Virus record (IMG/VR): IMGVR_UViG_3300037991_003957
Location: 1 to 34,696 of that record
Direction: 5' to 3' (one strand)
Length of the DNA: 34,696 nucleotides
From: a virus
Lineage: Duplodnaviria > Caudoviricetes
Shown here: positions 1 through 34,696 of the stretch, one piece after another
How positions within the stretch are numbered: the first letter of the stretch is position 1
Layout: the number at the start of each line of letters is the position of its first letter
Made by a program: the position numbers and the translations under genes
The notes under the pieces: model-generated
Seen by the model: only the letters and a program-made list of their open reading frames with translations
Database searches by the model: none
Told to the model about the DNA's origin: nothing

Positions 1-735
1 GCTTTAATAGGCGTCTCGATGACTGGGATCGGCTCGGGTACGGTGTTAGGATACGACATGAAGAAGGCCGCAAGTGTAGTCAAAAGAGAAAACGCAAGAG
101 TCGCGAAGCTGATTGGAATTAATCCAGCAGCACGATGTACAACTGTAAAGCCTGCAGGGACGACATCTCTTGCACTAGGAACGTCATCTGGTATACACGC
201 ATGGCATAATGATTATTATCTACGCAGGATCAGAGTTGGTAAAAACGAAAGTATATATAAATACTTATTTGAAAACCACCCAATGTTAGTTGAAGATGAA
301 TTTTTTAGACCTCATGACACTGCTGTGATTAGTATACCACAGAAAGCTCCGGCTGGATCTATACTTAGAACTGAATCACCTTTTCAATTACTTGAACGTA
401 TAAAAAAGGTTGCTATGGATTGGGTTGTACCTGGTCATAGAAAAGGATCTAACACTCATAATGTTTCTGCTACTGTTAGTTTAAAACCCGAAGAGTGGGA
501 AGACGCAGGAGAATGGATGTGGGTTAATAGAGATAGTTATAATGGACTTTCTGTTTTACCTTTTGATGGTGGCACTTATACTCAAGCTCCTTTTGAGGAT
601 ATTGACGAAGGAACTTATATAAATAGGTTGCAACATTTAAAAGATATAAATTTAAAGAATGTTATCGAAACTGAAGACAACACTGATCTTAGTGGTGAGC
701 TTGCTTGCGCTGGTGGTGCTTGTGAAATTAAGTAG
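1..735 (+). CDS. nrdJ: Class II (adenosylcobalamin-dependent) ribonucleotide reductase, C-terminal part, truncated by the window edge
   Basis: The frame is open from base 1 (ALIGVSMTGI...), so the ORF-track start at 19 is internal. It has the TTVKPAGTTS motif and the C-terminal redox-active pair in GELACAGGACEIK, typical of monomeric class II RNRs. Confidence 0.9.
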   Translation, partial: ALIGVSMTGIGSGTVLGYDMKKAASVVKRENARVAKLIGINPAARCTTVKPAGTTSLALGTSSGIHAWHNDYYLRRIRVGKNESIYKYLFENHPMLVEDEFFRPHDTAVISIPQKAPAGSILRTESPFQLLERIKKVAMDWVVPGHRKGSNTHNVSATVSLKPEEWEDAGEWMWVNRDSYNGLSVLPFDGGTYTQAPFEDIDEGTYINRLQHLKDINLKNVIETEDNTDLSGELACAGGACEIK

Positions 736-1237
736 TTGTAAAAAAATAACTCGTAATTGGAAAACTTTTACTATAAGAAAGGGAGAACACCGGTCGACTA
801 GAGCTGTTAACTTTAGTAAAAAAACCTCATTTTGTTGGGCTATAGAATTTGATTCAAGCGCTGTTTATAAAACTGTAAACAGCTTAAATCAACTCGATGT
901 TAATAAACTAATAGGATGGAGTGATTGTGGAGAAGATCATTTAGAATCTTCTATAAGGTTTGGTTGGAGATGGACGGATAGCTTAGAAATACATTGGTTT
1001 AAACATGAAAACGGCAACTTTAGTTTTGCTAAAATAACTAGTGTTGATTTATGTAAGCCATATAATTATAAACTACGTATTCACAATTGGGATTATGAAA
1101 TGGAAGTAGACGGCGTTAAAGTATTCGTACCAAGAAACTGCGTAACACATAGAAGGAGATATCAATTATTTCCTTACTTTGGAGGAGATGAAACAGCTCC
1201 TCATGATATAACAATTAAAATAAAGAAAAATGTGTGA
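659..1237 (+). CDS. Putative lipoprotein with a beta-rich (possibly lectin/ConA-like) domain
   Basis: A basic N-terminus, a hydrophobic core and a lipobox-like LSSC are followed by a Trp/Phe-rich domain (NKLIGWSDC, SIRFGWRW, LFPYFGGDETAPHD). It overlaps the RNR 3' end by 77 nt. Confidence 0.7.
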   Translation: MLSKLKTTLILVVSLLALVVLVKLSSCKKITRNWKTFTIRKGEHRSTRAVNFSKKTSFCWAIEFDSSAVYKTVNSLNQLDVNKLIGWSDCGEDHLESSIRFGWRWTDSLEIHWFKHENGNFSFAKITSVDLCKPYNYKLRIHNWDYEMEVDGVKVFVPRNCVTHRRRYQLFPYFGGDETAPHDITIKIKKNV

Positions 1238-1268
1238 ATTATGTGGAGGCTTCTGTGGAGGCTGTTAA
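1230..1268 (+). CDS. Cys-rich micro-peptide MCELCGGFCGGC (12 aa)
   Basis: The ATG at 1230 overlaps the end of the upstream gene after an A-rich run. The TAA at 1266-1268 lies just before the terminator. Pattern is CxxC-x3-CxxC. Confidence 0.5.
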   Translation: MCELCGGFCGGC

Positions 1269-1273
1269 ATAAT

Positions 1274-1303
1274 AAAAGGGAGGTCTTACGGCCTCCCTTT
1301 TTT
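1274..1303. terminator. Bidirectional intrinsic terminator between the convergent arms
   Basis: AAAAGGGAGGTC-TTAC-GGCCTCCCTTTTTT: a GC-rich stem flanked by A and T tracts. Confidence 0.88.
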
Positions 1304-1333
1304 GGTTACAGGAACTTTGGGTATGGTGCCCAT
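1286..1333 (-). CDS. Possible micro-ORF MGTIPKVPVTKKGRP (15 aa)
   Basis: The ATG is preceded by ATAAAAA, 12 nt after the giant gene's stop. Its TAA falls in the terminator loop. Confidence 0.25.
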   Translation of the reverse strand: MGTIPKVPVTKKGRP

Positions 1334-1345
1334 TTTTTATGTTCC

Positions 1346-4300
1346 TTATTTAAAATCACTTTCGCTAAATAAATCACTATCAGAAGAGTCTTTAAATGAC
1401 ATCGTACTTGGATCCCATTCTAACTTGTTTTTTGTAGATGAACTATTTGTAGATTTTTTCTTCTTTTTAGGTTCTAACTGCCAAGTTGGCCAACCTAAAA
1501 CGTTAGCTATAGATTGCCATGTATCTATATTATCTGCAGTTGCATCTTTTAAATTATTTATTTTACTATACATTCTGTCTAAAGGTACATTACTAACAGC
1601 CGTTATAACCTTAGCCATAGATTCATAAGCTGGATTATCTAAACTAAATCCTTTATCAAATACCTCTGCTCTACGTTTTTTACTATCAAAAGGATAAGCA
1701 GCAGATTTAAACCTAGATAACTTACTTTTTATTGATGGTGAAAATTCTAATAACTTATAATAAGCGTCGGTATACTCTGGTCTTTTACGTGCTGATCTTT
1801 TATAAATATCTAAACCTAGGTTTTTCAATACTTGAAGAGTTACCCCTCCTAATCCTAAACCTCTAAGAGAAGAATCTAACATACCATTGACTGTATCTAT
1901 AGTCTTTTTATCTTTATCTTCATCGCTAAAATCATCACCAAAACCTAAAGCAAAAGCTCCTTGTTGTAACGCGTTAAACATTAAGTTTTGTAGAAATCCA
2001 TAATAAATAACCTTACTTAAATTAGCTTTCATATCACCTCTACCATTAGCTATATCTTGTATAGCTCTTTTTTGTATCCTTGCATATTGCATTGGTGTAT
2101 TAGCATATTGTAATATTATCCTACCTAAATCACCAGACTGTTGCATTGATATTTTACTAGGATCAGAAGACTGTTGAGACTTTTCAGACACTTGTCTAAA
2201 TTCTTTCATAGCTTGTGCTTCAGCTTCCTTAACAGACATTCCTTTTTTAACAAGATCATTTATTCTGTTTCTGTAAAACATTGCACCACCAGATGCTATA
2301 GCAAAACTATCAGCAAATTTTGTAGGTAAATAACCTTTTTCTAATATGTAGTTTAAAGCTGCTTTAGCCTTGTTCTTAGATGTTTTAGCAGCATCAGCTA
2401 TTTCAGATTCATTTATATTTAATTTTAAACCATTACGTCTGTCTTTTAAATAATCAGAGTTCATTAACTTAGTAAAATCTTTCCAGTATTGAGGTTGATT
2501 AGCAAAAGCTTTACCTGCCATAAGTGGATTATTAAAACTCCAATTAACAAAGTTAGCAGCTGAGATAGTTTGCAATAACGCTGATCTAGTATTAAAGAAC
2601 ATAGTAACACCCGTCGAGTTGTTTATATAATCCAATACTTGGTTGCTTAATCTATTACCTCCAGCAGTTCTATTACTACCGGATTTCATACGAGTAAGCA
2701 TGTTCTCCATAGCTTCTCTATATTTTCTACCATACGCTGCTTCAAGCTTGTTCATATTTTCTTTACTAAAAATAATATCAACATTTTCTTTCCACGGCTG
2801 TAAATATTTAGCTCTTTTAGTTTTATTAAGAACTTCAATAAGATCTGTTGTTATAGTTCCTATAGCCCAATCTTTTCCTGGTGTACTATATCCATCACCT
2901 TTTGTTATTTGAAATATTTGATCCGCAAACGCTTTTAATTTAGGATTATTTTCTACTATATCGTTTAATTCTTTTAAATCAGTTTTAGACAACCCAGGTG
3001 CTTCTTTACCTTCTTTACCCCACATATATACTCTTACAGCTTGTTCATTAGTAAAACCAGACTTAGTCTCTTTTCTAAGGTCTGCTGGTACATCTAATTC
3101 TTTTTTAAGCGCTTTAAAATCATTCATTAAGTTAACTCTGTCTGTAGATAAATTCTCAGTAGCTCTAGTATAAGGATCAAATAAATTTTCTTGATAAAAC
3201 TTTAATGCAGCTTCACCTTTTTTACCTTTAGGTAATGTAGCATATAATAACCCTAAGAAATCTTCAGCAGACGGTGGAATAAAAAATCTTTGCTTTCTAG
3301 CTTTATTACCTCTTATTTCGGCTTTAATATCTGAAAATATTTTTTCCGCTCCAATACCTGTTTTCTCTTCTAATATTTTATTAAACTCTTGACTTAGCTT
3401 TTCACTAGCATTCATTCTTGCTTGTTGTACTTGAGATTTAATATCTAATACTTCTAAAGCATCACGAACAGCTTTAACATTTTGAGGAGCATCATCAGCA
3501 AAGTAAAAATCATTATAACCTTCAGCTGCTTTACCAACTAGCCAATCAGCTTTTGCTTTACCAGTTGAGTTACCTAAACCTGTTATATTTTCTAATGGTA
3601 TATCAATACCCATTTGTTTTAAAAACTCATGTATAGCAGGTGCTGCTTCAGGTGCTCTAGCTGTTAATATAAATATATCTCTTTCACCTTTCGCTTCTTT
3701 CATTGTTTTCATTAAGTCAAACAATGGACCTTTACCACCTTCAGTTACTTTGTTAAAATCAGAGAAGTCCATTTCCCAACCTTTATCTATAAGATCTAAA
3801 CCTTCTTTAGCAAACTGTTCTGCGTTAAGTACTTTTCTCTTACCATCTTTAGTAGCAAACACTTTGTTTTTACTTGTACCAACTGTATCATCAAAGTCAA
3901 ATACTCTAATTTTTTTAGGTTCTTTTTTAACTTTCCTAGCATTAGCTAAAGCTTTATCAATAGTATTAGCTTTTTTAACTAAGTCATTGGTAGACATTTT
4001 CTCACTTAAATTAAGAACTGGAGATTCACTAAGCATTTTGTAATCAGCTTTAGTAGCTTCTAGTCTAGCAGGCGCATCTTTAATAGTTAGATCCATCATT
4101 TCTCTAGCTTCCTTAGCGCTCATTTTACCTATAAGTTGCTGATGTATTAAATGGTTTTGTATCTCTACTATGTTAGGATCGCTCTCTAATTTTCTAGGTA
4201 CCTCAACATTATATCTTTTAGCATCAGTCTCTCCAAACCTAGTTAGTTTGTTAGGATTTACATAACCACGATTAGAACCATATTCATTATACTTTCTAAT

Positions 4301-7300
4301 ATCTGGACTAATAACATCTTCCCATTTTCTTTTACCTTCTAAAGCTTCTTGTAATTGTCTTTCTAGTTCAGGATGTAGTTTATCTTTTGAAGCCCACTTA
4401 GGTAATTTAGAACCATCTTTAGCAAAATCTCTAGTTGGGTGATCTAGTATACTTCTAGAACTCCAAACTCCATTTCTAGGTCCCTGGTAATTACTAATTA
4501 CTTCTTGAGTATAATTATCGTGTAACCAATCTTTTAAATTATTCCATGTTTTTCCATCTTTAGTTATGCCTTGTAGTAGTAAATTAGAGTAAGCGCTAAA
4601 TGGTAACATGTGCTCTTCATATCTTATGTCTTTACCTATTTCTTTACCTACTATTGTTGCTAAATTTCTTAATGGATGAGAATTAGAATTAGGGTGCCAA
4701 AGCATGTAAGCAATAACATCTAGGTTTTTATTATCTTTTTCATAAGCGTCTCTAAAAATATCTAAAAATAAATCTTTTCCTTCTTTAATATCTTTCCAAT
4801 CAGCTTTATTACCGTTTATTTTATTTTCAGGATTTTTACTTAAAGTTTCTGGATTAACAACTCTATCCATTAACTTTATTTGTTCAGGAGTAAACTTGTT
4901 ATATTTTTCAGGATTACTTTTTATTATTTGTTTTATCTCTGTTTGAAAATCAGCAACCTGCATAGTTAATCCAGCATCTAAAGCTTCAAGTGTAGGCTGC
5001 ATTTCTTTTACAGCTTTATCTCTAGCTTGTTTCTTTGTGTAAATTAACTTACCTTCACTATCTTTTGCTTTCTCGTATCTTCTAGTTAAATTATCAACAC
5101 CGACTTCGTATTTTCCTACTAACGGAAACTTATCTTTAAATGCTTTTAATACATCCGCTCTAGAAGAAAATACACCTGATCCTATAAGTTTAGATCTTTT
5201 ACCATCATAGAAAAAGTTACCACCAATATCAAGTAGATCGCCGTACATAACTTTTTTTATTCTAGGTACTAACGCCTTTGAACCTAGTAATTGAGGTATA
5301 GATTTTATTCCTTTTTTATTTAGCGTTTCGTTAAATATTTTTTCTGAAGCTTGAAACTTGCTTGCACCAGCTTTTAAATCTGCTAATAATTGTTTTTTAG
5401 GTATAGCGGATTTAATATCCATACCTTCTATTTTCTTTCTTACAACTGTATTAGCTATTTGATAACCTTCTAACTTAGCAACTCCTTTAAGTAATTGACC
5501 AATGTTTCTATCATACTTATTTAATTGACCAGCTTCTGTAATACCTAATTCTTTTTGTACTTTAGCTATAGTCTCATTAGATATTTTACCTTTAAACTCT
5601 GGTTTTAATTCCCATATAGCAGGTTGACTAGTCAAACCTTTAGATCTTTTACCAGTTTTATTATAAAAAGTTTTTAATACTCTGTTGCTTATTCCAGTAC
5701 CGTATCCATATACATCCCTTGATACATCTAATTTTTCTAAACCAATGTTAGTCTCCATGTCACTAACGTTTGTTTTAGGTAAATTTTTAATAAAAGTTTC
5801 TACTTTGTTTTTATTAGAAAAAGCTTTTTGTATATTACCTGCTTCAGAAGGTTCTGGAATACCATCTTTAATTTTCTTAGCGTAAGTAAGATTTTTCTTT
5901 GGATCCATAATCTTAGCTTCAGGAACACCAAAAGCTATTGATGCGGCTTTACCTCCATAAGCTTCTCCTACTCCTTTAAAACCACCTGTACGCATGCCTA
6001 CAGCGTCTGCCTCTGTAAAGTCTATAGCGTCTTCAATTTCTTTTGCTTTAGGTTTTACATTTGGAGCCTCTAATGGATTTATTGTTTTAGTATCTTTAGT
6101 AGTTTCAGCTCTACCTGACTCTTTGTCAATAAGCGCTTCTTCAGGATTTAGATCTTTAGATTCAGCATCAAAACCTCTTTCACCCTCTTTAGTAGGCTGT
6201 TCTAGTCTAATTTCATTACCTTCAAATTGACCTTGCTTAGCTTTATCTAAAGCTTGTTTAAATCGTTGAGTCAAACGTTGATTCATGAACGCACCAAATG
6301 GTATTCTTTTACCATCAACAATAGGCTTGTACTCCCCTAATGCTTGAGAAAACTCAGCGTTAAATGCAGATACAAACTCTTTTTCAGAAATTCTTTTAGA
6401 TTTTTCTAAAGCTTGTATTCTAGGATTATTTGCTGCTCTATTAGCCCTAGCACTTATCATTGCGCTATTAGCTTTAGTTAATTCATCTTTAATTTGTTTT
6501 TTAAACTTAGGGTCTTTTATGTCTCTTACTCTTATATCACCACTCCCTTGATCAATAATTTTAGTTTCAATTTTTTCATTCGCATCCGAAGCAGCTTTAC
6601 TACCTTTAGATACTACTTTCTCTGAAGCTTGTAAACCAGTTGTTTCAGTTTCCACACCTAAAGCATCTGCTTCACGCTTTAAAAACTCATTAATGTTTTT
6701 ACTATTGTATTTACCACTCAGCACAAAATCTACAAACTTAATAGGATCGTTTAATGCGTCATTATACTCTTTTTCTGTAAGATCTTTAGTACTTTGTTTT
6801 TCACTAGATTTTCTTTGTGCCTCAGATTTTAAGTTATTAAAAGCACCATTTTCATTTAACTGTACAAATTCGTTAAGAAACTCTTTAAGTTCTGATAATG
6901 GTACTTCTTTACCTGAAATAATTTGTTCTAATACAGCGTCATTAAAACCAGGTCTTTTAGACATTTCAGCACTAACCATACTAAGTATACCTTTATCTTT
7001 TAAAGCTCCTATAAAGTTATCTAAATACTCTCTAGCTTCTTGCTCTGCTTGTTTTCTAGCTCCTTCTATATCTCTAGTATCTTTAGCTATAACTCTTGCT
7101 CTAGCTTCTATAGCTTCATCACCTATTCTTCTTTCAAATGGATGGTGCCATATTTCATGTACAGCTGTTCCACCAACATTTTCTCTAGCTGTAGCTTCTG
7201 TATTTACTAAAGCTATAGATTTTCCATTAACAACGCCTTGATAACCAAAACCAGTCGGACTAAAATTACCACCGTTTTCTTCCATGAACTTCTTCATTTC

Positions 7301-10300
7301 AGCATCGTTCATTTCTCTTATATCAAAGCCAGCTTCTTTGTATTCGTTAATTTCTTTTAACTCTTTACTAGTTCTTTCTACCTTGCCTTTTTCAATTAAA
7401 TCTTTTTTAGTTTTTAAAACAACGTCTAATTTAGAATCTATTTCATTTAATTGAGTTTCATAATCTGCTTTGTCTAATCTATTAGCTTCATAGTCTTTCT
7501 TTAATTTTTCTTTAGCACTTTCTAATCTACTTTCAGCTATTGATTCATCTATATATTTTTGAAAATTAGGATTATTAAGGTCACCTTGAAAACGTCTACT
7601 TGCTATATCTCTCATAGAGTAACTAAAGTCTACGACTCGTTGAGCTTGAGCTTTATCAAGTCCATATAACTCTAGCATTTTAAAACCAGAAGTTCCATCA
7701 CTAGTAAACGAAGCACCTTCTATTACAGCTAGGTTTTTAGCGTTAAAACCACCAATAGATATAGCATAAGCAGCTTGTTCTAGTTCTTTAAAACTACCCA
7801 TAACTTCTGGATTAGCTAGATCTTTAGCTAACACATCTAACGGTATTTTTAATTTTAACCTATTAGCATTAAACTCTAAGTTAGAGATTTCTTGTTTCTT
7901 TTGACTTTCGCTTTTATCACTTTCGTTTATTTCTTTTTTTCTCGTTTCTAAAGCTTCGTCTACTCTATTGCTAAAAGCTTCTTCTCCCTCTTTATATTCT
8001 TTACTACCGTCAGAAACAGTTTTCATCCCAAGAGATCTTCTGAGTTTATTCCATTGTGGGTTGTTTCCTCTTAATAAGTCTATTTCTGTTCTAAATCTTT
8101 CTATAGTTTGTTTACTATATCTATCTGGTCTAGATAGTCCTAAAAACAATAAAGCTCCACCTAACTCCATTAAATGAGCAGGATCTGTCACATCATTTAA
8201 AGCTTGTGAAACAGTCTTGTCTCCAGATAATACAGCTCCTACGTTATCAGCGGTGCTTATAGTTAAAGCACCTCCTGCAGCTCCAGCAATTTTACCACCA
8301 GCAGTAACGCTTAGTCTACTTGCTGATTTTAAACTTCTATCTACGATACTTCCTGTATATTTTAAAGCCCCGTTTTTAGTTGAAGCAGTGGTTGGTACTT
8401 GGTAAAAATATTCTAAAGCATTTCTTTGTGCGGCACTACCGTTTTCATATGTTTTTAATATAGCTTTGTTAAACTTATTAGAAGCTTGAGCGCCTTTTAA
8501 TCTTATTGCACTAGCTGTTAAAGCAAATAACTCTGGATTTTCTATACCCGGTCCAAAACCTAAACCTCTTTCCATTGCATTACTACCCTGTAGTCCAATA
8601 TACTCTGTCATCACAGCGCTAGTATATGAAGCAACGTTTTTAGCAACTCCTTTTGACACCCCAGATCTTAATAAACCTCTAAATGTAGCAGCTCTTAAAG
8701 CAGCAGGACCTAATCCAGCACCACCAGTTGCTACAGTTGTTAAGTATATTTCAGCTCCCATTCTAACTAAACCCGGTATAGATTTACCTGAGCTTTTCCA
8801 AAGATCATGTTCTATAGTAGCTAAATCTCTTACGTCTGAATCTGTCTTTTTTATACCATAAACATCTTCTATTATATCAAAACCTAATTCTCTAGATTTA
8901 TCTCTTGTTAATGGTGCGTTCATGCCAATAGCTTCTGGTGTAGCTTCACCAATGCCTTCTACAAATCTACCTACACCGGCTAAAAATCCATCACCTACAG
9001 TACTTTCGTAAGTTGTTGGATCTGCATTTAAACTTTGAGCCAATAGTAGTGTTGACCTATAATCTAATAAATCATTCCACCTGCTAGGTAGATTATCCTT
9101 AGCACTTGCATCATTCTCCAATAGAAAACTATCTTGATCAGACTGAGGTAATGGAGTAAGAAGAGAAGGCATTTCGCCTGTTTCAACCCATTTATTTATT
9201 TTTCTAAAGTCTTCAAAAGCACTACCCTCTGCTCCAACTAATTCTTGACCCAAAGCACCAAACAATTGAAAGTAAGTACTCTCATTCATAGTCTCACTTA
9301 ACCCTTTTCTTTTAAGATCTTTGGCAATGTTTAAAAGCTCTCTGTCAACATCAAGTAATTTTTCATCTAATTTATCAGGAGCTTCAAGAAGTAAATCCTT
9401 TAAATCGTTTTTCTTATTTTGATTTTTAAGATTAAGAGCATCTACCTGGTTTTGTCTATCTTTTCTAACAAACTTACCATCTTCTTTTAATAAACTAATC
9501 TCATCATCGTTTAAAAAATCTTGAAGCTTTTTATTGTAGTTTTTATATGCTAGTGTTTTTTCTTCACCAGCTTTCATTTTATCAATAGCTTGTTTTTCTG
9601 CAATTAAACTTTTTAATTGATCTTTACTTTTATAAAAAGGTAATTCAGCTTCTAATATTCTAGCGCCATCTTTTTTAGCTCTTTCAGTTCTATTATTTTG
9701 AACTGTTAAAGCTATAGCATCTTCTTCTGCTTTTAACTTAGCTTCTTCCTTAGTAAGAGTATTACCTTCTTTGTTTAATATATCTTTTTGTAATTTACTT
9801 ACTAATTCTTTATCTACACCTTTTTCTTTAACATTTTCAATTTCTTTTTCGTTCTCTTCTCTTTCACTTTTTTCATTAACATAGTCATTATATGCTAACA
9901 TTACTTGTTTACCCTTATTGTTAGGACCCCACTCTTGAGATCCATCTAGCCATTCCCTAATGTTATTTCTTATTTCTTGATTATCTTGAACAATCCCTCT
10001 AGCCGCGACAGATGATGGCCTAGTAATCATAGGATCTCCTGCATTAAAAGCCATTGGACTAGAAGAACCACCACCCGCTAAATAATCTAAAAATCCTATA
10101 TTATTTTTAGCACTAGCTCTAGCTGTAGCAACAACCTCCTTAGGCATCCCTAATTTTTCTAAAGTTTCTATAGTTTTGTTTAGTTCGTCATTAGACATAC
10201 GTCCTTCAGCATCACCGCTTATATTAGGGTTAAAACCTTGATTAAACAAAGATTTAGCTTCGTTTTGATAATCAAAATTTTCTTTAGCTTTTTTATTTTG

Positions 10301-10984
10301 TAAACCTTGTTGCCAAGCAATATTCATTTGTCCAAACTCAGTGTCTACAGCTATGTCTATAGCTTCCTCCATAGAATTAACTTGAGGATTCGATCTCATT
10401 ATCTCTATAGCTTTTTGAGTTAACCCAGGTGTTACTTGCATCTCAACATCTTGACCTTTATCGTTAGTAACCATATAATCAGGTCCTAATGTTCTTGCGT
10501 CATCTGAATTTTTATATTTGCCTTCCTTGTTAAATTTAGATTTATTAGCAAACTCTAAAAAATTTATATAGTCAGCTCTACTCTGGGCTTCTCTATCCGA
10601 AGCATCGCTAGGTATTCCTGAAGGAACGTTATTAGCTGATCTTGAGGCATTGTAATCTGTATTCATTCTCCATCTAAAAACCTCCCCATCTTCATTTGTG
10701 ACATCTAATTCATCATGTATATAACCACCTTTCATTACAGGTGTGTCAAAAGTTAAATATGGGTATTTAGCAGCTAGTTTTTTTTCTAAATCTTCTTCAG
10801 CATTATCAAAAGCACCTTCACCTTTAACATTCCACTCGTCAAAAGATATGTCATTACTAATAGGTGGAGGTGTATTATTAAAATCAATATCATTAAATAA
10901 ATCAATGTCTTCATCTTCTAATAATTCTCCCTCTACCCCAAATATGTCATCAAACAAGTTTATATCTTCTTCTTCGTCTTCCAT
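1346..10984 (-). CDS. Giant multidomain (polyvalent) putative ejection/internal virion protein with zincin, sigma-like, EHxxP and HAD modules
   Basis: 3212-aa ORF, last gene of the structural operon, after two ejection-like genes. Motifs: HEIWH (aa ~1276), YKP..IPFGAFMNQRL (aa ~1552), EEHMLP (aa ~2123) and FDFDDT/ILTAR/K/FADD (from aa ~2362). It also has Gly/Ala-rich hydrophobic segments. Confidence 0.8.
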   Translation of the reverse strand: MEDEEEDINLFDDIFGVEGELLEDEDIDLFNDIDFNNTPPPISNDISFDEWNVKGEGAFDNAEEDLEKKLAAKYPYLTFDTPVMKGGYIHDELDVTNEDGEVFRWRMNTDYNASRSANNVPSGIPSDASDREAQSRADYINFLEFANKSKFNKEGKYKNSDDARTLGPDYMVTNDKGQDVEMQVTPGLTQKAIEIMRSNPQVNSMEEAIDIAVDTEFGQMNIAWQQGLQNKKAKENFDYQNEAKSLFNQGFNPNISGDAEGRMSNDELNKTIETLEKLGMPKEVVATARASAKNNIGFLDYLAGGGSSSPMAFNAGDPMITRPSSVAARGIVQDNQEIRNNIREWLDGSQEWGPNNKGKQVMLAYNDYVNEKSEREENEKEIENVKEKGVDKELVSKLQKDILNKEGNTLTKEEAKLKAEEDAIALTVQNNRTERAKKDGARILEAELPFYKSKDQLKSLIAEKQAIDKMKAGEEKTLAYKNYNKKLQDFLNDDEISLLKEDGKFVRKDRQNQVDALNLKNQNKKNDLKDLLLEAPDKLDEKLLDVDRELLNIAKDLKRKGLSETMNESTYFQLFGALGQELVGAEGSAFEDFRKINKWVETGEMPSLLTPLPQSDQDSFLLENDASAKDNLPSRWNDLLDYRSTLLLAQSLNADPTTYESTVGDGFLAGVGRFVEGIGEATPEAIGMNAPLTRDKSRELGFDIIEDVYGIKKTDSDVRDLATIEHDLWKSSGKSIPGLVRMGAEIYLTTVATGGAGLGPAALRAATFRGLLRSGVSKGVAKNVASYTSAVMTEYIGLQGSNAMERGLGFGPGIENPELFALTASAIRLKGAQASNKFNKAILKTYENGSAAQRNALEYFYQVPTTASTKNGALKYTGSIVDRSLKSASRLSVTAGGKIAGAAGGALTISTADNVGAVLSGDKTVSQALNDVTDPAHLMELGGALLFLGLSRPDRYSKQTIERFRTEIDLLRGNNPQWNKLRRSLGMKTVSDGSKEYKEGEEAFSNRVDEALETRKKEINESDKSESQKKQEISNLEFNANRLKLKIPLDVLAKDLANPEVMGSFKELEQAAYAISIGGFNAKNLAVIEGASFTSDGTSGFKMLELYGLDKAQAQRVVDFSYSMRDIASRRFQGDLNNPNFQKYIDESIAESRLESAKEKLKKDYEANRLDKADYETQLNEIDSKLDVVLKTKKDLIEKGKVERTSKELKEINEYKEAGFDIREMNDAEMKKFMEENGGNFSPTGFGYQGVVNGKSIALVNTEATARENVGGTAVHEIWHHPFERRIGDEAIEARARVIAKDTRDIEGARKQAEQEAREYLDNFIGALKDKGILSMVSAEMSKRPGFNDAVLEQIISGKEVPLSELKEFLNEFVQLNENGAFNNLKSEAQRKSSEKQSTKDLTEKEYNDALNDPIKFVDFVLSGKYNSKNINEFLKREADALGVETETTGLQASEKVVSKGSKAASDANEKIETKIIDQGSGDIRVRDIKDPKFKKQIKDELTKANSAMISARANRAANNPRIQALEKSKRISEKEFVSAFNAEFSQALGEYKPIVDGKRIPFGAFMNQRLTQRFKQALDKAKQGQFEGNEIRLEQPTKEGERGFDAESKDLNPEEALIDKESGRAETTKDTKTINPLEAPNVKPKAKEIEDAIDFTEADAVGMRTGGFKGVGEAYGGKAASIAFGVPEAKIMDPKKNLTYAKKIKDGIPEPSEAGNIQKAFSNKNKVETFIKNLPKTNVSDMETNIGLEKLDVSRDVYGYGTGISNRVLKTFYNKTGKRSKGLTSQPAIWELKPEFKGKISNETIAKVQKELGITEAGQLNKYDRNIGQLLKGVAKLEGYQIANTVVRKKIEGMDIKSAIPKKQLLADLKAGASKFQASEKIFNETLNKKGIKSIPQLLGSKALVPRIKKVMYGDLLDIGGNFFYDGKRSKLIGSGVFSSRADVLKAFKDKFPLVGKYEVGVDNLTRRYEKAKDSEGKLIYTKKQARDKAVKEMQPTLEALDAGLTMQVADFQTEIKQIIKSNPEKYNKFTPEQIKLMDRVVNPETLSKNPENKINGNKADWKDIKEGKDLFLDIFRDAYEKDNKNLDVIAYMLWHPNSNSHPLRNLATIVGKEIGKDIRYEEHMLPFSAYSNLLLQGITKDGKTWNNLKDWLHDNYTQEVISNYQGPRNGVWSSRSILDHPTRDFAKDGSKLPKWASKDKLHPELERQLQEALEGKRKWEDVISPDIRKYNEYGSNRGYVNPNKLTRFGETDAKRYNVEVPRKLESDPNIVEIQNHLIHQQLIGKMSAKEAREMMDLTIKDAPARLEATKADYKMLSESPVLNLSEKMSTNDLVKKANTIDKALANARKVKKEPKKIRVFDFDDTVGTSKNKVFATKDGKRKVLNAEQFAKEGLDLIDKGWEMDFSDFNKVTEGGKGPLFDLMKTMKEAKGERDIFILTARAPEAAPAIHEFLKQMGIDIPLENITGLGNSTGKAKADWLVGKAAEGYNDFYFADDAPQNVKAVRDALEVLDIKSQVQQARMNASEKLSQEFNKILEEKTGIGAEKIFSDIKAEIRGNKARKQRFFIPPSAEDFLGLLYATLPKGKKGEAALKFYQENLFDPYTRATENLSTDRVNLMNDFKALKKELDVPADLRKETKSGFTNEQAVRVYMWGKEGKEAPGLSKTDLKELNDIVENNPKLKAFADQIFQITKGDGYSTPGKDWAIGTITTDLIEVLNKTKRAKYLQPWKENVDIIFSKENMNKLEAAYGRKYREAMENMLTRMKSGSNRTAGGNRLSNQVLDYINNSTGVTMFFNTRSALLQTISAANFVNWSFNNPLMAGKAFANQPQYWKDFTKLMNSDYLKDRRNGLKLNINESEIADAAKTSKNKAKAALNYILEKGYLPTKFADSFAIASGGAMFYRNRINDLVKKGMSVKEAEAQAMKEFRQVSEKSQQSSDPSKISMQQSGDLGRIILQYANTPMQYARIQKRAIQDIANGRGDMKANLSKVIYYGFLQNLMFNALQQGAFALGFGDDFSDEDKDKKTIDTVNGMLDSSLRGLGLGGVTLQVLKNLGLDIYKRSARKRPEYTDAYYKLLEFSPSIKSKLSRFKSAAYPFDSKKRRAEVFDKGFSLDNPAYESMAKVITAVSNVPLDRMYSKINNLKDATADNIDTWQSIANVLGWPTWQLEPKKKKKSTNSSSTKNKLEWDPSTMSFKDSSDSDLFSESDFK

Positions 10985-11005
10985 AGTGTTAGCTATATTA
11001 TATTA

Positions 11006-12724
11006 TTAAGATTTTTCACCACTTGAACCAACAGCACCTGTAGCTCCAACAGCACCTGTAGCTCCAACAGCTCCAGTGCTTCCTGTAGTACCAACAGTAG
11101 CTATTGTTTCACTGTTTGGAATTAAAACTGGTTTTTTACCATCCCATTTGTATGATACAATAGACCCATTTGGTTTTTTATAAGAAAAAATTTGACCAAC
11201 TTCAGGTTTTTCTTTTTTCAATCTAGCAATCATCTCATTCTTAAACTCACCTTGAGTCATAGTTCCAAGATTAATAGGCTTAGTTTTACTATTATCACTT
11301 GGCTTATTGTCATTTTTACTAGAAGAAGTATTTTCAATTTTTGCAAGATCGTCTGAGTACTGTTTATATAAATTTTTATCAATATCAGTCATTTCACGTT
11401 CTTGTGCTTGAGTTTCATACCACTTAATAAATTTAAGTTTTTCGTTAGCTGTTACTGTTGTGCCTCTTTTTGCTTTGTTTGAAATGTTTTTTGCTTCGTT
11501 ATCAGTGGCAGCAGCTAATTCTAATTTACGCAACGCTCTAGCGTCATCTCTTTCTTGATTTGCTACTTGAGATTGTTGATACGCTGTTAAACCAGTTTTA
11601 GTTATTCCTACTACTTGTTCATCTAATGGTGGCATTATATTATCAGCTGGGTTGTCTGTTGTAAAGAAAGATAAAGCAACTTGTCTATGCATTTCATTAG
11701 TTGGATCCCATTGACCAGCAGCTGCTTGAGGAGTGTAGTCGTTGTCATCTGCTGAATATTGTCCACCATATATACCGTCATCTCCACCTAGTAATGGTCC
11801 TAAAGCTTTTCTCATTTCTTCAGCTTGAGGACCTCCGCCATTGGCAGTTTTAACCATTTCAGTTATCATAACTGGCCATGAACGCCTCATTGTTTGGTTA
11901 TTGTTCAGTGTAGGCTCATATAATCTAGGATCTTTAATAGCATTGTTATACACTTCTCTTGCTTGAGTATAATCTTTTATTTTAGTTTGATATTCAGGAT
12001 CAGTTTTATCTATTTCATTTATTCCTAAGTTAGCTATATTTAATTCATCATATTGCTTTTGATGTATTTCTTTAGCAATAGACGCAGGATCACCATATGT
12101 TTCGATTTTTTTCTCTCCACTTAATATAGCTTGTGTAAATTCCCTACCATCAACAATATCTCCAACTTGTTTTCCATTTTCATCTACTCTCATATAGTTG
12201 GTATGCCCACTACTAGCATCATATACTGGTACTAAATTTTGTCCGTCTTGTAAAATCTCTCTATAACTAGACTGTGTGTCAAAACCGTTAAAAGCACCTG
12301 GAGCTATACCATCTATACTTAAAGATTTATCTAAACTATCTTTACCTACTTGAAATGCACCTGCGTTTTCAGAAAGTTCTTTTGGTTGATTAAGTAAATT
12401 TCTACGAGCAGTTAAACATTCGGGTGTATCGCAATCTAATAAGTTATAGTAATCATCATGTAGTTGTTTTAAATACTTTTCAACCCCTTTGCTATAGCCA
12501 CCCTTAGGCTCATACTGTCCATATTGTTGATACCAAGCATCGTCACCCATAATTCTACGAGCTTTAGCTTTTTCCATGGCCTTTAGATTGTTATTAAAGT
12601 TTTCAATACGTTTATCGTTATACGCGGCAAACGTTTGATCGAACTTATCTTGAAAACCTCTTATCTCGTTATTAATTGTTTCAAGAGATCTATTTATATT
12701 TATCCTTGGATTAGCATATCCCAT
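11006..12724 (-). CDS. Putative internal virion/ejection protein with a collagen-like C-terminal tail
   Basis: 572 aa, hydrophilic and probably helical. It lies between the small ejection protein and the giant protein and ends in nine G-X-Y triplets. Confidence 0.6.
   Translation of the reverse strand: MGYANPRININRSLETINNEIRGFQDKFDQTFAAYNDKRIENFNNNLKAMEKAKARRIMGDDAWYQQYGQYEPKGGYSKGVEKYLKQLHDDYYNLLDCDTPECLTARRNLLNQPKELSENAGAFQVGKDSLDKSLSIDGIAPGAFNGFDTQSSYREILQDGQNLVPVYDASSGHTNYMRVDENGKQVGDIVDGREFTQAILSGEKKIETYGDPASIAKEIHQKQYDELNIANLGINEIDKTDPEYQTKIKDYTQAREVYNNAIKDPRLYEPTLNNNQTMRRSWPVMITEMVKTANGGGPQAEEMRKALGPLLGGDDGIYGGQYSADDNDYTPQAAAGQWDPTNEMHRQVALSFFTTDNPADNIMPPLDEQVVGITKTGLTAYQQSQVANQERDDARALRKLELAAATDNEAKNISNKAKRGTTVTANEKLKFIKWYETQAQEREMTDIDKNLYKQYSDDLAKIENTSSSKNDNKPSDNSKTKPINLGTMTQGEFKNEMIARLKKEKPEVGQIFSYKKPNGSIVSYKWDGKKPVLIPNSETIATVGTTGSTGAVGATGAVGATGAVGSSGEKS
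11028..11081. repeat. 18-bp tandem repeat encoding GATGAV (G-X-Y)
   Basis: ccaacagcacctgtagct occurs twice exactly (11028-11063), followed by a degenerate third copy. Confidence 0.85.
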
Positions 12725-12735
12725 AATATATTTAT

Positions 12736-13353
12736 TTATTGTATCGCGGACGCGATATTTCCTATTCCACTTGTGACACTATTAGCTATGTTACCGTAAG
12801 CTGCCCATTTTTGTTCTTCAGCTGCAAATTCTTGAGCTTCAAATTTATCAGCTAAATTTTGGGCCCTATCCAACTCCATCAACTCTCTGTTTTCTTGATT
12901 TTGCCATCTAAATTTTTCTCCTTCAGCTATTTGCTGATCTATAGCCATTTGTGTATTAGCTATGTTTTTCATATTTTGAAGTTCTTGCTTTTGTATATCA
13001 GCAGATATACCTTGTTTAGATCTTAAAGCCATTTGAGCTAAAGCTGTAGCTCCGCCAGCTCCCCCACCGGTAGCCATTATAGTATCTAGAGTATTAGCTA
13101 AAGCCATATCTGCCTCTTCAGCTTGAAATCTAGCAGCTTGAGTAGCTACACCAACTTTTTCAGCTTCATTAGTTAAACCCGCCATAGGGTTTATTACAGG
13201 TTGTCTACTATCCTGTAATCCTTTTAATATATCTTCTTGTTCTTTTCTTCTTGCTGCTGCTTCTTCTTCGTCGTCTTTAGCTTTTTTAGCACTCATCACA
13301 CCCATGCCCGCACTTACGACTCCTCCAACAACGGCTGCTGTTACTAATCCCAT
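12736..13353 (-). CDS. Small ejection/pilot protein (functionally like P22 gp7 or T7 gp14)
   Basis: Gly/Ala-rich hydrophobic N-terminus (MGLVTAAVVGGVVSAGMGVMSAKK), Gln/Ala coiled coils and a GGGAGGATALAQ motif. The position is typical for podoviruses. Confidence 0.65.
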   Translation of the reverse strand: MGLVTAAVVGGVVSAGMGVMSAKKAKDDEEEAAARRKEQEDILKGLQDSRQPVINPMAGLTNEAEKVGVATQAARFQAEEADMALANTLDTIMATGGGAGGATALAQMALRSKQGISADIQKQELQNMKNIANTQMAIDQQIAEGEKFRWQNQENRELMELDRAQNLADKFEAQEFAAEEQKWAAYGNIANSVTSGIGNIASAIQ

Positions 13354-13358
13354 AATTG

Positions 13359-13754
13359 TTAATTTAAAATTTTTGTTAATTCATACGATGGCTTTTCATC
13401 AACATGCCATTTTAATTTTTTATGTGTATTTATTAATTTTTTGTGTTTACAAACACTAAACATGTATTTATAACCTAGTTGCTTAATCATGTTTTCAGCA
13501 CCTGTTATAAGTAGCTCTATTAAAACCTGTCTGTCAGATTCCCTATATTCCGGATCTGATATAATCCACTCTAATAAAGACACTTTAGCATTAGTTAAAT
13601 ATATAAAACCTATTGCTACTGGCTTATTGTTTGACTCAACAACTACTCCTGTTTCAGGTAAAAAATCTTCAGCTGGAGATGTCCATTCTGGCCAAGATTC
13701 CCACCATTTTTTAGCTAATTTAAAATCTTCTTTATTTAATTTTCTTATATTCAA
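13359..13754 (-). CDS. GNAT-fold acetyltransferase-like protein
   Basis: 131 aa with a TTG start. N-terminal IRKLNKED and VAIGFIY...LEWIISDPEYR resemble GNAT strands and motif A. It lies between tail and ejection genes. Confidence 0.6.
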   Translation of the reverse strand: MNIRKLNKEDFKLAKKWWESWPEWTSPAEDFLPETGVVVESNNKPVAIGFIYLTNAKVSLLEWIISDPEYRESDRQVLIELLITGAENMIKQLGYKYMFSVCKHKKLINTHKKLKWHVDEKPSYELTKILN

Positions 13755-13766
13755 TTTTATTTAATT

Positions 13767-15692
13767 TTATTCTGATGATTTAACATATTTAGAAGAAACC
13801 GCATATAATTCTTTCATTCCTCCTACATCTGTAGTATTATCTGTTTTCATAGCTATTGTAGTAAAATATCCTTTTATACCACTCATTGAAGCCCCAAAAA
13901 CTACTTCTCCGTTAAAAGGTGGAGAATTATTAATTAAATTTGCACAGTATTTGTTTTCTTTTAAATAAAAACCACCGTATGCTGGCATTTGTGTATTAGG
14001 ATTTATATATTCTCCTTCTGTGTAACTATGAATTTTCTTTATTAAATCACCTGTTGAAAACCATGATAATAAAGAATTATAGGGGTGTAGTTTTTCTGTA
14101 AAATCACTGTACATTGAAGAAACCTCCCAACCGTTAGTCCCTTCGTAGCTTACAGTTTGAAAGTTCTTAACCATAGAAGGTTGCGGGTTAAATATGAATT
14201 CTATACGAGAGTCATATTGTACTCCATAAAAATTAGCTCTATTGTTAACAGTGTCTACATAATGTTGATATAGTTCAAAGTTGTTTGAAGAGTAAAAATT
14301 ATTTTTCAAGCTATCTATAAAAACAGGTTTATAATCATAAAAGCTTACCCAACCATTTATGGCTTCATCAAAACTTAAAGTATCGTAATTTATGTTTGGA
14401 TTACAACTTGTCGAAGATTCATAGTCTTGTATTGAAATAACATAGTTTTGATTATAAGTATCAAAACCACCAATAATTTTATCTTTATTATAACTGATAA
14501 ATTGTATTGATTTAGGCCAACCTGAAAGACCATACGTGGAAGGCTTCCACCTTTGAGAAGCTGTTATTGTACAGTTATTGCCGCCAGATTGTACATTAAC
14601 CACAAATATATTAGGTATTTCAACTCCATTTATAGAAATATATGATCCTATTTTAATATTTTCACATGGACAATCTTCATTATTAGTTATTTCAAAAAGA
14701 ATTATAGAGTCATCTATAGATTGGTCATTAGAATAACTATAAGATAACAAAGACCGTATTTGAGTATCGTTAACAGTGGCTAAAGTATCTCTAAAGTAAT
14801 CTGTCATTCCATAAGAAGATATTTGAGTTAAGCCATCTCTTGATAATCTTAATATACAACTTCTAAATCTGTCAGAAAAATATTGCCTTAAACCAAACTG
14901 AGCCCAAGATTCTGGGTTTGTACTAATACCAAATTCACCTGCATAAGGAACTATTTGTCCAATTACAACCTTTAACGAGGTAACTGGAGTGCCTTCCCCT
15001 TCAGCAGAATATATAGCATCTTTGTCTATTAAAGCTTTACTTACTTTATTTTCTTGAAATATAGTTAAATTAGTATTGTAAGCATATAATTTTTGTATAC
15101 TTCCACTTTCAGGATCTACTGATTTTGTTATAGAGCCCTCAGCAGTTGAAAATAAGTTAGTGTTGTTTACTCCTGTTCTAGAATTATAAATACCTGAGTA
15201 TATCAAAGTATTAAAACGATGTTGCTGTAAATTTTCATCTTCTACTAAGTAAGCTTTAGCGCCAAAATCAACAGTTGTATTATTAAAACCACCTCTTATT
15301 CTAGCTTCTTCTACAAACCAATTTCTTTCGAAACCAATTTCCACAGTAGGGTTTCTACCTATTAAACTACCGCCGCAACTAGGTAGTGTAAGTCCACCTG
15401 TGTAAGAATTCCAATCTCTTCCACCAAAAGGAAAACAAGGGTAATTTTTCAAAACATTAACATTGCCTGGATTAGGTTGAGATAATTCATCACCCCACGG
15501 TACACCTGGCCATGTAGGCAATATGTAATTACCATTAGTCCAGCCTCCTTTTACTGTAGTAGTAACTGTTGACTCATAATCATACGTTCCACCAGCAGCT
15601 ACTATTGTGTCTTCTGGATTTGCTTGAGTGTCTCCTACAGCTTTTTTAAGCCAAAAGGAATTAAAATACTTAATTGGTTGTTGAAAAGCCAT
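13767..15692 (-). CDS. Tail stabilisation/muzzle protein, C-terminal-type part
   Basis: 641 aa, beta-rich. The segment IYSGIYNSRTGVNNTNLF...GSIQKLYA...IFQENKV...GQIVPYAGEFGIS resembles the beta-propeller region of crAss-like muzzle / P22 gp10-like proteins (recognised by eye). Confidence 0.65.
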   Translation of the reverse strand: MAFQQPIKYFNSFWLKKAVGDTQANPEDTIVAAGGTYDYESTVTTTVKGGWTNGNYILPTWPGVPWGDELSQPNPGNVNVLKNYPCFPFGGRDWNSYTGGLTLPSCGGSLIGRNPTVEIGFERNWFVEEARIRGGFNNTTVDFGAKAYLVEDENLQQHRFNTLIYSGIYNSRTGVNNTNLFSTAEGSITKSVDPESGSIQKLYAYNTNLTIFQENKVSKALIDKDAIYSAEGEGTPVTSLKVVIGQIVPYAGEFGISTNPESWAQFGLRQYFSDRFRSCILRLSRDGLTQISSYGMTDYFRDTLATVNDTQIRSLLSYSYSNDQSIDDSIILFEITNNEDCPCENIKIGSYISINGVEIPNIFVVNVQSGGNNCTITASQRWKPSTYGLSGWPKSIQFISYNKDKIIGGFDTYNQNYVISIQDYESSTSCNPNINYDTLSFDEAINGWVSFYDYKPVFIDSLKNNFYSSNNFELYQHYVDTVNNRANFYGVQYDSRIEFIFNPQPSMVKNFQTVSYEGTNGWEVSSMYSDFTEKLHPYNSLLSWFSTGDLIKKIHSYTEGEYINPNTQMPAYGGFYLKENKYCANLINNSPPFNGEVVFGASMSGIKGYFTTIAMKTDNTTDVGGMKELYAVSSKYVKSSE

Positions 15693-15696
15693 AATT

Positions 15697-15710
15697 TATA
15701 ATTACTTGTT
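15697..15710 (-). promoter_or_regulatory. Candidate phage promoter motif AACAAGTAATTATA
   Basis: Intergenic, directly upstream of the 641-aa gene; 12/14 identical to the intergenic copy at 22752-22765. Confidence 0.4.
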
Positions 15711-15731
15711 TATTAATTTTTCTACCTTTGA

Positions 15732-16283
15732 CTAATACCTACATCCACCTTGTTGATATACTGCAATATCTTGATCACCACTGTTGTATGGTATATCTAT
15801 AGGCAAATCCCACTCAAAACTTAACCCATCTCCATTTCTGTCCGTTGCTGCCAAAGTAACTACATATCTTCCAGGTGGAACTCCATTAAGCTGAACAGAA
15901 TAATTATCTGGTGAAAGAGTATTAAAATATTCATTTAAACCAGACACGAATGGAGAAATCGCAGGGTTTCCACAATGTAAAGCACCTTGTCTAGGAAGAG
16001 TCGCAGGAAAACTAGTTCCTGCCATAAAAGTGGATCGGTTTGGCCCTGTTTCAGCAAAAAATCTCGCGTTATTATTATCTCTAGGAAGTCCAGCTTTCAC
16101 GAGTGGCAAACCAGGTTCATTTTGCGTAAGCACCAATCCACCTGTGTAATAAGCGTAACCTCCAGAATTATAAATAAACTCATCGTCAACCTCATACTCC
16201 TCATAACACCTAAAATCATGTCCCGCCGCGCAAGTGGTTCCAATACAACTTTTGCTTTCGGTCCTAAATGATGATAAAAGGTA
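15732..16283 (-). CDS. Probable C-terminal continuation of the large tail protein in the -1 frame
   Basis: The frame is open from 16283 (after TAA 16286-16284) and reads ...SSFRTESKSCIGTTCAAGHDFRCYEEYEVDDEFIYNSGGYAYYTGGLVLTQNEP.... Its composition matches the upstream protein, and it ends in an Ig-like PPGRYVVTLAATD strand. Confidence 0.65.
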   Translation of the reverse strand, partial: YLLSSFRTESKSCIGTTCAAGHDFRCYEEYEVDDEFIYNSGGYAYYTGGLVLTQNEPGLPLVKAGLPRDNNNARFFAETGPNRSTFMAGTSFPATLPRQGALHCGNPAISPFVSGLNEYFNTLSPDNYSVQLNGVPPGRYVVTLAATDRNGDGLSFEWDLPIDIPYNSGDQDIAVYQQGGCRY

Positions 16284-19200
16284 TTATAACCATTTTGCAG
16301 TTGCATCATATCTAAACCCATTGGATTTGGGAATGCAGCTTGTTGGTCCGCTAACCATCTTAAATCTGGCCAATAATGTAGATTATTATTGTGTTTTTTA
16401 CCTACTCTACTTTCTCCACCATTGGCGTCAATTAATTGATTAGCATCAAAGTCCCAATATATAGGACTAGTTGGTATACCATCTACTAATTCGTTTTGCC
16501 CAGTAACACTGTTTGCGGCTGGAATGTAATTATTATAACCAAATATTATCTCTAAAGGACCACAATCACCACAACCTGGGTTTGCACCTGAACTAAAACC
16601 TAACCACAATGGTTGATCCCAAGAATAAGTAAAATCACCTATTGATGTTGAAGCATATGTTGATTTACGATCTGGTGATCCATTACCTAAATACATACTA
16701 ACTTGATACATTCTTTTAACTGTATATTTCATTTGACCGCCATTGAAAGCTGAGTATGGAGAAGGAGTGTTGGGGTTTGATCCATAAGATCCATTAGCAG
16801 CTTCAAATTGATATTCATCTTCGCCTTGAGTGTTAAAAGTAATTGCATCATCATCAGAACATCCGGCACCATAATAAATTGGGTTAGGAACACGACCATC
16901 AGGGCATAGAAAAGATCTTGTCCAATTATACAAGTTTAGCCCTGCACCACCATGGACTGGCCCACCCCACCATGGGTCACGTCCAAACTGTTGCTTGATA
17001 CCATCTCCGTTTGTATTTACCTTGTTTGTTATAAAGTCGTCTTGAGATATTATACGACCATAAGGCACCACTTGATATCCAAAGTTTTCATCTGTATTAC
17101 ATTCTTCACCACTCATCCAATTAGGTATAATACCACCCCCACTAGGAGTAAGTAATCCTGTTCTGTTGTATACAGCATCTTTTATTTGTTGTCTAGTATA
17201 ACCAACCCCAGTTCCTTCTACAGGTGTTTCATTAGTTATAAAACCTTCTTCTTCAAAGTCTAGCACTATATTAGGGTTAGTTCCAAGAGGATCTTGATGT
17301 TTTAGTCTTAGCGTAAATGTATATTGATTTTTATCATTTCTTTGCCAACACATAAATCCATAGTTGTTATCACGATCATATGGTGCTATTTTTAACTGAT
17401 ATTCACCAGTATTCACACCTTGTTCTTCTAACTCAAACTGTAGACTTACATCTTGACCATCTCCCCTCATTACTTTAACTAATTCAATTGTACAAGAATT
17501 ACCTAAACCTTGACCATATGCTCCTGCTCCTTCAAAAGTCCTTGAAATATATGTTCCATAACCATCACCTTCAGACCAACTTATATTAGTTCTTGTTAGT
17601 CCTACTGGAGTACCATTATCTTCGTTTTTTATACTTTCATTTAATTCAGATATTAATCCAGATGTTGTAGTTTCCCAAAATATATCTAATAAAGATTCTA
17701 CAGGCTTTGTTTCATAAACTGCTAAACAAGGTCCTACAGGATAAGGCTCGTCGCATGGCGTAGGTAGCGTGGTAACTGTAGCTGCTTCTATACCAAACTT
17801 ATTATTAACTTCAACTCTACCAATCAAAGGATTTGTTTCAGCTTGATAAAAACAAGATGGAAGCGTGGGCTCTATTGGATTAATAACTAAATCCCCTAAT
17901 CTTAATTTAGTCATATTTCCTATTTGAACAACTGTATCTGGATTGCTTCCGGGATCATATTGTTTGTTGCTTTGAGTTTTAGAACCAGCAGCAAAGTCAT
18001 CATCTACAAATACATTTACCCTACCAAACAACTGTTGAGAACTTCTAAATTTTTCAGTAAGTGGACCAACATCTTGTAAATCTTTAGGTACTTTATTTAT
18101 ATTATCACCAAACAGCACTATATGTGAAGTATGATTTGTTTGTAGTTTAGGATATTCAAATTTAACAGTGGGAAAAACTTGAGAACCTGTTGTAGTAACG
18201 GTATCCGACGGATCTGTTATGCCAATTGTTTCAGGTTCTTCTCCTTCTTGTTCACAAGGGTATCCAGCTAAAGCTCCAGGGAGATATACATTGTAATATT
18301 CTTGTTGTGTTTGTTTAATTACAAACTTATAACTATACCATCCTAATGGGTTGTCTATAGCTGTTACTACAAATCCACTTATACTTTGTCCTTCTAGGTT
18401 TTCACAACCAGGTAATATTGGTATATTAGTTAATGTTCCTTGAAAAGCTTGACCTGATAACCAACCAGAACCACTACTAATTACAACAATATCTATAATG
18501 TCTGTGCCTTGAACTGAAAATTGTATAGTAGCAGTAGGACCACTTCCACTTTTAACCGCGCCTTCAATTGTAACAGTATATGGCCCACATGGACCACCAA
18601 CAATTCCATTAGTTATTTCTACTTCTTCAACAGCTGTTATAGTACCATCCGCTACGCTGTATATTCCAGGATAACCATCTTGTGTTTTTAACTCAGGTAT
18701 AATACTCCAAAATGTAGCGCTTATTTGGTCTCCTGGCCAAGAATATGGAGCACTTGGTCCTTGAGTAATATTACTACTTAAATTTTCCCATTTAGGATAT
18801 TTATCTTCTAATATGTGGTCTTCTGTTGACGCATATCTATGGTAAAATGTAGATCCATTATACCCTGGAACAGTAGTATTTATAATGCTAGACAATATTA
18901 CATTAGATTGCCTTCCATATCTATCTGATAAAATTATACCAACTTGATATGTTCTATTTTGTTTTAAAGTGTGGTTTTGATATTCTTTTCTTACGTAGTA
19001 ATCTGAGTTTTCAAATATAGGTTGGCTGTTAACAGGTAAACTTACTTTTTCATTTGCTTGAATACTATAGTTTAAATTTATAGGTGAACTATGCTTGTCT
19101 ATAAAATTTCCATAAATAATTCTATTTCCAGAAGAGGCTTGAGACAAAGCTCTTATAGGTACAATATCAGTTACTCTGGTAGTTTGTACTGGAGGTAGTG

Positions 19201-20584
19201 TTTTCCAAGGTTTTCTACTTTGATAATTATAAGTTAAAATATTTTGTTGTAAATTAGAAAAATCATTTTGAGTTAAAGTATCTATTATAGTTGTTTTATT
19301 AGATCCAGCATCTTTATAAAGTATATCTACTTCAGTTATTTTTAACTTTTCAAAAGCTTCAGACCACAACATTGAGTTATTAGAGTTGCCAGTTGTAGGA
19401 GAAGGTATGTTTAAAATTATATCATTAATTTTATTTTGCATAAACTTAACAACTGTAGAATCATAGGTTTCTCCTTCTTGTCCAACTTGCGCTTGTAAGC
19501 CACCTTGGCCAGTTGTTGTGCTATTTATTGCGTTGTCACCAATAAAATAACCATCTTGCTCTGGTACAAAAGCTATTTGAGTAAATGGTGCCGATAAAGA
19601 ATATTCACCATCAACAAATTTAAATCTATAACTAAATCGTACAAATTTGTCTTTTAAAAACACAGGGTCACCAGGCCAAGAATCAACGTAATCTGGATTT
19701 TGCCTTTGGAAATAAACAATATCAGCAGGAAGTATTTCTGCAGCTATATCAGCAGGTACAGAAATAGTTGTTTGGTTCCCCGAAAAAGAAATTGACTCTA
19801 CATAGCAATTTTTAATTTTTATTTTATTACTTGTTAAAACATCTCCATTACTTATATTAGCACCTGGGGTATTTGGCATTATATTAGTATAATGTCCTTC
19901 TAAAACGACATTGCCCCCATTTACAGATGCAACTAATGCTGCAGCGTGAATAGGTAAATACTCACTAACAACGTCTCTCATTGAAGACTCGTAACGATAG
20001 TTTTGATTACTATTTTCAGTCTTATTTAATAATAATATAGGAGCATATGGATAATATTTAGCTACTGATATTTGATCTTCAGTAGTATAGTATCCAGGTT
20101 GCGCTAAGTTTACATTAATTTTTCTAGGTTGATTTCTGTTGTCTGTAAAAAATAATAAATCTTCTATTAAAGTAACTCCAATTACAGGATGTGTTTTTGA
20201 AAAGTTTAAAAAAGAACCTTCTACAAGAATTTCAAAACCAGTAGTTAATACGTTATAAGATATTATGTAAGAATTAACATTGAAACCTGCAGAATTATGA
20301 GATAGTTGATCAGGTGAAGAATCTGTATAATTTGTGATAAAAAGAAATATAGTATCTAAGGTATCTGCCATTAAGTGACCAATTATTTCAATGTTATCCC
20401 CAGACAAATTAAAATTGTTAATAAGAGAATTTCCCAATACGTTTTCTAACGCTCCTACATCATCTCCTTCAGATTTACTTATTTGAATATTTCTTCCATC
20501 TCTATATTGACCATTGGGGATAATTCTACCGTCCATATCTTTATTCATTTTGGACTGGATAAATGTATTTTTTACTTCTGGCAT
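16097..20584 (-). CDS. Large tail stabilisation/muzzle protein, N-terminal-type part (frameshifted near its 3' end)
   Basis: N-terminus NTFIQSKMNKDMDGRIIPNGQYRDGRNIQIS and LLFFTDNRNQPRKIN, FSYRFKF, RIIYGNF, YQVGIILSDRYGR resemble crAss-like muzzle proteins. The last ~60 aa look out of frame. Confidence 0.7.
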   Translation of the reverse strand: MPEVKNTFIQSKMNKDMDGRIIPNGQYRDGRNIQISKSEGDDVGALENVLGNSLINNFNLSGDNIEIIGHLMADTLDTIFLFITNYTDSSPDQLSHNSAGFNVNSYIISYNVLTTGFEILVEGSFLNFSKTHPVIGVTLIEDLLFFTDNRNQPRKINVNLAQPGYYTTEDQISVAKYYPYAPILLLNKTENSNQNYRYESSMRDVVSEYLPIHAAALVASVNGGNVVLEGHYTNIMPNTPGANISNGDVLTSNKIKIKNCYVESISFSGNQTTISVPADIAAEILPADIVYFQRQNPDYVDSWPGDPVFLKDKFVRFSYRFKFVDGEYSLSAPFTQIAFVPEQDGYFIGDNAINSTTTGQGGLQAQVGQEGETYDSTVVKFMQNKINDIILNIPSPTTGNSNNSMLWSEAFEKLKITEVDILYKDAGSNKTTIIDTLTQNDFSNLQQNILTYNYQSRKPWKTLPPVQTTRVTDIVPIRALSQASSGNRIIYGNFIDKHSSPINLNYSIQANEKVSLPVNSQPIFENSDYYVRKEYQNHTLKQNRTYQVGIILSDRYGRQSNVILSSIINTTVPGYNGSTFYHRYASTEDHILEDKYPKWENLSSNITQGPSAPYSWPGDQISATFWSIIPELKTQDGYPGIYSVADGTITAVEEVEITNGIVGGPCGPYTVTIEGAVKSGSGPTATIQFSVQGTDIIDIVVISSGSGWLSGQAFQGTLTNIPILPGCENLEGQSISGFVVTAIDNPLGWYSYKFVIKQTQQEYYNVYLPGALAGYPCEQEGEEPETIGITDPSDTVTTTGSQVFPTVKFEYPKLQTNHTSHIVLFGDNINKVPKDLQDVGPLTEKFRSSQQLFGRVNVFVDDDFAAGSKTQSNKQYDPGSNPDTVVQIGNMTKLRLGDLVINPIEPTLPSCFYQAETNPLIGRVEVNNKFGIEAATVTTLPTPCDEPYPVGPCLAVYETKPVESLLDIFWETTTSGLISELNESIKNEDNGTPVGLTRTNISWSEGDGYGTYISRTFEGAGAYGQGLGNSCTIELVKVMRGDGQDVSLQFELEEQGVNTGEYQLKIAPYDRDNNYGFMCWQRNDKNQYTFTLRLKHQDPLGTNPNIVLDFEEEGFITNETPVEGTGVGYTRQQIKDAVYNRTGLLTPSGGGIIPNWMSGEECNTDENFGYQVVPYGRIISQDDFITNKVNTNGDGIKQQFGRDPWWGGPVHGGAGLNLYNWTRSFLCPDGRVPNPIYYGAGCSDDDAITFNTQGEDEYQFEAANGSYGSNPNTPSPYSAFNGGQMKYTVKRMYQVSMYLGNGSPDRKSTYASTSIGDFTYSWDQPLWLGFSSGANPGCGDCGPLEIIFGYNNYIPAANSVTGQNELVDGIPTSPIYWDFDANQLIDANGGESRVGKKHNNNLHYWPDLRWLADQQAAFPNPMGLDMMQLQNGYNTFYHHLGPKAKVVLEPLARRDMILGVMRSMRLTMSLFIILEVTLITQVDWCLRKMNLVCHS

Positions 20585-20594
20585 AATTTAATAT

Positions 20595-21890
20595 TTAATA
20601 TTTAATCCATTTAGATTTACCTCGCATAATTTGAACAAACTCATCTAACTTAATATTAGATAACCTAATTTTAGCATTTCTTAACTGCGCTCTTCTATCT
20701 TTTTTAAATCTTTGAACCGTAAATTCAGGAATATTTCTAGTTGTAGATAGAATACTATAAGCAATATGCATGTATAAGGCTTCTTCTGCTAACTTAGGTA
20801 CTTTAGTATCTTCTTCATAAGCTAATCCGTCAGATATATAATCTAATAAAATTAACTTACCAGCTAAATTACTACTAAAGCTAAATTTACCTTCTCTTTT
20901 ATTTATAGTAAACCATCCATTAGATTGCGAAAGTTCTGGCTTTAAACCATATCTTTGACCTAATAATCCTACTTCCATATCTGAAACTATGCTTCTACCT
21001 AAACCTGTTTCAAATATAGGATCTACTGCTACGTTTTGATCTTTAGGTAAATTAGCCCAAGCTTCTTCTGTTAAAGAAGTACTTTCTAAATTGTTTCCAT
21101 CACTGTCTTGTGTAGGAATACCATAGCCAGAGCTAGGAAAGTTAAAACCAAAGGGATTTGTAGTTATATTAGTATCTTGTATGGGAGTTTCTGTTGGATT
21201 ACTAGTCAGAGTGGTTGGATATATAATATGTTTTATACCGCTTTCATCAACCCAAGATAAATTTACGTAATTAACATAGTCTTGTGGGATTATTACAGAT
21301 AAACTTGGTGGAATAGTTAATTCTTGAGATTTTATGGATCGAAGAGTATCATAAGAAAATTCTTGTAACCCTCTCTTTGCGTGAAAAACAACATCAGATC
21401 TTTTAGCTTTTGGAATTATTTTATCACCACCAACATAAGCCATCATGAAATTATTAACAACATCAAATATTGAGATATATTGATAATCTCCATAGTTAGG
21501 AGCTCCATCAACTAAGTCAGACTTTAACTTAACCCTTACATAATACCCATCAGGTATAGCATCGGGATTAGTAAAAGATAAAGTACTATATGGAGTTACA
21601 TTTGAAAATTTAGATATTGTATAGGAACCACCTGTTCCACCACCTGGAATTATATTACCATTCCATAAGTTCCAATTTTGTAACCCATCTACACTCCATT
21701 CTAAAACAAAGTTATTTAAATTGTAGTTTGGGTCAGTTGGATCCCAAGAAGCTAGATGTAAAACCTCATTAAAAGTAAAAACCATATTATCTAACACACC
21801 TGCAGTTGAACTAGCTATATTACTTTGTGTACCAACGTAATATTGTTCATTAGTTTCGTTTATTAAACCGCCGTTTGGAGAATTTGCCAT
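20595..21890 (-). CDS. Tail ring/tubular structural protein
   Basis: 431 aa with VVFHAKRGLQEFSYD, IPQDYVNYV and LDYISDGL motifs; lies between the adaptor and muzzle genes. Confidence 0.55.
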   Translation of the reverse strand: MANSPNGGLINETNEQYYVGTQSNIASSTAGVLDNMVFTFNEVLHLASWDPTDPNYNLNNFVLEWSVDGLQNWNLWNGNIIPGGGTGGSYTISKFSNVTPYSTLSFTNPDAIPDGYYVRVKLKSDLVDGAPNYGDYQYISIFDVVNNFMMAYVGGDKIIPKAKRSDVVFHAKRGLQEFSYDTLRSIKSQELTIPPSLSVIIPQDYVNYVNLSWVDESGIKHIIYPTTLTSNPTETPIQDTNITTNPFGFNFPSSGYGIPTQDSDGNNLESTSLTEEAWANLPKDQNVAVDPIFETGLGRSIVSDMEVGLLGQRYGLKPELSQSNGWFTINKREGKFSFSSNLAGKLILLDYISDGLAYEEDTKVPKLAEEALYMHIAYSILSTTRNIPEFTVQRFKKDRRAQLRNAKIRLSNIKLDEFVQIMRGKSKWIKY

Positions 21891-21896
21891 AATTTA

Positions 21897-22703
21897 TTAT
21901 TGTTGTTGTAAAACATCTATGTTTTGAGCTTCAGCTGCTGCTGCTTGTACTATTTGAGAATCTCTTATAACAACGCCTGAATACATTAATATTTTTAATA
22001 TTACCTCTACTTGCTCAGTACTATCTAACTCAAAATTTACAGAGCCAGTATTTGGTATAATAGCCGGAGGCACACCTGAAGGACTACCGTCCCAAATATA
22101 TTGGCCTTGACTTCCAACGCCATAAGCCCAAATTACATCAGCTGGTTTTCTAATATAAGATATATTAACGTCTTGCTTTATTTCATTTGGATAAGCATAT
22201 ATTCTTATACAGTCATCACATAGTACAGTGGTTGGATTATTAGGATCTACTGGAGAAACATTACCCTCTTGTATGTACATAGGATAATTAGTAGTAGGTC
22301 TAGTAAGTTTAGACATATATAATCTAAGATAATCTCCTCTATTTGTCATTTGCAACTCTTGTTCACCTTTATACATTATAGTTCCTATTCTATGAACATC
22401 TGCAGGTAAAAAGAAATAAGGTTCATCTAAAGATCCAGCGGGATTACCAGTATAATACGTGGCAGTACCATAAGTTTTAAATATAGATATTTTTTCCTCT
22501 ATATTGTCTACTCTATCTGCGTACTCGTCTTTAAGACCTGGCTTTCTTAAAGCTATATTTAAATCTTCAAAGTACTTTTCAAAAATTTGAAGTTGAACCT
22601 GTGTAGCTATTTTATTAAACTCATTAGGAGTTATATAACCTCTTTGCTCTTTGTTTAATATTAACAAGACAGTTTGATATACTGTATTTACGTTTATAGC
22701 CAT
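21897..22703 (-). CDS. Head-tail adaptor/ring protein (P22 gp4-like)
   Basis: 268 aa: LILNKEQRGYITPNEFN, ISYIRKP and a helical C-terminus; first tail gene after the capsid block. Confidence 0.6.
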   Translation of the reverse strand: MAINVNTVYQTVLLILNKEQRGYITPNEFNKIATQVQLQIFEKYFEDLNIALRKPGLKDEYADRVDNIEEKISIFKTYGTATYYTGNPAGSLDEPYFFLPADVHRIGTIMYKGEQELQMTNRGDYLRLYMSKLTRPTTNYPMYIQEGNVSPVDPNNPTTVLCDDCIRIYAYPNEIKQDVNISYIRKPADVIWAYGVGSQGQYIWDGSPSGVPPAIIPNTGSVNFELDSTEQVEVILKILMYSGVVIRDSQIVQAAAAEAQNIDVLQQQ

Positions 22704-22716
22704 TTAAATATTTTTT

Positions 22717-22745
22717 AAAAAAGAAAGGCGGCCGCTTAGCCGCCT
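22717..22745 (-). terminator. Intrinsic terminator-like hairpin after the capsid block
   Basis: Minus strand reads AGGCGGC-TAAGCG-GCCGCCT-TTCTTTTTT. Confidence 0.7.
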
Positions 22746-22751
22746 CACTAT

Positions 22752-22765
22752 TATTATTACATGTT
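22752..22765 (-). promoter_or_regulatory. Candidate phage promoter motif AACATGTAATAATA
   Basis: Intergenic; 12/14 identical to 15697-15710. Confidence 0.4.
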
Positions 22766-22770
22766 AAATA

Positions 22771-23520
22771 TTACTTTAACTTTTTTTCAATTGATTTGTA
22801 AACCTCTACTCCTTCGTCTGTTTTTAAATAAACAGCAAAAGCAGAATAAGGATTTTCTTCAAAAGGAACTGTCATTAATTTTTTACCATTACTGGCCCAA
22901 CTAAAAGTTCTTTGATCTTGAGATAATTTTATAATATTAGCTTCACTAGCTTTTATCGCAAAGTTTCTAAGTTCTACATTTTCATCATTAGCGAGTTCTA
23001 AAAACAAGTAAGGATTTCTTTTAGCAAAAAGTAATAAATCTCTTTTAATTTCCTTAGAACTCATACTAGCAACGCTAGAACCCATTTCAACTCTTAAGAT
23101 AGCTTCAGCGTGCTCAATTTCCAACTCTCTAGCTAGAGATAAAGCAAGAAATTCTGATTCTAAATCTTCAAGTTCATTTTTAGCCTCCACCACTTGGTCC
23201 ATTTCTAAGTATCTTTTCCCTTTATGTGGGTGATAAAGTGACAAAAGTTTTTGCAGTGATTGCTTTTCTTTTGGCACGTGTAAAGTACCATTTTCAAAAA
23301 TTATATGTTCTAAAGTAACTGCTCCTTTTTGTTCATCAACAAAAGGGCTTTTTTGATTAGAAGCATATCTTAATTCTCTTTGGTATCCTTTTTCTTTATC
23401 AAACCACATTAAAGGAAATCTACGAGTATGTTTAGACCCTAATGTGTATGTAAGTGGAGATCTATCTTGAACTAGATAGTAATTTCTATCTTTTATCTCC
23501 CAGTTTTGTTCATTTTCCAT
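22771..23520 (-). CDS. Capsid-module protein of unknown function
   Basis: 249-aa clean ORF with an AT-rich start context (RELRYASNQKSPFVDEQ). Confidence 0.7.
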   Translation of the reverse strand: MENEQNWEIKDRNYYLVQDRSPLTYTLGSKHTRRFPLMWFDKEKGYQRELRYASNQKSPFVDEQKGAVTLEHIIFENGTLHVPKEKQSLQKLLSLYHPHKGKRYLEMDQVVEAKNELEDLESEFLALSLARELEIEHAEAILRVEMGSSVASMSSKEIKRDLLLFAKRNPYLFLELANDENVELRNFAIKASEANIIKLSQDQRTFSWASNGKKLMTVPFEENPYSAFAVYLKTDEGVEVYKSIEKKLK

Positions 23521-23556
23521 AATATATAATATAATTGTTTTTTTAAAAATTTAAAG

Positions 23557-24378
23557 TTATAAACTAGTCTCGTACTCCGCAGCCAATTTACCTTGCTCAT
23601 CTTGTAATTTAGCTAATATAGTTTCCAACTCAGTTCTAATATTCCCAACACTTGCTCCCGCATTGGTTAAAGTAACGGCATCCTCAAAAATAGTTAATGA
23701 GCTGCCGGTGTTTGTTAAATAATTAAAACCTGTTGTAGCTGCATTTTTGTTTATAGATATAGGTTGAGTAGGATCAACTAAAAAAGGTAAAGAAGTTCCT
23801 ACACTAGGATTTCTTGCTACTATATCACTTACTTTATAAGATGCTTTTGTATTTTTATAGTTTTGTTGATCAAGAGTTGCTTTGTAATCACTTTTCATAG
23901 ATAGTGTAAAATCTAGATCTTCATTTCTAGCTATAGCAAGTGATATGTCTTGAACCGCTTTTTTTATTGCATCAAAATATACGTTACCTTTTGTAATAGT
24001 CGAACTTAATGCAACGTCCCATGATGATCCAATCATTTCTTGTACTGTATTATCAGGAAACAGATTATCACTAGTATTACCAGTTATGCTCGATATTTGA
24101 GGTGAAGTAGCTTCCTTTAGATAAGTTTGAAATTTGTCGCTTCTTGTTATTTGGTCCACCCATAAATAAGGTATAAGTATACCTTTAAATGTACCATCCT
24201 CCATTTTAACAATACATCCGAAAGCTAAATCAGCATCATCAAAATCAGGTACTAACATAACTTCAGGTGTAGCACCTTCTAAGTCTAAAACCCTTGTAAC
24301 AACCGTAGATAATTGATTATTAGCAGGATTAGAATCTCTTGGGGCAGCTAATGTGTTTACTTTTACATTTATTTTCAT
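23557..24378 (-). CDS. Hypothetical protein, possible minor capsid/accessory virion protein
   Basis: 273-aa ORF in the capsid block, Thr/Asp-rich, with a C-terminal coiled coil. Confidence 0.55.
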   Translation of the reverse strand: MKINVKVNTLAAPRDSNPANNQLSTVVTRVLDLEGATPEVMLVPDFDDADLAFGCIVKMEDGTFKGILIPYLWVDQITRSDKFQTYLKEATSPQISSITGNTSDNLFPDNTVQEMIGSSWDVALSSTITKGNVYFDAIKKAVQDISLAIARNEDLDFTLSMKSDYKATLDQQNYKNTKASYKVSDIVARNPSVGTSLPFLVDPTQPISINKNAATTGFNYLTNTGSSLTIFEDAVTLTNAGASVGNIRTELETILAKLQDEQGKLAAEYETSL

Positions 24379-24391
24379 TTCTTTAGCTTTT

Positions 24392-24418
24392 AAAAAGTCC
24401 CTATTTCTAGGGACTTTT
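24392..24418 (-). terminator. Intrinsic terminator downstream of the MCP and 185-aa genes
   Basis: Minus strand reads AAAAGTCCCTA-GAAA-TAGGGACTTTTT: a perfect 11-bp stem with a GAAA tetraloop and a U tract. Confidence 0.8.
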
Positions 24419-24442
24419 GTTTAGTTTTTATTAATGGTTCTA

Positions 24443-25000
24443 TTATGATTCGTCAGCATCTATAAACAAATATATATGCTTTTTTGTAATCTTTATACCA
24501 TTCTCTTCCATGTAAGTTCTGAGTTCTGCTTGACCAGCTGCACCTCCAGTTATTACTGCTGCATCAATCGCTTTTACAAAAGCTGCTTTTGCATTTTCTC
24601 CTGATTCAGCCGCACCTGGATCATCAGCTACATTTATTAAACCTTCGGCATATGCTAAAACCTCATCATAAGCAGGTATTCCACCTTCATCATTTTGAGA
24701 AGCTAAGCAGTTGTCCCAAGCTTTAGTAGTATCAACTAAAAGGTAAGCCTCTTTATCTGCGCCTCCAGTTGGATACCCAAACTCTTGTGGAAACGCTGCA
24801 ATTGCTTCATAAGCAGCTTCTACAGCAAATCTCCAAACAGAAGCAGCATCTTCAGCAATATATCTAGTGATGTCTACATCAGTAGATCCATCTCCAACAG
24901 TAAGTTTTTCAAATTTTGAATCTTGCACTGTCATTGCTAGTGCAGTACTAACTAGTTGAACACTACCGTCTACTTTATTAATTTTCCATGTGTATGACAT
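24443..25000 (-). CDS. Acidic Ala-rich protein, possible capsid decoration protein
   Basis: 185 aa, 26 nt after the MCP stop and before the terminator. Confidence 0.5.
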   Translation of the reverse strand: MSYTWKINKVDGSVQLVSTALAMTVQDSKFEKLTVGDGSTDVDITRYIAEDAASVWRFAVEAAYEAIAAFPQEFGYPTGGADKEAYLLVDTTKAWDNCLASQNDEGGIPAYDEVLAYAEGLINVADDPGAAESGENAKAAFVKAIDAAVITGGAAGQAELRTYMEENGIKITKKHIYLFIDADES

Positions 25001-25026
25001 AATTTACGTTTTAAAAGGTTAATAAA

Positions 25027-26493
25027 TTACGCTACAAACAATACAAAATTGTTAGCTGCTTGTACACATAGACATCTTTCAGAAAGATAATGAACTTCCA
25101 TAGCATCAAGAGATGAAGTATAAGCTCCACCAACTGAACCAGTAATCCATGATTTCATTCTTCTATCATCTGTTTCAGAAGCTCTATATCTTACATGTAA
25201 GAAAGGTCTTCTAATGTTAGAACCTAGCATTTGATCGTAAACAGTTGAAGTACCTGCAGGTATTAATACACCTTTAATATTATCAACCATACCACGAGTA
25301 GTAGCGTCGTTTAAGTATTTCCAGTCAGTTTTGTAGAAGTCATAAGAACCTCTTCTAAAACCAGAAAAACCAAAGTTAAGTGCCATTTCAGCTTCGTTGT
25401 CAAAAAGACCATAAGAAGCGGAAGCAGTGTTGTTATATCCACCACCAGCTTGAGCAGCAATCATGTCATCAAAATCTAAAGCAGTAGCTCTATCTAAGAA
25501 TAACATGTTTTCTTCAATAGCACCTTGTAAATCTAATTGAGATAAGATTTGATCAAAATCACCTAAAGCACCAGCGCCTGGGTTAGCAGCTCCTGCGAAA
25601 CCAGCGTATACGTTACCTCTTTCTTCAAGAGCAGCAAACATACCTTGAGTACCTCTTCCTGCGCTAGCATTAGCACCAGTTAAACCAGCCACACCAGAAC
25701 CTGTAGTAGCTAATTCACCTTCAACCATAGCCATTTCAAGATAATCTTCGTATCTTAATCTAGTTTCTGATTCAGCTTTCATGTACCATAAGAATCCAGA
25801 TGTTCCGTCTTCTGTAGCAACTTCAACCCAACCAATTTGAGCAGTGTCAGATCCATTTACTTCGTATTTATCTTTAATGATAATTGGTCTATTAGAAAAC
25901 TGAGTAAATGATGGAGTAACTGATCCATCCATTCCCAATGTTCCTTTAGCAAAATCAGAACCATAAACAAATAGTTTAAGGTTTGCGTTACCTAAAGCAC
26001 CAAAGTTAATCGCAGTATAACAAGCTCCATTAAAAGTAACTTGAGCAGGATTGTTTGGATTAGGTACAGCTGGATCTATAACTAAACCTTTTAATGTTAA
26101 TCCAGAAGCTGGATCAAAAACAACAAAAGTTTGGTTTTGTCTAACAACAACTTCATTACCAGCTGGTAAATTAACTGTAAATGTAGCACCAGTTGCAGTG
26201 TTTACTTTGCTTACGTTTTCGTAACCAATGTGTAGTCTATTTTGTTCAGACCAAATTACTTGATCGGATGTCATTGGCATTTCAGCGCCAACCATTCTTA
26301 AAAAACCTGATAATGTTCTATTACCAAATCTTTCTACTTCTTGTTCGTACAACTCAGGAAGATATTGTTGAGCAAAATCAGCAAAGTTTTCACCATTTCT
26401 ATCATTCCACTGTAGGTAGTTACTTGACAACACTGATTGATCTTGTGTTGGAGTAATACCCGCGTTTTGTACTGTAAAATTTCCTAAAGGCAT
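25027..26493 (-). CDS. Major capsid protein (HK97 fold)
   Basis: 488 aa after portal and scaffold, with FAQQYLPELYEQEVERFGNRT, WSEQNRLH, LNFGFSGFRRGSYDFYKTDWKYLND and a C-terminal LSERCLCVQAANNFVLF. Confidence 0.88.
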   Translation of the reverse strand: MPLGNFTVQNAGITPTQDQSVLSSNYLQWNDRNGENFADFAQQYLPELYEQEVERFGNRTLSGFLRMVGAEMPMTSDQVIWSEQNRLHIGYENVSKVNTATGATFTVNLPAGNEVVVRQNQTFVVFDPASGLTLKGLVIDPAVPNPNNPAQVTFNGACYTAINFGALGNANLKLFVYGSDFAKGTLGMDGSVTPSFTQFSNRPIIIKDKYEVNGSDTAQIGWVEVATEDGTSGFLWYMKAESETRLRYEDYLEMAMVEGELATTGSGVAGLTGANASAGRGTQGMFAALEERGNVYAGFAGAANPGAGALGDFDQILSQLDLQGAIEENMLFLDRATALDFDDMIAAQAGGGYNNTASASYGLFDNEAEMALNFGFSGFRRGSYDFYKTDWKYLNDATTRGMVDNIKGVLIPAGTSTVYDQMLGSNIRRPFLHVRYRASETDDRRMKSWITGSVGGAYTSSLDAMEVHYLSERCLCVQAANNFVLFVA

Positions 26494-26505
26494 AATTTTA
26501 AGTTT

Positions 26506-27684
26506 TTATTTTCGTTTTATTTTAAGTTTAGAACTATCCATACCACTAATTGCTTTTACTTTTAAACCATTTAAATATATATCTTCAGGTTGTCTTGTTT
26601 GTCTAACATCCTTATTAATATTTTTAGATTTAGCCACTACATCTTTTACAGCATCGGCTTTGCCTTGCTCGTAAAAATGCTGTGCAATAGTGTCTGCATT
26701 TCTAGCAGCATACATAGCTTTATGATAACCTTTAAAATCTACAACTTCTCCTTTTTCGTTTAAGAACTTCTTAACTATATTTGAAATGTCAGATTGGGCC
26801 TCAGCAACTTCTAAAGGATTTGAAACAGAATACCTAAACTTTTTTTCTCCTAAAGCGAAATCAAAACCTTTGAATTCTTCAGAGAATAGTTTGTTAGTTG
26901 AATTCTTAAAATCCTCGTGTTGTTTTTTAGCTACTTCCTGTTCTTTTTTATGACGGTTGAAAAACTCACTTGCTTTAGACATTTCATTGTTTACTGTAGG
27001 CCTCAACTTGATTTCTTCGTAATACTTTGACTTTAAATCTTCAAGAAAGTTTCTTGCTTTTGCAACCTCTTCTTTTTTTGCGAGTTTTTTACGACGCTGT
27101 TCTCGCTCTTCGTCGTAGTCTTCATCCACTTTAAAATTCTCTTCCATTATAAAATTAATTTCTTCAGAATCTAAATGTGGTTTAGTATTTTTATAATATT
27201 CTTTTAACAATACATCATCATCAACGTTAGAATAATCAGCATTTAATCTTACATAATCATTTAAATTTCCACCAGTTTCATTCATGAAATTTATTAATTT
27301 TTCAACATTTTCTGGTAAATTGTTTTTTGGTTCTTCTACTGTTTTAGTTTCTTCAACTTCTTCTGTGTTTGTTATTTCCTCTATGACAGGTGTTGAAGAT
27401 TCTTTTATTTCTTCTTTTTTTTCTTCTTTTACCTCTTTTTTTACTTCTTCGGCATCCCGTATTTCTTCAACCACTTTCGGGCTACTTGTCTCGTCTTTCT
27501 TTTCTTCGACAATAACATCGCTAGTGCTTGTCTCTTGTGTTTGAACGGCATCTTCTTGTTGTTTAAAGGTTATTTTTGGTGTTTCTTTTTTTTGATTAGT
27601 AAGTTTTTTAGGTTTTTTCTTTATTTTAAATTCACCTTCTTGCTTTACTTCTTCATTTTTTATTTCTTCTTTTTTTTCTTCCAT
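26506..27684 (-). CDS. Capsid scaffolding protein
   Basis: 392 aa with a highly Glu/Lys-rich disordered N-terminus and coiled coils, between portal and MCP; HFYEQGKADA motif. Confidence 0.7.
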   Translation of the reverse strand: MEEKKEEIKNEEVKQEGEFKIKKKPKKLTNQKKETPKITFKQQEDAVQTQETSTSDVIVEEKKDETSSPKVVEEIRDAEEVKKEVKEEKKEEIKESSTPVIEEITNTEEVEETKTVEEPKNNLPENVEKLINFMNETGGNLNDYVRLNADYSNVDDDVLLKEYYKNTKPHLDSEEINFIMEENFKVDEDYDEEREQRRKKLAKKEEVAKARNFLEDLKSKYYEEIKLRPTVNNEMSKASEFFNRHKKEQEVAKKQHEDFKNSTNKLFSEEFKGFDFALGEKKFRYSVSNPLEVAEAQSDISNIVKKFLNEKGEVVDFKGYHKAMYAARNADTIAQHFYEQGKADAVKDVVAKSKNINKDVRQTRQPEDIYLNGLKVKAISGMDSSKLKIKRK

Positions 27685-27716
27685 GATATGATATTATATA
27701 ATTAAACGGTAATTTA

Positions 27717-30146
27717 CTAAACTTGATTTTCTGGCATAGTATTTTCCGGTATTTGTGAAATAGCTTCTTCCGCTAATGGCTCACCATTTGGCTGTGTACT
27801 AAAATCAGTTGGTAATAAACCATCTTGTCTTTGTTGTATCATAGCGCTCTGTTGAGTAGCTTGTAGCTTTGTTCTTTGATCTTTTCTATCTTCTATAAAC
27901 TGCTCTCTAGTAGTTATTTCTTTTAAATCCATTTGCTTTAACTGCATGTCATATTGAAACTTTTGGCTCATTTCAGTTAGTTCATTTTGCAACTCAGCTT
28001 GCATTTGTTGTAATTTAAATTGAGATTTACCTTGCTCTATTTTAAGTTCAGTTTCAGCTATTGCTTCTCTTTTTTGAACTTCATACATTGCAGCTTTTTC
28101 TGCTGTTTCAGAATTTGCTTTAGCTTGAGCTTCAATCATTTTTTGTTGTTGTTGCTGATCTTCTCTTGCTTTTTGCTTGCGTTTTAGTTTTAATAACTGA
28201 TTAGCTAATTTTAAATTATTAACTTGTCTTATATCAATAGCGTCTTCTAAGTTAATTTGACCTGCTTTTAATGCTATTTGTATATTTTGCTCTAAAACTT
28301 GTTTTTCTTCTTCGTCTGGTTCTAATTCTAAAAATATACCAAAATCATATAAATGTAGCTCTTTCATTTCTTGTAATGTAGCTACATTATATAAACTTAT
28401 ACTGTTGACTAACGCTTCATTAGTTAGTTCATATTCTAAAGAATCTGCTATACGTAAAGATATGTTTTCACAAGCTCTAAGAGTAAGGTATAAACCAGCA
28501 TCTAATATGTGTCGAGTAGCAACATTTGATTGAGCTACCGCTAATTTTTGTAAACCTAATAATGCGTCTTTATCTGGATTACTACCATCTCTAGCTTCAT
28601 TTAACCCCGTTACATCTCTTATCATTTGTAAGTAATATTGATACGTCTGAATAAGACTTTGTATTTTGGCCATGCCATTATTACTATTAAGCTCTTGGAT
28701 AGGTATTTTACCTGGATTGATGTCGCCATCTTGTGTCATAGAACGACCTACAATAGAACCAGTTTGAAAATACATATTTAAAGCTTCTTTAGGATTGTAA
28801 CTTGTTCCACTACCTAAATCAACCTCTGCTAAACCATCTACATCTAAATACACACCATCTGGTACTATGCGAGATAAAACCTGCTGTAGCTTTAACGATG
28901 TTAATTGTATCATGTCAGCAAAAGTAATCATTCTTTCTACTAAAGATGTTATTCTACCTTTGTAAATATCAGGAGCACAAATGACATAATTCATATTAAC
29001 CTTGCTTAAGTTAGACTTAGGTCGGGTCATATTTTCTGCCACTTTCCATTGTAGCATTATAGGGTGTCCTAATATTTTTGCACCATGATACAATACTTCT
29101 ATTGATCTACTAACTCTTTCAAAGCCGTCGTTTGGAGGTGGCGCGAAAGTATCAGGTTTTTCTAATGCTTTTTCTAATCCATTAGCAGTTTGTTTTATTT
29201 TAAACACTTGATCAGCGTATGTTTTGTATTCAAAATAAAGAACTTGAACAGTGTCATCATCTCTATTACCCCTGTAGTTTCTTCTATAATTAGTATTACC
29301 TGGAAATTTTTGAATTTCTTTTAACTCGTCGTCTGTTAAGTTTGGAAATTCTTTTTTTAACTCAGGTAAACTTATATTTTTTACTTCACCAACATAATAT
29401 ATATCTTCAAAGTTTGGATCATCAGTATATGAATAAACTAAATTAGCTGGGTCTACATAGTCTACTACAACACCATTAGCTTGATTCCAACTTGTTTTAA
29501 CGCAGCCTATACCAAGTTCAACTAAATCCTTATAAAATCTTCTTTTTGTTAATTCATACTTGTTTCTATCTAATGTGTTATTTATAGCTTCCTCTTCAGC
29601 TATTTCTATAGACTGCTTATAATCTAATTGTAAGTGTATTTCTAATTCCTCTTCGTTTTGTGGAACATTATCATTGTGATCAACTTCAGATATATCTAAA
29701 CCCATTTGAACCTTTACCTGGTTCATAAAATCTCTAGTTACAATATTTTTATGTAGTTTTGTTGCGTATGCTGTTCTCTTTTTTTGAGAGGCAGGATCTT
29801 GAGCGTATGCTTTAATATCATATATTTTTTCAGACATTCCATTAACAACTATATCCACAAACTTAGGTATAACTGGTACAGGTGTCCAATCTAAGTTTAA
29901 ATAAGATAAATCTCCATTTATAGACAATTCATCTTTATATTTTTGTATAGATTGTTCTCCTCGCGCGTATAACCTTCTTCTGTGAAATATATTATAGTTA
30001 TTAGAATATCTTGCTCCTCCAACGCCAGAAGCCCACCATTCACCTTCTATAGCTCTACCTACTGCTAAACCATAGTCAAGTGACATTTTCTCTTCTTGAG
30101 GTACTACCTGATCAGGAAATGAACTTTGAGAATTTGTGTAAATCAT
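27717..30146 (-). CDS. Portal protein
   Basis: 809 aa directly after TerL, with PVIPKFVDIVVNG, IRDVTGLNEARDG and a Gln-rich coiled-coil C-terminal barrel. Confidence 0.88.
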   Translation of the reverse strand: MIYTNSQSSFPDQVVPQEEKMSLDYGLAVGRAIEGEWWASGVGGARYSNNYNIFHRRRLYARGEQSIQKYKDELSINGDLSYLNLDWTPVPVIPKFVDIVVNGMSEKIYDIKAYAQDPASQKKRTAYATKLHKNIVTRDFMNQVKVQMGLDISEVDHNDNVPQNEEELEIHLQLDYKQSIEIAEEEAINNTLDRNKYELTKRRFYKDLVELGIGCVKTSWNQANGVVVDYVDPANLVYSYTDDPNFEDIYYVGEVKNISLPELKKEFPNLTDDELKEIQKFPGNTNYRRNYRGNRDDDTVQVLYFEYKTYADQVFKIKQTANGLEKALEKPDTFAPPPNDGFERVSRSIEVLYHGAKILGHPIMLQWKVAENMTRPKSNLSKVNMNYVICAPDIYKGRITSLVERMITFADMIQLTSLKLQQVLSRIVPDGVYLDVDGLAEVDLGSGTSYNPKEALNMYFQTGSIVGRSMTQDGDINPGKIPIQELNSNNGMAKIQSLIQTYQYYLQMIRDVTGLNEARDGSNPDKDALLGLQKLAVAQSNVATRHILDAGLYLTLRACENISLRIADSLEYELTNEALVNSISLYNVATLQEMKELHLYDFGIFLELEPDEEEKQVLEQNIQIALKAGQINLEDAIDIRQVNNLKLANQLLKLKRKQKAREDQQQQQKMIEAQAKANSETAEKAAMYEVQKREAIAETELKIEQGKSQFKLQQMQAELQNELTEMSQKFQYDMQLKQMDLKEITTREQFIEDRKDQRTKLQATQQSAMIQQRQDGLLPTDFSTQPNGEPLAEEAISQIPENTMPENQV

Positions 30147-30149
30147 TTA

Positions 30150-32372
30150 TTAAAGTATTTTTGAAAGTGATCCATCGTTATTATATTTTTTAAAACCTAA
30201 ATCAATTTTTTTAACTGTTCTTGAAGCTATTGGTTTATACTTGTTTTTATTGCAAGCCATTATAGCTAAACCAGAGCTGATAGATGCATCGTGTTTTGTT
30301 CTATTATTTATATCAAAGTGAGCCCAATCCTCTAAAGTATCTTGATGGTACATATCTCCGTATTTATCATTTCTAAAACCTACATAATTATCTATGTAAG
30401 CTTCTATAGCCGCTGCATGAGCTTGCTTAATATCTTCGCTAGAATTAGGTATTCCACCTATTTCTTTTTCAGTAACAGAAAGCTTATTCCAAACTTTGTC
30501 TGGCCTAGTCATACTAAAACCTCTATAACCTCTTCTTTTTAAATAGTATAATAATCTTGGTTTATTATTTTCTGCTAACAATGGCATGCCATAAAATATT
30601 AATGCCATTAAAACGTCTTCAAAAAATATTTCAGCTGTTTGTGGTCTTGAAATATATTCTAAAAAAAAGTGATTTGGTGGCGCATCTTCCATAGAGAATT
30701 TTGTTAATCCATGAAGTGATCCTTTAGAGCCGCGACCATCAACAGTACCGCTAATATCATAAGAATCACAACCAAATGCTCCAATGTGTTCGTTACCAGG
30801 TTTTTTAACTCCATTATGTATTATTACGTTATTTTGAAGTTTTTTAGGAGGTATCCACGAAATATTAAATCTACCACTATTGTTTGGCATAAAAATAACC
30901 TTAGTATCTGGAACTCCATCAACCCATTGAAAATTACCTTTAGTAACATTAGCTTTATTATTTAACTCTTCGTTGTAATCTATTTGTTCGTATATTTTAG
31001 TTAAATTAAACAAAGAAGCTTTTGTCTCATCTCTAAATGCATGTTTTTCAGTTCGTGGAAACTGTCTATAGTATTCATTTAAACTTTCTTGATCACTTTT
31101 TAATCCATCAACTTCGTTTTCCCAGTGTTCAATAACTCCAATTGTAATTTGGATACCATCGATTCCGATTTTTGGATTTTTTGGCGTAACGAATACAGGT
31201 AATCCAAAAGTATCCATGAATCCTTCGTAGTTCCATTCCATAGGGATGAAAAGAGAGTAGAGGCCAGAACTTGTTTGTCCATTTCTATTTCTTTTTGTAA
31301 CGTCTGAATTGTAGTAAAGTTTTTTGAAGTTGTTTCCACCTTTATCTAACGCGTTTGAAGTTGAGCCCATCATACACTTGCCTACTATTCTTCGGCCTAG
31401 TCTTAGTGTAGTTTTTGTAACTCTCCAGTTGTTTAATATATTGTCTGGTCGTTCCCATTTTCCTGATTCGTCGTGTGCTAATATTTTTAATTTCTCACCA
31501 TCGTAAGAGTTGTCCCCCGTGTTTTTCCAGTCTATAGTTGTATCAAGACCTTGTAATTCTTTTAGTTTTACGTTATCATCTAATTTTCGTCTAGTAAGCT
31601 TTGAAGCTGGGACTCTATACGCCAACTCGGTTTTAGGACGATCCATACCATCCTGGATGGGTTTAAAGAAAAACGGATAGTTAACGGATATTGGTACGAC
31701 TTTGTCGGTAAACATTTTTTTAGCATCTGCTCCAGTTTTAGATAAGATACCGAATCTAGCGTCAGACGATATTGTTGCCTGGTTGACCAATTCAGCTGAC
31801 GACATAAAGCTAAATCCACTCCGTCTGTTTTTAAGATAGCACATTCCATAGCACCTGTTGTCCGCTTTACAAGCTTCCCAGAATATAAAGAAGAGTCTAT
31901 TTGCCTCTCTGTAATCGGCTGCACCAACATCAATCTTTGACCATTGCAAATACATGTAGTGAGTCCCAGTAATATAAGTAGGGTTACCGTTGTTATAAAA
32001 CCAGTAACCTTCTTCTCTTTTTCTAAACTCATTATCTATATAATCATACCATTTTTCCTTAAAATCTGTAGGATGTTCTTCCCAATCAAATCTAGTTTTT
32101 ATTCTACTTAAAGCTTTTGGGTATTCTTGTTTTTCCCAGTACTGTTCCTTTTTAACTTCGCTTCGTTTAAAAGGTTGGTCTTCTGCCGGTAATGCAATAC
32201 GAAGGTTTTGTATTTCAATGATCTGTCCAATTTGACCTGTTTTACTAATAACTACAAAGTCATAATCCGCATTATAACCATACTCCCATTTTTTATACCT
32301 ATTATGCTTTTTAAGTATTTTAGGATTAACTATATTATTTAACTCTTTCCACAGTGTTTGACTATAACTCAC
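30150..32372 (-). CDS. terL: Terminase large subunit
   Basis: Walker A-like KNRRSGFS, Walker B ILAHDESGK, coupling motif GSTSN, and RNase H-like nuclease motifs GCDSYD and HDASISSGLA. Confidence 0.92.
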   Translation of the reverse strand: MSYSQTLWKELNNIVNPKILKKHNRYKKWEYGYNADYDFVVISKTGQIGQIIEIQNLRIALPAEDQPFKRSEVKKEQYWEKQEYPKALSRIKTRFDWEEHPTDFKEKWYDYIDNEFRKREEGYWFYNNGNPTYITGTHYMYLQWSKIDVGAADYREANRLFFIFWEACKADNRCYGMCYLKNRRSGFSFMSSAELVNQATISSDARFGILSKTGADAKKMFTDKVVPISVNYPFFFKPIQDGMDRPKTELAYRVPASKLTRRKLDDNVKLKELQGLDTTIDWKNTGDNSYDGEKLKILAHDESGKWERPDNILNNWRVTKTTLRLGRRIVGKCMMGSTSNALDKGGNNFKKLYYNSDVTKRNRNGQTSSGLYSLFIPMEWNYEGFMDTFGLPVFVTPKNPKIGIDGIQITIGVIEHWENEVDGLKSDQESLNEYYRQFPRTEKHAFRDETKASLFNLTKIYEQIDYNEELNNKANVTKGNFQWVDGVPDTKVIFMPNNSGRFNISWIPPKKLQNNVIIHNGVKKPGNEHIGAFGCDSYDISGTVDGRGSKGSLHGLTKFSMEDAPPNHFFLEYISRPQTAEIFFEDVLMALIFYGMPLLAENNKPRLLYYLKRRGYRGFSMTRPDKVWNKLSVTEKEIGGIPNSSEDIKQAHAAAIEAYIDNYVGFRNDKYGDMYHQDTLEDWAHFDINNRTKHDASISSGLAIMACNKNKYKPIASRTVKKIDLGFKKYNNDGSLSKIL

Positions 32373-32644
32373 CTGCTCCTCCCTTCAGCAAAACCTTTAA
32401 AAGTTTTTTCTTCTTTTTCTTTTTTAGGTTTTTCACTTAACTTTTCCTCTTCTTCTTGTATTCTAGTAAGTATTTCAAAAGCGTCAAATATAGCTAATTT
32501 TTTTGTTGCAGCTGCGTTTTTTAATCTATCAGCTGTAACATCTTCACCTGTATCCACAATAGGTTCTTTAGCTACTTTTATTAATTCTTTAACTGCTAAC
32601 TGCCCAGCTTGTATTATATTCTTCTTCGTCTCCTTTATATTCAT
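32369..32644 (-). CDS. terS: Putative terminase small subunit
   Basis: 91-aa helical protein with a 4-nt overlap (ATGA) with terL. Confidence 0.55.
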   Translation of the reverse strand: MNIKETKKNIIQAGQLAVKELIKVAKEPIVDTGEDVTADRLKNAAATKKLAIFDAFEILTRIQEEEEKLSEKPKKEKEEKTFKGFAEGRSR

Positions 32645-33185
32645 GTTTTACTAGTATATCTTTTGATTTCATACAATATAATAATTCATTATCTATGACA
32701 AACTCCCATTGTCTTAGATCTGGAAAACTAACTAAATCCCCTTCAAATAAATTTAATGATTCTAGTTGTTCATTTCCATATTTTAATATACCTAGATTAG
32801 GAATTATTTTTTCTCCTAATTTTTTAGATTTTAAAGGTTTTATAAAACACCTGTTTAAAAAAGCTTTATTAACACCATTATTATATAAATAAATTTGATC
32901 TGGAGAGCAAAAATATAAATCTTCTTTAAAGTAAGATCTACTGTTTTGTTGTTTACCCTTCATATTATAAAATCTTCTAAAAACGTTATGGTGAATATAT
33001 ACTAAATCACCTTTATTAATAGGGAAATTATATGCTTTGGGAACACTAACTACAATAGCTTTTTTACTTATAATTTTAAATTGTTCTATTTTAGTATTTA
33101 AAATTAACTCTTTATCTCCAACTTTTTTTTTATTATTATATCTTTCTTCACATGGTTTAACTATATAGTCATATAAACTATTCAT
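32589..33185 (-). CDS. GroES-like co-chaperonin with apparently two tandem domains
   Basis: Two GroES-like patterns: YIVKP...IVVSVP...KGDLVYIH and CFIKP...GILKYG...EGDLVSF...FVIDNELLYCMKSKDIL. Confidence 0.55.
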   Translation of the reverse strand: MNSLYDYIVKPCEERYNNKKKVGDKELILNTKIEQFKIISKKAIVVSVPKAYNFPINKGDLVYIHHNVFRRFYNMKGKQQNSRSYFKEDLYFCSPDQIYLYNNGVNKAFLNRCFIKPLKSKKLGEKIIPNLGILKYGNEQLESLNLFEGDLVSFPDLRQWEFVIDNELLYCMKSKDILVKHEYKGDEEEYNTSWAVSS

Positions 33186-33411
33186 TATAACTTAAGTTAT
33201 ATTCTACAGCTATAGCCATATTACTATTAAATCTTTTCCATGGTAAAATTTCATCATCTTTTTTGATATAAATAGAATATTCACCACTAGCGTCATTATT
33301 TAGTATATCGCATATAGTGTGACCACCATAAACTTCTTGACCTACAGAATAATGCATAGCATCATTTTTATAATCAGAACCAATGCTTATTTTTCTAATC
33401 TTATTTGACAT
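33178..33411 (-). CDS. Hypothetical protein (77 aa)
   Basis: Likely start is ATG 33411 (MSNKIRKISIGSDYKNDAMHYSVGQEVYGGH), giving a short overlap with the upstream gene instead of the 44-nt overlap of the ORF-track start. Confidence 0.65.
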   Translation of the reverse strand: MSNKIRKISIGSDYKNDAMHYSVGQEVYGGHTICDILNNDASGEYSIYIKKDDEILPWKRFNSNMAIAVEYNLSYNE

Positions 33412-33676
33412 CTGTTGGTTCTTTTGCAATTTTAAGTTTATCAATATCTTCTTCTTTTATCTCAGTATATTCTCCAGTTTCAACATTAATGTTTATTTGA
33501 CCATATTCAGCTTCTAATACTGATTTAAAATCTTCTACAGTTTTATTGACTTCACCAAACTCATGTAGCAAACCATGTTTTTGAGCAGATACATAACCTA
33601 TTTGATTTAGTAGATCATTTAATTTTTTTTGTTGTTCTTGAATTGTTTTTAGATGTTCTTCTGATATTTTTTTCAT
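33401..33676 (-). CDS. Small coiled-coil hypothetical protein
   Basis: 91 aa with heptads and EYGQININVETGEY; A-rich start context. Confidence 0.65.
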   Translation of the reverse strand: MKKISEEHLKTIQEQQKKLNDLLNQIGYVSAQKHGLLHEFGEVNKTVEDFKSVLEAEYGQININVETGEYTEIKEEDIDKLKIAKEPTDVK

Positions 33677-33697
33677 TTGATTAAATTTAATTATTAT

Positions 33698-33742
33698 TTA
33701 TTTTTTATTTGGTATAGTGTTGGTATTTCCATTAACTGGCAT
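33698..33742 (-). CDS. Possible micro-ORF or gene remnant MPVNGNTNTIPNKK (14 aa)
   Basis: TAATG stop/start coupling with the upstream gene; fills most of the gap. Confidence 0.3.
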   Translation of the reverse strand: MPVNGNTNTIPNKK

Positions 33743-34515
33743 TAGAATAATACTAATATTTCAGCCTCTTCTACACCCAATTTTTCTTCCTCTTCATCAA
33801 CAGCATCGCAAATAGTTAAGCATAAAATAGGTAAAAATGTTCCAGCTGGTATGTTTGTGTAAGAAGCTTTATTACCACTTTCCATAATAACATCTAATTT
33901 CTTTAAAGCTTGTCCTATGTATAACGACGCTCCTGGATTGAAAGTTGCGTGTTCGCATTTAGTTTCTCCTTCTTCTGCTTCTGGATCACAAACCCATTTT
34001 ACAATTTTCTTTTGCATTAATGATGAAGGATTAGCTTCGTAACCTACCACCCCACTAAGATCCTCAACTTGTTTCTCAGTTAAAATTCTATTTTCCATTG
34101 GACTAAAAGGACATCCATAATTCCACTCACTGAAACTTACAGCATCTACTTGCACAAAACCTGTTGAATTAGTACCAGCAGTATATGTTGAAGACTCTTC
34201 CCATATAACAGTTAATATATCACCTACGCTATACATCGTTCCTGTTCCGCAACCATCTTCACATAGATCTACTGTAAGTATTTCTCCAGATGCACCTGTT
34301 GTTACTACCTGTACTGTAGCGCCATAACCTCCAGTTGTCTCGTTATATGTTCTATAACATTTACCGTTTTCAAATCCAGTTCCAGGATCTCCTTGCCCTG
34401 TAAGTACGTCAAAACCTTTTGCACCGGCATACATACAGCCAGGTAAATCTTTCAATTGCACAGCGTCGTGAGCAAATACTCTTGGTTGTTTTAGTGTTGT
34501 TCCTATTACACTCAT
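33742..34515 (-). CDS. Hypothetical Gly/Thr/Cys-rich protein, probably virion-associated
   Basis: 257 aa, beta-rich, with DPGTGF, GTMYSVGDILTV and IPAGTFLPI motifs. Confidence 0.6.
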   Translation of the reverse strand: MSVIGTTLKQPRVFAHDAVQLKDLPGCMYAGAKGFDVLTGQGDPGTGFENGKCYRTYNETTGGYGATVQVVTTGASGEILTVDLCEDGCGTGTMYSVGDILTVIWEESSTYTAGTNSTGFVQVDAVSFSEWNYGCPFSPMENRILTEKQVEDLSGVVGYEANPSSLMQKKIVKWVCDPEAEEGETKCEHATFNPGASLYIGQALKKLDVIMESGNKASYTNIPAGTFLPILCLTICDAVDEEEEKLGVEEAEILVLF

Positions 34516-34520
34516 AATTT

Positions 34521-34696
34521 TTATTTTCTAATTTTTGTAATTTTTTCAGCACCACGACTTCCGAAGTATGCTACATAAACCGTTATAAGTAAAGCTTCTA
34601 ATAATGAAACCCACCCTGTTTTTATTTCTAATAGTACTGTTGAATCTAATACTATAAATATTGTCATGGCTAAAGTAAGATATATTAGCGTCATAG
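34521..34696 (-). CDS. Holin (GTA_holin_3TM-like), 3' part, truncated by the window edge
   Basis: Not in the ORF track. It reads ...MTLIYLTLAMTIFIVLDSTVLLEIKTGWVSLLEALLITVYVAYFGSRGAEKITKIRK*: two TM helices, the YFGSRxxEK motif and a basic tail. Confidence 0.75.
   Translation of the reverse strand, partial: MTLIYLTLAMTIFIVLDSTVLLEIKTGWVSLLEALLITVYVAYFGSRGAEKITKIRK

Follow-up and report, generated by a model that had tools for sequence, protein, structure and literature searches.

Phage polyvalent proteins join unrelated domains in one chain, are encoded in a late-gene context and can carry an embedded zincin-like MPTase domain, with an HExxH motif and a distal Glu, for which autoproteolytic release of the other domains was proposed in 2017 (Iyer et al., PMC5512222). 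The parts of that paper drawn on here name no cleavage or junction motif, and its main text does not mention 'sigma', 'linker' or 'interdomain'; its supplementary alignments could show junction residues. The N4 vRNAP has an HExxH domain yet is packaged uncut (PMC5512222). In crAss-like phages (phi14:2 gp65-gp67, crAss001 gp45-gp50), giant cargo proteins occur together with a muzzle-type tail and are ejected after partial unfolding; gp65 contains a zincin, and the fused polyproteins are thought to be cleaved, at sites left unmapped in the parts of these reports drawn on here (10.1101/2020.03.07.982082; PMC10172136). In the prohead maturation of SPN3US, one short repeated motif on head and ejection proteins is cut by a phage enzyme, gp245, which is a separate protease that acts on many head proteins and mostly removes N-terminal propeptides (PMC10052503). 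Two further relatives are from cultured Bacteroidota podophages: elemoA gp90 (3694 aa) and Gundel_1 gp74 (2482 aa). A literature search found no study of the processing of either protein, no report of cleavage for the family described below, and no junction code of phage polyvalent proteins in print.

The window, by which we mean the whole stretch of 34,696 nucleotides analysed, is from a marine bacterial virus, a podophage related to Pachyviridae/Elemovirus, and the genome record is 54% complete. An ORF of 3212 aa (1346..10984, minus strand, as are all features below) is the last gene of the virion module, with TerL, portal and muzzle as neighbours, and encodes a giant modular protein, predicted to be cargo. 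Its slot is that of the 3694-aa 'structural protein' of elemoA, and this synteny and the gene position suggest that the protein is packaged in the virion. The gene order and a homologous zincin are shared with elemoA gp90, and HExxH and a weak C-terminal domain match with Gundel_1 gp74, whereas the other cargo domains of these proteins differ (DUF3293; a weak GNAT match). Virion-gene location and lineage-specific domain turnover are both seen for the 3212-aa protein, and its chain holds biochemically unrelated domains (zincin, sigma-2 fold, HAD phosphatase and further modules). It gave no match to an LPD family in a Pfam search. One scan returned 271 matching stretches for its group. No virion RNA polymerase profile matched the whole protein, and the structure models covered it from the zincin to the start of the C-terminal domain. 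In contrast to the crAss-like cargo, which includes a virion RNA polymerase, the sole motif resembling the Asp triad of two-barrel polymerases is here within the HAD fold, and the transcription part is sigma-like.

The N-terminal part (aa 1-1195; 7400..10984) is highly divergent and has no junction word; the family word occurs only at background frequency in N-terminal parts. A hydropathy scan of aa 1-1195 found no transmembrane segment, and no 19-residue window exceeded 1.3. The zincin-like domain follows (aa 1196-1442; 6659..7399), with HExxH at aa 1276-1280 (7159-7145) and Glu1368 (6883-6881). The HExxH Glu and the distal Glu are invariant in 53/53 zincin rows, and both His are present in at least 90%. 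Conservation and predicted secondary structure indicate the polyvalent-type MPTase features, with three strands forming a sheet, then the HExxH helix, then the Glu helix in the model. The domain matches the elemoA zincin (match probability 95%, E 3.8e-8). Pfam matches are weak (Peptidase_M78 and DUF3267, each in 3/53 rows), and tblastn of zincin and sigma together against cultured phages gave no match. The nearest Atlas clusters carry LPD23, LPD1 and LPD5, with LPD23 on 18-20% of the neighbour members (score 0.91-0.93). The solved-structure match lists for the zincin-containing model were filled by the sigma domain, and a complex prediction of aa 1196-1443 and Zn with a 32-residue junction-2 peptide scored 0.00.

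The sigma-like module (aa 1457-1876; 5357..6616) has a predicted sigma region-2 fold at aa 1469-1586. Its best structural match is SigB (Z 8.0, rmsd 2.5, 89 aligned), a Z that is borderline for a helical bundle, and sigma factors fill most top rows of its match list. No fold was assigned to the C-terminal half of the module, and no sigma region-4 helix-turn-helix came up when a 1000-residue model in which the HAD domain dominates was searched. The variable cassette (aa 1883-2323; 4016..5338) has an invariant Glu2124-His2125, and we take it to be nuclease-like by its HNH-type motif alone; its recognition in the Atlas is low, it has no fold match, and a Pfam search of 65 cassette segments gave nothing for this one. 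The HAD phosphatase module (aa 2330-2523; 3416..3997; phrog_415, E 7.5e-6) is predicted to be of PNKP type, the T4 Pnkp 3' phosphatase being closest in predicted fold (Z 10.0, rmsd 2.7, 120 aligned). The predicted folds bear out the sigma-like and HAD labels of the original prediction. The conserved C-terminal domain, a helical tail (aa 2530-3212; 1349..3397), is 50-90% identical in 80 loci and weakly matches a Gundel_1 structural protein (E 4e-3). Foldseek returned nothing at E<=0.001 for both models, and solved-structure sequence searches with both alignments returned nothing under E 0.04.

The four hexamers of the original prediction are present where it had placed them: LQASEK (junction 1, aa 1451-1456; 6617..6634) joins the zincin to the sigma-like module, FQASEK (junction 2, aa 1877-1882; 5339..5356) is the swap point of the variable cassette, LNLSEK (junction 3, aa 2324-2329; 3998..4015) precedes the phosphatase module and MNASEK (junction 4, aa 2524-2529; 3398..3415) precedes the C-terminal domain. 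Their repetition within this one protein had been offered as evidence of function and does not serve as such, the set being no better than chance given the post hoc choice of motif. The sum-of-pairs score of the four hexamers is 112; the best four-hexamer sets in locally shuffled proteins scored 116-136, above 112 in 40/40, and ten other hexamer sets in the real protein scored 122-130. Because the set failed against the 40 shuffles, within-protein significance is not used as support here. The three-residue core of the word occurs 7 times against 1.8 expected in the 3212-aa protein.

The claim that the motifs mark domain boundaries fared better, since the BLAST module limits in 80 loci, the AlphaFold segments and the homologue junctions agree. 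All four sites are in low-confidence segments of the models, although low pLDDT at the junctions is expected anyway where the alignment is mosaic. Junction 1 is within a segment of pLDDT<50 at aa 1445-1460, junction 2 is at the end of one at aa 1855-1881, just before a predicted helix, and junction 3 is coil in one at aa 2313-2334; junction 4 is also coil, in a model truncated at that point.

The stronger evidence comes from homologues: at the corresponding joints, each tends to reuse a Ser-centred word in a form peculiar to that protein. Near-duplicates with >70% zincin identity were removed (76 to 53 rows), and five partial loci with no zincin anchor and the fragment L058 were excluded. On the post-zincin linker of a protein, its own junction-4 heptamer scores 15.5 and foreign ones 11.8 (n=30 zincin clusters, p<1e-4), and on the pre-HAD window the scores are 15.8 and 9.9 (n=24, p<1e-4); both results also hold with 14 and 12 clusters, and two control windows are flat (p 0.36-0.95). 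At junction 2, own and foreign scores are 12.9 and 9.7 (p 2.5e-4 with n=20, p 0.03 with n=10). A set of new loci, cleared of exact repeats and of ORFs that were open or C-truncated, replicated junction 1 (own 14.2, foreign 11.8; p 0.003 with n=16, p 0.017 with n=10) and did not replicate junction 3 (pre-HAD; n=8, p 0.21). Junction 3 is missing or displaced by ~20 residues in many homologues. Low junction-4 scores occur in some zincin-bearing proteins (L097, L101, L102, L104, L117; also L062, L066, L076).

Ser is the dominant residue of the family sites (84%), and three residues upstream of the C-terminal domain start it is present in 38/53 homologues, with Ala in 5. Its dominance, and the position of the junction-2 Ser just ahead of a predicted helix, could mean that Ser has a structural role in capping the helix with which a module begins, or that it acts as nucleophile in an N-to-O acyl shift needing no protease. 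Both ideas leave the protein-specific dialects unexplained, the predicted models place only 1/4 sites at a helix N-cap, and the Ala that substitutes for Ser in one clade is incapable of an acyl shift; we regard this as the least credible of the explanations considered.

With the C-terminal domain controlled for, proteins with similar zincins have similar words (partial rho 0.20, p 5e-4, n=53); with the zincin controlled for, similarity of the C-terminal domain shows no such relation (-0.01, p 0.55, n=53). By these comparisons the word appears to follow the zincin, ~1,100 residues away, and not the adjoining C-terminal domain, in a modest correlation (0.20). There is a further correlation of the word with the sigma module when the zincin is controlled for (0.12, p 0.0015), and word sharing is slightly better among nearest C-domain neighbours (15.2) than among nearest zincin neighbours (14.1). 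The zincin reassorts against the C-terminal domain (rho 0.04). In the homologues L002 and L003, the C-domain starts are 91% identical and the words differ. One dialect is common to a 7-row zincin clade (support 97) in a quick tree of the 53 rows in which 19/50 inner branches are open. Scored with a held-out family profile, zincin-less full-length homologues reach -0.3 against 4.0 at junction 1 and -1.8 against 6.2 at junction 4 (4 vs 23 proteins), and the nominal p values of this contrast (0.002, 0.016) are overstated because the set amounts to about two lineages. In L002, Glu replaces the first His of the zincin and the word is still kept.

Because the relatives' own words vary with the built-in zincin-like domain, we consider it likely that the words are recognition sites at which this domain would cut the chain of a likely virion-packed protein. 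Co-variation with the zincin, and loss with it, would be explained equally well if the zincin-like domain bound the words uncut, as docking tags for folding, packing or ordered ejection, and itself cut peptidoglycan, host proteins or nothing. The HExxH region of the N4 vRNAP is needed for encapsidation of a protein that stays whole (PMC5512222), and peptidoglycan digestion has been proposed for the phi24B gp47 and phi14:2 gp65 zincins. A pure binding role, however, would not need an invariant general base and distal ligand Glu, and the words are placed exactly between enzyme modules; docking is therefore rated as unlikely, albeit ahead of the other alternatives.

Another protease could also read the words, be it a prohead protease encoded by the phage or one supplied by the host. 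Three of the four words here fit the Ala-X-Glu rule of SPN3US gp245 (PMC10052503), and the genome record is little more than half complete. In the family as a whole, however, Glu follows Ser in only 16% of sites, so an acidic P1 is not kept; the hexamer pattern is in 0/14 other virion-module proteins (capsid, portal and 12 more), no protease is annotated among the 19 window proteins scanned, and the word follows a zincin that reassorts against the C-terminal domain. A role for another protease thus seems very improbable. In contrast to the SPN3US system, the candidate sites here lie within the chain, occur in a single protein and change with the zincin of that protein.

If the zincin-like domain does cut at the words, the 3212-aa protein would be packed and ejected as one chain, and the zincin, still attached to the N-terminal part, would cut at the small residue (Ser, or Ala in one clade) or right beside it. 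Cutting would free the sigma-2-like module, the nuclease-like cassette, the Pnkp-type phosphatase and the C-terminal domain. The original prediction divided the chain into five parts and had several free effectors; the joints stand, but not all five parts would come free, as no site was found that separates the zincin from the N-terminal part, and those two would stay joined. Cutting after ejection is the preferred timing by analogy with N4, and drift of the zincin preference would pull all joints to a new dialect. The substrate of polyvalent-protein zincins has been an open proposal since 2017, for which the junction words are exact candidate sites; the dialect pairs allow specificity to be tested within the family itself, with the natural zincin-less forms as a control. 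Self-cutting, if true, would account for the delivery of several unrelated activities by a single ejected chain, and for cassette exchange that leaves processing intact, in a widespread marine phage group.

The swappable cassettes that had been proposed are exchanged at the motif, right after the Ser: in 30 swapped pairs, identity falls from 1.0 at the Ser to 0.03 two positions further on. Since an incoming cassette takes over the word's upstream half, a swap would keep a cuttable joint. The coincidence of cassette limits and word position is also expected if the words are by-products of DNA recombination, that is, short-repeat crossover anchors homogenised within the gene by conversion, with no peptide role. 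DNA-level copying does contribute, as copies 1 and 2 are identical at 16/18 bases and a duplicated HAD tail is present at the end of extra cassettes. Given the identity of copies 1 and 2, the argument from Ser codons, which was meant to favour selection on the peptide over recent duplication, holds only between the two pairs, with TCA in copies 1 and 2 and AGT, from the other codon box, in copies 3 and 4. Conversion, however, gives no reason for the word to follow the zincin over the adjoining domain, or to fade on zincin loss, and repeats of 12-18 bases are short recombination anchors. Recombination by itself is therefore an improbable explanation, less so than another protease. Returning to cleavage by the zincin-like domain, we lean slightly towards a wider proposal, in which the polyprotein injected by marine Bacteroidota podophages would cut itself. 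Its protease and cleavage words would co-evolve as private dialects, with the cut sites as exchange points of effector cassettes. This would be a phage counterpart of RNA-virus polyprotein processing, in which entry sets free a sigma-like factor, a nuclease and an RNA-repair phosphatase; it would also amount to a natural library of orthogonal protease-site pairs. Clustering chained 41/53 variable cassettes into one group, probably via flanking sequence, so we give no number of cassette types. Extra cassettes bring extra sites, L003 having five word copies, and one shared extra cassette entered via the dialect of the host protein in 2/3 carriers, as judged by eye.

The 3212-aa modular protein of the window (10984-1346, minus strand) carries hexamers at aa 1451, 1877, 2324 and 2524 (junctions 1-4), which the original prediction took for cleavage sites of the embedded HExxH zincin. 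These hexamers and their codons are present as described. Taken alone they prove little: the best set in each of 40 shuffles outscores this set of four (112), and the first two junction copies differ at just two of their 18 bases. Comparison of homologous sequences supports the junction words well as a real feature, with a putative role in cleavage. A scan with the C-terminal domain (C-domain) gave 271 matching stretches, and the best 80 were retained; with the window counted in, 76 sequences have a zincin anchor. BLAST by segment revealed a constant order of zincin, sigma-like module, variable cassette, optional HAD and C-domain, and the segment limits in homologues fall at the motif positions, so that the motifs do mark module boundaries. 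The family word has Ser (84%) or Ala (8%), with Phe or Ala before it and Lys or Glu after it. In counts made independently of the motif, 38 of 53 proteins have Ser three residues ahead of the C-domain. The sigma module ends with Gly and Ser spaced by seven in 18/20, compared with 3-5/20 in control windows. N-terminal parts contain the word at background frequency (0.46 per 1000 residues).

The words tend to be protein-specific, as dialects of one family word. The seven residues preceding the C-domain, taken by position, were scored on each protein's other joints. Own joints exceeded foreign ones at junction 1 (15.5 vs. 11.8, n = 30) and junction 3 (15.8 vs. 9.9, n = 24), with p < 1e-4 at three clustering levels in both cases, and control windows of this test showed no effect. 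Junction 2 is in agreement (n = 20, p = 2.5e-4; n = 10, p = 0.03). Two more scans provided 47 loci for replication, tested on zincins unlike those of the first set. The expected protein-specific repeats were found at junctions 1, 2 and 3 in the first set and again at junction 1 in the new loci (n = 16, p = 0.003; n = 10, p = 0.017), but not at junction 3 in the latter (n = 8, p = 0.21). Common descent with drift does not predict an excess of own over foreign.

Among 53 proteins, word similarity is correlated with zincin similarity when the C-domain is controlled for (0.20, p = 5e-4), but shows no correlation with C-domain similarity when the zincin is controlled for (-0.01, p = 0.55); zincin and C-domain similarity are mutually uncoupled (0.04). 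Counting against the word following the zincin, the sigma module retains a partial correlation with the word in these 53 proteins (0.12), and nearest C-domain neighbors share the word slightly better than zincin neighbors do (15.2 vs. 14.1). The zincin domain is absent from four distinct full-length homologues representing about two lineages (loci L087, L088, L109, and L114). These score -0.3 at junction 1 and -1.8 at junction 4, against 4.0 and 6.2 in 23 zincin-bearing proteins; a junction 4 score of zero or below also occurs in five zincin-bearing proteins.

In the zincin, Glu replaces the first His in L002, and four residues separate the His pair in L007 and L060, a variant recorded in the available text of PMC5512222. 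Another zincin-less homologue (L089:5824-12124) comprises one ORF of 1337 aa and one of 737 aa, the break falling inside the cassette. In gp90 of phage elemoA (L084:64-11148), three similar Arg-x-Gln words, seen by eye, follow the zincin and separate the downstream segments; they are possibly a junction dialect in a cultured phage.

The exchange of cassettes centers on the word. Thirty pairs combine similar sigma-module ends with unrelated cassettes; they are mutually non-independent, and the profile placed their sites on Ser. Identity in these pairs is 1.0 at Ser, falling to 0.2 at +1 and to 0.03 at +2. L003 has five copies of its own word, one of them at an extra cassette that is also found in L018 and L053. 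By eye, L003 and L053 take in this cassette through their own dialects, and L018 does not; a duplicated HAD tail at the end of the cassette points to homologous insertion. DUF6934 serves as a cassette in four homologues (L005, L024, L057, and L072). The Glu-His pair of the cassette is invariant in 18 rows, and we take cassettes with this pair to be nuclease-like. The cassettes of L073 and L087 have, by eye, what is presumably a PD-(D/E)xK-like signature, those elsewhere being of the Glu-His type, which suggests that one slot may be common to nucleases of two folds.

Structure prediction places all four junctions in or at the edge of low-confidence stretches, as expected of linkers. The model of aa 1196-1625 has one low-confidence interdomain linker, with junction 1 inside it. 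Junctions 2-4 are in or at the end of segments with pLDDT < 50 in the model of aa 1641-2640; such segments make up 188 of its 1000 residues, and mosaic alignment and truncation also depress confidence there. In the zincin model, three strands are followed by the HExxH helix and then by a helix bearing Glu, and both Glu residues are invariant; MPTases are so described in PMC5512222 (available text). The predicted structure corresponds to sigma region 2 over aa 1469-1586 and to the T4 Pnkp phosphatase over aa 2355-2510. Four homologue segments have a P-loop kinase inside or beside the HAD module (L024:7697-10009, L029:8879-10000, L041:8891-10009, and L042:6935-10018; AAA_33 and Zeta_toxin profiles, E about 1e-11 to 1e-14), a kinase-phosphatase pair as in Pnkp.

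On the likeliest reading, the zincin would cut the chain next to or at the small residue of the word, which would free the four downstream modules and leave the zincin itself on the N-terminal part; we infer the cutting, the bond and the timing. The strongest rival is that the words are non-cutting docking sites, because N4 vRNAP is packaged whole (PMC5512222, available text). A 2026 paper on N4 structure mentions an HExxH domain, and its available portion has no match to "proteoly" or "peptidase" (PMC13434306). Cleavage by the zincin is a known proposal: PMC5512222 put forward autoproteolysis, as did 10.1101/2020.03.07.982082 for crAss-like polyproteins (both as partially available; related work, likewise: 10.64898/2026.04.10.717836, PMC9024508, PMC7824862, PMC10052503). 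A published junction code or mapped sites were not found in a literature search that reached few subscription papers and was confined to articles without their supplements.

The window, a virus record of 34,696 bases, is 54% complete, and its minus strand encodes terminase, portal, a crAss-type muzzle and more structural genes. The portal has 87 matches in phage records, mainly Flavobacterium and Cellulophaga phages, at <60% identity. Flavobacterium phage elemoA has a matching gene order, and the slot of the 3212-aa ORF is filled there by the last structural gene, which codes for a protein of 3694 aa. By analogy with this gene order and with the cargo biology of crAss001 (PMC10172136, available part), we infer that the window protein would be packaged and ejected. 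The muzzle gene (13767-20584, minus strand) consists of two long ORFs, of 1495 and 641 aa, separated by one of 134 aa; the long ORFs match the start and the later part of one family (phrog_14478; crAss_MUZ, MUZ_C). Either the gene is truly split, or frameshifts or errors of assembly have broken it up. The end of a ribonucleotide reductase gene (1-735, plus strand) and a GroES-like gene (32589-33185, minus strand) are ordinary for this phage group.
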